A DNA stretch of 55,526 bases from Patescibacteria group bacterium (GCA_042571625.1 JBHPFQ010000001.1:1-55526); one strand, 5' to 3'; positions 1 through 55,526 are shown, counted from the first letter of the stretch. Program-made: numbers and translations. The notes: generated from the letters alone by a model not told the origin.

Positions 1-198
1 CATTTCTCAATAACCGCAGGTTTCATCACATCAGGACAGCTTTGATATAAGGATTCTGCTTCTTGAGGAGTGGTTAGAATAGGGATGGCAAGTTCATTCC
101 ATTTCTCAATAACCGCAGGTTTCATCACATCAGGACAGCTTTGATATAAGGATTCTGCTTCTTGAGGAGTGGTTAGAAGAGAGATGGTTTTTGAGGGA
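1..198. repeat. tandem direct repeat, period 99 bp, two copies (first 79 nt of each copy identical)
   Basis: Positions 1-79 are identical to 100-178 (catttctcaataaccgcaggtttcatcac...tggttagaa). The copy tails diverge. May extend beyond the window edge. Confidence 0.9.
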
Positions 199-263
199 TC
201 TAAAACAAAATTTACCTCGTTTTCTGTAATTCCCAATACTTTTGATATTTTTTTTGCGTCCAT
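1..263 (-). CDS. hypothetical protein, N-terminal part only (runs off left edge); contains in-frame 33-aa tandem duplication
   Basis: ATG at 261-263 (minus) with GGAGGTA 7 nt upstream (plus 271-277 tacctcc). Frame is open to position 1. Hand translation: MDAKKISKVLGITENEVNFVLDPSKTISLLTTPQEAESLYQSCPDVMKPAVIEKWNELAIPILTTPQEAESLYQ... Absent from the ORF track because it is truncated. Confidence 0.5.
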   Translation of the reverse strand, partial: MDAKKISKVLGITENEVNFVLDPSKTISLLTTPQEAESLYQSCPDVMKPAVIEKWNELAIPILTTPQEAESLYQSCPDVMKPAVIEK

Positions 264-322
264 AACAATCTACCTCCTTTTTTTATTAGATATGTTTAAC
301 GATAATTTTTAAAACAACTAAA

Positions 323-352
323 GACAGAATAACATTATAATATTATTCTGTC
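323..352 (-). terminator. hairpin followed by T-rich tract on minus strand (terminator or attenuator)
   Basis: gacagaataa (323-332) pairs with ttattctgtc (343-352). The minus-sense sequence continues tttagttgtttt. Confidence 0.45.
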
Positions 353-464
353 AATGTCGAGCTCCGCGAATTGCACGATGTTAGAACCACTATTCTTTCT
401 ACTATTGGAGCTCCGAAGCTTTAGCGAAGGACTCCCCCCAGTCCGCACACTATTGTTTTTTAAA
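353..464 (-). ncRNA. GC-rich structured element; candidate small RNA or 5' leader of the left-edge gene; class unknown
   Basis: About 100 nt of GC-rich sequence in an AT-rich background, lying between the coaD terminator (465-502) and hairpin 323-352. It contains local stems (GGACT-GGGGGG-AGTCC) and two copies of the GGAGCTC palindromic motif. No cloverleaf and no SRP domain IV motif found. Confidence 0.3.
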
Positions 465-502
465 TATAAAAAAACGAGAAGCATTCAATCTGCTTCTCGT
501 TT
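465..502 (-). terminator. rho-independent terminator after coaD
   Basis: aaacgagaagc (472-482) pairs with gcttctcgttt (492-502). A run of T follows on the minus strand (plus-strand A run 465-471). Confidence 0.7.
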
Positions 503-519
503 GTGACAATCTCTTTATT

Positions 520-996
520 TTAATCCAATAATGTAATAACTTCTGCTGGCAAGTATTTATCCAACTTATTGGATTTAAAAGCGATTAGTTCTCGTACTGC
601 CGAAGAACTAATATGCACATGCTTTTGCATAGGAGGGATTAATATAGTAGTAACCATTTCATCCAATTGATAATTGTTAAAACTTATATTCAATTCCGAT
701 TCATACTCTGTTGTTAATCTTAACCCCCTAATCAACACTACTGCTTTTTCTTGAACAACAAACTCAACAGCTAGTCCGTAAAAAGATTTTACCAACACAT
801 TCGTTATGCCATTCTTTTCTAAAACAAGCTCAATCATTTCTTTCCTTTTAGATTCAGAAAACATCGGTTTTTTCTTTAAATTCACCAATAACCCTACGAC
901 CACTTCATCAAAAATCAGTGAACTTGCTTTTATTATATCCAAATGCCCTAAGGTTATTGGATCAAAAGTGCCTGGATATACTGCTCTTTTTATCAT
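520..996 (-). CDS. coaD: phosphopantetheine adenylyltransferase
   Basis: 158 aa. N-terminus AVYPGTFDPITLGHLDII is the nucleotidyltransferase H/TxGH signature typical of CoaD. Length fits. Confidence 0.9.
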   Translation of the reverse strand: MIKRAVYPGTFDPITLGHLDIIKASSLIFDEVVVGLLVNLKKKPMFSESKRKEMIELVLEKNGITNVLVKSFYGLAVEFVVQEKAVVLIRGLRLTTEYESELNISFNNYQLDEMVTTILIPPMQKHVHISSSAVRELIAFKSNKLDKYLPAEVITLLD

Positions 997-1591
997 TTAG
1001 AACCCCTCCTTTTAAAAAGCAATATAATTGATTTACTTTCACTTCTAATTGCTGAAACGAACATTCTGTATCTATAATAATATCTGCTCTTTTTCTTTTT
1101 TCTTCTATCGGCATTTGTTTTGCTATTCTGCTTTCTATTTCTTTCTTTTTCAATCCTTTTTCATAAAGACGTTTATATTGTTGCTCATGGCTACACTCTA
1201 CTACAATAATTTTATCAAACAATTTATCCCAATTGATTTCAAATAAAATAGCAGATTCCACAATACCAAAAGTCCTATTTCCTTTCTTTTTCACATCTTC
1301 ACAAATAAATTCCCATACTAAAGGATGTATAAAATTCTGCAATTCCTTTAGTTTTTGATCGTCCTTAAAAACAATTTTATCAATCTTTTGAAAATCAATT
1401 TTATTGTCGGAAAAAACATCCTTCTCCACAATTTTTAATAAACTATCCGCGTACTTATCTTCAAGTAATTTTTTAGCTATTTTATCGGTATCAAAAACAA
1501 CTACATCAATAAATCTTGCAAAGATATTTAAAACAGTACTTTTACCACATCCTATATTTCCTGTTAATCCATATACTGGCAATTTCAACAT
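962..1591 (-). CDS. coaE: dephospho-CoA kinase
   Basis: 209 aa. P-loop YGLTGNIGCGKST at the N-terminus. Adjacent to and overlapping coaD by 35 nt. Confidence 0.85.
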   Translation of the reverse strand: MLKLPVYGLTGNIGCGKSTVLNIFARFIDVVVFDTDKIAKKLLEDKYADSLLKIVEKDVFSDNKIDFQKIDKIVFKDDQKLKELQNFIHPLVWEFICEDVKKKGNRTFGIVESAILFEINWDKLFDKIIVVECSHEQQYKRLYEKGLKKKEIESRIAKQMPIEEKRKRADIIIDTECSFQQLEVKVNQLYCFLKGGVLNDKKSSISRHF

Positions 1592-1595
1592 TTTA

Positions 1596-2234
1596 TCACC
1601 TCCTCTTTCTTTTTGTAAGACATTGGATTGAATTTATAATATTTTTACGAGCTTGTTTTTCATACTTATTTTGAAAAAATTGAGTTAAATAAATAACTGG
1701 CCGCCTAAGAAAATACTCTAAAACAGCTAATCTTCCTTCGACAAAATCATCTTCAGAAACAAATTGATACTCTTTGCGAATTTGCTGTTCATATTCATCA
1801 AACTTTCTTTTTGACTGTCCTAAAATAGCAAGATCCACATCAGCAACTATCCGCATATCAAAATCAATAGGAAATTCAGTATGTTTAGTTACCATAATTA
1901 AATTCACAACTAACTGTTTTGTATCTTCAGATAATGAATCCTTTAGCATTTCTTTCATCGAAAGATCAGCACTTCTTTTCTCATTATCTTTTGCTTTAGG
2001 ATCATAAATTACATCATGATACCAAAGAGCCCATTCTACCTCATTTGGATTTTGAACAAAATATCTAACTTGATTAAATTCCTCAATGCAAGCATCAATA
2101 TGATTGAGTGTATGATATGAACGATGTGGCTCAGAATACTTTGATACAAGAGTATTATATGCTTTTTCCATATTCCCTTTTGCTCCAATATTCTTCCATA
2201 ACAAAGCCCATAAATCTTTCCTTTTCGTACTCAT
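1596..2234 (-). CDS. HD-domain-like metal-dependent phosphohydrolase (COG4339-like)
   Basis: 212 aa. Motifs HRSYHTLNHI and WYHDVIYD resemble predicted HD phosphohydrolases. Confidence 0.55.
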   Translation of the reverse strand: MSTKRKDLWALLWKNIGAKGNMEKAYNTLVSKYSEPHRSYHTLNHIDACIEEFNQVRYFVQNPNEVEWALWYHDVIYDPKAKDNEKRSADLSMKEMLKDSLSEDTKQLVVNLIMVTKHTEFPIDFDMRIVADVDLAILGQSKRKFDEYEQQIRKEYQFVSEDDFVEGRLAVLEYFLRRPVIYLTQFFQNKYEKQARKNIINSIQCLTKRKRR

Positions 2235-2297
2235 AATTCCTCCTTTTTTATTGAAAGATTAAAAATCATTAAATTGTCAAAAAACACTTTTACATAC

Positions 2298-2324
2298 AAA
2301 AAGAATGGCATTCTTTTACCATTC
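2298..2324 (-). terminator. terminator hairpin after tRNA-Asn
   Basis: gaatgg (2303-2308) pairs with ccattc (2319-2324). A T run follows on the minus strand. Confidence 0.5.
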
Positions 2325-2335
2325 TGTCAAGCGAG

Positions 2336-2407
2336 CTCCGCGGGTAGGATTCGAACCTACGACCAAGTGCTTAACAGGCACCTGCGCTACCGCTGCGCCA
2401 CCGCGGA
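2336..2407 (-). tRNA. tRNA-Asn (anticodon GTT), CCA not encoded
   Basis: Minus-sense TCCGCGGTGGCGCAGCGGTAGCGCAGGTGCCTGTTAAGCACTTGGTCGTAGGTTCGAATCCTACCCGCGGAG. Acceptor is 7 bp, anticodon loop is CTGTTAA, T loop is GGTTCGAATCC. Confidence 0.9.
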
Positions 2408-2523
2408 ATATTTTCATTATAATTCAAGCAATAAAATTAGTAAATAGATATATTTTAAATACTATGATATAATAAAATTATATAAGTTGTAAAATTGAAA
2501 TAATAAATTTAATTTAACTTAAT

Positions 2524-2802
2524 ATGAACAAAAAAACCGAAAGATGGGAAATTTTAATGCGAATCATTATCACAATAGTAACAGGATTTATCTTAAATCT
2601 ATGGAAAATACTCATAACAGTATTAATATTCATCAACCTTCTTATTACTCTTTTTACTAATAAAAGAAATAAAGAAATTGCAGAATTTTGTGAAACTTGG
2701 AACACTCAACTTTATATATTCTTAAGATATATAACATTCGTAAGCAATGAACGACCATTTCCATTCAACAAAATAAATAAAAATATTTCTAACTTTGAAT
2801 AA
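2524..2802 (+). CDS. small two-TM membrane protein (DUF4389-like, tentative)
   Basis: 92 aa with two hydrophobic segments. The C-terminal YITFVSNERPFPF resembles the DUF4389 C-terminal motif. Confidence 0.4.
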   Translation: MNKKTERWEILMRIIITIVTGFILNLWKILITVLIFINLLITLFTNKRNKEIAEFCETWNTQLYIFLRYITFVSNERPFPFNKINKNISNFE

Positions 2803-2810
2803 TAGTAAAA

Positions 2811-4604
2811 TTACTTATTGCTCCTACTCGCCCTTGTCCTTTCTAATTCAGTTAGAAATTGTTTTCTTAAGCGAATATTCTTCGGGGTAATTTCCAAATA
2901 TTCATCATCACTCATAATGCTCATGCCTCTTTCAAGAGTCATTTTTATTGGTGGAGTTAAATTAATCGCATCATCAGATCCAGAAGCACGCATATTTGTT
3001 AATTGCTTCCCTTTCGTAGGATTTACTGTTAAATCATGTCCCTTTGAAGCATTACCAATAACCATCCCCTCATATACTTCTGTATTAGCTCCAATATACA
3101 AAGCACCTCTACTCTGAAGATTAGAAAGTGAAAAACCAAGAGCCTTCCCTCTGGCCATTGAGACCATAGACCCAACATTATTTTTCTCAATATTTCCGAC
3201 ATAAGGCCTAAATTCAATAACGCGAGTATAAATCACTCCTTCGCCCTTTGCATCAATCACAAATTCATTTCTGTATCCTAACAATCCTCTTGTTGGGATT
3301 TCAAAGATAATCTTAACATTCCCATGGTCGGGAATCATCTCCATCATATTACCACGCCGTTTAGAAAGTTTTTTAATAATAGTCCCAGACACTTTTTCTG
3401 GTGCGATTATAGTTACCTCCTCAAAAGGTTCAAGCTTAACGCCATCTTGCTCTTTGATTATTACATGTGGTTGAGATATTTGCATTTCATATCCTTCTCG
3501 TCTCATATTTTCAAGTAAAATTGCAATATGCATTTCTCCCCTTCCATATATTTTATAATGATCAGAAGCAGAAAAATCAATTTTTAAACCAACATTAACC
3601 TCTAATTCTTTTTCCAATCTCTCTTTAAGCTGTCTATTCGTAACATATTTCCCTTCTTTCCCAGCAAAAGGAGAATTATTAATAAGTAAATTTAATGAGA
3701 TTGTAGGCTCGTCAATATTAATAGCAGGTAACGCCTCTTGTTCTGCGTCTATACAAATAGTTTCTCCAATAAATATATCAGGAAGCCCAGCAATCATAAC
3801 AATGTCTCCCGCTTCTGCTTGTTCTACTTCTTTTCTTTTCAATCCCTCAAAAGTGAATAATTTAGTTATCTTACCTTCGCGAATATCACCTTTTGAATCC
3901 TTAATAATAACTTTTGAATTATCTTTTATTTCTCCTTCATAAATCCTCCCAATTGCAAGTCTTCCTAAAAAATTGTCATAAGCAAGATTAAATGGTTGCA
4001 TTCTTAATAATTTATTCCTTGCTTCTTCACTTGAAGAAACCTTAACTTCTTTTAAAATTACATCTAATAAAGGAATTAAATCATTAGAATCGTCATCTAA
4101 ATCTGTTTTGGCGATCCCCTCTCTAGCGACAGTATAAATAGTTGTAAATTCAAGCTGATCATCATTAGCCCCTAAATCAAGGAAAAGTTCATAAACCATT
4201 TCTTTTGCAATATCAGGTCTTGCGGCTGGCTTATCTATTTTATTTAATACTACGATCGGTTTTAATCCTAAATCAAGAGACTTTTTTAAAACAAATTTTG
4301 TTTGTGGCATTGGCCCTTCCTGAGCATCAACTACCAAAAGAACAGAATCAATGGAACGCAAAACACGCTCAACTTCAGAACCGAAATCAGCGTGTCCAGG
4401 CGTATCCACTATGTTTATTTTTGTGCCCTTGTAATAAACAGAAGTATTTTTTGAATAAATTGTTATACCTCTTTCTTGCTCAAGAGTATCGCTATCCATA
4501 CTGTCTCCAGCTTCAGACATACCTGTTTGACGCATCAACATATCAGTCAAAGCTGTTTTGCCATGATCTACATGGGCGATAATTGCTATATTACGTATTT
4601 CCAT
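2811..4604 (-). CDS. typA: translational GTPase TypA/BipA
   Basis: 597 aa. [25 protein letters not shown] and NKID G-motifs, with BipA-like domain order and length. Confidence 0.95.
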
Positions 4605-4641
4605 TATGCCTATTTATACTATAAATCTTAAAAAAAATCAA

Positions 4642-4675
4642 CAAAAAAACCTTCGACATATTCGAAGGTCTTTTT
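4642..4675. terminator. bidirectional terminator hairpin
   Basis: accttcga (4649-4656) pairs with tcgaaggt (4662-4669). Flanked by an A run on one side and a T run on the other. Confidence 0.6.
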
Positions 4676-4685
4676 GCGTTCAGAC

Positions 4686-4886
4686 TTATCGTCCGAATCT
4701 CTGGCCTCTTTGATCTCTGCGCTTTGACCAACAATCTCTACAATAAATTGGTCTATCTTGCGCTGGTTCAAACGGAAGTTCCGTTATTTCTTTACCGCAA
4801 TCACTGCAAGTCCAGCTTCCTTTGACCATCTCACGAGGAGGAAAATCTCTTCGAGGACGATCGTTATTGTCTCTGTTATAATCCAT
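4686..4886 (-). CDS. CxxC-x17-CxxC zinc-ribbon domain protein
   Basis: 66 aa. CSDCGKEITELPFEPAQDRPIYCRDC has exactly the CxxC-x17-CxxC spacing. Termini are basic. Confidence 0.7.
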   Translation of the reverse strand: MDYNRDNNDRPRRDFPPREMVKGSWTCSDCGKEITELPFEPAQDRPIYCRDCWSKRRDQRGQRFGR

Positions 4887-5065
4887 ATAATGATAGTTTA
4901 ATAAATTTAAGCGACCTTTACGACTTATAAGTCGCTCTATTGTCTAAATACAAGGACTTAACTGTCTACAAATATTATAAACATACTATCTTTAATAAGT
5001 CAATAGCAAAAGAAAAAAGCCCTGATGTTTTTTAACATCAGGGCTTTATATTTGTTTTACCATTA

Positions 5066-5353
5066 TTACACTCTCCATTTTTCTTCTACCTTGAACTTAG
5101 TTAATCTCTCCGAATCCCGAATTTCCTTCTCGCATTCATTGCTAAGATAATATAACAAGAAGGGTTGAATTTCAATCTTTTTCTGTTGAAAATCTATTTT
5201 CAACAGAAAACAATGGTAATGGTAATCCTTATCATCAAAATAAAAACTCACTCGTTCTGCGCCATCCATTGCTACTCCTCTTATTTCCCCTTTTATCAAT
5301 AAGTAATGTCTTAGTATCTCAAATATTAAAGAAATTATAATTTTCCTGTTCAT
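5066..5353 (-). CDS. hypothetical protein
   Basis: 95-aa ORF between a terminator hairpin (about 5026-5052) and the GT4 gene. No recognisable motif. Confidence 0.35.
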   Translation of the reverse strand: MNRKIIISLIFEILRHYLLIKGEIRGVAMDGAERVSFYFDDKDYHYHCFLLKIDFQQKKIEIQPFLLYYLSNECEKEIRDSERLTKFKVEEKWRV

Positions 5354-5393
5354 TTTAATTCCCCCCTTATTTTATAGAATTGTTAAAAAACAA

Positions 5394-6503
5394 TTATATG
5401 CCCAGTAGAACATTTAATGTTTTACTAGCGCATTTTTTAAAGGAAAACCGAAGAACTCTCTTCAATCCCTTCTTAGATATTCTACTCCTTAATTGAATAT
5501 TTGTCAAGCCCTTATAAATTACTTTATAAATTTCATCTATGTTTCTAGAATCTTGGACATATAGAACTGAATCTCCCGCTACTTCAGGAATAGATGTATT
5601 AGGACTCGTAATTACAAGGGTTCCAAATGACATCGCTTCCAAAATAGGCAGCCCAAAACCTTCATAATCCGACAACCATATCAATGCATCAGCTGAATTA
5701 TACAATAAAGATAATTTCTTATCTGAGATAAAATCTTTTCTTAAAATCGCTTTTCGTCCCAAGCGAGTGTTTATTACTTTTGATAGCTCATCTATGTCAA
5801 TAAAAGGTGAAGTAATATTTTTACCGATAACTAAAAATTGATAATCAGATAATTTTTTAGCTATTCTTTCAAAAGCAAGCATTACCTCTGGAAGATGTCT
5901 ACGATTAGAGATTGCTCCAACAAATAAAATAAATTTATTTTTAACTTTTTGAGAATTAAAAGAAGAAATTGATTTATCTACGCCAAGATAATTAACTATA
6001 ATCTTCTCTAGATTTATTTTGTAATATTTTACAATCTCTTTTTTACTATATTCAGAACAAGCTATTATTTTATTTGCTCTTTTAGCTGAAATTTTAGAGA
6101 ACTTTCTTAGTAAAATTCTGTCAAAAATACTTGGCCAATTATATAAATCAGGACGCGCCTCATAAATAATATCATGCAAAACAATCACTGTTTTTTTAAA
6201 ATAGAAAATTGGAGATACGTACGCTGGACAAAATAGAACATCAATCTTATCTCTATACGCTGCTATCGGCAAAAGAATATGCATAAAAAGAGCATTACTC
6301 AAACCACCAAAAGATAAAACTTTTTTTTGGAATATAGCACTATCTAAACTCAAATCATCTGGAATTTCTTTTCTAAAGTATAAAACAAATTCTACATCTT
6401 TTGGCAATTCCAATTGATCCCATTCCTTTAACAGATTGATCAAATATCTGCCAACTCCTGTTCGCCTACCTTCTATGTTTTTTGCGTCAATGCCAATTTT
6501 CAT
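5394..6503 (-). CDS. glycosyltransferase family 4 (Glycos_transf_1 type)
   Basis: 369 aa. The C-terminal EGFGLPILEAMSFGTLVITS motif is typical of GT4/GT-B enzymes. Confidence 0.85.
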   Translation of the reverse strand: MKIGIDAKNIEGRRTGVGRYLINLLKEWDQLELPKDVEFVLYFRKEIPDDLSLDSAIFQKKVLSFGGLSNALFMHILLPIAAYRDKIDVLFCPAYVSPIFYFKKTVIVLHDIIYEARPDLYNWPSIFDRILLRKFSKISAKRANKIIACSEYSKKEIVKYYKINLEKIIVNYLGVDKSISSFNSQKVKNKFILFVGAISNRRHLPEVMLAFERIAKKLSDYQFLVIGKNITSPFIDIDELSKVINTRLGRKAILRKDFISDKKLSLLYNSADALIWLSDYEGFGLPILEAMSFGTLVITSPNTSIPEVAGDSVLYVQDSRNIDEIYKVIYKGLTNIQLRSRISKKGLKRVLRFSFKKCASKTLNVLLGI

Positions 6504-7428
6504 ATTTTCCCGTCTTTCTTAAATAAAAATCTTCAAGCCCTTGCAAAACCGATTTCGCCCATTCTCTTTTTTTGGGAATAAAAATAATCTTGAATATCTG
6601 CTTAATAAAAATCCATCCTGTTAATTTAAAAATAAAAATCTTCTCAAAAAAAGAACCATTTTTGCGCGCCATGATTAAAGCATTGCGGGTATGATAATAA
6701 ACATAAGAAGAAGAACCTTCATGCGTCCCAACCGAACACTTATGCCATATTTTTGCGCTCGGAACAAAAGTACACTTATACCCAGCTTTACGCGCGCGCA
6801 AACAATAATCAGCATCCTCATAATATAAAAAATAATCTTCGTCCAAAAAACCGATCTTATCTATTACTTCTTTTTTTATTAAAAAACAACACCCAGTTAT
6901 ATAATCAACTTTTTTTATTTGATTGTATTTTTCGCTATCCGGTTTATTTAAACCAATATGAGTTCCATTTACTTCAAACGGATTTATATTTATTTTACCA
7001 CCGGCAAACCATATAACTTCAGGATTATCATGATAATAAATCTTAGGCCCAAACAATCCGCCGTTTCTATCGCCTTCCGCTTGTTTTATCAATTCACTCA
7101 AAAAATATTTATCAACTTTTGTGTCGTTATTCAAAAGCAAGATATAATCAGCGCCATTTTTTAAAGCATATTTTATGCCTATATTATTTCCTCCGCTAAA
7201 TCCCAAATTAGTTCCAATAGGAAGTAGGGAAATTCTTTTATCAGAGTCTATATCTTGAAGTCTATCCAATGAATTATCAGTTGAGCCATTGTCAACAACA
7301 ACTATCTTATAATTCCAATAGTTATTTTGCTTTAATGATTTTAAACATTCCAAAGTATCTCTCCACCCATTCCAATTAAGAATGATAACAAATACTTTTG
7401 GATGCATATTGCTATTTCTCAATCTCAA
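6487..7428 (-). CDS. glycosyltransferase family 2
   Basis: 313 aa. [29 protein letters not shown] and YYEDADYC are GT2 (GT-A) signatures. Confidence 0.85.
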
Positions 7429-8056
7429 TATTTTCTATAATAATATTGTTTATTGGATGATCTCCACGCGATTTATCTACTTCTGTATTTTCAATTTCAG
7501 ACACTACTTCCATTCCCATAATAACTTTTCCAAAAACAGTATGCTTGCCATCAAGCCAAGGCGTTTCGCTAGCAGTCACAATAAAAAATTGACTGCCATT
7601 AGTATCTGGTCCAGAATTAGCCATTGCCAAAGATCCTTTAACAAGCTTGTGTTGGTTTATTTCATCTTCAAAAGAATATCCAGGTCCGCCAGTTCCATCA
7701 TCAGCCCAATTATCATCTTTGCTATTCGGATCTCCTGTCTGGATCATAAAATCTTTAATAACGCGATGAAATTTAATTCCATCATAAAAACCTTGACTAG
7801 ATAATTTTACAAAATTATCAACAGTTTTAGGCGCATCATCTTGAAAAAGTTTTAATTTAATATCTCCAAAATTAGTTTTTATTATTGCGAAAATATCTTC
7901 CGATTTTTCAACATCAACAATTTCATCAATATTCTCAATTATAGGAACATCATTTTTCTGATTTCTTGAATTGAAAAAATAGGCACCTATTATGACAAGC
8001 CCTATAAATGATATTGATAAAAATAAATGATATCCGAAATTGCTATTTATATCCAT
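7412..8056 (-). CDS. peptidyl-prolyl cis-trans isomerase, cyclophilin type, N-terminal membrane anchor
   Basis: 214 aa. [15 protein letters not shown] and [18 protein letters not shown] cyclophilin motifs. N-terminal hydrophobic segment. Confidence 0.9.
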
Positions 8057-8069
8057 AATTTTAAATTAA

Positions 8070-8315
8070 TTACATTATCCCCATCATCTTTTGAGCTGCA
8101 GATGATTGAGCTTTTTTTAATGCCTGATTAAGACAATCTTTTAAAACAATCGCTTGCTGTTCCGATGTTAAATCGGAATTCAAAATAATATCTTCAATCA
8201 TAAAATTACCGTTCACAATAACTTTAACTCCATCTTTTTCAGCATCAAATTTTTCTCTAGCTATTTCGCTCTGTAAACTTTTTAATTGAGCTAATTGCTT
8301 AAATTTATCAAACAT
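8070..8315 (-). CDS. ybaB: YbaB/EbfC family nucleoid-associated protein
   Basis: 81 aa. The N-terminal FDKFKQLAQLKSLQSEI... and the size fit the YbaB/EbfC family. dnaX lies upstream on the same strand, the usual neighbour. Confidence 0.75.
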   Translation of the reverse strand: MFDKFKQLAQLKSLQSEIAREKFDAEKDGVKVIVNGNFMIEDIILNSDLTSEQQAIVLKDCLNQALKKAQSSAAQKMMGIM

Positions 8316-8370
8316 AATTTTAAATTAACTCCATTATAGTATCTTTAAATAAATTTTACAAGATATAAAT

Positions 8371-8404
8371 AAGCCACAAATTTGATAAATCAAATTTGTG
8401 GCTT
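8371..8404. terminator. terminator hairpin
   Basis: aagccacaaatttga (8371-8385) pairs with tcaaatttgtggctt (8390-8404). Confidence 0.6.
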
Positions 8405-8416
8405 ATTTCGTACTGC

Positions 8417-8551
8417 TTATTCATAACTATAATCACCGCCATTTTCATTCCTTCTTTCATTTTCGTTTTCGTTTTCTTTCAATTGATCTATCACAGACCA
8501 AACCACTAAAAATAAAGTAACTAAAACTATTATTACTTTTATAATAAACAT
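8417..8551 (-). CDS. small membrane peptide (44 aa), hypothetical
   Basis: Hand translation MFIIKVIIVLVTLFLVVWSVIDQLKENENENERRNENGGDYSYE. RBS GGAGGGGGTGAG lies upstream. Consensus promoter at 8593-8621 and terminator at 8371-8404. Too short for the ORF track. Confidence 0.45.
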   Translation of the reverse strand: MFIIKVIIVLVTLFLVVWSVIDQLKENENENERRNENGGDYSYE

Positions 8552-8592
8552 TTTCTCACCCCCTCCTTATATTAAAAAAGAACCATAATAAC

Positions 8593-8621
8593 AATATAGC
8601 ATATTTTATCTATTTTGTCAA
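8593..8621 (-). promoter_or_regulatory. sigma70-like promoter TTGACA-N17-TATATT
   Basis: Minus-sense ttgacaaaatagataaaatatgctatatt. The -35 is at 8616-8621 and the -10 at 8593-8598. Confidence 0.5.
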
Positions 8622-8667
8622 TAGCTACCTATTGTGAACGATTTTCGAACTGCCAACTGGTTAGATC

Positions 8668-8859
8668 TAGTTAAATATCCTGAATTAATTTTATCACAAA
8701 TAAAACAGTTATTACAACTTATCACATCCTAATGACATTTCGAGTAAGGTTAATTTCAACCCTACCCCTTACTTTTTTTCACAATTTTTTTATCATACTT
8801 CCACTTGTCTGAAATTTTATATAGAGATTAAAAACCAAGTGAAATTAATTGCATATACA
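8668..8859. repeat. direct repeat A1 (core 8759-8859)
   Basis: The 101-nt core matches 10577-10677 with 9 mismatches by hand alignment. The upstream block agttaaatatcctgaatta also matches 10546-10568. A1 carries about 63 nt extra internally. Confidence 0.8.
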
Positions 8860-9008
8860 GATCGTAGATATTTTTATTAAGTTTATAGGATGCATTTAAA
8901 ACCATTGATTAAATAAAAATTAACCAATCTATAACTTAAATTTATACGCATTTTTTGTTTGTTTAATTTGTTTGAGGTGGTAGAATAATAAAATAAAGGA
9001 AAATTATT

Positions 9009-9545
9009 ATGTCAATTGAAATATACGAAAAAGCCGCAAAAAAATTTAAACCAAATAAAATTAAAATTTTGTTTATTGCAGAATCTCCTCCTTTTAAAAA
9101 GGAGGGAGAAGAACTAAGATATTTCTATTTTGAAAATTCAAGAGGTAAAGACTTTCTTTTCGGAAGTATTATGGAGGTTTTATTTCCAAATGAATATGAC
9201 ATTTTCAAAACCAATAAGGACAAAATTTTATTGTTAGATAAATTTAAAGAAAATGGCTTTTTCTTAATTGATGCTTGTGATTATCCTATTAATCAACATA
9301 AGGATAGAGATTTATTTATTAACAATGATTTTCCAAAACTAATACAGAAGATAAAAACTTTAATTGATAATGATACCAAAATAATTCTGATAAAAAAGAA
9401 CATCTTTGAATTATTATTTGATAAACTTAAATCACATGGATTTAATGTAATTAATGATGAACATTTAGATTTTCCTTCTTGTGGAAATCAATTAAAGTTT
9501 AAGAACAAGCTTAATAATCTTCTGGCATGTCAAACTAAACTCTAA
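9009..9545 (+). CDS. hypothetical protein, uracil-DNA-glycosylase-superfamily-like (tentative)
   Basis: 178 aa. Order of motifs: LFIAESPP (resembles the UDG family 4/5 GExPG motif), FFLIDACDYPI, then a late DFPSCGNQ (resembles the HPS motif). AAGGA RBS; extended -10 TGGTAGAAT upstream. Confidence 0.4.
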   Translation: MSIEIYEKAAKKFKPNKIKILFIAESPPFKKEGEELRYFYFENSRGKDFLFGSIMEVLFPNEYDIFKTNKDKILLLDKFKENGFFLIDACDYPINQHKDRDLFINNDFPKLIQKIKTLIDNDTKIILIKKNIFELLFDKLKSHGFNVINDEHLDFPSCGNQLKFKNKLNNLLACQTKL

Positions 9546-9603
9546 AATTTTCCTTCGGAATGTTGCACTAAATTTTAGTCCTACGGGGAATATAACAAAG
9601 ATT

Positions 9604-9656
9604 ATAATGGGTATATTTATATTCCAGATTTAAGTCCACGCTCCTAATTTAAAATA
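9604..9656. repeat. direct repeat B1
   Basis: ataatgggtatatttatattccagatttaagtccacgctcctaatttaa matches 10456-10508 at roughly 80 percent by hand alignment. Confidence 0.5.
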
Positions 9657-9674
9657 ATAAATTATTATTAAGAA

Positions 9675-10439
9675 TTATGTGCTGTTCGGTATCATTTTCA
9701 TTACCTTGGAAGTCATATCTAAAAAGATTTTAACTTCGCACTTCATCTTTTTTGATTCTTTTGGATTAACACTACGCAACTTCTCATCCATAAAATCGTA
9801 TCTTACAGTCACGAGATCGTCTATCTTGATCTTTTTTTTGTTTTTTAATGTAATTTCGTATCGCTTTAAATCGTTATTTGTCTCATAACAATCAATTTTA
9901 TTAATGCCAAGTTTTAGCAAATCGTCTTTACCAATTTTATCTGAAAGCTCTTTTAGATCATGTCCATTTTTACCCTTAAGCAGATTATTTAATTCTGCTT
10001 TTGTTCTTCTGCCATGTTTGTCTTTTAGAAGTAAAAGTAGATAGGCCTTGAGCAATAACTCACAATGAAAAGACAAAAGCATATATACAGAACGAGAATA
10101 TGCAACATCAGTACCGCCTTGATGGATTCGTTCAAGACATCGTAAGATAAAATTAAAACCTCCGCTCGCCCTATGAATAGCTTTGGTCCCCCATTGTTTA
10201 GCAAGAGGCCAAATTTTAGGAGGATATGGTTTTATATTATAAATTTCTTTTATAGATTTCTTAAGGTCAAAACCAAGATTATATCTTTCTCCAACGGGTA
10301 GTTGATCTCTTAATTCATCCCATACGCGAAGCTGAAGCTTTTTTAATTTCTGGACATCAGAAGAATAAATTACACAGCTACGAATTTTATCTTCGAAGTC
10401 TTTCCATTCGTCATAGAGTTTTTTTTCTTCTTTTTTCAT
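9675..10439 (-). CDS. hypothetical protein with HEPN-like C-terminal domain (tentative)
   Basis: 254 aa. SFHCELLLKAYLL ... GHDLKELSDKI ... VRYDF resembles the PF05168 HEPN pattern (xAxEkxLKAxL ... tHdLxxL ... RYp). The N-terminal ~110 aa are unassigned. Confidence 0.4.
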   Translation of the reverse strand: MKKEEKKLYDEWKDFEDKIRSCVIYSSDVQKLKKLQLRVWDELRDQLPVGERYNLGFDLKKSIKEIYNIKPYPPKIWPLAKQWGTKAIHRASGGFNFILRCLERIHQGGTDVAYSRSVYMLLSFHCELLLKAYLLLLLKDKHGRRTKAELNNLLKGKNGHDLKELSDKIGKDDLLKLGINKIDCYETNNDLKRYEITLKNKKKIKIDDLVTVRYDFMDEKLRSVNPKESKKMKCEVKIFLDMTSKVMKMIPNST

Positions 10440-10455
10440 AACACTTCGAGGAGAT

Positions 10456-10508
10456 ATAATTAGTATATTTATATTCTGGATCTAACTCCACAAGCCTAAT
10501 TTAACATA
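10456..10508. repeat. direct repeat B2
   Basis: Matches B1 (9604-9656). Confidence 0.5.
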
Positions 10509-10545
10509 TTTTACCCCACTCTGCCACTCACTATATATTTTATCT

Positions 10546-10677
10546 CAGTTAATATCCTGAATTAGTTTTAATTATGACCCTACCCCCTACTCTTTTTCAC
10601 AATTTTTTTATCATATCTCCCCTTGTCTGAAATTTTATATAGAAATTAAAAACCAAGTAAAATTAATTGCACATCAC
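10546..10677. repeat. direct repeat A2 (core 10577-10677)
   Basis: Matches the A1 core at about 91 percent. Ends 1 nt from the methyltransferase stop codon. Confidence 0.8.
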
Positions 10678-10678
10678 T

Positions 10679-11281
10679 TTATTTCTCTCTCATAACTATC
10701 CCGCGAATAAGATGCCAAAATTTTACTGGGCCAGTTGCTCCAGCTTTAGTCTGTTTTTCTTCTGTTAATTTTAGAATCTTTGTTTTATTAAGAATTTTTT
10801 TAAATTCTTCTAAATTATAAAAAGACATTTCTGAATGATTTTTTGCCCAGTCATCTTCTATTCCTAAAAGAGAAAAAACAAAAATGCCATTCCTTTTTAA
10901 ACCTCTTTGAATATCTATTAGTTTTTGTTTAGAATCTTCTTTATTTAAAAACTGTAATGAATTCCATGCGACAATCAACTGATATGTATTTGGCTTTATA
11001 TCATAATCCTCTATATTTTTATAGATTGTTGATACTTCTAAGTTCTTACATGATTTTTTTGTCTGTTCAATACAATCTTTGCATGAATCTACTGCTTTTA
11101 CTTTAAATCCTTTTTTAGCTAAATATTTAACACCTACGCCCGCTCCACATCCTAAATCTAAAGCTAATCCCTTTTTTTGATTATAAGATTCTAAGATATT
11201 AACAGATTCTATTAATAGACCTGTTGGTTTACGGGTTTTTGTCTTTTCTATAAAGTTTTTCCACTTCAATTTTTTTAGCAT
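10679..11281 (-). CDS. class I SAM-dependent methyltransferase (TehB-like)
   Basis: 200 aa. ALDLGCGAGVGVKYLAKKG is the glycine-rich motif I. Size is typical. Confidence 0.8.
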   Translation of the reverse strand: MLKKLKWKNFIEKTKTRKPTGLLIESVNILESYNQKKGLALDLGCGAGVGVKYLAKKGFKVKAVDSCKDCIEQTKKSCKNLEVSTIYKNIEDYDIKPNTYQLIVAWNSLQFLNKEDSKQKLIDIQRGLKRNGIFVFSLLGIEDDWAKNHSEMSFYNLEEFKKILNKTKILKLTEEKQTKAGATGPVKFWHLIRGIVMREK

Positions 11282-11317
11282 ATTAGAGATATGGTAGCAT
11301 AATTAATTATAAAAAAG

Positions 11318-11347
11318 AATAGCGGTCAAATTTTATTGACCGCTATT
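11318..11347. terminator. terminator hairpin
   Basis: aatagcggtcaa (11318-11329) pairs with ttgaccgctatt (11336-11347). Confidence 0.6.
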
Positions 11348-11372
11348 ATATTATCGATTATCCTGCATTTTA

Positions 11373-11513
11373 TTATGCATCCCCATCAGCATTGCAATCA
11401 TCACCACCATCTTCTTGGCTTCCATCTTGATCAGATGTGCATCCAGTTGAAGAACCCGAATCCTTGCAATTAACTTCTTTATTCCAAAAATTAAAACGAT
11501 TAAGTTGATCCAT
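11373..11513 (-). CDS. small acidic Cys-containing peptide (46 aa), hypothetical
   Basis: Hand translation MDQLNRFNFWNKEVNCKDSGSSTGCTSDQDGSQEDGGDDCNADGDA. Promoter-like TTGACA-N17-TAATCT at 11546-11574. Terminator at 11318-11347. RBS is weak. Confidence 0.3.
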   Translation of the reverse strand: MDQLNRFNFWNKEVNCKDSGSSTGCTSDQDGSQEDGGDDCNADGDA

Positions 11514-11760
11514 GATTATATCCTTATCCAAGTTTGTTAAAAATTAGATTAATCTTATTTGCATTTTGTGTCAATACACTAATTTACATCCGTTTCGTGT
11601 GGGTATAGTTGCCTTATTTTTACTATAGACATAAAAAAATAATGTTATTTCAATAACCCCTTATAAATCCTCAACATCTATTTAATTATACCAAAAATCA
11701 TAGAATTTTTTAATCCCAAAACAGAGTCCTCTACGATGCCTCCATGAGTACTCCATAGCA

Positions 11761-12005
11761 ATTTTTAACCGCAACTGGATTCCCGCTTTCGCGGAAATAA
11801 CAAAAGAAAATATGTCGCGCGGATCGTCGCCCCGACTTCTGTCGGGACTCCTCCCGCGAGATTGCCACGTCGTCCCGCTCATAAGCGGGACTCCTCGCAA
11901 TGACAAGAGAGTTTTGATTTTATCGCCTGTCCGCCTCGGATGGAGAAAAATCTGTCTTTATTTTTATTCTCCTACTCGCAATAATATGTAAGTAGCATGC
12001 TACGT
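11761..12005 (-). repeat. modular GC-rich hairpin element, copy 1 (conserved blocks plus about 165 nt of GC-rich hairpins)
   Basis: Read on the minus strand, the blocks are: palindrome gtagcatgctac (11992-12003), aaagacagattttt (complement of 11946-11959) and ttgcggttaaaaat (complement of 11761-11774). Hairpins at 11780-11796, 11831-11846 and 11872-11891. The same three blocks occur in the same order at 41166-41306. Confidence 0.6.
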
Positions 12006-12012
12006 AGCAAAT

Positions 12013-12086
12013 TGGCTACCGGGCAGGGATTCGAACCCCGATTAACAGGACCAAAACCTGTCGTCCTACCATTAGACGACCCGGTA
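12013..12086 (-). tRNA. tRNA-Gln (anticodon TTG), CCA encoded
   Basis: Minus-sense TACCGGGTCGTCTAATGGTAGGACGACAGGTTTTGGTCCTGTTAATCGGGGTTCGAATCCCTGCCCGGTAGCCA. Anticodon loop is TTTTGGT. Confidence 0.9.
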
Positions 12087-12088
12087 AA

Positions 12089-13183
12089 TTATTCCTCGCA
12101 ACATTCTACTACTGCCAGCTCTAATGGAAGTTGTGGGAAATCCAATGATTTAATATCGCCTTCTGCATCAATGAAGATATGAATTAGCTTTACTAAATCT
12201 TGATTAGAAAACTTTTGGCCTTGGCCAATAATACCACTCAATTGCTCATCAGTCAATTCAGGAGCGACTAAACCCGCTAGAGAATTATCTGTTTTTATAA
12301 TCATCATTTTTCTCAAGTAACTAATAAGCGATTTATTAAATTGAACTAAATCATTGCCATTATTAATGATACTATTAATATGAGTAATTGCCATACCCTG
12401 CTGTTTTTCAGCTATAAAATTAACAAAATCCTGAATAGCTTTAATATCAGCTACACCCAAAATATCTATAACTTCTTCCAATGTTATCTCCTTATCCTGC
12501 GCGCTCATGATCTGCCCCAATAAACTTTCAGCATCACGAACGCACCCATCCGCATTCAAAGCAATTAACTTCAAAGCTGGTTTATCTATCTTAACTTTTT
12601 CTTTCTTGGAAATCCCCTCCAATCTATTAATAATTTTTTCCAATGGCAACTTACGAAAATCAAATTTTTGACATCTTGAAATAATTGTCTGCGGAACTTT
12701 ATGAATCTCTGTGGTAGCTAAAATAAAAATAGCATAAGTTGGTGGCTCTTCTAATGTTTTCAACAAAGCATTAAAAGCCGGCTGAGTAAGCATATGAACT
12801 TCATCAATAATAAAAACCTTATTTTTCAAACTAGCTGGAGTAAATTTAATTCCATCACGAAGCTCACGAATTTCGTCAATCCCACGATTTGAAGCTGCGT
12901 CAATTTCAATTAAATCAAAGCATCTCCCGCTATTTATTTCCATACAAGCATGACATTTATTACACGGCTCATACCCGTTTTTTGTTTCGCAATTTATTGC
13001 CTTAGCAAGCAACCGCGCTATAGTTGTTTTTCCTGTGCCTCTGCTACCGGTAAATAAATAAGCATGAGCTACTTTATCTAAGGACAAAGCGTTAGTGATT
13101 GTTCTTATAACATGCTCTTGTCCAATCACTTCTGAAAAAGTACTTGGACGATATTTCCTATACAAAACTAAACTCTGTTCCAT
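12089..13183 (-). CDS. dnaX: DNA polymerase III subunit gamma/tau (short form)
   Basis: 364 aa. YRKYRPSTFSEVIGQEH, Walker A GSRGTGKTT, a zinc module CxxCxxC and IIDEVHML. Confidence 0.9.
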   Translation of the reverse strand: MEQSLVLYRKYRPSTFSEVIGQEHVIRTITNALSLDKVAHAYLFTGSRGTGKTTIARLLAKAINCETKNGYEPCNKCHACMEINSGRCFDLIEIDAASNRGIDEIRELRDGIKFTPASLKNKVFIIDEVHMLTQPAFNALLKTLEEPPTYAIFILATTEIHKVPQTIISRCQKFDFRKLPLEKIINRLEGISKKEKVKIDKPALKLIALNADGCVRDAESLLGQIMSAQDKEITLEEVIDILGVADIKAIQDFVNFIAEKQQGMAITHINSIINNGNDLVQFNKSLISYLRKMMIIKTDNSLAGLVAPELTDEQLSGIIGQGQKFSNQDLVKLIHIFIDAEGDIKSLDFPQLPLELAVVECCEE

Positions 13184-13184
13184 A

Positions 13185-13769
13185 TTATTTCTTAAACACT
13201 ATAAACTTATATCCTACAAAATTCCAAACCATAGAAAAGAATGTAGCTAATACTTTAGCAAAATTAACCCACAGCTCTGGGCTGAATATTGGTGGAACAA
13301 AAGTAGAAACTCCATAAACAATGCTCGTATTTATTGCTGATCCTATTACAGCTATTGTAATAAATTGAATAAATTCCGATTTAACATTTCCGCCTTTGGA
13401 TTGAAAAGTCCATACCTTATTCCAAGAATAACTATTAATAACAGCAACAATAAATGCTACAACATTAAAAACAATAATAAATCCGCCTTTATAAATTCCC
13501 GTCTGCCACATCAATAAATTCAACACTCCAAAATCAATAGCAGCATTTGAAAAACCAATCAACGCAAACTTTGCTATCTGATAGAACACAGGTATTTTAC
13601 GACTAATCAAATAAGAAACATAAAGTCCGATTACAGATAAAATTGGAAGAATAATCGGAAGAGTCCATAAATAAGGGATTGTTTGATCTAAGCTTTTAAT
13701 TATTATCATTAAAAACCATGAAACAACTTCGCCAATTATCAATCCAAATAAGGCATCTATTTTTTTCAT
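13185..13769 (-). CDS. GtrA family membrane protein
   Basis: Multi-TM protein. FAKFALIGFSNAAIDFGVLNLLMW is the GtrA-like signature. Start moved to the ATG (MKKIDALF); the track start is a TTG. Confidence 0.7.
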   Translation of the reverse strand: MKKIDALFGLIIGEVVSWFLMIIIKSLDQTIPYLWTLPIILPILSVIGLYVSYLISRKIPVFYQIAKFALIGFSNAAIDFGVLNLLMWQTGIYKGGFIIVFNVVAFIVAVINSYSWNKVWTFQSKGGNVKSEFIQFITIAVIGSAINTSIVYGVSTFVPPIFSPELWVNFAKVLATFFSMVWNFVGYKFIVFKK

Positions 13770-13830
13770 AATGATATTATAGCACAAAAAAATATTTAAC
13801 AAAATACGATATCATGATAAAATATAAATA

Positions 13831-15396
13831 ATGCGAAAAACAACTATTCTTTTATTATTAATAATGCTATTAGGAGGAATTTTTCGTTTCGGAAATTTAG
13901 AACGTACGCCTCCAGGTCTTTACCCAGACGAAGCAATAAATGGAATGGATGCAATTCAAACACTTGAAACTGGACAATGGAAAGTTTTTTATCCTGAGAA
14001 TAACGGACGCGAAGGCTTATTTATATGGATGATTGCTTTAAACTTTAATATATTTGGAATATCTGTATGGTCATTAAGATTCACAAGCGCCATTATTGGA
14101 TTTTTAACTATTTTAGGATTATTTTTAATGGCAAAAGAATTATTCAATGAAAAAATAGCTCTTTTGAGTAGTTTTTTCTTAGCTGTTAGTTTTTGGCATA
14201 CTAATTTCAGCCGAATTGGATTCCGCGCCATTCTTGTTCCATTCCTAATGTGCTTTTCATTCTATTTCTTATTTAAAGGAATAAAAAGTAAAAAACTTAT
14301 TTATTTTATAATCGCTGGAATATTCTATGGATTAGGATTTTATACATATATTGCGTTTAGAGCTTCTATTCTACTTTTAGGAATGTTGCTTTTGATAAAA
14401 ATGTGGAACTATTGGAAAGAAAACAAATCTTCAAAATGGTCTCTGAAAAAAAATTATATTAAGGATGGATGGTGGAAATGGGATGTATTTTTTATAGTTA
14501 TCTTAATTGTTGTTATTCCATTATGCTTACATTTTTATAAAGTCCCACAAGATTTTATGGGACGCGCGAATAACGTTTCTGTTTTTAACAGCGAACAACC
14601 ATTTAAAGCATTAGCTATAAGCACTGCTAAAACCGCAATAATGTTTAATTTTATCGGAGACTGGAATTGGCGCCATAATTATTCCGGAGCGCCAATGCTT
14701 GCTTGGACGGTCGGAATTTTATTTTTAATAGGCTTAATATTAATAATCAGAAAAATTATATCTGATGGATGGAAAATGCTCTCTCCGGTAATTTTAATTA
14801 CAATTTTATGGTTTGCTATTATGCTTTTACCGGCCATTTTTACAATTGAAGGAATTCCGCACGCGCTCAGAACAATCAGCATTATTCCAGTTGTTTATAT
14901 TTTTGCCGCGTTAGGATTCGCTTGGATGTCTGATAAATTATTTAAAAATGTAAATAAAAAATTAGCTGTTATTTTTATGGCCACAATTCTAATACATCCT
15001 GTTTACGCAAACTTTAACCAATATTTTTGCCGATGGGCAAACGATCCAGATGTGGCTGGTGCTTTTGAACAAAATTTAGTTGATATAGGAAATTATCTAA
15101 ATAGCATGCCATTAAATATTAAAAAGTATGTTATTATTAATAGATCAGGAGTTCCAGTTCCTTATCCTTATGGTCCATCAATGCCGGCTCAAACAGTTAT
15201 GTTTATTGAACACGCCAAAAATATAAAGAACGTATTTTATATTAAACCAGAAAATATTAATCAAATTCAATATAATGAGACAGACGTAATAACTTTATTG
15301 CATCCCAATGAAGAAATAATGAACAATCTTCACAACCGCTGGCCAAATGGCAAAGTTAGAAAAGGAAATAATATTTGGAGTTTCTTAATTAATTAA
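13831..15396 (+). CDS. glycosyltransferase family 39 / ArnT-PMT-like membrane glycosyltransferase
   Basis: 521 aa, polytopic. The N-terminal PPGLYPDEAINGMDA loop motif is typical of GT-C enzymes that use a phospholipid carrier. Confidence 0.75.
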   Translation: MRKTTILLLLIMLLGGIFRFGNLERTPPGLYPDEAINGMDAIQTLETGQWKVFYPENNGREGLFIWMIALNFNIFGISVWSLRFTSAIIGFLTILGLFLMAKELFNEKIALLSSFFLAVSFWHTNFSRIGFRAILVPFLMCFSFYFLFKGIKSKKLIYFIIAGIFYGLGFYTYIAFRASILLLGMLLLIKMWNYWKENKSSKWSLKKNYIKDGWWKWDVFFIVILIVVIPLCLHFYKVPQDFMGRANNVSVFNSEQPFKALAISTAKTAIMFNFIGDWNWRHNYSGAPMLAWTVGILFLIGLILIIRKIISDGWKMLSPVILITILWFAIMLLPAIFTIEGIPHALRTISIIPVVYIFAALGFAWMSDKLFKNVNKKLAVIFMATILIHPVYANFNQYFCRWANDPDVAGAFEQNLVDIGNYLNSMPLNIKKYVIINRSGVPVPYPYGPSMPAQTVMFIEHAKNIKNVFYIKPENINQIQYNETDVITLLHPNEEIMNNLHNRWPNGKVRKGNNIWSFLIN

Positions 15397-15418
15397 TAAA
15401 AAAATAAATAATAAATAT

Positions 15419-17173
15419 ATGACATTTACAAATAGAATAACAAAAATTATAGCCACTCTTTTGCTCGTCTTAATGCTCGGACTGGCTTTTTTTAGTATGC
15501 GTGGCGACTCTGCAACTATGGATGAATTAGCACACACTCCTGCTGGTTATTCGTACATTACTCAAAAAGATATGCGTCTTAATCCAGAACATCCGCCATT
15601 GTTAAAAGACTTAGCTGGATTATCTGTATGGCTCGGTTCAAAAATAACAGGTAAATCAATCGTCTTTCCAAAAACTACTAATTGGACAGAAAAATTAAAT
15701 GGCCAATGGGAATTCGGAAGAGACCTACTATATAGAAACGGGAATGACGCAGATAGTATTATTTTCTGGGGACGCCTACCAATGCTTTTGATAATGTTAA
15801 TTCTAGGAATTTATGTTTTCAAATGGGCGCACGAACTTTACGGAAATAAAGCAGGATTGTTAGCTCTTTTCCTTTATTCTTTATCACCTACTTTCATCGC
15901 GCATGGACGATATGTTACAACCGATGTTGGAGCAGCAGCAGCTTTTTTTATATCAATATATTATCTAGTAAAATGGGTTAATAACCAAAACAAAAAAAAT
16001 CTTATTATAGCTGGAATTGTTTTTGGATTAGCTCTTTTAACTAAGTTTTCTTTGGTATTATTAATTCCATATTTTGTTTTTATAGTAATGGCTTGGAGTT
16101 TAATCAATTATAATAAAGATACTAAATTGCCACACTTTACCGCCATTGTCAGATCGCTCGCGATACCACTTATTTCTCTATTTCTCATCGGAATTATTGG
16201 CATGGCTTTGATTTGGCCTGTTTATAAATTTCATATATTAAATTATCCAGAAACAAGACAAACCTTTGACACAATAGCAAATCTTGGATCATACGGAAAT
16301 CGCTTGCTTGCCGACTCAGTAATATGGATGTCTGAAAAATCAATCCTACGACCTTATGGACAATTCTTCCATGGGTTACTTATGGTTATTCAACGCTCTG
16401 TCGGAGGAAATACAACTTATTTCTTAGGTGAAATTTCAAGATTTGGCTGGCGAAGTTATTTCCCTATTGTATTTTCAATTAAAGTTCCTTTAGTATTCCT
16501 AATATTAATTTTAATAGCTTTTCTTACTTCTGCTCGCAATATTAAAAAATTATTTAAAAAAGAAAATTTTGCTGAATTTGCCTTGCTATCATTTTTTATT
16601 CTGTACTGGGTAATGAGTATTAGAAGCACTCTTAATATTGGCGTCAGGCATGTATTACCAATCTTTCCTATTCTTTATGTTCTGATCAGTGGCCAGATTA
16701 TTAAAATAAAAAATAAAAAACTTAATATATTTCTTATTATTATGTTGTTGTGGTATGCCATCGGAACAATAAAAATCTATCCAAACTTTTTAACTTATTT
16801 CAATGAAATTGCAGGTGGACCAGAAAATGGATATAAGTATGCTATTGATTCTAATCTAGATTGGGGTCAAGACTTAAGAAGATTAAAAAATTGGATAGAA
16901 AAAAACAACATAAATAAAATCTATGTTGAATATTTTGGCGGAGGAGATTTAAATTATTACTTAGATGGAAAATGGCAAACATGGTGGGGAGAACGAGATC
17001 CTTCTGAATTACCTTCTGACAGCTGGTTAGCTGTTTCTACTACCCTTATCCAAGGAGGAAGAGGAATTGCCGCTCCAAATATCAGTAATAGAACTGACTA
17101 TTATGAATGGCTTAACGATTATGAGCCAGTTACGGTTATAGGAAATTCAATTTTTGTCTATCATATACAATAG
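15419..17173 (+). CDS. GT39/PMT_2-like phospholipid-carrier-dependent glycosyltransferase
   Basis: 584 aa, polytopic. The DELAHTPAGYSY ... PEHPPLLK motif occurs in this family. Confidence 0.7.
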   Translation: MTFTNRITKIIATLLLVLMLGLAFFSMRGDSATMDELAHTPAGYSYITQKDMRLNPEHPPLLKDLAGLSVWLGSKITGKSIVFPKTTNWTEKLNGQWEFGRDLLYRNGNDADSIIFWGRLPMLLIMLILGIYVFKWAHELYGNKAGLLALFLYSLSPTFIAHGRYVTTDVGAAAAFFISIYYLVKWVNNQNKKNLIIAGIVFGLALLTKFSLVLLIPYFVFIVMAWSLINYNKDTKLPHFTAIVRSLAIPLISLFLIGIIGMALIWPVYKFHILNYPETRQTFDTIANLGSYGNRLLADSVIWMSEKSILRPYGQFFHGLLMVIQRSVGGNTTYFLGEISRFGWRSYFPIVFSIKVPLVFLILILIAFLTSARNIKKLFKKENFAEFALLSFFILYWVMSIRSTLNIGVRHVLPIFPILYVLISGQIIKIKNKKLNIFLIIMLLWYAIGTIKIYPNFLTYFNEIAGGPENGYKYAIDSNLDWGQDLRRLKNWIEKNNINKIYVEYFGGGDLNYYLDGKWQTWWGERDPSELPSDSWLAVSTTLIQGGRGIAAPNISNRTDYYEWLNDYEPVTVIGNSIFVYHIQ

Positions 17174-17992
17174 CTATTTATAATACACTCTCCCATTTAT
17201 TCTTAAATCAACATATTCTAAAGACTTTCTTGACTCTTTAACGAGCTCGCTTAAAACTGCTTCCAATGATTCTGTCTGTTCTTTTATTGAACTATGACTA
17301 TCAAAATAAATTAGCCATCCCTCATTTGTTTTTACTATTAAGTCATTTTCGGATATAATTTCAAAATTATCTATTTTAATATTTGAATCGCTAGCCAATG
17401 TTTTTTTTACCTCAATAATAAAATTTATCATTTCAGTTGATGCTACGATATTTTTTATTTTCGTATGCAAACTATCTGATTTATTTCTTAAATCATAAAT
17501 AGTTAAAATTAAGCTTCCGCTAATTAATGGAGATTCTTTAAAAATAACGCCATTTTTATCTATATTAAAACATTGGCTAATTTTTGGCGTACTAGTTGCA
17601 GTGTCTTTTTTAGCTTCGCACCAAACACCTACGTTCTGATGCTCAAGAATGTTAACTTCTAACAAACTCGGCATTTTCTTATTTATAAAAACTGATTCAA
17701 TTTCAGGAGAAATTTCCAATATATTCGCTTTAATTTTCTCAATAGGAGCTAAAATAATATTTTTCTGCGAAATTAACCCTATTTTTTTCCCATCTAAATT
17801 TCTATGAATAATTTCTAACGCTTTTGATTCTATAACACTTTTATCAACACTAATATTTATTTCTTTTATCATTAAGAAAGACGAAAAAAACAAAAAATAA
17901 GCCAAACCGGCTATTAAGAATAAAAATAATATAAGACCAATTATTTTTCCGACATATCGCCTTTTTTTTCTAATAGGCTTTTTTCTATGCAT
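17174..17992 (-). CDS. FtsQ-type (POTRA) cell division protein, tentative
   Basis: 272 aa. Basic N-terminus, a single TM segment, then IKEINISVD... as at the start of an FtsQ POTRA domain. Confidence 0.55.
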   Translation of the reverse strand: MHRKKPIRKKRRYVGKIIGLILFLFLIAGLAYFLFFSSFLMIKEINISVDKSVIESKALEIIHRNLDGKKIGLISQKNIILAPIEKIKANILEISPEIESVFINKKMPSLLEVNILEHQNVGVWCEAKKDTATSTPKISQCFNIDKNGVIFKESPLISGSLILTIYDLRNKSDSLHTKIKNIVASTEMINFIIEVKKTLASDSNIKIDNFEIISENDLIVKTNEGWLIYFDSHSSIKEQTESLEAVLSELVKESRKSLEYVDLRINGRVYYK

Positions 17993-19203
17993 TGTTTGCC
18001 GCCAATATATTTTTGCAAAACCTCTGGGATTCTAATACTTCCATCCTCTTGTTGATAATTTTCAATTATAGCGATAATTATTCTTCCAATTGCAAAAGCA
18101 GTTCCATTAACTGTATGAACAAATTTTAACCCATCTTTGCCTCTATAACGAATATCCAAACGCCTTGCCTGCCAATCTGTGCAATTACTAGTTGAATGAG
18201 TTTCACGATATTCATTAGAAGAAGGCATCCACGCTTCTATATCCCATTTTTTAGCTGCTGGATCACCTAAATCTCCTGAGCAAATATTAATTACTCTATA
18301 TGGAATTTTCAAAAGTTTCATTAATTTTTCTTCAATTTCTAAAAATAAAGTATGCTCTTCCTTGGATTTATCGGGATGACAAAAACTAAACATCTCTAAT
18401 TTATCAAACTGATGTACCCGTAAAATTCCTTTAGTATCTTTCCCATAAGCTCCTGCTTCTCTCCTAAAACAAGTAGAAAATCCAATATATCTAAGAGGCA
18501 AAATCTCTTCTTCAAACACTTCATTCATATACATCGCTCCAATTGATTGCTCGGAAGTTCCAACTAAATATAGCCCATCTTTCTCTAGAAAATAAACTTC
18601 ATCTTTTCCTCGATCTAAATACCCCATCCCTCTCATTGCTTTTTCTTTTAACATTACAGGAGGAATAACAGGTCTAAATCCATATTCTTTAGTTACATTC
18701 AAAGCCAACTGAGCTAAAGCAAATTCCAATAAAACTGCTTCATCTTTTAAATAGCCGAAACGTGTTCCACTAACTTTAGCAGCTCTCTCCACATCAATAA
18801 TATCCAATTTTTCTGCTATTTCTAAATAATCTTTTGGCTCAAAATCAAATTTTGGTTTTTCTCCTTGTTCTCTTAAGACTTTATTGTCATTATCATTCTT
18901 TCCTTCAATTACATCATCCAATGGCATATTTGGAATCTCTCTCATTAGATTATTAAATTCTTTTTCTACTGCTTCTAATTCTGGCTCAATCTTTTTTATG
19001 CTGATCTTAATCTCTTTAGCTTTTTCTTTATCGTCCCTGCCTAATTTATTTTTTTCTGATTTTAATGCCTCAACCTTTTGCAATAATTCCCTCCTTTTTT
19101 TATCCACTTCTAAAAGCAAATCAACATCGCAGTTGACCTGTTTCTTTCTACAGCCATCTTTAATTTTATCTATATTCTCTCTTATAAATTTAATATCTAA
19201 CAT
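17941..19203 (-). CDS. serS: serine--tRNA ligase
   Basis: 420 aa. MLDIKFIRENID start, coiled-coil arm, class II motifs (FRREAG, GTAFAIGR). Confidence 0.95.
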   Translation of the reverse strand: MLDIKFIRENIDKIKDGCRKKQVNCDVDLLLEVDKKRRELLQKVEALKSEKNKLGRDDKEKAKEIKISIKKIEPELEAVEKEFNNLMREIPNMPLDDVIEGKNDNDNKVLREQGEKPKFDFEPKDYLEIAEKLDIIDVERAAKVSGTRFGYLKDEAVLLEFALAQLALNVTKEYGFRPVIPPVMLKEKAMRGMGYLDRGKDEVYFLEKDGLYLVGTSEQSIGAMYMNEVFEEEILPLRYIGFSTCFRREAGAYGKDTKGILRVHQFDKLEMFSFCHPDKSKEEHTLFLEIEEKLMKLLKIPYRVINICSGDLGDPAAKKWDIEAWMPSSNEYRETHSTSNCTDWQARRLDIRYRGKDGLKFVHTVNGTAFAIGRIIIAIIENYQQEDGSIRIPEVLQKYIGGKQCIEKSLLEKKGDMSEK

Positions 19204-19207
19204 ATTT

Positions 19208-20521
19208 TTATTCTTTTGGTTTCATTAACGGAAACAAAATTATTTCCCTTAAACTATTAGAATCTGTTAACAAAGCCGCTAACCTGTCTATCCCCATTCC
19301 AAACCCTGCTGCTGGTGGCATACCATACTCCAACGCCTCAATAAAATCATGATCATACCTCTGTGCCTCCTCATCACCTTCTTGACGATTTTTTTCTTGC
19401 TCTTTAAATCTCCTATCCTGCTCTAATGGATTATTTAATTCAGAAAAAGCATTAACTATTTCAACTCCACCAACTACCAATTGAAACCTTTCTGTTTTTT
19501 TAGAATCATCTTTTAATTGTTTAGCTAATGGAGATATTTCTATAGGATGATGAACAATAAAAGTTGGATGAATAATTTTCTTAACCACTTCTTTCAACTC
19601 TTCATCATTGCTAGCTAAATCTGAAAATTCTTTAACTTCAAAAGATTTTTGAAAATCAATTTCGCTCTTAATCCCGCTTTGTTGAACAATATACCTAAAA
19701 AATTCTTCTGTAATTTTCATTAAATCATTATAATCAGCATATGCCCAATAAAATTCCAACATTGTAAAATCAGGATTATGTGATGAATCCAAGCCCTCAT
19801 TGCGAAAACACCTTCCAATTTCATAAACTTTCTCAAATCCTCCAACTAATAATCTTTTTAAATATAATTCAGGCGCTACGCGCAAATACAAATCAATATC
19901 TAAAGAATTATGATGCGTTTTAAATGGACGAGCTAATGCTCCGCCCGGAATAGTTTGTAAAATAGGAGTTTCTACCTCAACAAAATCTTTTTTATTTAAA
20001 AAATCTCTAATTGATTTAATGATCTTACTACGAATAAGAAATTTCTGCCTAACATCATTGTTCATTATCAAATCCAAATATCTCTTTCTAAATCTTTCTT
20101 CAACATCCTTAATCCCATGCCATTTTTCTGGCAAAGGTAATAAACTCTTTGACAACATCCTAAAATTTTTAACCAACAAAGTTTTTTCTTGTTTTTTTGT
20201 TAAAAATAAAATACCCTTAACTTCAATAAAATCTCCGATGTCAAAATTATCTTGGGAATATTTATATTCCTTTTCTCCAACTTCATCACGTTTAATATAT
20301 ATTTGAAATTTTGCCGTTCCATCTTCAATATTTCCAAACGCAGAACCGCCATGCTCTCTAATCGCTATTAAACGGCCAACTAAAATAAGCTCTTCCCCAT
20401 CATTAAAATCATCAATCGCCTGCTGGCAAGTATGAGTCTTATTAGTTTTGGATGGATAAGGATCCTTGATATTTTTTAATTTATCTATCCTTGCTTTTCT
20501 TATTTCTTCTATTGATGGCAT
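19208..20521 (-). CDS. lysS: lysine--tRNA ligase, class II (shortened)
   Basis: 437 aa. OB-fold N-terminus, FVEVETPIL, GRCFRNEG and GMGIDRL motifs. Confidence 0.9.
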   Translation of the reverse strand: MPSIEEIRKARIDKLKNIKDPYPSKTNKTHTCQQAIDDFNDGEELILVGRLIAIREHGGSAFGNIEDGTAKFQIYIKRDEVGEKEYKYSQDNFDIGDFIEVKGILFLTKKQEKTLLVKNFRMLSKSLLPLPEKWHGIKDVEERFRKRYLDLIMNNDVRQKFLIRSKIIKSIRDFLNKKDFVEVETPILQTIPGGALARPFKTHHNSLDIDLYLRVAPELYLKRLLVGGFEKVYEIGRCFRNEGLDSSHNPDFTMLEFYWAYADYNDLMKITEEFFRYIVQQSGIKSEIDFQKSFEVKEFSDLASNDEELKEVVKKIIHPTFIVHHPIEISPLAKQLKDDSKKTERFQLVVGGVEIVNAFSELNNPLEQDRRFKEQEKNRQEGDEEAQRYDHDFIEALEYGMPPAAGFGMGIDRLAALLTDSNSLREIILFPLMKPKE

Positions 20522-20528
20522 TTTAAAT

Positions 20529-20999
20529 TTATTTAATACTAATTATCTCATATCTCATCTTCCCTCTTGGAGTTTTTATTTCTATTTTATCTCCGATTTT
20601 TTTATCTAAAAATGCCTGACCCAAAGGCGATTCATTAGAAATTTTACCTTGCCCGGGATTTGCCTCATGAGAACCAACAATTGAAAAAACTTTTTTTTCT
20701 TTTTTACCAGCTCCAAGCATTAATTCAACCTCAATAACTGAACCCATCTGAACGATTCCTTTTTGTTTGCTACTAGAATCAATTAATTCTGCGTCCCTAA
20801 TAATATCTTCTAATTCCAAGATACGACCCTCATTAAAAGACTGCGCTTCTTTAGCGGAAGAATATTCAGCATTTTCCGACAAATCACCTAAAGATTTAGC
20901 TTCTTCAATTCTTTTAGCTATTTCTTTACGCTTTTTTGTTTTCCGATCATTTAATTCTTGCTCAAATTTTTTAAGTCCTTCAGATGAAATATATTTCAT
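20529..20999 (-). CDS. greA: transcription elongation factor GreA
   Basis: 156 aa. GDLSENAEYSSAKEAQ motif and typical length. Confidence 0.9.
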   Translation of the reverse strand: MKYISSEGLKKFEQELNDRKTKKRKEIAKRIEEAKSLGDLSENAEYSSAKEAQSFNEGRILELEDIIRDAELIDSSSKQKGIVQMGSVIEVELMLGAGKKEKKVFSIVGSHEANPGQGKISNESPLGQAFLDKKIGDKIEIKTPRGKMRYEIISIK

Positions 21000-21019
21000 A
21001 AAAATTAATTATTTTTTAA

Positions 21020-22954
21020 TTATTCCTCTTTATTAAAATACCATTCTAAAGCATCTTTGGCAACAGGAACAGCTGCTTCATGCCCCTCCCCTCCTTCTTC
21101 TATTAAAATAGTCAAAACAATCTGCGGATCTTCATATGGAGCAAAACCAACAAACCATGAATGCATCTGATCGGTTCCAAATTGCGCTGTTCCAGTCTTG
21201 CCAGCAACTTTTATAGATAAATTACTCATTGAGCAAGCCGATCCTGATATTACTGCCTTTCTCATTCCTTTTTTAACAACGTTCAAATTATCATAACTAA
21301 TAAAATTGTCTCTAACAACAACAGGAGAAATATCTTTAAATTCTCCGCTATCTAAATTAATAATTTTGTCAACTAATTGAGGCTGATATAAAATTCCTCC
21401 GTTTGCAATAGCTGATATTGATGATGCCATCTGAATTGGCGTAACTAAAATATCTCCCTGTCCAATAGACGCATGATAAGTATCACCCAAATTCCATTCT
21501 TCATCCGGCTTATTGCTTTTTTTCCATTCCTCATCAGGAATTAAACCAGCAGATTTATTAGGTAAATCTATATTAGTTAACTGACCTAAACCAAAATATT
21601 GAAGGTATTCTTTAATCCTATCCATCCCAAGACCTTCAACTTTATCATACCCTCCACCTATAGTATAAAAAAACACATTGCACGACTGGGCTATAGCTTC
21701 TATTATATCAATAAATCCATGCGTTTTCCAATCTGGAAATTTATAAATTATTTCAGGACTATATTTATTCGCAATGCTAATTAATCCAGTACAATTTATT
21801 TTCTGACTAGGCGATATAATATTTTCTTCTAAAGCAGCAGCCGCTATAAGCGGTTTAATTATTGATCCAGAAGGATATTGTCCAGATATAGCCCTATTCA
21901 AAAATGGCTGGTTGGGATCGTTTCCCAATCTATCCAAATCTTCTTTAGAAATTCCGCGTGAAAATAAGTTATTATCAAAACTCGGGAAATTAACTAAAGC
22001 TAGAACTCCTCCATCGCGAGGATCCATAGCCACTCCAACTGCCCTTTTAAGCTTAAGCTTATTAAGCATCTCTTTAATTAACTGATAAAGTTTAATTTGC
22101 AAATCTTTATCAATATGAGTAACTAAGCTTTCTCCTGGCAAAGCTGGTTCAACAGAAATTAAATTTAACTTTTCGCCCACTGAATTTACTTCAACATTCC
22201 TTCCGCCATAAATTCCTCTGAGTATGCCTTCATACTGCAATTCCAAACCCATTTTTCCGATCTTATCACTAAGAAAATAATCTGGATATTTTTCTAAATC
22301 TCCGAATCCGATATCTCCAGTATATCCCAAAATATGCGAAAAATAGGATGAATCAATATATTCTCGAACAATACTTTTTTCCACGCGCGCTCCCATCCAT
22401 TCAACAGATAAAGCTTCTAACGCCAGCGCTGAATCTTTTTCAATATCCTTCAATAAAATCAACTGACTAAATTCGTCTTTTGCTTGTTCTATTTTCTGTA
22501 CTAAATCCTCTAATAAAATCTCATTTTCTTCTTTAGAAACAATATTAACTATTTTTTCTAAAATCTCTTTTTGCTTAAATTCATCATTATCTAAAAAGTC
22601 CACGATATCTATTACTAAATTAAAACTTAACACATTGTATACTAATGGATTTTCATTTGTATCATAAATTATACCGCGAGGAGCAACTATCGGATAATGC
22701 CTTAACTTATTTCCCTGAGCAAGTTTCTTATAATGCTCTCCATTAATAACTTGTAAATAACCAGCTCTGCATAAAAGACTAAATAAACAAACAACAACAA
22801 TAAAATAAAATAAAATAAAATTGCGCTTTTTAATCGGCTGTTCCATCTTACCTTTTTCTTCTATCGCTCGCGCTGCTTCAGCATCTAAAAACACTTCTTC
22901 TGCCTCAATGCTTTCGCCGACTTTATTCTTTATAAAGTATTTTTTTAAACCCAT
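21020..22954 (-). CDS. mrdA: penicillin-binding protein 2 (transpeptidase)
   Basis: 644 aa. N-terminal TM, SGSIIKP (SxxK), an SxN-like motif and KTGTAQ. Located after mreC-mreD. Confidence 0.85.
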   Translation of the reverse strand: MGLKKYFIKNKVGESIEAEEVFLDAEAARAIEEKGKMEQPIKKRNFILFYFIVVVCLFSLLCRAGYLQVINGEHYKKLAQGNKLRHYPIVAPRGIIYDTNENPLVYNVLSFNLVIDIVDFLDNDEFKQKEILEKIVNIVSKEENEILLEDLVQKIEQAKDEFSQLILLKDIEKDSALALEALSVEWMGARVEKSIVREYIDSSYFSHILGYTGDIGFGDLEKYPDYFLSDKIGKMGLELQYEGILRGIYGGRNVEVNSVGEKLNLISVEPALPGESLVTHIDKDLQIKLYQLIKEMLNKLKLKRAVGVAMDPRDGGVLALVNFPSFDNNLFSRGISKEDLDRLGNDPNQPFLNRAISGQYPSGSIIKPLIAAAALEENIISPSQKINCTGLISIANKYSPEIIYKFPDWKTHGFIDIIEAIAQSCNVFFYTIGGGYDKVEGLGMDRIKEYLQYFGLGQLTNIDLPNKSAGLIPDEEWKKSNKPDEEWNLGDTYHASIGQGDILVTPIQMASSISAIANGGILYQPQLVDKIINLDSGEFKDISPVVVRDNFISYDNLNVVKKGMRKAVISGSACSMSNLSIKVAGKTGTAQFGTDQMHSWFVGFAPYEDPQIVLTILIEEGGEGHEAAVPVAKDALEWYFNKEE

Positions 22955-23393
22955 ATAGAAAAGCTAATATTACTAAATTATATAACGATTCAATAAATAA
23001 ATATTTAAAATTCAAGATTGAATCTCCTTGGAATATTCTAATAGAAAAATATAATAGCGCGCCATAAATCATTGTACCAACAATAATTAAAATAGAAAAA
23101 ATCCAGAATTTTAATACAGAAAAAATTTTAACGTTTAACAAGCTAATTATATATACTGTTGTTACAAGGCATAAACTGGATAATCCAAATAAATGGCTTG
23201 AAAACAAATCTAATAACAGGCCAGCAAAAATTATCCATTTCCACGATTTATCAAATTTCTCTAATATAGATATGAATAAGGCTAAAACCAAAACCAAATT
23301 AGGCACAACTCCATAAAATAAAAAAAATGGAGCAACAGAGAATTGCAAAATTATTGCTAATATTAATCCCAAAACGATGAGAATATTTTTCAT
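22923..23393 (-). CDS. mreD: rod shape-determining protein MreD
   Basis: 156 aa, polytopic. Sits between mreC and mrdA. Confidence 0.6.
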   Translation of the reverse strand: MKNILIVLGLILAIILQFSVAPFFLFYGVVPNLVLVLALFISILEKFDKSWKWIIFAGLLLDLFSSHLFGLSSLCLVTTVYIISLLNVKIFSVLKFWIFSILIIVGTMIYGALLYFSIRIFQGDSILNFKYLFIESLYNLVILAFLYGFKKILYKE

Positions 23394-23400
23394 AAAATAC

Positions 23401-24195
23401 CTAATTCTTAATCACAAATACTTTTTTTAATGTTAAAAAATTAATTATTGGATCTATTTTTGCTTTTTGAAACACTTGTGCGTCATTAGAAACAACTTTC
23501 TTTATCTTGCCAATTAACAATCCCATTGGAAAAACTCCAGCCAATCCAGAAGTAATAACAAAATCATCATCCTCGATATTTTCACCCTGAGAAATAAAAT
23601 CAATTATTATATTTCCTTCTTCACCATGCACCAATCCAATAATTTCAGATCCTTGTATTATAGCGTTAACTCTAATATTTCCGTCTGTAATTAATTGAAC
23701 TTTTGAAAAAGAATCCATAGCTTCAACAACTTTACCAATCAAAATATTCCCAGATGCGACAACTGCCATTTTATCTTCAATGCCATCCTTACTTCCTCTA
23801 TTAATAAATAAATGTTTACTATCTCCGTATAAATCTTGACCTATTATGCTAGCTAATACTAATTGTCTTTCTTCGTCAATTGATAAATTTAATTGCTCTT
23901 TTAAAATTTCATTTTCCCTAACAACTTCATTAAATTGAACTAATTTTCCTAAAACAAGCTGATTCTCATCCCTCAATTCAATATTTTCTTCCATAACGCT
24001 TTTTAATGAAACAAAAAAAGAAATAGAACTATGAGCATCCGAAAAAGTACTATAAAAAAAATTTTGGACTGGCCCAATTAAATTAAAAAAATAATCTTTT
24101 GGCTTATCTATCCATCCACGACCATTAACAAAAATCAATAAGCTAATAATTAATATTGATAGTATGATTGGCTTTAATAAAGATTTTTTCGCCAT
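23401..24195 (-). CDS. mreC: rod shape-determining protein MreC
   Basis: N-terminal TM, coiled coil (ENIELRDEN...LKEQL), and a beta-domain with GLLIGKI. Start moved to the ATG (MAKKSLL); the track start is a GTG. Confidence 0.8.
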   Translation of the reverse strand: MAKKSLLKPIILSILIISLLIFVNGRGWIDKPKDYFFNLIGPVQNFFYSTFSDAHSSISFFVSLKSVMEENIELRDENQLVLGKLVQFNEVVRENEILKEQLNLSIDEERQLVLASIIGQDLYGDSKHLFINRGSKDGIEDKMAVVASGNILIGKVVEAMDSFSKVQLITDGNIRVNAIIQGSEIIGLVHGEEGNIIIDFISQGENIEDDDFVITSGLAGVFPMGLLIGKIKKVVSNDAQVFQKAKIDPIINFLTLKKVFVIKN

Positions 24196-24289
24196 TTTTA
24201 AAATTATTTTATCATAATGAGAAGAATTATTAAAGCCCACTGTGAATAAACAGAGGGCTTTAATAATTTATTTGCTCTATTTCCGCCTT

Positions 24290-24487
24290 TTAGTTTGAAT
24301 CTTCTGATGATTGAGAAGAATCTTGATTTTCTGGAGCTGCTGGAGATTCTATAGGTTCTGAGGATTCCGGAGATGAATCTTGCATTGGCGTATCAAGAGT
24401 TTCTTCGTCATCTCCTTTTCCTTTTTTCATAAGGATTACTGCGGCGATAATAATAACGAGCACAATTAATATATATACGTACGTCAT
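24290..24487 (-). CDS. small membrane-anchored acidic protein (65 aa), hypothetical
   Basis: AAAGGAGA RBS directly before the ATG of MTYVYILIVLVIIIAAVIL. Acidic Ser/Glu/Pro-rich tail. Confidence 0.45.
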   Translation of the reverse strand: MTYVYILIVLVIIIAAVILMKKGKGDDEETLDTPMQDSSPESSEPIESPAAPENQDSSQSSEDSN

Positions 24488-24532
24488 ATTTTTATCTCCT
24501 TTCAATATTATTATACACTAAATTAAAATAAA

Positions 24533-25822
24533 TCAAAACTCAATCTCTGTGGATAACCTCCAAACGTCTCCTGCCCCAATAGTTAGAACAATGTCTCCAG
24601 ATACGCATCGCTTTTTTAACAACTCAACTGACTGCTTAATAGTTGGAGAGTAGATTGAACCTCTGATTAATTTTACTAAATCCAAAGAATGTATATTGCC
24701 TTCTTGCTCGCGAACAGAACCATTAATATCTAGAATAATAACCTCATCTGCTTGCTTAAATGATTTAGCAAAATCATTTAATAATGCCTTTGTCCTGCTA
24801 AAAGTATGTGGCTGAAAAACAGCCCAGATTCTATTTTTTGGATAGTATTCCTTAGCCGCCTGTAAAACAGCTTTAATCTCACTTGGATGATGAGCAAAAT
24901 CATCAATAAATATAATTCCATTAATTTTCTTTTTGAATTCAAATCTCCTACTAATTCCAGAAAAACTCTCTAATGATTTTTTAATAATATTTTTTTCTAT
25001 GCCTAATTTCAAAGCTGTTTCCATTACTGCTTTAGCATTTAATTGATTATGCTTTCCTGGAATATTTAATTTAATTCTTTCTTTTGTAAGATCATATCTG
25101 ATAACCTCGCAATTAGCTTTTGAAAATAATTTATCTAACTCTTTATCAGGGCCAGCAATAATAAATCCATTTTTAGGAATTCTCTGAATTATCTCGATAA
25201 ACGATTTTTTATAATCCTTAAAATTTTTAAAAAAATCTGGATGATCATATTCAACATTATTCAAAACTAATACCTTCGACCAATAGTTCAAAAAATTATC
25301 TCTGTATTCGTCAGCTTCAACAACTAAGTATTTTGATTTTCCAACTCTAGCGTTGCTCTCCCATTGGACCGCGCGCGCGCCGATTACCACGGTCGGATCT
25401 AATCCAGCCGATTCTAATACTAATCCAAGCATAGCTGTTGTTGTGCTCTTTCCATGCGTACCAGCTACAGCAATTCCATATTTATTTTTAAAAAGCATTC
25501 CTATGGCCTGCGCATAAGTTAAAACAGGAATTTTTCTATTAATAATTTCTTTAATTTCTATATTATTCTGAATTTTCTTTTCTGGATTATAATAAGCTGC
25601 CGACGAAACAGTTATATCAATGTCTGATGGAATATTTTTTACATCAAATTTTTCAATTACTCTTATTCCTAACTTTCTTAAAACTTCATCAGTATAAAAC
25701 TTCTCGTTTGTATCAGACCCACTAATCTCAATTCCCATTCCCTGAAAAATCTGCGCAAGCGCAGTCATCCCACCTCCTTTTATCCCGACAAAATATGCTT
25801 TTTTTATATTATTTAAAATCAT
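24533..25822 (-). CDS. murC: UDP-N-acetylmuramate--L-alanine ligase
   Basis: 429 aa. FVGIKGGGMTALA, GTHGKSTTT and DDFAHHPSE motifs. Confidence 0.9.
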   Translation of the reverse strand: MILNNIKKAYFVGIKGGGMTALAQIFQGMGIEISGSDTNEKFYTDEVLRKLGIRVIEKFDVKNIPSDIDITVSSAAYYNPEKKIQNNIEIKEIINRKIPVLTYAQAIGMLFKNKYGIAVAGTHGKSTTTAMLGLVLESAGLDPTVVIGARAVQWESNARVGKSKYLVVEADEYRDNFLNYWSKVLVLNNVEYDHPDFFKNFKDYKKSFIEIIQRIPKNGFIIAGPDKELDKLFSKANCEVIRYDLTKERIKLNIPGKHNQLNAKAVMETALKLGIEKNIIKKSLESFSGISRRFEFKKKINGIIFIDDFAHHPSEIKAVLQAAKEYYPKNRIWAVFQPHTFSRTKALLNDFAKSFKQADEVIILDINGSVREQEGNIHSLDLVKLIRGSIYSPTIKQSVELLKKRCVSGDIVLTIGAGDVWRLSTEIEF

Positions 25823-26498
25823 ATAATCGTTCTTTTATTACTAATAATGGAAAAACTATCACCGCGTTGAAAATTCTTCCAAAACGCTTTGGCTGAAGAA
25901 TCAAACGCCACGCCCATTCTAATCCCAAAATTCGCAAAATTTTTGGAGCGCGCTTTATTCTACCAGAAATAAAATCAAAAGCTCCGCCAACTCCAATAGC
26001 TAATTTCACCTGTGGCATTTTTGGCAAATTTTCAACAATCCATTTTTCTTGCTTTGGCGCTCCTAAAGCAACAAAAAGAATTGCTGGCTGTATTTTTATA
26101 TTATCTTGGAAAACTCCAACTTTAAGATTAGCATATCTTCTTTTCAAATTATCTACTGTTTTTTCAGCTACGCCCAATTCTCCGCCGAACAAAGAAACTA
26201 GCCAGTTTTTTTGTTCGGCTTGTTTGCAAATATCTTCCATCAAATCAATTCCTGTTATTTTATGCTTTAAATCTCCGCCTGAAAACCAAGAAGCAAAAAT
26301 CAATCCAATCCCATCAGCTATTGCTAAATCCGCCTGATTAAGAATTTGCTTAAAATCAATATCTTTTTGCGCTTTAACAATAAATTCTGGATTAGGCGTA
26401 ACAATATAATGTTGTTCATCATCCAACATAAATCGCCCAACATTATTCAAAACTTGCTCTTTTGTTAAATTATCAATTTTTATGCCAAGAATATTCAT
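25809..26498 (-). CDS. WecB/TagA/CpsF family glycosyltransferase
   Basis: 229 aa. IVTPNPEFIV, LALGAPKQEKW and a C-terminal GLEWAWRL motif. Confidence 0.85.
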   Translation of the reverse strand: MNILGIKIDNLTKEQVLNNVGRFMLDDEQHYIVTPNPEFIVKAQKDIDFKQILNQADLAIADGIGLIFASWFSGGDLKHKITGIDLMEDICKQAEQKNWLVSLFGGELGVAEKTVDNLKRRYANLKVGVFQDNIKIQPAILFVALGAPKQEKWIVENLPKMPQVKLAIGVGGAFDFISGRIKRAPKILRILGLEWAWRLILQPKRFGRIFNAVIVFPLLVIKERLYDFK

Positions 26499-26521
26499 TT
26501 ATATTAATTTCTTTAAATTAT

Positions 26522-26650
26522 AAATACATTCTTTTTGTCATTTCGACCGAAGCGAACGCAGTGAGCGAAGTGGAGAAATCTCATACTTATCGTTTGTCAG
26601 AGATCCCTCGACTCGCTACGCTCGCTCGGAATGACAAATCGAAAGTATTT
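26522..26650. repeat. GC-rich imperfect palindrome (long hairpin element)
   Basis: Left arm aaatac..ttgtcatttcgaccgaagcgaacgcagtgagcgaagtggagaaatctc. Right arm gagatccctcgactcgctacgctcgctcggaatgacaaa..gtattt. The arms are imperfect reverse complements. Confidence 0.6.
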
Positions 26651-26712
26651 CGTAATTTAATATAATTATAATCCATTGCCCTAAAAATAAAAAATGATAT
26701 ACTATATTATAG

Positions 26713-27381
26713 ATGAATAATAAGAAAATATCTAAAATCTTATATGATATAGGAAGGCTTTTAGAAATAAAAGGAGTAAAATTTAAACCAAAAGCTTATC
26801 AAAAAGCAGCACAAGTTTTAGAAAGCTTAAAAGAAGATGTGATTGCCATCCATGAAAAACAAGGATTAAAGGGATTAAAAAAAATCCCCGGCATAGGTAA
26901 AAGTATTGCAGAAAAGATTGAAGAATATATTAAAAAAGGAAAAATAAAATACTACGAAAAATTAAAGAAAGAAACCGCAATTCAACAAATTATCACTTAT
27001 TTTTTTGAAACGAAAGGACTAAGTTTAGATGAAATTAAAAATAATGCTAAGAAAAAAAAGATTGTTTATTCAAGATATACCCGTCCAGCCAAACAACTTT
27101 TAGAATTAGCTGGAGATATTAGAAAATCTAAGCAAGCTATCAACAAAGTAGCTAAATGGGCAAAATCAAGAAATTTGGACTATGCTATTGAAACTGTGTT
27201 CAAAAAGTGGTTAGAATTAGATATGCTGAAACCGAAAGAAATAATTAAAAAGCCATTTTTCCAAAACGACCCTATGGTATGGTCGGCAACAAAGAAAAAA
27301 TGGTTTGTAATTAATCAAGATGGAGAATGGCTAGAATTCGTTGGGGAAGAAAAAGAAATAGAATGGAAAATGGTTAAATAA
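26713..27381 (+). CDS. helix-hairpin-helix protein resembling the PolX N-terminal 8-kDa/HhH region, unknown C-terminal half
   Basis: 222 aa. NKKISKILYDIGRLLEIKGVKFKPKAYQKAAQVLESL ... LKKIPGIGKSIAEKIEEYI resembles the start of family X polymerases. No polymerase palm motifs follow. Confidence 0.45.
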   Translation: MNNKKISKILYDIGRLLEIKGVKFKPKAYQKAAQVLESLKEDVIAIHEKQGLKGLKKIPGIGKSIAEKIEEYIKKGKIKYYEKLKKETAIQQIITYFFETKGLSLDEIKNNAKKKKIVYSRYTRPAKQLLELAGDIRKSKQAINKVAKWAKSRNLDYAIETVFKKWLELDMLKPKEIIKKPFFQNDPMVWSATKKKWFVINQDGEWLEFVGEEKEIEWKMVK

Positions 27382-27386
27382 AAAAA

Positions 27387-27417
27387 GCTCTCGCGAGATG
27401 ATTTATCTCGCGAGAGC
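27387..27417. terminator. bidirectional terminator hairpin
   Basis: gctctcgcgaga (27387-27398) pairs with tctcgcgagagc (27406-27417). An A run precedes it. Confidence 0.65.
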
Positions 27418-27585
27418 AGAAGCCGATATTATTCTATCTAATTTAAAAATAAAATCAATAACCTGATCCTTCTCTAAATATTTACAATATATGCAACTTC
27501 TTTTTACAACATTATCTTTCTTCCCTTTTACACACTTTTTCTTACCACATTTAAGCGTAACAAACGCTTTTGGAATATTATTCAT
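27403..27585 (-). CDS. small Cys-containing protein (60 aa), hypothetical
   Basis: GGAGA RBS before the ATG of MNNIPKAFVTLKCGKKKCVKGKK...CIYCKY (four Cys, possible zinc ribbon). The 3' end overlaps the terminator hairpin, so the call is weak. Confidence 0.3.
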   Translation of the reverse strand: MNNIPKAFVTLKCGKKKCVKGKKDNVVKRSCIYCKYLEKDQVIDFIFKLDRIISASALAR

Positions 27586-27611
27586 TATTATCTCCAATTA
27601 TAAAGAACTAT

Positions 27612-28055
27612 ATGTTATTAACCATACAAACAGGTCAAGATAATCCTATCTTAAGACAAAAGACAAATAAAGTCAAGAGAATAACTCCTGAAATAAAAGA
27701 GCTAATTTTGAATATGATAGAAACAATGGACGCTAAACAAGGCATTGGATTAGCCGCCCCACAAGTCGGACAATCTCTACAAATCATTACTATTCGTCCA
27801 GATCCACAACAGCCAGCTATTGTCTTAATAAATCCAGAGATAATTAAAAAATCATTCAAAAAAGACATAGTAGAAGAAGGATGTTTGAGCCTGCCAAGTA
27901 TTCAAGTTGAAGTCAAACGCCCTGTCAGTATCACAGTAAAAGCAATAAATATTAATAACGAACAAATCAAAATAAAGACCGACGGATTATTATCAAGAGT
28001 TATTCAGCACGAAATAGACCATTTGAATGGAATTTTAATTGTTGATAAAAAATGA
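27612..28055 (+). CDS. def: peptide deformylase
   Basis: GIGLAAPQVG, EGCLS and QHEIDHLNG motifs. Start moved to the internal ATG (MLLTIQTG). TGA stop overlaps the fmt ATG. Confidence 0.9.
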   Translation: MLLTIQTGQDNPILRQKTNKVKRITPEIKELILNMIETMDAKQGIGLAAPQVGQSLQIITIRPDPQQPAIVLINPEIIKKSFKKDIVEEGCLSLPSIQVEVKRPVSITVKAININNEQIKIKTDGLLSRVIQHEIDHLNGILIVDKK

Positions 28056-28933
28056 TTAAATTAAAAATAATCTTTATAGGCACTGGAGATTTCGCTGCCT
28101 CCATATTAGAAACAATAATAAAACAATTAAATATTGATTTTATTATTACTGGGCAGGATAAACCGGTTGGCAGAAAAAAAGAAATCACTTTTAATCCAGT
28201 TAAAAAAACTGCCTTAAAATATAATCTTAATATTATTCAACCAAAAAAGATCTCTGATGTAAAACTTCAAATTTCAAAATATAATCCAGATTTAATTATA
28301 ACTGCTGATTACGGACAAATAATTCCTCTAGATATTATCAATGCTCCAAAATTTAAAACTATTAATATCCATCCATCGCTTCTCCCAAAATATCGTGGAC
28401 CAGCTCCTATCCAAGCTCCAATTATTAATGGAGATAAAATAACTGGCGTGACAATTATGTTGATAGATGAAAAAGTTGACCATGGACCGATTATAAGCCA
28501 AATCAAAATATCTATTGCGCCTAAGGATACAGCTTTAACATTAAGAAAAAAACTATCAAAAGAAGCAGGTCTGTTTTTGATAAAGATATTACCAAAATAC
28601 ATTGAAGGAAAAATCATTCCTAAGAAACAAGATGAATCGCAAGCAAGCTATACTAAAATTATGGCAAAACAAGATGGCAGAATTGATTTTACAAAAGAAA
28701 ACGCTCAAATAATAGAAAGAAAAATAAAAGCTTTTTATCCATGGCCTGGCACATGGACTATTCTTAATAAAAAGCGAATAAAAATTATTAAAGCAAAAAT
28801 AGCTGAGAAATATGATAGTAAAAATATGATAGTAAAAACAAAAAACGGCTATTTAGAACTAGAAATAGTCCAACCAGAAGGAAAAAAACCAATGGCTGGC
28901 AAAGAATTTTTAAAAGGAAATAAGATGCTATAA
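28052..28933 (+). CDS. fmt: methionyl-tRNA formyltransferase
   Basis: 293 aa. IIFIGTGDFA start and NIHPSLLPKYRGPAPIQ motif. Follows def. Confidence 0.9.
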   Translation: MIKLKIIFIGTGDFAASILETIIKQLNIDFIITGQDKPVGRKKEITFNPVKKTALKYNLNIIQPKKISDVKLQISKYNPDLIITADYGQIIPLDIINAPKFKTINIHPSLLPKYRGPAPIQAPIINGDKITGVTIMLIDEKVDHGPIISQIKISIAPKDTALTLRKKLSKEAGLFLIKILPKYIEGKIIPKKQDESQASYTKIMAKQDGRIDFTKENAQIIERKIKAFYPWPGTWTILNKKRIKIIKAKIAEKYDSKNMIVKTKNGYLELEIVQPEGKKPMAGKEFLKGNKML

Positions 28934-28975
28934 TCTGTTGACCTTTTAACACTTCTCTGTTAAGATGCTAATAAT

Positions 28976-29488
28976 ATGAAAGAAGAAAGTAAAATATATC
29001 AATTAGCTTGTCACTTATCTCCATTACTAGACCAAGGACAGATTGAAAAGACAGTGCAAAAAATAAAAGAAATAATCACAGCCGATAATGGCTTATTTTT
29101 AGATAACAAAGGATTATCAATAGATAATATCCAAAGAAAAAAATTGTCTTATCCTATTGAAAATTACAATGAATCTTTTTATTTAGTTTGCGATTTTCTT
29201 GCTGATGGTAAAAATATAAGCGAAATTAATAACCAAATTAATTTAAAAAAGGACGTTATTAGACATATGATTACCTCCAGACAAAAGCCAAAAATTGTTT
29301 CAAAAGAAATTATTGATTACAAAGCAAGCAAGCAAATAGAATCGCTATCATTATCTAAAGATTCTAAAGATAAAGCTACTAATAATAATGAGGATATTAA
29401 AGATAAAAAAATTCCTACTTCTTACAAAAAAGATAAAATTAAAATAGAAGAATTAGATAAAAAATTAGAAGAAATATTAAATCAATAA
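28976..29488 (+). CDS. rpsF: 30S ribosomal protein S6 with Lys/Asp-rich C-terminal extension
   Basis: Position ahead of ssb-rpsR matches the conserved rpsF-ssb-rpsR order. The N-terminal ~100 aa are S6-like in size and pattern. Confidence 0.7.
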   Translation: MKEESKIYQLACHLSPLLDQGQIEKTVQKIKEIITADNGLFLDNKGLSIDNIQRKKLSYPIENYNESFYLVCDFLADGKNISEINNQINLKKDVIRHMITSRQKPKIVSKEIIDYKASKQIESLSLSKDSKDKATNNNEDIKDKKIPTSYKKDKIKIEELDKKLEEILNQ

Positions 29489-29507
29489 TTAAAAGAAAGG
29501 AAAAAAT

Positions 29508-30023
29508 ATGAACTTTAATAAAGCAATTATAGTTGGACGCTTAACACGAGACCCAGAAACAAAAGCTCTTCCATCGGGACAATCACTCGCTTCTTTCAGT
29601 ATGGCAACTAATAGAGTATGGAATGATGCAAATGGCAATAAGCAAGAAGCTACCGAATTTCATAATATCGTCGCTTTTGGGAAATTAGCTGATATTTGCT
29701 CTAAGTATTTAAGTAAAGGACGCTTAGTTTTAATTGAGGGACGAATACAAACACGCTCCTGGCAAGATCAAAATGGGAACAAAAGATATAGGACTGAAAT
29801 AATAGCTGACAATATGCAAATGGGTCCAAGATCTGATTCATCCGCATCTACTAATAATGATAGAAGTTCAAATTACTCTCAAAATCAAACTCCGCAATCT
29901 CCTATTAAACAAGAAGATATTCCAGTAATTGAAGCCGAACCATCTTATACTTCTGAAAAAACATCCGTATCTACCGATGAAGATGAAAAAGATGAGATTA
30001 ATGTAAAAGATATCCCATTCTAA
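29508..30023 (+). CDS. ssb: single-stranded DNA-binding protein
   Basis: 171 aa. NKAIIVGRLTRDPE start, OB fold, acidic tail ending DIPF. Confidence 0.9.
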   Translation: MNFNKAIIVGRLTRDPETKALPSGQSLASFSMATNRVWNDANGNKQEATEFHNIVAFGKLADICSKYLSKGRLVLIEGRIQTRSWQDQNGNKRYRTEIIADNMQMGPRSDSSASTNNDRSSNYSQNQTPQSPIKQEDIPVIEAEPSYTSEKTSVSTDEDEKDEINVKDIPF

Positions 30024-30035
30024 TAATAAATAATT

Positions 30036-30248
30036 ATGCTAACACAAAACAAAACTTGCTATTTCTGCCAAGAAAAAATAAAAGAAATTGATTATCAAAA
30101 TACTGACTTGCTCCGCAAGTTTGTTTCTGGGCAAGGAAAAATCTTACCTCCCAAAAGAACAAAAACCTGTGCAAAGCATCAAAGAATGCTTGCCAGGACA
30201 ATCAAAAGAGCCCGCGTTATGGGGCTCTTGCCATTCACCAATAAATAA
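30036..30248 (+). CDS. rpsR: 30S ribosomal protein S18
   Basis: 70 aa. CYFC..IDYQNTDLLRKFVS..GKILPPKRT.TCAKHQR pattern. Confidence 0.9.
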   Translation: MLTQNKTCYFCQEKIKEIDYQNTDLLRKFVSGQGKILPPKRTKTCAKHQRMLARTIKRARVMGLLPFTNK

Positions 30249-31289
30249 TTAAATCTCCTGTTTTACAGACGCTACTTTTATTTCCTTGATAATCTCTGCT
30301 GTTAAGCGGGGATTTTCTTTTAACCGAATTTTTGACGCTTCAACTCCTTGACCCAATTTCTCTTCCTTATAACTAATCCACGCTCCTGCCCTATCAACAA
30401 CTCCTAAATTTATGCCTGTATTAAGAATATCTGATAATTTCGAAATTCCTTCATTATAAAATATATCAAATTCTGCTTGGCGAAAAGGAGAAGCCACTTT
30501 ATTCTTTACAACCTTTGCCTTCACTCTATTTCCAATAATTCTATCTCCTTGTTTTATTTGTGCTGAACGACGCAATTCTATACGAATAGAAGAATAAAAC
30601 TTCAACGCTTTTCCTCCTGCTGTTTCTTCTGGATTGCCAAACATTACACCTATTTTCATTCTTATCTGATTAATAAATATAATTGTGGTATTACTTTTAC
30701 TAGTAATAGCTGTTAATTTACGCAATGCCTGTGACATTAATCGTGCCTGCAAACCAACATGTTGTTGTCCCATTTCTCCTTCAATTTCAATTCTTGGGGT
30801 TAAGGCTGCTACTGAATCAACAACTATCAAATCAACCACGCCTGATCTTACTAAACTTTCTACTATTTCCAGTGCTTGCTCTCCTGTATCTGGCTGTGAA
30901 ATTAATAAATCATTAATATTTACTCCTATGCGTTTTGCATATTCCGGGTCTAAAGCATGCTCGGCATCAATATAAGCTGTCATTCCTTTATTCTTCTGGC
31001 ATTCAGAAATAACATGAAGAGCTAAAGTACTTTTACCACTTGATTCCAAGCCAAATAATTCAATTATTCTACCCTTTGGGATTCCTCCAACTCCTAAAGC
31101 TATATCCATAGAAATAGAACCTGTTGGAATAGATTCAACACAAATATGCTTTGCATCTCCTAATTTCATAATTGATCCTTCTCCAAAACGTCCTTTTATT
31201 TCATCGACAGTTGCTTCTAATATTTTTATTTTATCATTGTTATCTTTCTGCTCTTTTATCTCTTGATTTTTTTTATTTTTTTTAGACAT
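30249..31289 (-). CDS. recA: recombinase RecA
   Basis: 346 aa. Walker [25 protein letters not shown] and FINQIR motifs. Confidence 0.95.
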
Positions 31290-31298
31290 AACATTTTA

Positions 31299-33473
31299 TT
31301 AATTATTAAACTTATCTGCCCCCTCGTCTATATAGACATCTCTTGGCCTAGCGCCATCTGCAGGTCCAACTACTCCTTGCTCTTCAAGTATATCCAATAA
31401 TCTTGCTGCTCTGGCATATCCAACGCGCAAACGACGCTGAAGCAAGGAAGCAGATGCTTTTCCAGCTTGTGTAACAACTATTTTTGCATCTTCATATAAT
31501 TCATCGCCTGAATCAAAATTAGCAGAATCTAAATTAAATCCAACATTATGAGCTATGCCTCCTGTATGTCCGGAAATAACATCATCTTGATAATCAGGAC
31601 TTTCAGATTCTCTTAAATAATCTGTTATTTTTTTAACTTCCTTATCAGAAATATAAGCTCCTTGAATTCGACGTGGCTTTGCTGAATTTCCTGACAGAAA
31701 TAGCATATCTCCATTTCCAAGCAACTTATCTGCTCCAGCCATATCTAAAATAGTACGCGAATCTATTTGTGAAGCCACTTGAAAAGCTATTCTGGAAGTA
31801 ATATTCGCCTTTATCAAACCTGTAATAACTTCTACTGAAGGACGCTGGGTAGAAACAATTAAATGAATACCTATGGCTCTAGCCATTTGAGCTAAACGAA
31901 CGATAGCAGCTTCTGCTTCTTTCCCATTGGTTGACATTAAATCAGCTAACTCGTCAATTACAACAACAATAAAAGGAAGTTTTTCATTCTCGCTATTTTT
32001 AGATTCTTGGCAACTAGCTATATAAGCTCCTATATCACGTTTTCCTGCTTTATGCAAAATTTCAAAACGCCTTTCCATTTCTCCAACCGCCCAACGCAAA
32101 GCTCCAACTGCTTTATCTGATTGAACAATTACCGGAGCAAGCAATTGAGGAATTGATTCATAGGCAGTAAGCTCTACTCTTTTCGGATCTATTAAAATTA
32201 ATTTTAAACTCTCTGGGGAATTTTTATACAGCAAGCTAGTTATTACATTATTCAAAGCAATTGTTTTGCCGCTACCAGTTGCTCCTGCAATAAGCATATG
32301 AGGCATTTTAGCTAAATCTGCAAATACAGGATTACCAGCTACATCACGGCCCAAAGCAAAAGACAATAATGCTCCTTCCTGAAATTCTTTTTTCTCTAAA
32401 AGACCTCCTAAGCGAACAGTAACAACTGATTTATTTGGTATTTCTATTCCAACCAATGAACGTCCTGGAATTGGCGCCTCTATTCTTAACGGATGAGCTG
32501 CTAATGCTAAAGACAAATCATTCTGTAAAACAATAATTTTTGATAATTTAACACCCTGCGCTGGACGCAAAGTATATTGCGTTACTGTAGGACCAACATT
32601 CACTTCAGCCATTTCAACCTCAATGCCAAAATTCTCCAAAGTCCTTTTTATAATATTAATATTAGCTTTGATATCTCCGCTAGTCGGTTGTCCTTTATCT
32701 CTACTTAAAAAATCCAATGAAGGCAATTTAAAATTAGAATTTTGGACTGCAAACTTAGCTTTAACTGGAATACTATTAAGATGCTCTTCTTCATTATCTT
32801 TAATAGGTTCATTTATTTTTTGCATTTCCTGCGACGCTCTTTGCTTAATCCGATCAAAAAGTCCTTTTTTATCTTCTTCTATTTCGGGTTCTTCTTCCGC
32901 GATTATATTCTTATCCTTGTCTTTATTTTCATCCACAATTGCTTTTTTCTTTAAAAAAGATAAAGGAACATTAAAAAATACTAAAATTGATATTATCAAT
33001 AAAGTAATTAAAATTATTAATCCAGCCCAAAAACCAAGAAAATTTATTAAAGGATATCCAATCGCCAGTCCTAAATATCCCCCCCCGTACAAGATAACTG
33101 ATGACAATCCCTGCTCAAAATTATTTCTAGGGAAAGCAAATATATGAAAAAAGCCAAGAACGCTAATAACAAAAATAGAAACTCCAAAAAAAGCCGATTG
33201 ATAAATTATCTGCCTGCCTTTTTTTATTTTAAAACGCGATGTAATAATCGCCAAGCCAATTAAAATAAATCCAATTGTCGCAAGAAAAAATCCCCTACCA
33301 AAAAATAATCTACTTAATTTATAAAAATATCTTCCAAATACACCTGCCGCTTCAAAAAAACTTAATAAACTAATAAGAGCAAATGAAAAACAAGCGATCG
33401 CAATAATACCTTGTTTAGTTTCACGATGAAGTATCGGTTCTTTTTTACCTTTTTTATTTTTCTTTTTGGGCAC
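31299..33473 (-). CDS. ftsK: DNA translocase FtsK/SpoIIIE
   Basis: 724 aa. N-terminal TM segments, GATGSGKT Walker A, VVVIDELADL, and a C-terminal winged-helix gamma domain (LLQRRLRVGYARAARLLD). GTG start. Confidence 0.9.
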   Translation of the reverse strand: MPKKKNKKGKKEPILHRETKQGIIAIACFSFALISLLSFFEAAGVFGRYFYKLSRLFFGRGFFLATIGFILIGLAIITSRFKIKKGRQIIYQSAFFGVSIFVISVLGFFHIFAFPRNNFEQGLSSVILYGGGYLGLAIGYPLINFLGFWAGLIILITLLIISILVFFNVPLSFLKKKAIVDENKDKDKNIIAEEEPEIEEDKKGLFDRIKQRASQEMQKINEPIKDNEEEHLNSIPVKAKFAVQNSNFKLPSLDFLSRDKGQPTSGDIKANINIIKRTLENFGIEVEMAEVNVGPTVTQYTLRPAQGVKLSKIIVLQNDLSLALAAHPLRIEAPIPGRSLVGIEIPNKSVVTVRLGGLLEKKEFQEGALLSFALGRDVAGNPVFADLAKMPHMLIAGATGSGKTIALNNVITSLLYKNSPESLKLILIDPKRVELTAYESIPQLLAPVIVQSDKAVGALRWAVGEMERRFEILHKAGKRDIGAYIASCQESKNSENEKLPFIVVVIDELADLMSTNGKEAEAAIVRLAQMARAIGIHLIVSTQRPSVEVITGLIKANITSRIAFQVASQIDSRTILDMAGADKLLGNGDMLFLSGNSAKPRRIQGAYISDKEVKKITDYLRESESPDYQDDVISGHTGGIAHNVGFNLDSANFDSGDELYEDAKIVVTQAGKASASLLQRRLRVGYARAARLLDILEEQGVVGPADGARPRDVYIDEGADKFNN

Positions 33474-33483
33474 AAATTTAAAT

Positions 33484-36400
33484 TTACGCTTTATATCCGG
33501 TTCCTGCTGGTATTAGTTTACCAATAATTACATTTTCCTTCAAGCCCTTTAATTTATCTTCTTTTCCGCAAATACTCGCGTCTATTAAAACTCTTGCTGT
33601 TTCTTGGAATGAAGCCGCCGAAAGAAAACTTTCAGTGCTCAAAGAAACTTTAGTTATGCCCAATAATAAAATCTGTCCGCTTGCCTGGCTCTTATTGCTT
33701 GCAGATGCCTTACGATTTGCTTCTTGATAGCGATTCCATTCTACAACGCTACCAGATAAAAGATTTGTTGATCCAGGATCTTTTATTTTAACTCTAGAAA
33801 ACATCTGCTTTACAACCATTTCTATATGTTTGTCGTTAATGCTTTCTCCTGCAAAAGTATAAATTTGCTGAACTTCTTTAAGAATATATCTTTGAACAGC
33901 TTCATGTCCAGCTATTTTATATAATTCTTTCAAATCAATATGTCCTTCTCCTAACTGTTGTCCTTTGCCAACCAAATCATCTTTTTTAACCCAAATACCT
34001 TTTCCGGAAGGCATACTATATTCTATTATTTTCTTACCTTCTTTATCACTTGCTTTAATTTGAATAATTCTCTGCTTGCCACGTTCAATAATATCCTTGA
34101 CTCTGCCGCTAACTTCGGAAATGGCAGCTCTTCCTTTTGGAATTCTTGCTTCAAAAATTTCCTCAACTCTAGGCAACCCCTGCGTAATATCCTGTCCACC
34201 AGCAACTCCTCCAGTATGGAAAGTTCTTAAAGTTAGCTGAGTTCCAGGTTCTCCAATAGCTTGAGCGGTAACAATACCAACTGCTTCCCCTAGTTTAATT
34301 AATTCATTTCTTCCCAAATCATATCCATAACATTTCTGACAAATTCCCTTAGTTGATTGACATGAAATAACTGATCTTACTTTAACTTTATCAATTCCAG
34401 TGTTCTCTATTACAACAGCTATGTCTTTATCAATCATATCTCCAGCTCTTACTAATATCTTTGATTTCTTATCTTTCGCATTGGCCCTAATTGTTTCTGC
34501 TGCGACTCTTCCTGTGATTCGCAAACTTAAAGAATTACCTATATCTTCTTCATCAATCTTATAAATATAGATTCCTTTTTTATCACCACAATCCTCCTCA
34601 CGCACAACAATATCCTGACATACATCAACAAGACGCCTTGTTAAATAACCAGCTGTAGCTGTTCTAAGAGCTGTGTCAGCCATTCCTTTTCTACCTCCAT
34701 GTGTAGAAATAAAATATTCCAAAACATTAAATCCTTCTTTATAAGAACTTATAATTGGTAGTTCTATAATCTCACCAATAGGATTATTAACTAATCCTTT
34801 CATTCCACTCATCTGAGTAATTTGTCCCAATGATCCTCTAGCTCCAGAATCAAATATAGTAAACACGGGACCATCTTGATCTAATGCTAATGGAGTTTCT
34901 TGAGCGATTTTTTCTGTAACATTCATCCAAATTTCTATAACTCTTGATTTTCTCTCGCTATCTGTTAATAGACCATTATTATACTGATCTTGAATTGCTT
35001 CTACTTCTTTCTGAGCAGTCTGTATCCACTCTTTTTTCCCTTTAGGAATATGAAGATCATCCATACCCCAGCTAATTCCAGAGCTAGAAGCATATTTAAA
35101 TCCTATTCGCTTTATCTTATCCAAAACCAAAGCAGTTTCATCAATTCCACATTTATCTATTAATTCAGCAACCAATTTATGCATATCCTTTGATTTCATT
35201 GTCTTATTGATAAATCCAATTTCTGACGGCAATGGCTCGTTAAAAATAATACGCCCAACAGATGTCTCAACTAATTCATTATTAATTCTAACCTTTATTT
35301 TTGCTTTTAAATCTACATGTCCAAAATGCTTTGCTAAAAGAGCTTCCTTCCCATCGGAAAAAATCTTACCCTCTCCTTTTAGCCCATCTTTAATTTTTGT
35401 TATCCAATAACATCCTAAAACTATATCCAAAGAAGGCACAGCTACTGGATCTCCAGTAGATGGCTTAAGTAAATTTTTAGAAGATAACATTATGTTTTTT
35501 GCCTCTTCTTGAGCTTTATCTCCCAAAGGAAGATGAACAGCCATTTGGTCTCCGTCAAAATCAGCATTAAATGCATGGCAAACAAGTGGATGAACATGAA
35601 TTGCATTACCTTCAACTAAAACTGGTTGGAATGCTTGAATTCCTAAACGATGTAAGGTTGGCGCTCTATTCAAAAGAATATAACGATCGCGTACAACTTC
35701 CTCTAAAATATTCCATACTTCATCTACTCCCTCTTCTATTAGTTTTCCTGCTCCTCTAACATTATGAGCTAATCCTTGTTCAATTATCTTACTTATAATA
35801 AAAGGCTTAAACAATTCCAACGCCATATATTTTGGCAAACCGCATTGATTAAGCTTTAATTTAGAACCGACTACAATAACTGATCTACCAGAATAGTCCA
35901 CGCGCTTACCCAAAAGATTTTGTCTAAATCTTCCTTGCTTTCCTTTAAGCATATCTGCTAAAGACTTAAGGACTCTTTTCTGACCTGTTGATGCGGCTAC
36001 CATTACCTGACCATGTCTACTTGAATTATCAATCAAAGCATCAACTGCTTCCTGAAGCATTCTTTTTTCATTTCGACAAATAACTTCCGGAGCTTTTAAT
36101 TCTAATAATCTCTTTAATCTATTGTTACGATTAATTACTCTTCTATATAAATCATTAACGTCAGAAGTAGCAAAACGACCTCCATCCAATTGAACCATTG
36201 GCCTTAAATCTGGAGGTAAAACAGGCAAAACAGTTAAAAACATCCATTCTGGTTTTATTTTTGAACTAAGAATTCCTTCAGCCAACCATAGCCTACTAAA
36301 AATTTTCTTTTTTTGAATTAAACTACTACCTTTCAATTGATCTCTTAATTTCTGACTCAATGATTCTAAATTTATTCCTTCAAAAATTTTTCTTAATGTT

Positions 36401-37050
36401 TCAGCGCCTGTTCCAGCCTCAAATACTTGGCTATACTTCAAGCTAAGATTCCTATAATTCATTTCTGATAAAATCTGGAATTGATATAATGATCTTACTT
36501 TTTTAAGAGCTGAATCACACTGTTCCTTAATCTTTTGTTTTTCAGCTGCGCTTGAATTTTTAATATTCTTAACTTTTTGTTTATATTCTTTTTTAATAGC
36601 TTCTATTGTTTTATTTCTTTGATCCTCATCAATCTTTGTAACAATATAACCAGCAAAATAAATAACCTTTTCTAAATCTTGAATAGAAACATCTAAAAGA
36701 AGCCCCATTTTTGAAGGAATACCACGCAAAAACCAAATGTGAGAAACAGGAACTGCTAATGTTATATGCCCCATTCGCTCTCGTCTAACGCTAGACCTAG
36801 TCACTTCTACGCCACATTTATCACAAACAATACCCTTATAACGAATTCTACGATACTTTCCACAATAACATTCCCAGTCTTTTTCCGGACCAAAAATCTT
36901 TTCACAAAATAAACCATCTTTTTCAGCTCTTTGAGTACGATAATTAATAGTCTCTGGCTTTGTAACTTCGCCAAAAGACCAATCAAGAATCTCCTCAGGA
37001 GAAGCAAGTTTTAATCTTAATGATTTGAAATCAGATACTTTAATGCTCAT
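33484..37050 (-). CDS. rpoC: DNA-directed RNA polymerase subunit beta prime
   Basis: 1188 aa. Zinc motif CYCGKY..C..CGVEV and catalytic NADFDGDQM. Confidence 0.97.
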   Translation of the reverse strand: MSIKVSDFKSLRLKLASPEEILDWSFGEVTKPETINYRTQRAEKDGLFCEKIFGPEKDWECYCGKYRRIRYKGIVCDKCGVEVTRSSVRRERMGHITLAVPVSHIWFLRGIPSKMGLLLDVSIQDLEKVIYFAGYIVTKIDEDQRNKTIEAIKKEYKQKVKNIKNSSAAEKQKIKEQCDSALKKVRSLYQFQILSEMNYRNLSLKYSQVFEAGTGAETLRKIFEGINLESLSQKLRDQLKGSSLIQKKKIFSRLWLAEGILSSKIKPEWMFLTVLPVLPPDLRPMVQLDGGRFATSDVNDLYRRVINRNNRLKRLLELKAPEVICRNEKRMLQEAVDALIDNSSRHGQVMVAASTGQKRVLKSLADMLKGKQGRFRQNLLGKRVDYSGRSVIVVGSKLKLNQCGLPKYMALELFKPFIISKIIEQGLAHNVRGAGKLIEEGVDEVWNILEEVVRDRYILLNRAPTLHRLGIQAFQPVLVEGNAIHVHPLVCHAFNADFDGDQMAVHLPLGDKAQEEAKNIMLSSKNLLKPSTGDPVAVPSLDIVLGCYWITKIKDGLKGEGKIFSDGKEALLAKHFGHVDLKAKIKVRINNELVETSVGRIIFNEPLPSEIGFINKTMKSKDMHKLVAELIDKCGIDETALVLDKIKRIGFKYASSSGISWGMDDLHIPKGKKEWIQTAQKEVEAIQDQYNNGLLTDSERKSRVIEIWMNVTEKIAQETPLALDQDGPVFTIFDSGARGSLGQITQMSGMKGLVNNPIGEIIELPIISSYKEGFNVLEYFISTHGGRKGMADTALRTATAGYLTRRLVDVCQDIVVREEDCGDKKGIYIYKIDEEDIGNSLSLRITGRVAAETIRANAKDKKSKILVRAGDMIDKDIAVVIENTGIDKVKVRSVISCQSTKGICQKCYGYDLGRNELIKLGEAVGIVTAQAIGEPGTQLTLRTFHTGGVAGGQDITQGLPRVEEIFEARIPKGRAAISEVSGRVKDIIERGKQRIIQIKASDKEGKKIIEYSMPSGKGIWVKKDDLVGKGQQLGEGHIDLKELYKIAGHEAVQRYILKEVQQIYTFAGESINDKHIEMVVKQMFSRVKIKDPGSTNLLSGSVVEWNRYQEANRKASASNKSQASGQILLLGITKVSLSTESFLSAASFQETARVLIDASICGKEDKLKGLKENVIIGKLIPAGTGYKA

Positions 37051-37063
37051 AATTATAAAATAT

Positions 37064-40000
37064 TTATTTCTCTAATAATTCCACATTCAATCCCAATGCT
37101 TTTAACTCATTAACTAATACGTTAAAAGAAGCTGGAATGTTAGGCGCCTGAATAGATTTTCCACGAATAATTGAATCATAAGCTCCAGCTCTTCCAGCTA
37201 TATCATCCGACTTAATAGTTAACATTTCTTGCAAGATATTTGATGCTCCATAACCTTCCAAAGCCCAAACTTCCATTTCTCCAAAACGTTGTCCGCCAAA
37301 TTGAGCTTTACCTCCTAATGGTTGCTGTGTAATTAATGAATAAGGGCCAACTGACCTCATATGAATCTTATCTTCTACTAAATGATCAAGTTTCATAACA
37401 TAAATATAACCAACTGTTACTGGCTGATCAAACGGCTCGCCACTACGACCGTCATATAAAATAACCTTTCCGTTTTCTGGCAAATTCGCACTCTTTAAAT
37501 GATTTCTAATTTCTTGCTCTCTAACTCCAACCAAAGCTGCGCTGTTTATTTTAATTCCCAAAGCGTTTGCAGCCCATCCCAAATGTGTTTCTAAAATTTG
37601 TCCGATGTTCATACGCGAAGGCACGCCTAGAGGATTAAGAACAACTTCTACTGGAGTTCCATCAGCCAAATAAGGCATATCTTCCTCAGGTAAGATTCTA
37701 GCAATAACTCCTTTATTTCCATGCCGACCAGCTAATTTATCTCCAACAGATATCCTTCTTAATTGAGCAACTTCAATTTGAATGCTCTTAATTACTCCTG
37801 CTTGAAGCTTATCTCCATTATCGCGAGAAAAAATTTGAATTCCAACGATACGGCCACGCTTTCCATGAGGCATTCTTAAAGAAGTGTCTTTAACGTCGCG
37901 AGCTTTCTCGCCAAAAATTGCCTGCAGAAGACGCTCTTCTGCTGTTAAATCAGTTTCGCCTTTTGGCGAAATTTTTCCAACTAAAATATCGTTCGGATTT
38001 ACTTCAGCGCCAATACGAATAATACCATCTTCGTCTAGATCCTTTAATCTTTCTTCTCCAACGTTTGGAATATCTGGAGTAGTAATTTCAGAACCAAGCT
38101 TTGTTTCGCAAACATCACAATTAAAACTCTCTATATGAATTGAAGTATAGCGATCCTGCTTAACTAATTTTTCTGAAAGAATAATAGCATCTTCAAAATT
38201 ACAACCTTGCAACGACACAAAAGCAACCAATAAATTTTGGCCTAATGCTAACTCTCCTTTATCTGTAGCTGCTCCGTCAGCTAAAATATCGCCTTTTTTA
38301 ATTTTCTGTCCTTTTTGCGCTATTGGATGCTGCGAAATACAAGTGCATTGATTGGTTTTATTAAAACTTCGCAAATTATATATTTTAGAACCCTTATTTT
38401 TATTCTTACTTTTTATTTTAATATGATCAGCATCAATTTCTTCTACGGTTCCATTTTCTTCGGCAACTACCAACTGTCCTGAGTCTTTAGCAGCTCTACC
38501 TTCTATCCCAGTTCCTACTAAAGGAGCTTGAGGATTTATACAGGCGACAGCCTGACGTTGCATGTTTGAACCCATCAAAGCGCGATGGCTATCATCATGT
38601 TCTAAAAACGGTATTAAAGAAGTAGCTATACTAATTGTTTGCTGAGGAGAAACATCCATATAATCAATCTTAGAACGACTAACAGTTGACGGATGTCCAT
38701 AAACTCTTGCTTCTACTTTTTTATCTACCAAAATATTATTTTCTCCAATATCCACTCCACCATGAGCGATATTATATCTTTCTTCTTCCCAAGCATTAAG
38801 ATAAACAATCTCATTGGTTACTTTACCTTTTACTACTTTTCTATACGGAGTTTCAATAAACCCATATTTATTTAAACGAGCGCAAGTTGTTAAATGTCCA
38901 ACTAATCCAATATTAGGACCTTCTGGAGTTTCAATGGGACAAATTCTACCATAATAACTTGAATGCACATCACGTACTTCAAATCCTGCGCGCTCTCTAG
39001 TTAATCCGCTAGGACCCATTGCAGACAAACGACGTTTATGTTCTAGTTCAGCTAATGGATTAACCTGGTCCATAAATTGAGAAAGTTGAAACGAAGTAAA
39101 AAATTCCTTAATTGACGCTGTAAAGGGACGCGGATTTATCAACTGACTTGGCATTAATTCTTGAATATCCAATGTTGACATCCTATCGCGAATAATCCTT
39201 TCCATCCTAGTCAAACCAACTCTTAGTTTATTTTGCAGTAATTCGCCAAGAGCTCTTACTCTACGATTTCCTAAATGATCAATATCATCTGGCATTGCTT
39301 CTGGCGTATTATTTAAACGAATAATCTCTCTAACGATTGCCACGATATCATCAAAATAAAGAATTCTATCCTCTTTAGTAATTTCTTCATCAGCGCCAAT
39401 CTTCTTAATATTTAATCGCTGACCCATTTTCCATCTACCTACCTCTCCCAAATCATATCTTTCAAAAGAAAGCATAGTTTCAATAAATGATCTAGCATTA
39501 TCTTCTGTAGCTAGATCTCCTGGTCTAATCCGTTTATAAATTTCAACAAAAGCTTCGCCTATTGTTTTAGACTGATCTTTTCTAAGAGTTTCTTCAATAT
39601 GATTTGTCTCTCCATTATCAATATCAGCAAATTTCTTTTTTAATTCATCTGAAGACAAAAATTCTGAAGAAGATTTTATTTTACCTTTTGATTTGCTTAA
39701 AGCATAAAAAACCCGAAGCAGAGCTGTTATCGGAACTTTTCTTTTCTTATCTATTTTTACGCTTATTCCACCGTCAGAATCAGTTTCAAACTCTAACCAA
39801 GCTCCTCTATTAGGAATAATTTTTGCCCCAAAAACACGCTTGTAATTTTTTGTAACCTTTTTACTATTGCCTTGTAAAACAAAAAATGCGCCTGAAGATC
39901 TCACAAGTTGAGAAATAATTACTCTTTCAACCGCATTAACTATAAAAGTTCCCCGTTTAGTCATTAAGGGGAAATCTCCTAAAAACATATCCTGTTCTCT

Positions 40001-40333
40001 AACTGTTTTATTTCTATTATTAACTAATTTGACCCGACATCGCAAAGGCGCTTCGTAAGAAACATTATGAATTTTAGCTTCACTTTCAGTATATTTCGGT
40101 TCATCCAAATAATAATCCAAGAAATGTAATTCTAAATCTTTGCCACCCCAGTCTTTTATCGGAGAAATTTCATCAAAAAGATTGCGTAATCCTTTTTTCC
40201 AAAACCAATTATAAGAATTAGTTTGAACTTCAATAAGGTTAGGGAGTTTAAACCCAGCACCATTTAAGGATCGTTTTTTAAATTTATTCTCCTCGTCTAT
40301 CCTTGAAGAATGAGAAGTAGAAATATTAGGCAT
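37064..40333 (-). CDS. rpoB: DNA-directed RNA polymerase subunit beta
   Basis: About 1089 aa. Conserved GRHGNKGV and FGGQRFGEMEVWALE motifs. Start set at the ATG (MPNIST); the track start is a GTG 12 nt upstream. Confidence 0.97.
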   Translation of the reverse strand: MPNISTSHSSRIDEENKFKKRSLNGAGFKLPNLIEVQTNSYNWFWKKGLRNLFDEISPIKDWGGKDLELHFLDYYLDEPKYTESEAKIHNVSYEAPLRCRVKLVNNRNKTVREQDMFLGDFPLMTKRGTFIVNAVERVIISQLVRSSGAFFVLQGNSKKVTKNYKRVFGAKIIPNRGAWLEFETDSDGGISVKIDKKRKVPITALLRVFYALSKSKGKIKSSSEFLSSDELKKKFADIDNGETNHIEETLRKDQSKTIGEAFVEIYKRIRPGDLATEDNARSFIETMLSFERYDLGEVGRWKMGQRLNIKKIGADEEITKEDRILYFDDIVAIVREIIRLNNTPEAMPDDIDHLGNRRVRALGELLQNKLRVGLTRMERIIRDRMSTLDIQELMPSQLINPRPFTASIKEFFTSFQLSQFMDQVNPLAELEHKRRLSAMGPSGLTRERAGFEVRDVHSSYYGRICPIETPEGPNIGLVGHLTTCARLNKYGFIETPYRKVVKGKVTNEIVYLNAWEEERYNIAHGGVDIGENNILVDKKVEARVYGHPSTVSRSKIDYMDVSPQQTISIATSLIPFLEHDDSHRALMGSNMQRQAVACINPQAPLVGTGIEGRAAKDSGQLVVAEENGTVEEIDADHIKIKSKNKNKGSKIYNLRSFNKTNQCTCISQHPIAQKGQKIKKGDILADGAATDKGELALGQNLLVAFVSLQGCNFEDAIILSEKLVKQDRYTSIHIESFNCDVCETKLGSEITTPDIPNVGEERLKDLDEDGIIRIGAEVNPNDILVGKISPKGETDLTAEERLLQAIFGEKARDVKDTSLRMPHGKRGRIVGIQIFSRDNGDKLQAGVIKSIQIEVAQLRRISVGDKLAGRHGNKGVIARILPEEDMPYLADGTPVEVVLNPLGVPSRMNIGQILETHLGWAANALGIKINSAALVGVREQEIRNHLKSANLPENGKVILYDGRSGEPFDQPVTVGYIYVMKLDHLVEDKIHMRSVGPYSLITQQPLGGKAQFGGQRFGEMEVWALEGYGASNILQEMLTIKSDDIAGRAGAYDSIIRGKSIQAPNIPASFNVLVNELKALGLNVELLEK

Positions 40334-40465
40334 ACAAAAAAACACACAACCCCCTATTTATCCTTATGGAGGTTCTATTGCTTATTATAAAATTATTGAT
40401 AATAAATAATATCCAAAATCCAAGTATTAAATTATATTTTAAGTATAGACAATTATTAAAAAAAG

Positions 40466-41056
40466 TCAATAGGATATATTATCAAATATAGATTTTAACT
40501 TTAATATCAATTTTTGCTTTATTTGCTCATTAGCTTTATTAACCCTGCGATAAATATATTTATGTGTAATTTTTGAATTAACAATTAAATTAATCGCCGA
40601 ACTAGCTAGAAAGGAAGGAGCAGAAAATGTTAAATTAATTGCCTTGTATGGAAACTGACCAAGCTCCTTGCTTTTAGCTTCAACTCCTTTTAGAATATTT
40701 CTAACTTTTTCTTTCTTAACTGAATTTGCTAATTCAATAGCTTTCTGACTTTGATTGAAAATAAAATCTTCTGCTCCAACAATTGTTTTATTACCAGTTT
40801 TAACAATGGAAAGATTAAATTCACTAATCAAACATGCCATATTTTCTCCAGCGCTTTGATTAAAAGCCAAGACAAAAGAAAAAATAAACAGAACCATCAA
40901 TACAACGCATAAAATAAATTTTGGATTTTTATAATCGTATGCCTTTATAAATTCCGATACCGCTAATTTTGTTTTATCAAAAAACAACAAACCTTTATCT
41001 ATTTGCAATCCAATATTTAAAGATACGCGCTTAATGAAATTATCTTTCTTTGGCAT
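40466..41056 (-). CDS. hypothetical membrane-anchored protein
   Basis: 196 aa with one TM segment (FILCVVLMVLFIFSFVLAF). No recognised domain. Confidence 0.45.
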   Translation of the reverse strand: MPKKDNFIKRVSLNIGLQIDKGLLFFDKTKLAVSEFIKAYDYKNPKFILCVVLMVLFIFSFVLAFNQSAGENMACLISEFNLSIVKTGNKTIVGAEDFIFNQSQKAIELANSVKKEKVRNILKGVEAKSKELGQFPYKAINLTFSAPSFLASSAINLIVNSKITHKYIYRRVNKANEQIKQKLILKLKSIFDNISY

Positions 41057-41165
41057 TTTTATTAATTCTCTTACTTAATTATATAATGCCAAGATATGCA
41101 GTCAATGTTGATAAAAAATATATTGAATATTATTACTAATTATAGATAAAATTATTCTCTGCTCT

Positions 41166-41306
41166 GTTACGTAGCATGCTACGTAACAATTTTATTTTAG
41201 CAAGAAAATTAGAGTTTACAAAAAAGACAGATTTTTTCCGATAAATTAAAGGGCTACCCTTCGCAAAGGGTAGTTCCCTTTAATTTTGCGGTTAAAAATC
41301 GTCTTT
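41166..41306 (+). repeat. modular hairpin element, copy 2 (perfect 22-bp palindrome plus long composite hairpin)
   Basis: gttacgtagcatgctacgtaac (41166-41187). aaagacagatttttt (41223-41237) pairs with aaaaatcgtcttt (41294-41306). Inner hairpin aaattaaagggctaccctt-cgca-aagggtagttccctttaattt (41244-41287). ttgcggttaaaaat at 41286-41299. Confidence 0.6.
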
Positions 41307-41400
41307 ACCAAAAATAATTTGCCACGTATGTACGTTTGTATTGTACGCACAACAATCTTAAACAAAAAATTGTTGATTAATTTAAAATATGTAAAAAAAT

Positions 41401-41421
41401 GGGGAAGCGTAAAGCTTCCCC
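41401..41421 (-). terminator. terminator hairpin
   Basis: ggggaagc-gtaa-agcttcccc. A T run follows on the minus strand (plus-strand A run 41394-41400). Confidence 0.6.
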
Positions 41422-41436
41422 GTTAAATATAAATAA

Positions 41437-41544
41437 TTATTTGACCATTTTATCCCAAACGCGTCTTTTAATTTTTTCTAAGAAAAATTCTATTTTAAAT
41501 CGTAAGAAAAAGAAATATAAATAAATTTTATTATATAAGTCCAT
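41437..41544 (-). CDS. small ORF (35 aa), hypothetical
   Basis: GAGGAGG RBS 4 nt before the ATG. Hand translation MDLYNKIYLYFFFLRFKIEFFLEKIKRRVWDKMVK. Promoter-like TTGATT-N16-TGATACAAT at 41588-41615. Terminator at 41401-41421. Confidence 0.35.
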   Translation of the reverse strand: MDLYNKIYLYFFFLRFKIEFFLEKIKRRVWDKMVK

Positions 41545-41647
41545 CTTGCCTCCTCTTTATAAGATTATTAAAAAACTAATATTTACTATTGTATCACCAA
41601 ATCCATAAAAATCAACTCCTGACCAAAAAGTTTTAATTTTTTTTCCC

Positions 41648-41676
41648 TTGACAAAAACAGAACAATACGCTATCAT
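41648..41676 (+). promoter_or_regulatory. sigma70-like promoter TTGACA-N17-TATCAT
   Basis: ttgacaaaaacagaacaatacgctatcat, about 50 nt upstream of the small ORF at 41726. Confidence 0.5.
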
Positions 41677-41725
41677 AATATCAATACGAAAAAGTTATTT
41701 AAAATAACAATTTAAGGAGAAAATA

Positions 41726-41881
41726 ATGGATTTTATGGGAGAAGTAATAGCTATAATTTCGATACTTATCTGTACAGCAGTTTCCATTTATTCGGATCCA
41801 TGCTATTTAAATATAATTTTAATCACAATATTTTCGCTCTTGGCAATTATTTGTATAATTGCAGAAGCAAAAAAATACTAA
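41726..41881 (+). CDS. small two-TM membrane peptide (51 aa), hypothetical
   Basis: AAGGAG RBS. Hand translation MDFMGEVIAIISILICTAVSIYSDPCYLNIILITIFSLLAIICIIAEAKKY. Consensus promoter upstream and terminator at 41904-41939. Confidence 0.45.
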   Translation: MDFMGEVIAIISILICTAVSIYSDPCYLNIILITIFSLLAIICIIAEAKKY

Positions 41882-41903
41882 AAAAAATACTAAATAATAA
41901 AAT

Positions 41904-41939
41904 GAGACAATCAAGTTATACTTGGTTGTCTCTTTTTTT
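41904..41939. terminator. terminator hairpin with T run
   Basis: gagacaatcaag (41904-41915) pairs with cttggttgtctc (41921-41932), then ttttttt. Confidence 0.65.
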
Positions 41940-43017
41940 AACTCCTGACATTAATACTCTGCAATATTCCTAGTCCTAAAAAAATACTTATTAAACTGCT
42001 ACCGCCATAACTTACCAATGGCAATGTTAAACCAGTAATTGGTAGAATAGCCATATTCATACCAATATTAATAAATAATTGCGCTAAGAGCATAATTGCA
42101 AAACCACTTGCAAAAAGACGAGAGAAATTATTTGAAGCGTTCAATGCAATTTTAATTATTCTCCATATTAAAAAAGCAAAAAGAATTAACAATAACAATA
42201 TACCAGCAAACCCCCTTTGCTCTGCCCAAGCCGCGAAAATAAAATCAGTATATTGTTCAGGCAAAAATTTTAAAGCAGCTTGCAATCCTCCTTCCGCGCT
42301 CTGTCCAAATAATCCGCCCGAACCAATAGTAATTAATGACTGACTAACATGATATCCACTTCCATAAGGATCTTTTTGCGGATCTAAAAAAGTAAGAATT
42401 CTTTGTTTTTGATACCCTTTCAAAATGCTAAACCAGCTTCCTGCAAACAATAAAATAATTACTAAAAATAAAATAACTAAATGGCGCATTTTTATGCCGG
42501 CGATCATAACAAGACCAAGCCAAATACAGCATAAAATAATAGAAGACCCAAAGTCCGGCTGTAATAAAACCATAATAACAGGCGTTCCAACATAAAATCC
42601 TGAAACTATTAGATGCTTAATATTATACATTTCTATATGTCTTAAAGAAAAATATTTTGCTAAAAATAAAATAATAATCAATTTAACAAATTCTATTGGC
42701 TCTAAATTAATCGGACCTAATCTAAACCAGCTGGAAGCTCCTCTAATGCTCTGACAAAATAATACGATAAACAAAAAAAATAAAGCGGACAAATAAAGAA
42801 TAATTAGAATAGAAGAATGATTTTTTAAAGCGCGATAATCAAAAAAACTTATAAATATCATAATAAACAACCCAAGGCAAAGGAAAATAATTTGCTTTTT
42901 AAGATAAAACATTGATTCAGAAGAGCCAATATTATAAATAGTAAAAAGCCCCGTCCCAGAGATGAACAAAGCAATAAAAGATAGATGCCAATCAATTTTC
43001 CTAAAATGATTGTACAT
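41938..43017 (-). CDS. rodA: FtsW/RodA/SpoVE family peptidoglycan glycosyltransferase
   Basis: Polytopic. The QPDFGS and LPLVSYGGSS motifs are typical of SEDS proteins. Start moved to the ATG (MYNHFRKIDW); the track start is a TTG. Confidence 0.85.
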   Translation of the reverse strand: MYNHFRKIDWHLSFIALFISGTGLFTIYNIGSSESMFYLKKQIIFLCLGLFIMIFISFFDYRALKNHSSILIILYLSALFFLFIVLFCQSIRGASSWFRLGPINLEPIEFVKLIIILFLAKYFSLRHIEMYNIKHLIVSGFYVGTPVIMVLLQPDFGSSIILCCIWLGLVMIAGIKMRHLVILFLVIILLFAGSWFSILKGYQKQRILTFLDPQKDPYGSGYHVSQSLITIGSGGLFGQSAEGGLQAALKFLPEQYTDFIFAAWAEQRGFAGILLLLILFAFLIWRIIKIALNASNNFSRLFASGFAIMLLAQLFINIGMNMAILPITGLTLPLVSYGGSSLISIFLGLGILQSINVRS

Positions 43018-43750
43018 AAATATTGGTTTCTGCTTCTGCCTCAACAAATGCTACATTGCCAGATATTTCCTTAAACCACACAACCGCGAAATCTCTTTCT
43101 TGCCCAGCTGGCAAGGTTTCTATTTTTGCAATATTTAATCCAATTAATTTTTTAGAAGAATCAAATAATAAGATATTTATATCAACATTGTTGAAATTTA
43201 AATCGGTCTTGTTTATTAAAATACCCTTAACTTTGTTTTGGCTATATTCTTTTTGTATTACTGCTAGTTGAGGAATTTGTTCTGACAATTTTTGCCATAC
43301 AATCCTTCCAAATGATATTTTAATATCTCTCACAACGTCAGAACTTTCAATCTTTAATTCAATTATATATTTTGTTTGGTTCGGAAGAACAAAAGTCGCA
43401 CCTGAACGATTACCAACTAATTCATCATATTGATTATATAATTCTAATTTATAAGGAATATATCCGCTTCCTGAATTTTGATTTGGATTTTTAATTTTAA
43501 TCGCCGCATCATAAAAATTACCCTGCGATAATATAGCTTCTGATGATAAAATATCAATATCTTCTGGATAAATTATTTCACATGAAGAACAAACTCCACC
43601 GCAATCAATATTTTCCTCATTCTGATTTTGTATTCCATCAAAGCACGAAGAAACTGGCTTTACAATATAATAAATTACAAAGCCAATCATTGATAAAATG
43701 ATAACAGAAATCAAAACAATAAATATTTGCTTGATTGAACGTTTACTCAT
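43001..43750 (-). CDS. hypothetical membrane-anchored protein with Cys-rich N-proximal motif
   Basis: 249 aa. One TM segment, then CFDGIQNQNEENIDCGGVCSSC. No recognised domain. Confidence 0.5.
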   Translation of the reverse strand: MSKRSIKQIFIVLISVIILSMIGFVIYYIVKPVSSCFDGIQNQNEENIDCGGVCSSCEIIYPEDIDILSSEAILSQGNFYDAAIKIKNPNQNSGSGYIPYKLELYNQYDELVGNRSGATFVLPNQTKYIIELKIESSDVVRDIKISFGRIVWQKLSEQIPQLAVIQKEYSQNKVKGILINKTDLNFNNVDINILLFDSSKKLIGLNIAKIETLPAGQERDFAVVWFKEISGNVAFVEAEAETNIYVQSF

Positions 43751-43757
43751 AATTAAT

Positions 43758-43787
43758 TAAAAGCTCTTACAATAATTATAAGAGCTT
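43758..43787 (-). terminator. hairpin after 5S rRNA
   Basis: aaagctctta (43758-43767) pairs with taagagcttt (43778-43787). Confidence 0.5.
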
Positions 43788-43803
43788 TCTTTCTTAAACG
43801 CAA

Positions 43804-43914
43804 ATACGGGGACTACCTACTTTCGCGGCAAAGCCACTATCATCGGCCTTGGAGAATTTCACTTCTGTGTTCAGAATGGGAACAGGTGGGGCATCTCCAG
43901 CATAATCCCCATAT
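43804..43914 (-). rRNA. rrf: 5S rRNA (ends approximate)
   Basis: Minus-sense GGGGATTATGCTGGAGATGCCCCACCTGTTCCCATTCTGAACACAGAAGTGAAATTCTCCAAGGCCGATGATAGTGGC...GTAGGTAGTCCCC contains the conserved CCGAAC/AGAAGTGAAA-type loop C region. Helix I is extended by flanking acgcaaata/tatttgcgt. Confidence 0.85.
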
Positions 43915-43995
43915 TTGCGTTCAAAAAAATTACATATAAAAATTAGAAAATTAACCCTAATGAATTTGATTAAACAATCAAATTTTCATTACAAG

Positions 43996-46950
<2,955 letters not shown>

Positions 46951-47138
46951 CTCTGTAATGAAAATTTGATTATAATCAAATTTCATAGAGTTAATTTTCT
47001 AATTTTTATACAAGACGTTTATTCAATTATAAAAAAACTGAACAAAAAAACCGCTTCAAACGGTCTTTTTGTTTTATCAGACCTTGCCAAAACTGATTTC
47101 TATCAAAATTATCCAAACGTATCTTTACTGTCTGATGT

Positions 47139-47168
47139 ATGATACACCTGTTTGCTATTTCATGTCAA
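47139..47168 (-). promoter_or_regulatory. sigma70-like promoter TTGACA-N18-TATCAT upstream of 23S
   Basis: Minus-sense cttgacatgaaatagcaaacaggtgtatcat. The -35 is at 47163-47168 and the -10 at 47139-47144, about 190 nt upstream of the 23S 5' end. Confidence 0.45.
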
Positions 47169-47206
47169 GATCTTAATTATTTGACAAAATAAAAAAATAT
47201 AAAATC

Positions 47207-47890
47207 TTATTTTTCCGCAATATTTTTTCTCATTTTTTCTAAGATTTGGCTAGCCAAATCTTTTCCACCTAAACCGAATGAAAGACCTACACTAATTGCT
47301 AAAGCCGCAACCAAACCAGTGAAAATTGTCTGCATTAAAGCAGGAACAATTCCTAATTGGATTAAAGCAGCTAGAATAGCAAAAATTAATATGCCCCACT
47401 TAGCTACTCCACTTAAAGCGCTTGACGATCCTAATCCTGCTGTATCAACGCTAGCTTTCACTATTTTTCCTAAAACATTAGCAATTAAAACTCCTGCAAG
47501 CAGAATGAAAACAGCTACAATTAATCTAGGAATGTATAAAAGAATCTGTCCTAAAAATTCTGTAATTTGTGCTAACCCTAATATATCAGTAGAAGCCATT
47601 AAAAATACGATTATGAAAAACCACTTAACAAGCTCTCCAATAAACTTGCTTGAGTTTAATTTCATATTTGCTCTGCTCAAACTTTTCTTAAATCCAATCC
47701 TCTCCAAAATTTGATCAACTCTTAACATCTGAATAATCTGTCCTGCAAGTTTTCCTAAAATTTCAGCAACAAACCAACCAAATATAAAGACAACAATAGC
47801 CCCTAATAAATTTGGCAAAAAACTCATAAAACCAGACCAAAGTGCTTGAAAAGAAGTTGTTATAACTTCTCCCCATGTTTGTATCATCAT
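47207..47890 (-). CDS. polytopic membrane protein with conserved-TM-helix repeats (mechanosensitive-channel-related family, tentative)
   Basis: 227 aa. Repeated pattern of hydrophobic helix plus basic loop (LLGAIVVFIFGWFVAEILGKLAGQII, IVAVFILLAGVLIANVLGKIVKASV). Strong RBS AAAGGGGGTGA before ATGATG. Lies between the 16S-tRNA region and 23S. Confidence 0.6.
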   Translation of the reverse strand: MMIQTWGEVITTSFQALWSGFMSFLPNLLGAIVVFIFGWFVAEILGKLAGQIIQMLRVDQILERIGFKKSLSRANMKLNSSKFIGELVKWFFIIVFLMASTDILGLAQITEFLGQILLYIPRLIVAVFILLAGVLIANVLGKIVKASVDTAGLGSSSALSGVAKWGILIFAILAALIQLGIVPALMQTIFTGLVAALAISVGLSFGLGGKDLASQILEKMRKNIAEK

Positions 47891-48004
47891 TTATTTTCAC
47901 CCCCTTTCATATATAAGATTAATTAACTATTTTCAAATCCGTATATTTTTTACTTATTATTATAATAGCATAAAAGGCAAGAAAATGCCTGTGGATAAAA
48001 TAAA

Positions 48005-48043
48005 TGTGGGCGGAGGAAGTCACCCGAAGGGTGAGAACTTCCC
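48005..48043 (-). pseudogene. rearranged copy of the tRNA-Ile 3' half (acceptor 3' strand plus T stem, T loop replaced by a TTCG-capped hairpin)
   Basis: tgtgggcggaggaag (48005-48019) and gaacttccc (48035-48043) are identical to 48066-48080 and 48085-48093 of tRNA-Ile. The intervening aatc is replaced by tcacccgaagggtga. Confidence 0.6.
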
Positions 48044-48067
48044 GTTCAATCTTTCATATTTCTATTG

Positions 48068-48139
48068 TGGGCGGAGGAAGAATCGAACTTCCCACCTCTT
48101 CTTTATCAGAGAAGCGTTCTACCACTGAACTACCCGCCC
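48068..48139 (-). tRNA. tRNA-Ile (anticodon GAT), CCA not encoded
   Basis: Minus-sense GGGCGGGTAGTTCAGTGGTAGAACGCTTCTCTGATAAAGAAGAGGTGGGAAGTTCGATTCTTCCTCCGCCCA. Canonical 72-nt cloverleaf. Confidence 0.9.
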
Positions 48140-48146
48140 TAAAAAA

Positions 48147-48221
48147 TGGTGCGCGGACCTGGAGTTGAACCAGATACAATACAGCCCGGTTAAGCTGCCC
48201 TATCCGTTTAGTTGTCCGCGC
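48147..48221 (-). tRNA. atypical tRNA-like gene, CCA encoded, non-canonical anticodon loop; identity undetermined
   Basis: Minus-sense GCGCGGACAACTAAACGGATAGGGCAGCTTAACCGGGCTGTATTGTATCTGGTTCAACTCCAGGTCCGCGCACCA. Acceptor is 7 bp. T arm is TCTGG-TTCAACT-CCAGG. D loop has GG. The anticodon stem pairs only as CAGC/GCTG, leaving an 8-nt (TTAACCGG) or 6-nt loop. Confidence 0.55.
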
Positions 48222-48280
48222 ATTTCTTATAAGAATAATAACAAAAAAAACCTACCGAAGCAAGTTTCTTTTGTTATAAA

Positions 48281-48305
48281 AATTGTAATCTTATGCAGTT
48301 GCCCA
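48281..48305 (-). other. 16S 3' trailer arm of the processing stem (pairs with 50134-50159)
   Basis: aattgtaatcttatgcagttgccca versus the reverse complement of 50134-50159, aattgcaattttatgcagttgcccaa. About 23 of 25 positions are complementary. Confidence 0.6.
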
Positions 48306-48475
48306 TGCCTTAATCATCTAAATTTTAATTTAGTATTGATTAAGAGCATCCCGTCGTATGACGGGAGTAGCCGACATTTAGGGCTGTTCGGCCAATACCC
48401 TAGGATTGAGATAAGAATTCTATATCTCAATTCTAATCGACACCCCAACTCTTTAATAAAAATTAAAAAATTAGA

Positions 48476-49962
<1,487 letters not shown>

Positions 49963-50204
49963 AAGATGAAAGCAATGAATCTTTTTTAAACCCTGTCGAA
50001 TGACAGGGCAAAAAGACACATCATCCCGTTATACAACGGGACGCTCTTGTTTGTAACCGCTAACGCGGACAAACAAGGCGAACTCTCAATAAAAAATTTT
50101 TCAAAAAATAAAAATTTTCAAAAAAAAATTAGTTTGGGCAACTGCATAAAATTGCAATTGCTATTGCTGGTATTTAATTTTTAGGAAACTAATGAAATGA
50201 TATA

Positions 50205-50852
50205 CTATCTTAACTTTCGTGTCAACTGCTTCTTCCACTTTTCAATTTCCTTATGATTTCCAGATAAAAGAACTTCTGGAGCTCTCCAATTTTTAAAAAT
50301 TTCAGGACGAGTATATTGCGGATATTCAATAATTTTATCTTTTGAAAAACTTTCTTCTCTTAAAGATTCTTTTGTTATAACTCCTGGAATTAAACGTGAA
50401 ATAGCATCAACCATAATCATCGCAGGCAATTCTCCGCCGGTTAAAACATAATCGCCAATAGAAACTTCTTCGTCCGCAATATGCTCAGCCACGCGCTCAT
50501 CAACTCCCTCGTACCTACCACATATTAAAATAATATTATCTAATTTAGAAAATTTTCTCGCCATTTTCTGATCAAATTTTTTCCCTTTAGCAGATAATAA
50601 TATAGTCTTTATTTTCTTATTTTTCTTTTTAATATCTTCAACCGCCTTATAAATCGGCTCCACCATCATAACCATTCCTGCTCCACCTCCGTATGGTTTA
50701 TCATCAACATGTTTAAATTTGTCGCTCGCATAATCTCTTAAATTAATAGTATTAATTTTTATTAATTCTTTTTTTTGCGCACGGCCAATAATACTTTCAT
50801 TAAAATATGAACCAAAAATATTAGGGAAAATTGTAATAATATTAAATGTCAT
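50205..50852 (-). CDS. trmD: tRNA (guanine37-N1)-methyltransferase
   Basis: 215 aa. FNIITIFPNIF start, DDKPYGGGAGMVM and GRYEGVDERV motifs. Confidence 0.9.
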   Translation of the reverse strand: MTFNIITIFPNIFGSYFNESIIGRAQKKELIKINTINLRDYASDKFKHVDDKPYGGGAGMVMMVEPIYKAVEDIKKKNKKIKTILLSAKGKKFDQKMARKFSKLDNIILICGRYEGVDERVAEHIADEEVSIGDYVLTGGELPAMIMVDAISRLIPGVITKESLREESFSKDKIIEYPQYTRPEIFKNWRAPEVLLSGNHKEIEKWKKQLTRKLR

Positions 50853-50918
50853 CTATATAAGCAAAAACCACACTTATTATAGCGCGGTTTTTGCGATTAA
50901 CAAAATAATCAATGAAGA

Positions 50919-51278
50919 TTACAGTTTAAGGTCGCCGACTACTTCATCAACATCCTTATTAGATTCAATAGAAGCAGCTGTTGCTCCTTCTCTAGGAGCT
51001 CTTCCTCCAGCTGGCTCTTCAATCTTTAGATTAATCCGAGCATTATTCTTAGCTCCGATTACTCTTAAAAGAGTTCTTACTGCCTTAGCAGTAGATCCCT
51101 GTCGGCCAATAATCTGACCCATGTCTTCTGGATGAACCTTAAGAGTCAAAAGGACTCCCATTTCATCTATACGTCTTTCGACTACGACATCGTCAACGTG
51201 GTCAACAATTGATTTTATAACGAACTCAATAAATTCTTGATCTGCAGGTGTCTTTGTCATACTTTCTAATTTATTCAT
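50919..51278 (-). CDS. KH-domain RNA-binding protein (YlqC/UPF0109-like) with C-terminal extension
   Basis: The VHPEDMGQIIGRQGSTAKAVRTLL GxxG KH motif. Sits between rpsP and trmD as in many bacteria. Start is uncertain (ATG at 51278 or 51260; the track start is a TTG). Confidence 0.7.
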   Translation of the reverse strand: MNKLESMTKTPADQEFIEFVIKSIVDHVDDVVVERRIDEMGVLLTLKVHPEDMGQIIGRQGSTAKAVRTLLRVIGAKNNARINLKIEEPAGGRAPREGATAASIESNKDVDEVVGDLKL

Positions 51279-51319
51279 TATCTTTAATATCAAGCAGTCC
51301 GACCTTTGCTTTACGACTG

Positions 51320-51730
51320 CTATTCTTTTTCAATTTTACTCTTTTGGTCTGATTTGTCAATATTAGATTCTTCTTTAGTTTCCTCTGATTTATCATCCTT
51401 TTCATCTGATTTGATCTCTTTTTCAGATTCTTCATTTTTATCTTCAGTTTCTCCTTTTTTCTTTAATCTAATCTTTTTCTTAATCTTATCTCCCTTAATT
51501 ACTTCTTGACTAATTAATAAATTATGAACAGTATCAGATGTTTTTACACCCTGAGAAAGCCAATATTGTATTCTTTCTTTCTTCAAACTAGTTTCTTTTA
51601 AGCGCGGATTATAACTTCCTAAAATTTCCAAAGCTTTTCCACTTTTTGGTCCTGCTGTTTTCTGCGTTAAAATAACTCTGAAACTTGAAGAGTTTTTTTT
51701 GCCTGTTTTAATTAAACGAATTATTAACAT
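51320..51730 (-). CDS. rpsP: 30S ribosomal protein S16 with Lys/Glu-rich C-terminal extension
   Basis: 136 aa. MLIIRLIKTGKKNSSSFRVIL...GSYNP S16 signature. Confidence 0.9.
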   Translation of the reverse strand: MLIIRLIKTGKKNSSSFRVILTQKTAGPKSGKALEILGSYNPRLKETSLKKERIQYWLSQGVKTSDTVHNLLISQEVIKGDKIKKKIRLKKKGETEDKNEESEKEIKSDEKDDKSEETKEESNIDKSDQKSKIEKE

Positions 51731-51734
51731 AATA

Positions 51735-52421
51735 TTAATTCCATCCTTTCTTTTTTAGCGCATTTTTAGCTGCATCCATTTGAGCATTTTGTTTAGAGAC
51801 TCCCTCGCCCTCGGCAATCAAATCTTTTCCAATATAAGCTCCAACAATAAAATGTTTTTCATGGTCAGGTCCTGATTCTTTAATAACCTTATAATTAGGA
51901 GTTATCCCTAAATGCTCTTGTGATTTTTCTTGAAAACAACTTTTTGAATCTCGATAGAGCTTTTGATTTAATATTTTTGGAAGCTCTTTTAAAATATTTT
52001 TTTCTATAAACTTACTAGATGTCTCATATCCTTGGTCTAAATAAATCGCTCCTATAAGTGCTTCAAGCGCATCCGCTAATATGAATTTCCTTGCGCGTCC
52101 AGTATCTTTCTTCTCCCCCTTACTTAACAATAAATAATTATCAATATCTAATTTTTTTGCGACATCAGACAACATACTTGCATTAACTAAAGCCGCGCGC
52201 CAAGAGGTGAGATCGCCTTCCGGATTAGGATATTTACAATAAAGATTTTCTGTAACGACCATCTCTAAAACAGCATCTCCTAAAAATTCTAGCCGTTCGT
52301 TATGTTCTAAATAAAAATCAGGATTCTCATTCAAATATGAACGATGAATCATTGCTTGCTGAAGCAAATCCACATTATTGAATTTAATCTTTAATTTTTT
52401 TTCTAAATTAGATAAATTCAT
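51735..52421 (-). CDS. rnc: ribonuclease III
   Basis: 228 aa. NERLEFLGDAVLE signature and a C-terminal dsRBD (GPDHEKHF...G.G.SKQNAQ..AAKNAL). Confidence 0.9.
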   Translation of the reverse strand: MNLSNLEKKLKIKFNNVDLLQQAMIHRSYLNENPDFYLEHNERLEFLGDAVLEMVVTENLYCKYPNPEGDLTSWRAALVNASMLSDVAKKLDIDNYLLLSKGEKKDTGRARKFILADALEALIGAIYLDQGYETSSKFIEKNILKELPKILNQKLYRDSKSCFQEKSQEHLGITPNYKVIKESGPDHEKHFIVGAYIGKDLIAEGEGVSKQNAQMDAAKNALKKKGWN

Positions 52422-52859
52422 TTATTCATCCTTTCCCGGCTCTCCTATCTCTCTATATATTGTTCCAAGAACTCCATTTATAAACTTTCCAGACGATTCT
52501 CCGCCAAATGTCTTAGCAAGCTCAATCGCTTCGTTAATCGCAACTTTAGGAGGCACCTCATCCCGATTTCCAAATAAAAGCTCGTATAATCCAATTCGTA
52601 AAATATTACGATCAACAATTGTAATTTGATCAATCGGCCATTCTGGAGCTGACTTTTCAATAATCTTATCTATTTTAAGCAAATTATCAATTACTCCTTT
52701 AACTATCTGAAAAACAAAATCAGAGCTTTTAACCCCCGGCCCAAATTCTTTTATATTGCGATTAACAATTTCCTTTAATCTATTATTATCCATGCAATTA
52801 AAATCCCACTCATAGAGTGATTGCATCGCAATACTTCTTAAAAGATGACGATTAGCCAT
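52422..52859 (-). CDS. nusB: transcription antitermination factor NusB
   Basis: 145 aa. [13 protein letters not shown] start and [15 protein letters not shown] motif. Confidence 0.85.
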
Positions 52860-52874
52860 ATTAAAATTGAAAAA

Positions 52875-53162
52875 TTACTTTTTAGATAGTCCTTCTATGC
52901 TCAAATTTTTTCCTTCTACTGATTCATTGCTTTTTTTATCTGCCATTTCTTTTTCTTTTCTCTTTCGTTCTTTTTTATCTAATTTTGCTAAAACATCAAT
53001 AACTTCTCTACCAGCATAAGTTCCACAATTTGAACACATCCGATGAGGCAAAATAGGACTATTACATTTTGGACACAAAGAAACTTTCTTATCTTTTAAT
53101 TTAAGATGAGACCGCCTTCTATCCCTTCTTGATTTTGTATGTCTTTGTTTTGGAGCCGCCAT
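52875..53162 (-). CDS. rpmF: 50S ribosomal protein L32 with Lys-rich C-terminal extension
   Basis: 95 aa. MAAPKQRHTKSRRDRRRSH start and the CPKC...CSNCG zinc knuckle. Confidence 0.85.
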   Translation of the reverse strand: MAAPKQRHTKSRRDRRRSHLKLKDKKVSLCPKCNSPILPHRMCSNCGTYAGREVIDVLAKLDKKERKRKEKEMADKKSNESVEGKNLSIEGLSKK

Positions 53163-53163
53163 A

Positions 53164-54468
53164 TTACTTTCTTTCCCCTAATTCTACTTCAATTATTTTT
53201 TCTTCTCCTTTATGTAAAATCTTTAACTTAATTTTATCTCCGACATTATATTTTTGAATCATATCAGATAATGGATTTTCTAAAGATATTCTTTCCCCTT
53301 CAATTTCTAAAACAATATCATTTTCTTGCAAATCAGACTTATCCGCAGGACCTCCAGGAATAATCGCTAAATCTCCAGGCTGATCACCTCGCACAATTAA
53401 AGCACCGTAATCAACTTCAAGATTATTTTTCTTCTGGATTTCCGAAGTTATTAAAATATAGCGAATTCCTAAAAACGGATATGTTATCTTACCTTCTTTT
53501 AATACTTGTTCCACATCTCTTTTTGCCTTATTAATAGGCAAAGCAAAACCAACATTTTCCGCTCCTTGAGCCATAGCAACACTAATAGCAATTGCTTCTC
53601 CGCGTAAATTTAATAAAGGACCGCCAGAATTTCCCTGATTAACAGCCGCATCTGTTTGAATAACTTCAGAAAGCAGTTCGCTTTCTCCATTACCGCTACT
53701 AGCTGTGATAGACCGCTTTAATCCAGATATAACTCCAACGCTTACTGTGTTTCTAAATTCACCTAAGGCATTCCCTATCACAATAGCTGTCTGTCCAATT
53801 TTGATATTATCAGAATCGCCTAATTTTATAGTAGAAAGACCTGTTTTGTCAATCCTTAGAATTGCAATGTCTTGAACTGGATCGCGCGCGACAACCTCTG
53901 CTGAAATTTTTTCTCCATCATTAGTCAAAACAGTATAGTCAGCTTCTTCATCAGAAACAACGTGTTTGTTTGTTAAAATCAAGCTTCCGTTTACCCCTTC
54001 TAATGAATCGCTAGAAATTATAAATCCAGTGCCTCCGCCAATTTCTTTTTCTTCTGTTCCCTTCTGCCGATACTGCGGAACTTGATAGCTAAAAGGATCT
54101 AAAAATCCATTGCCAAAAAATTGATCAAAAAAACCATTTCCATTAAATGGATTATATTCTTGATAATATTCTTCCATTACAGGCAAATCTTTTGTAACAA
54201 TAATGCTTACAACCGCAGGCGATGCCTTTTCTACGACATTAATAACAGCTTCTTCATAAGTAGCTGCTGAAAGATATGGATCTTCTCCTGAATTTACTTT
54301 TTCAATTTTCTGTTCTTTAACAAATTTAATTTCTCTAATATCGCTAAATAAATTATAACTCAAAACACCAACTATTATGCATACAAAAACAGCTGTTAAA
54401 AAACTTATTACAATAGAGATGATAACTGCTTCTCTATAATCTAAATTATTTTTTATGTTTTTTTTCAT
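53164..54468 (-). CDS. HtrA/DegP-family trypsin-like serine protease with PDZ domain
   Basis: 434 aa. N-terminal TM, TNKHV (His), DIAIL (Asp), GNSGGPLLN (Ser), and a C-terminal PDZ-like region. Confidence 0.85.
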   Translation of the reverse strand: MKKNIKNNLDYREAVIISIVISFLTAVFVCIIVGVLSYNLFSDIREIKFVKEQKIEKVNSGEDPYLSAATYEEAVINVVEKASPAVVSIIVTKDLPVMEEYYQEYNPFNGNGFFDQFFGNGFLDPFSYQVPQYRQKGTEEKEIGGGTGFIISSDSLEGVNGSLILTNKHVVSDEEADYTVLTNDGEKISAEVVARDPVQDIAILRIDKTGLSTIKLGDSDNIKIGQTAIVIGNALGEFRNTVSVGVISGLKRSITASSGNGESELLSEVIQTDAAVNQGNSGGPLLNLRGEAIAISVAMAQGAENVGFALPINKAKRDVEQVLKEGKITYPFLGIRYILITSEIQKKNNLEVDYGALIVRGDQPGDLAIIPGGPADKSDLQENDIVLEIEGERISLENPLSDMIQKYNVGDKIKLKILHKGEEKIIEVELGERK

Positions 54469-54817
54469 AATTTTTAATGGCTAGCCGCAATGCCTCCACC
54501 GCCAAATTGGCGCAATGCGTTTTTACTGGCGGGAGATTGCCTAGCGCGCCAGCCACATCTTTATAAGTAATTTTTTTAGCATAAGAAAGGGTTTTGCCCT
54601 TTGCTATTTCTGTAATCATTGAAGAAGTCGCAATAGCAGCCACGCACCCCATTGTCTCAAAAGAAATATCTATAATTTTATTATATTTAACTTTTAAATA
54701 AATAACCATAACATCCCCACAAACAGGATTCCCGGCTTTTGCAAAAGCATCTGCTGATTTCATTTTACCCATATTTTTAGGATTTTGGAAGTGTTGGATA
54801 ACTTTTTTTGAATACAT
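54446..54817 (-). CDS. IscU/NifU-type iron-sulfur cluster scaffold
   Basis: 123 aa. NPVCGDVM, GCVAAIA and HCANLA place the three conserved Cys at the usual spacing. Confidence 0.85.
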   Translation of the reverse strand: MYSKKVIQHFQNPKNMGKMKSADAFAKAGNPVCGDVMVIYLKVKYNKIIDISFETMGCVAAIATSSMITEIAKGKTLSYAKKITYKDVAGALGNLPPVKTHCANLAVEALRLAIKNYEKKHKK

Positions 54818-54821
54818 AAAA

Positions 54822-55526
54822 TTATTTGTTTAATCTTCCTGATATTTTTCTTAATTTATCTATAACCTTTGGCAAAACTTCTAAAACATAATCAATATCT
54901 TTATCAGATGTCTGCTTACCCAAAGACAATCTAATACTACAATGAGCTTGTTCTGATGTTAGACCGATTGCCAATAATATATGCGACGGCTTTAATGATT
55001 GACTGGCGCACGCAGAACCAGTGGAAATATAAATTCCCTTTTGAGATAATAATGTTAAAATACTTTCTCCTTCTGCTCCTGCAAAACTAAAATTAACATT
55101 ATTTGGCAAACGATTTTTTAATGGACCATTTAATTTTGAATTAGGAATTAACTTAATAATTCCATCAATTAATTTATCTCTAAGTTTTAGAATTCTTTTA
55201 TTTTCTTTTTTATTTATTTTAATTCTTTCTATAGCTTGTCCAAAGCCAACAATCCCAGGAACATTTTCCGTTCCTTGACGTAATCCAAATTCCTGGCTTC
55301 CATATCCAAGAATCGGCTCTAAATGAACGCCTGAACAAATATAAAGTGCTCCAACTCCTTTTGGTCCATATATCTTATGAGAATCAAGAGTCATTAAATC
55401 AACCCCAAGTTTGTTAACATTACAATCTAAATAATTAGGCGCTTGAGCTGCATCTATATGAAAAATAATCTTATTAGATTTTCTTTTTTTATTCTCTTTT
55501 TTAATAATTTCGCTGATATTCTTAAT
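54822..55526 (-). CDS. cysteine desulfurase (NifS/IscS-type), C-terminal part; continues beyond the right edge
   Basis: The track ORF starts at an internal Met. The same frame stays open to 55526 (hand translation ...FHIDAAQAPNYLDCNVNKLGVDLMTLDSHKIYGPKG with the PLP lysine motif SHK, and active-site STGSACAS). Confidence 0.85.
   Translation of the reverse strand: MKNISEIIKKENKKRKSNKIIFHIDAAQAPNYLDCNVNKLGVDLMTLDSHKIYGPKGVGALYICSGVHLEPILGYGSQEFGLRQGTENVPGIVGFGQAIERIKINKKENKRILKLRDKLIDGIIKLIPNSKLNGPLKNRLPNNVNFSFAGAEGESILTLLSQKGIYISTGSACASQSLKPSHILLAIGLTSEQAHCSIRLSLGKQTSDKDIDYVLEVLPKVIDKLRKISGRLNK

What the first reader, a model, noticed from the sequence alone, without database searches (positions are those of the whole stretch)
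48147..48221. CCA-encoding tRNA-like gene after 16S with an anticodon loop that cannot be drawn as 7 nt
Seen in sequence:
- The 75-nt minus-strand gene has a perfect 7-bp acceptor (GCGCGGA/TCCGCGC), discriminator A and an encoded CCA.
- It has a canonical T arm (TCTGG-TTCAACT-CCAGG) and a D loop with GG.
- The only anticodon-stem pairing is CAGC/GCTG. Adding G.T leaves an 8-nt loop TTAACCGG. Adding T.G leaves a 6-nt loop TAACCG.
- No register gives a 5-bp stem with a 7-nt loop. Position 8 is C rather than U.

Context: it occupies the slot after 16S where tRNA-Ala usually sits. It lacks the G3:U70 Ala determinant and a TGC anticodon, and I found no tRNA-Ala in the locus.

Inference: the candidates are an expanded-anticodon-loop tRNA (such tRNAs are known as frameshift suppressors), a regulatory or processing tRNA-like element, a decaying tRNA, or a 1-nt homopolymer assembly error. 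Removing one C would give TTAACGG (anticodon AAC). Removing one A would give TTACCGG (anticodon ACC).
Basis: partly seen in the sequence, partly recalled or inferred. Interest (0 to 1): 0.7.

Follow-up and report, generated by a model that had tools for sequence, protein, structure and literature searches.

The report
Orphan tRNA-like gene beside tRNA-Ile
A one-off tRNA-shaped gene next to the real isoleucine tRNA in a Patescibacteria ribosomal RNA operon keeps the tRNA's "handle" but has no workable anticodon loop, so it is most likely a retired tRNA copy that is still cut out of the transcript, not a new kind of decoder.

Summary
Window 48221-48147 (minus strand) is a 75-nt cloverleaf with a perfect 7-bp acceptor, A73, encoded CCA, a TTCAACT T loop and G18G19. 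Its anticodon arm is a symmetric 18-nt hairpin that allows only 4-, 6-, 8- or 10-nt loops. It scores just below tRNA thresholds: Rfam 25.8 bits against a cut-off of 29, and ARAGORN only at 90% of its threshold. Removing one loop base does not make it canonical.

The organism is a Paceibacteria-like Patescibacterium. The element is the first gene after a conserved spacer promoter module, where relatives have tRNA-Ile(GAU). An intact tRNA-Ile(GAU) lies 7 nt downstream. I found no homologue in about 25 related spacers, 97 related loci, or the JGI metagenome, IMG/VR, phage and plasmid searches.

Its stems resemble the tRNA-Ile of the nearest clades. The differences are mostly compensatory.

Best reading: a lineage-specific, non-decoding pseudo-tRNA, probably the displaced spacer tRNA-Ile. 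It is likely still co-transcribed and released by RNase P. A decoding 8-nt-loop tRNA (about 0.1) and an assembly error (about 0.03) are unlikely.

Relatives also carry non-decoding tRNA-like genes inside a 23S helix-45 insertion, and tRNA genes nested in tRNA remnants.

The parts
48147..48221 (-). tRNA-like element, 75 nt. Acceptor 5' strand 48221-48215; C8 at 48214; D arm 48211-48200; anticodon-arm hairpin 48198-48181; T arm 48174-48158; acceptor 3' strand 48157-48151; A73 at 48150; CCA 48149-48147.
   Evidence: Sequence. ARAGORN at -ps90 and -ps80. Rfam tRNA 25.8 bits, below the 29-bit cut-off. Fold energies. Strict-pattern control.
48186..48193 (-). The '8-nt loop' TTAACCGG. It is part of a symmetric 18-nt hairpin that can only give loops of 4, 6, 8 or 10 nt.
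   Evidence: Register enumeration. The closed 7-bp/4-nt form is 1.8 kcal/mol better than the open 8-nt form.
48235..48277 (-). Conserved module: hairpin, T-run, then an extended -10. It reads TTGCTT (48263-48258), 17 nt, TG (48243-48242), n, TATTAT (48240-48235). The -10 hexamer ends 13 nt before the element, so a start 6-8 nt after it would leave a 5-7-nt leader. In relatives the same module directly precedes tRNA-Ile.
   Evidence: The hairpin was flagged as terminator-like. The module aligns by eye with L002, L006, L014, L020, L021, L022 and L024. The promoter reading is my inference; the simple consensus scan did not flag it, because the -35 matches only 3 of 6.
48140..48146 (-). 7-nt spacer TTTTTTA between the encoded CCA and G1 of tRNA-Ile.
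48067..48139 (-). Intact tRNA-Ile(GAU) of the 'GGGCGGG type', with no encoded CCA. This is the presumed working decoder.
   Evidence: ARAGORN. Rfam 68.9 bits. The same type is intact in the same slot in L020.
48005..48043 (-). 3' remnant of the GGGCGGG-type tRNA-Ile: T stem plus acceptor 3' strand, with the T loop replaced by an 18-nt insert that can form a hairpin. Contains a 15-nt exact direct repeat of the tRNA-Ile 3' end.
   Evidence: Sequence. Direct repeat 48005-48019 = 48066-48080.
48475..49964 (-). 16S rRNA, upstream in the same operon.
   Evidence: Rfam.
47207..47890 (-). Gene for an MS_channel_1st_1-domain membrane protein, lying between tRNA-Ile and 23S. Used as the synteny anchor to collect relatives.
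   Evidence: Pfam PF05552, E = 7.7e-19. Homologues and their contigs.
43988..46957 (-). 23S rRNA, downstream in the same operon. It has no insertion at helix 45.
   Evidence: Rfam. Anchor spacing of 83 nt.

Best explanation
The element is a lineage-specific, tRNA-derived gene that no longer decodes, that is, a pseudo-tRNA. It is most likely the former spacer tRNA-Ile(GAU) of this lineage. It became redundant when a second tRNA-Ile(GAU) gene of the 'GGGCGGG type' came to lie 7 nt downstream.

Proposed mechanism (inferred, not shown):
- It is transcribed as the first unit after the conserved spacer promoter module, and also on read-through from 16S. tRNA-Ile, the membrane-protein gene, 23S and 5S are on the same transcript.
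- Its intact acceptor/T-arm stack, T loop, G18G19 elbow and ACCA end make it an RNase P substrate.
- RNase P cuts at its G1 and at G1 of tRNA-Ile 7 nt further on. After 3' trimming, this releases a stable tRNA-shaped RNA of about 75 nt.
- It cannot present a normal anticodon. The arm is a symmetric 18-nt hairpin, position 8 is C, and the D arm is reduced.

Within this reading I put about 0.4 on the tRNA shape being kept by selection, either as a processing or punctuation module or for another role outside translation. I put about 0.3 on a functionless relic that is merely still processed.
For: Real and tRNA-derived, but sub-canonical:
- establish the cloverleaf and its near-threshold scores.
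- ARAGORN calls it only at 90% of threshold.
- No single-base deletion rescues it.

Slot:
- In L006-L009, L014/L015, L020 and L024 (16S-linked), and in L002, L021 and L022, the hairpin + T-run + TGnTAnnAT module is followed directly by tRNA-Ile.
- Here the same module is followed by the element and then tRNA-Ile.

Resemblance to the clade's tRNA-Ile:
- A covariance model of the element hits the relatives' 'regular' tRNA-Ile genes best: L013 at 31.8 bits and L014 at 29.1 bits.
- It does not hit the window's own tRNA-Asn, tRNA-Gln or tRNA-Ile.
- Anticodon stem CAGCT/GGCTG matches CAGCT/AGCTG, which is found only in the nearest clades (L013, L014, L139).
- T stem TCTGG/CCAGG matches TCTGG/CCAGA of L013.
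- CCA is encoded, as in L013 and L014.
- A73, C4:G69 and U12:A23 are kept.

Structure kept:
- Against an L013-like ancestor there are 10 stem substitutions in 6 pairs, and 5 of those pairs still pair.
- 2:71, 6:67 and 13:22 are double compensatory changes, each unique to the element.
- In simulation, P(at most 1 broken pair | 10 random stem substitutions) = 1.5e-4.
- Several changes go from AT to GC in a genome of about 31% GC.

A decoder is present next door:
- tRNA-Ile scores 68.9 bits.

Precedent in the same bacterial class:
- 7 of 31 23S genes examined carry tRNA-like genes (Rfam 47-74 bits) inside a helix-45 insertion.
- These have canonical acceptor, D and T arms and mostly an encoded NCCA.
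- Their anticodon loops are unusable: no U33, Y37, 6-nt loops or mismatched stems.

The spacer tRNA slot is a turnover hot spot:
- Remnants and nested tRNA genes occur in the window, L002 and L031.
Against: - There are no expression, end-mapping or charging data.
- The element is an orphan, so no covariation test within its own family is possible.
- Descent from tRNA-Ile is not proven. Global identity to L013 tRNA-Ile is 50/72, against 38-47/72 for non-Ile tRNAs and 42-47/72 for the other tRNA-Ile genes.
- The acceptor stem is slightly closer to the GGGCGGG type. The ancestor used in the simulation is therefore an assumption.
- RNase P needs only the acceptor/T minihelix, so a purely processing role does not explain the perfect anticodon stem.
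- Relatives process the same transcript without such an element, so it is dispensable.
- ARAGORN hits at this score level are not rare in random sequence: 11 in 1.1 Mb of shuffles.
Confidence: 0.68

Rival explanations
1. It is a working decoder with an expanded 8-nt anticodon loop (U32 U33 A A C C G37 G38). It would be charged, for example by ValRS through A35, C36 and A73. It would read GGUU as a quadruplet (+1 frameshift) or GUU as a triplet.
For: - In the 8-nt register, U33 and a purine at position 37 are in place, and ARAGORN draws it as tRNA-?(Val|Gly)(aacc).
- All four stems pair, the T loop and G18G19 are intact, and CCA is encoded.
- A promoter module lies directly upstream.
- Natural 8-nt-loop decoders exist, such as yeast mitochondrial tRNA-Thr (PMC3113583).
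Against: - It is absent from every related spacer and locus and from all collections searched. A new decoder would need matching codons or genes.
- It has A34, whereas the CPR lacks the one standard bacterial A34 tRNA, tRNA-Arg(ACG) (PMC8629427).
- It has C8, a 3-bp D stem with a 6-nt loop, and a 6-7-nt variable loop.
- It scores below the Rfam and ARAGORN thresholds.
- The closed 7-bp/4-nt hairpin is favoured by 1.8 kcal/mol. This is weak evidence, because RNAfold also over-pairs the real tRNA-Ile loop.
- The overlapping adjacent ORF pairs examined in the window are all distinct complete genes. No split genes were found.
Confidence: 0.1
2. It is a functionless, recently dead tRNA gene copy that happens still to fold. 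No selection acts on it, and it may not accumulate as RNA.
For: - It is an orphan.
- It has several non-canonical features at once.
- It lies in a locus littered with tRNA debris.
- It is redundant with the adjacent tRNA-Ile.
Against: - It is about 31% diverged from the nearest candidate parent, yet 20 of 21 stem pairs still pair. This includes three double compensatory changes and AT-to-GC changes in an AT-rich genome.
- The conserved loop nucleotides are kept: T54, T55, C56, A58, A14, R15, G18, G19 and A21.
- Both arguments depend on the assumed ancestor.
Confidence: 0.2
3. It is a normal tRNA gene (Val or Gly) damaged by a 1-nt assembly or sequencing indel in the loop.
For: The loop is a run of short homopolymers (TT AA CC GGG).
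Against: - None of the four single-base deletions reaches ARAGORN's default threshold.
- The repaired anticodons would be AAC or ACC, both A34, which is not expected in the CPR.
- C8 and the D-arm and variable-loop anomalies would remain.
- The window has intact long ORFs (rpoB at 1093 aa, and an ORF of 1188 aa) and full-length rRNAs, so indel errors are rare.
Confidence: 0.03

Closest known systems
Pseudo-tRNAs / tRNA-like small RNAs, e.g. Bacillus cereus tRNA-Other (PMC3399842)
   Same: A chromosomal tRNA-shaped gene that lacks conserved tRNA features and is predicted to act outside translation. That paper proposes that inactivated tRNA genes can be recruited to other roles.
   Different: tRNA-Other has a normal-size loop with a Trp anticodon and flanks a genomic island. 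[quoted passage not shown] It has experimental phenotypes and affects trpS1 expression. The element here is an orphan, sits in an rRNA spacer, has no 7-nt loop, and has no functional data.
+1 frameshift-suppressor tRNAs with 8-nt anticodon loops (sufD, sufA6, SufB2; from my own knowledge)
   Same: An 8-nt loop can be drawn with U33, four 'anticodon' bases and a purine at position 37.
   Different: Suppressors are otherwise canonical isoacceptors carrying one inserted base. Here, removing one base does not restore a canonical tRNA. Position 34 is A, and positions 8, the D arm and the variable loop are also aberrant.
Yeast mitochondrial tRNA-Thr(UAG) with an 8-nt loop (PMC3113583)
   Same: A natural tRNA with an enlarged loop that arose by recruitment of another isoacceptor's gene (tRNA-His). 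The parallel here would be a tRNA-Ile copy.
   Different: That tRNA is part of an established codon reassignment and has a co-evolved synthetase. The element here has no relatives and no evidence of codon change.
Partial, non-canonical tRNA genes left by integrating elements (PMC9897764)
   Same: The locus shows such debris. There is a 3' tRNA-Ile remnant with a 15-nt direct repeat, and relatives have split tRNA halves.
   Different: The element itself is a complete cloverleaf with its own acceptor pairing. It is not a 5' or 3' fragment, and no integrase is nearby.
Spacer tRNAs of rRNA operons acting as RNase P/Z punctuation; CPR operons with tRNAs and protein genes in the spacer (PMC8172020)
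   Same: Same location and orientation, co-transcribed with rRNA. [quoted passage not shown]
   Different: Spacer tRNAs are normally bona fide decoders (Ile, Ala). This one is not.
tRNA-like genes inside 23S helix-45 insertions of related Paceibacteria
   Same: Same bacterial class, embedded in rRNA operon transcripts. Acceptor and T arm are intact, NCCA is encoded and the anticodon loop is unusable.
   Different: They lie inside 23S, have the canonical GTAGCTCAG..GGTAGAGC D arm and pass the Rfam tRNA threshold at 47-59 bits. The element is in the spacer, has a reduced D arm and scores 25.8 bits. No specific sequence kinship was seen.

Membership tests
Canonical bacterial elongator tRNA (Rfam RF00005) | Covariance-model score at or above the curated cut-off of 29 bits | tested here: not met
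   25.8 bits when searched alone. Not reported in the gathering-threshold search or in the 531-nt E<=10 search. Real tRNAs in the window score 60-70 bits.
Canonical bacterial elongator tRNA (Rfam RF00005) | 5-bp anticodon stem closing a 7-nt loop with U33 and a purine at 37 | tested here: not met
   Only loops of 4, 6, 8 or 10 nt are possible.
Canonical bacterial elongator tRNA (Rfam RF00005) | U8, and a 4-bp D stem with a D loop of 7-11 nt | tested here: not met
   C8; A10.G25 mismatch leaving 3 bp; 6-nt loop.
Canonical bacterial elongator tRNA (Rfam RF00005) | 7-bp acceptor, 5-bp T stem, T54 T55 C56 R57 A58 T loop, G18G19 | tested here: met
Canonical bacterial elongator tRNA (Rfam RF00005) | Orthologues in related genomes | tested here: not met
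   Absent from the related spacers and from 97 loci.
+1 frameshift-suppressor tRNA (8-nt loop) | Otherwise canonical isoacceptor differing by one inserted loop base | tested here: not met
   All four single-base deletions stay below ARAGORN's default threshold.
+1 frameshift-suppressor tRNA (8-nt loop) | Genes that need quadruplet reading | tested here: inconclusive
   No split genes among the overlapping adjacent ORFs of the 55-kb window. The rest of the genome was not available.
+1 frameshift-suppressor tRNA (8-nt loop) | Aminoacylation and ribosomal A-site use | not testable with these tools
   Needs charged-tRNA sequencing or biochemistry.
Pseudo-tRNA / tRNA-like small RNA | tRNA-derived cloverleaf lacking conserved elements required for decoding | tested here: met
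Pseudo-tRNA / tRNA-like small RNA | Expressed and processed but not used in translation | not testable with these tools
   Only the promoter-like module and the RNase P determinants can be read from sequence.
tRNA gene fragment from element integration | Truncated 5' or 3' part of a tRNA, with a direct repeat of the tRNA end, next to a mobile element | tested here: not met
   The element is a complete cloverleaf. The criterion is met instead by the neighbouring remnant 48005-48043.
Paceibacteria 23S helix-45 tRNA-like inserts (defined here) | Located in the 23S helix-45 insertion, with the canonical GTAGCTCAG..GGTAGAGC D arm | tested here: not met
   The window's 23S has no insert. The D arm differs.
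Paceibacteria 23S helix-45 tRNA-like inserts (defined here) | Intact acceptor and T arm, encoded NCCA, non-decoding anticodon loop, embedded in an rRNA operon | tested here: met
tmRNA tRNA-like domain / YrlA | Match to the Rfam family model | tested here: not met
   No tmRNA. The YrlA hit is 21.7 bits against a cut-off of 69 and spans two genes.

The most novel reading that the evidence does not exclude
The element is a working tRNA with a genuine 8-nt anticodon loop (anticodon AACC or AAC) in a Patescibacterium. It would be charged, perhaps by ValRS through A35, C36 and A73. It would be used for quadruplet (GGUU) reading or an unusual form of GUU reading. That would make it a natural expanded-loop decoder in a free-standing bacterial genome.
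Probability: 0.08. Interest if true: 0.8.

Novelty: new member of a known kind. Interest (0 to 1): 0.35.

Why it matters
On its own this is a minor annotation point. A tRNA-shaped gene just under detection thresholds should be annotated as a tRNA-like or pseudo-tRNA, not as a tRNA with a 4-base anticodon.

It matters more as part of a pattern seen while checking it. In this class of small-genome bacteria, the rRNA operon is a place where tRNA genes are duplicated, nested, split and kept as non-decoding tRNA-shaped modules. These occur in the 16S-23S spacer and inside a 23S helix-45 insertion.

If these modules are RNase P-dependent processing signals, they bear on two questions. One is how CPR bacteria mature rRNAs that carry insertions. 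The other is how tRNA genes are retired or recruited to new roles.

Tried and rejected
Homologue searches that found nothing:
- A pattern anchored on the D, anticodon and T loops. In JGI metagenome contigs it gave one chance hit inside a coding region (L016). In IMG/VR it gave nothing.
- T arm plus acceptor, 25-mer, in IMG/VR: nothing.
- Acceptor with a gap, then acceptor + CCA, in IMG/VR: 28 hits. Three are the same tRNA-Met-like gene and the rest are chance.
- Anticodon-arm 16-mer in IMG/VR: 11 chance hits in coding DNA.
- blastn against phages and plasmids: only generic T-arm matches, E >= 2.
- Covariance model R1 over 572 kb of related loci: it matched only tRNA-Ile genes, one 23S-insert tRNA-like gene and one 13-bit match.
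- Protein search with the antisense 106-aa ORF, as a trick to reach spacer DNA: nothing.
- Exact-protein look-ups for window proteins: not on record. The source genome is not among the GTDB representatives; the best relative is 70% identical.

Ideas rejected:
- tRNA-Ala replacement. There is no G3:U70, it is the wrong slot, and the clade's spacers lack tRNA-Ala anyway.
- A functional link to the adjacent trmD. The rpsP-KH-trmD cluster is conserved next to 16S in relatives that lack the element.
- A phage origin for the GGGCGGG-type tRNA-Ile. The single IMG/VR hit, L017, is a tRNA-Val 5' fragment at an integration site.
- Homology with the unknown tRNA 'X' upstream of tRNA-Ile in L013. Only 18 nt are available, and a structural parse gives a different T stem, a different acceptor and U73. 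This remains unresolved.
- Loop complementarity to another RNA in the window. CCGGTTAA occurs only in the element itself and antisense to trmD, which is the chance level.
- MFE fold as evidence. The minimum-energy structure is a rod, but the cloverleaf is within 0.3 kcal/mol. RNAfold also misfolds the genuine tRNA-Ile loop.

Full report
**1. What is there**

On the minus strand the window carries an rRNA operon. In order it holds 16S (49964-48475), a 253-nt spacer, the element (48221-48147), 7 nt, and tRNA-Ile(GAU) (48139-48067). Next come a 3' remnant of tRNA-Ile, a 227-aa membrane-protein gene (47890-47207), 23S (46957-43988) and 5S.

Upstream of 16S lie rpsP, a KH-domain gene and trmD. Further upstream are RNase III and nusB. 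GC content is about 31%. Homologues of the spacer protein come from Parcubacteria, Paceibacteria and Patescibacteria MAGs.

**2. Checking the observation**

- a perfect 7-bp acceptor, GCGCGGA/TCCGCGC;
- A73 and an encoded CCA;
- T arm TCTGG-TTCAACT-CCAGG, where the outer pair is U.G;
- GG in the D loop, and C at position 8.

Enumerating every register shows that the anticodon arm is a symmetric 18-nt hairpin. It can only be drawn as 7 bp/4 nt, 6 bp/6 nt, 5 bp/8 nt or 4 bp/10 nt, never with a 7-nt loop.

The feature is far beyond chance. A strict acceptor + NCCA + T-arm pattern finds only this element and tRNA-Gln in the window, and nothing in 300 shuffled windows.

It lies just under the detection thresholds:
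- ARAGORN calls it only at 90% of its threshold, as tRNA-?(Val|Gly)(aacc). At that level random sequence gives about 0.5 hits per window.
- Rfam's tRNA model gives 25.8 bits (cut-off 29) when the element is searched alone. The model's filters drop it in wider searches.

The cloverleaf is within 0.3 kcal/mol of the minimum-energy fold. An 8-bp acceptor with a 4-bp T stem, using C8-G65, is the more stable version.

**3. Is it an assembly error?**

This is unlikely, for four reasons:
- None of the four possible single-base deletions in the loop lifts the gene over ARAGORN's default threshold. C8->U is needed as well.
- The repaired anticodons would be AAC or ACC, with A34. The CPR lacks the one standard bacterial A34 tRNA, tRNA-Arg(ACG), and uses a GCG anticodon instead (PMC8629427).
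- The window shows no indel damage. The long ORFs and rRNAs are intact, and neighbouring overlapping ORFs are separate complete genes.
- No independent assembly of the species exists in the collections. The nearest relative is 86% identical in the anchor protein, so only the reads can settle this.

**4. Comparison with relatives**

I used the spacer membrane-protein gene as a synteny anchor. With it I collected contigs from relatives at 65-86% protein identity, plus 80 GTDB loci.

A conserved module consists of a hairpin, a T-run and an extended -10 (TGnTAnnAT). It precedes the first spacer tRNA in L002, L006-L009, L014/L015, L020, L021, L022 and L024, and that tRNA is always tRNA-Ile(GAU). 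In the window the same module is followed 13 nt later by the element and then by tRNA-Ile.

So the element sits in the tRNA-Ile slot, not the tRNA-Ala slot. The clade's spacers generally have no tRNA-Ala.

No relative has the element:
- A covariance model built from it (R1) finds only itself, the relatives' tRNA-Ile genes, one 23S-embedded tRNA-like gene and one 13-bit match in 572 kb.
- Pattern scans of JGI metagenomes and IMG/VR gave only chance hits. So did blastn against phages and plasmids, and a protein-level trick.

**5. Where it probably came from**

The window's working tRNA-Ile is a 'GGGCGGG type'. This type is also intact in L020 and split in L002. Most relatives have a 'regular' type, GGGCGTG....

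Model R1 scores the regular tRNA-Ile genes best (L013 at 31.8 bits, L014 at 29.1 bits). It does not match the window's own three tRNAs.

The element shares several features with the nearest clades:
- anticodon stem CAGCT/(A>G)GCTG, as in L013, L014 and L139;
- T stem TCTGG/CCAG(A>G), as in L013;
- encoded CCA, as in L013 and L014;
- A73, C4:G69 and U12:A23.

Against an L013-like ancestor, 6 of 21 stem pairs changed and 5 of them still pair. Three are double compensatory changes (2:71, 6:67, 13:22), each unique to the element in the alignment. The chance of at most one broken pair after 10 random stem substitutions is 1.5e-4. Several changes run from AT to GC in an AT-rich genome.

The T-loop and D-loop invariants survive: T54, T55, C56, A58, A14, R15, G18, G19 and A21. 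In contrast, the anticodon loop, the variable loop and the length of the D loop are rewritten.

Caveats apply to this ancestry:
- Global identity to L013 tRNA-Ile (50/72) is only slightly above that to unrelated tRNAs (38-47/72).
- The acceptor is marginally closer to the GGGCGGG type.
- Descent from tRNA-Ile is therefore likely, at about 0.6, but not shown. The simulation rests on it.

**6. How it most likely works**

This section is inference. The element is transcribed with tRNA-Ile, the membrane-protein gene and 23S/5S from the spacer promoter module, and also on 16S read-through. RNase P recognises its intact acceptor/T stack, elbow and ACCA end. It cuts at G48221 and again 7 nt past the CCA, at G1 of tRNA-Ile. 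Trimming of UUUUUUA then leaves a tRNA-shaped RNA.

It does not decode, because there is no 7-nt loop and because of A34, C8 and the reduced D arm. It may be kept as a processing or punctuation module, have some other role outside translation, or be tolerated debris. This cannot be told from sequence. I split these at about 0.4 (shape under selection) and 0.3 (relic).

**7. Context found on the way**

*(a) tRNA-like genes inside 23S.* In 12 of 31 23S genes examined in the related loci, the helix-45 hairpin carries an insertion of 157-681 nt. Helix 45 is the classical IVS site. Seven of these insertions contain tRNA matches above the Rfam cut-off (47-74 bits).
- One looks like a genuine tRNA-Ala(UGC).
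- The others cannot decode: no U33, a pyrimidine at 37, 6-nt loops, mismatched anticodon stems, or Leu/Tyr anticodons without a long variable arm.
- They nevertheless keep canonical acceptor, D and T arms, and most encode NCCA.
- A 2024 survey of CPR rRNA insertions does not mention tRNA at all (PMC11270868).
- These inserts show that non-decoding tRNA-shaped modules recur in rRNA operon transcripts of this class. This supports the non-decoding reading here. The window element is not a sequence relative of them.

*(b) Turnover in the spacer tRNA slot.*
- L031 and L002 have an intact tRNA-Ile lying where the anticodon region of another tRNA-Ile-like gene should be, between that gene's 5' and 3' halves.
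- The window has a 3' tRNA-Ile remnant with a 15-nt exact direct repeat.

**8. Comparison with known things**

- The nearest named category is the pseudo-tRNA or tRNA-like small RNA, for example B. cereus tRNA-Other (PMC3399842).
- It does not meet the definition of a canonical tRNA, since several defining features were tested and failed.
- It does not meet the definition of a classical 8-nt-loop frameshift suppressor, which is one inserted base in an otherwise normal tRNA.
- It does not meet the definition of an integration-derived tRNA fragment (PMC9897764).
- Natural 8-nt-loop decoders exist (PMC3113583), but they are part of an established codon reassignment with a co-evolved synthetase.
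- CPR rRNA operons with tRNAs and protein genes in the spacer are already described (PMC8172020).

**9. Verdict**

- It is most likely a lineage-specific, non-decoding tRNA-like gene derived from the spacer tRNA-Ile (0.68, including the relic variant).
- A decoder with an 8-nt loop has about 0.1, and an artefact about 0.03.
- Novelty: a new member of a known kind.
- Interest is modest for the element itself. The 23S-embedded tRNA-like modules and the nested tRNA genes deserve a separate look.

Noticed in passing
L039 5784-5858; L052 5466-5545; L055 5886-5958; L057 6257-6326; L059 5617-5727 and 5750-5823; L092 6359-6437; L094 5454-5529: tRNA(-like) genes (Rfam 47-74 bits) lie inside an insertion in the helix-45 hairpin of the 23S rRNA gene in 7 of 31 23S genes examined. 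One looks like a real tRNA-Ala(UGC). The others keep canonical acceptor, D and T arms, and most encode NCCA, but their anticodon loops are unusable. A 2024 survey of CPR rRNA insertions (PMC11270868) never mentions tRNA. Five further 23S genes have inserts without a tRNA-like gene (L003/L004, L020, L041, L046). The window's 23S has none.
   Followed up: partly
L031 ~540-760; L002 ~2355-2590: Nested tRNA genes. An intact tRNA-Ile(GAU) with short A/T-rich linkers sits where the anticodon region of another tRNA-Ile-like gene should be. That gene's 5' and 3' halves flank it. I know of no mechanism that explains this; it is not the usual integrase attL/attR pattern.
   Followed up: partly
window 48005-48043 (minus strand); direct repeat 48005-48019 = 48066-48080: A 3' remnant of the GGGCGGG-type tRNA-Ile lies 24 nt after the intact gene. 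Its T loop is replaced by an 18-nt insert that can form a hairpin. L137 and L138 show a similarly damaged tRNA-Ile 3' end. It may be a scar of integration and excision at the T loop.
   Followed up: partly
window 47207-47890 (minus strand): A 227-aa gene with a mechanosensitive-channel TM-helix domain (PF05552) lies inside the rRNA operon between tRNA-Ile and 23S. In relatives at 65% identity or more, wherever the upstream region was recovered, it lies just downstream of tRNA-Ile. Many of its contigs are only about 1.2 kb long, as expected for a gene bracketed by rRNA.
   Followed up: partly
window 47990-47998 (minus strand); same motif in L001, L012, L013, L014, L018, L020, L021, L024, L137, L139: A perfect DnaA-box-like nonamer, TTATCCACA, is conserved just upstream of the promoter-like region of the spacer membrane-protein gene. 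In some relatives CCACAGG...CCTGTGG also forms a terminator-like hairpin. Cumulative GC skew falls steadily across the window, with no turning point.
   Followed up: no
window 48235-48277 (minus strand) and equivalents in L002, L006, L014, L020-L022, L024: A conserved composite module: hairpin (ACTTGC..GCAAGT), T-run, then TGnTAnnAT. It looks like both an intrinsic terminator and an extended -10 promoter. It is kept whether the upstream gene is 16S or a protein gene.
   Followed up: partly
L013 1-18: The 3' end of an unidentified tRNA (..TCGAGTCCGGTCGTGCAC) lies 6 nt upstream of tRNA-Ile in the clade at 80% identity. This is the same spacing as the element has to tRNA-Ile in the window. The contig is truncated, so I could not decide whether the two are related.
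   Followed up: partly
window 41056-41938: An AT-rich stretch of about 880 nt (GC about 27% in the 40001-42000 window) with no ORF of 60 aa or more and no Rfam match. It lies between a 196-aa ORF and ftsW/rodA.
   Followed up: no
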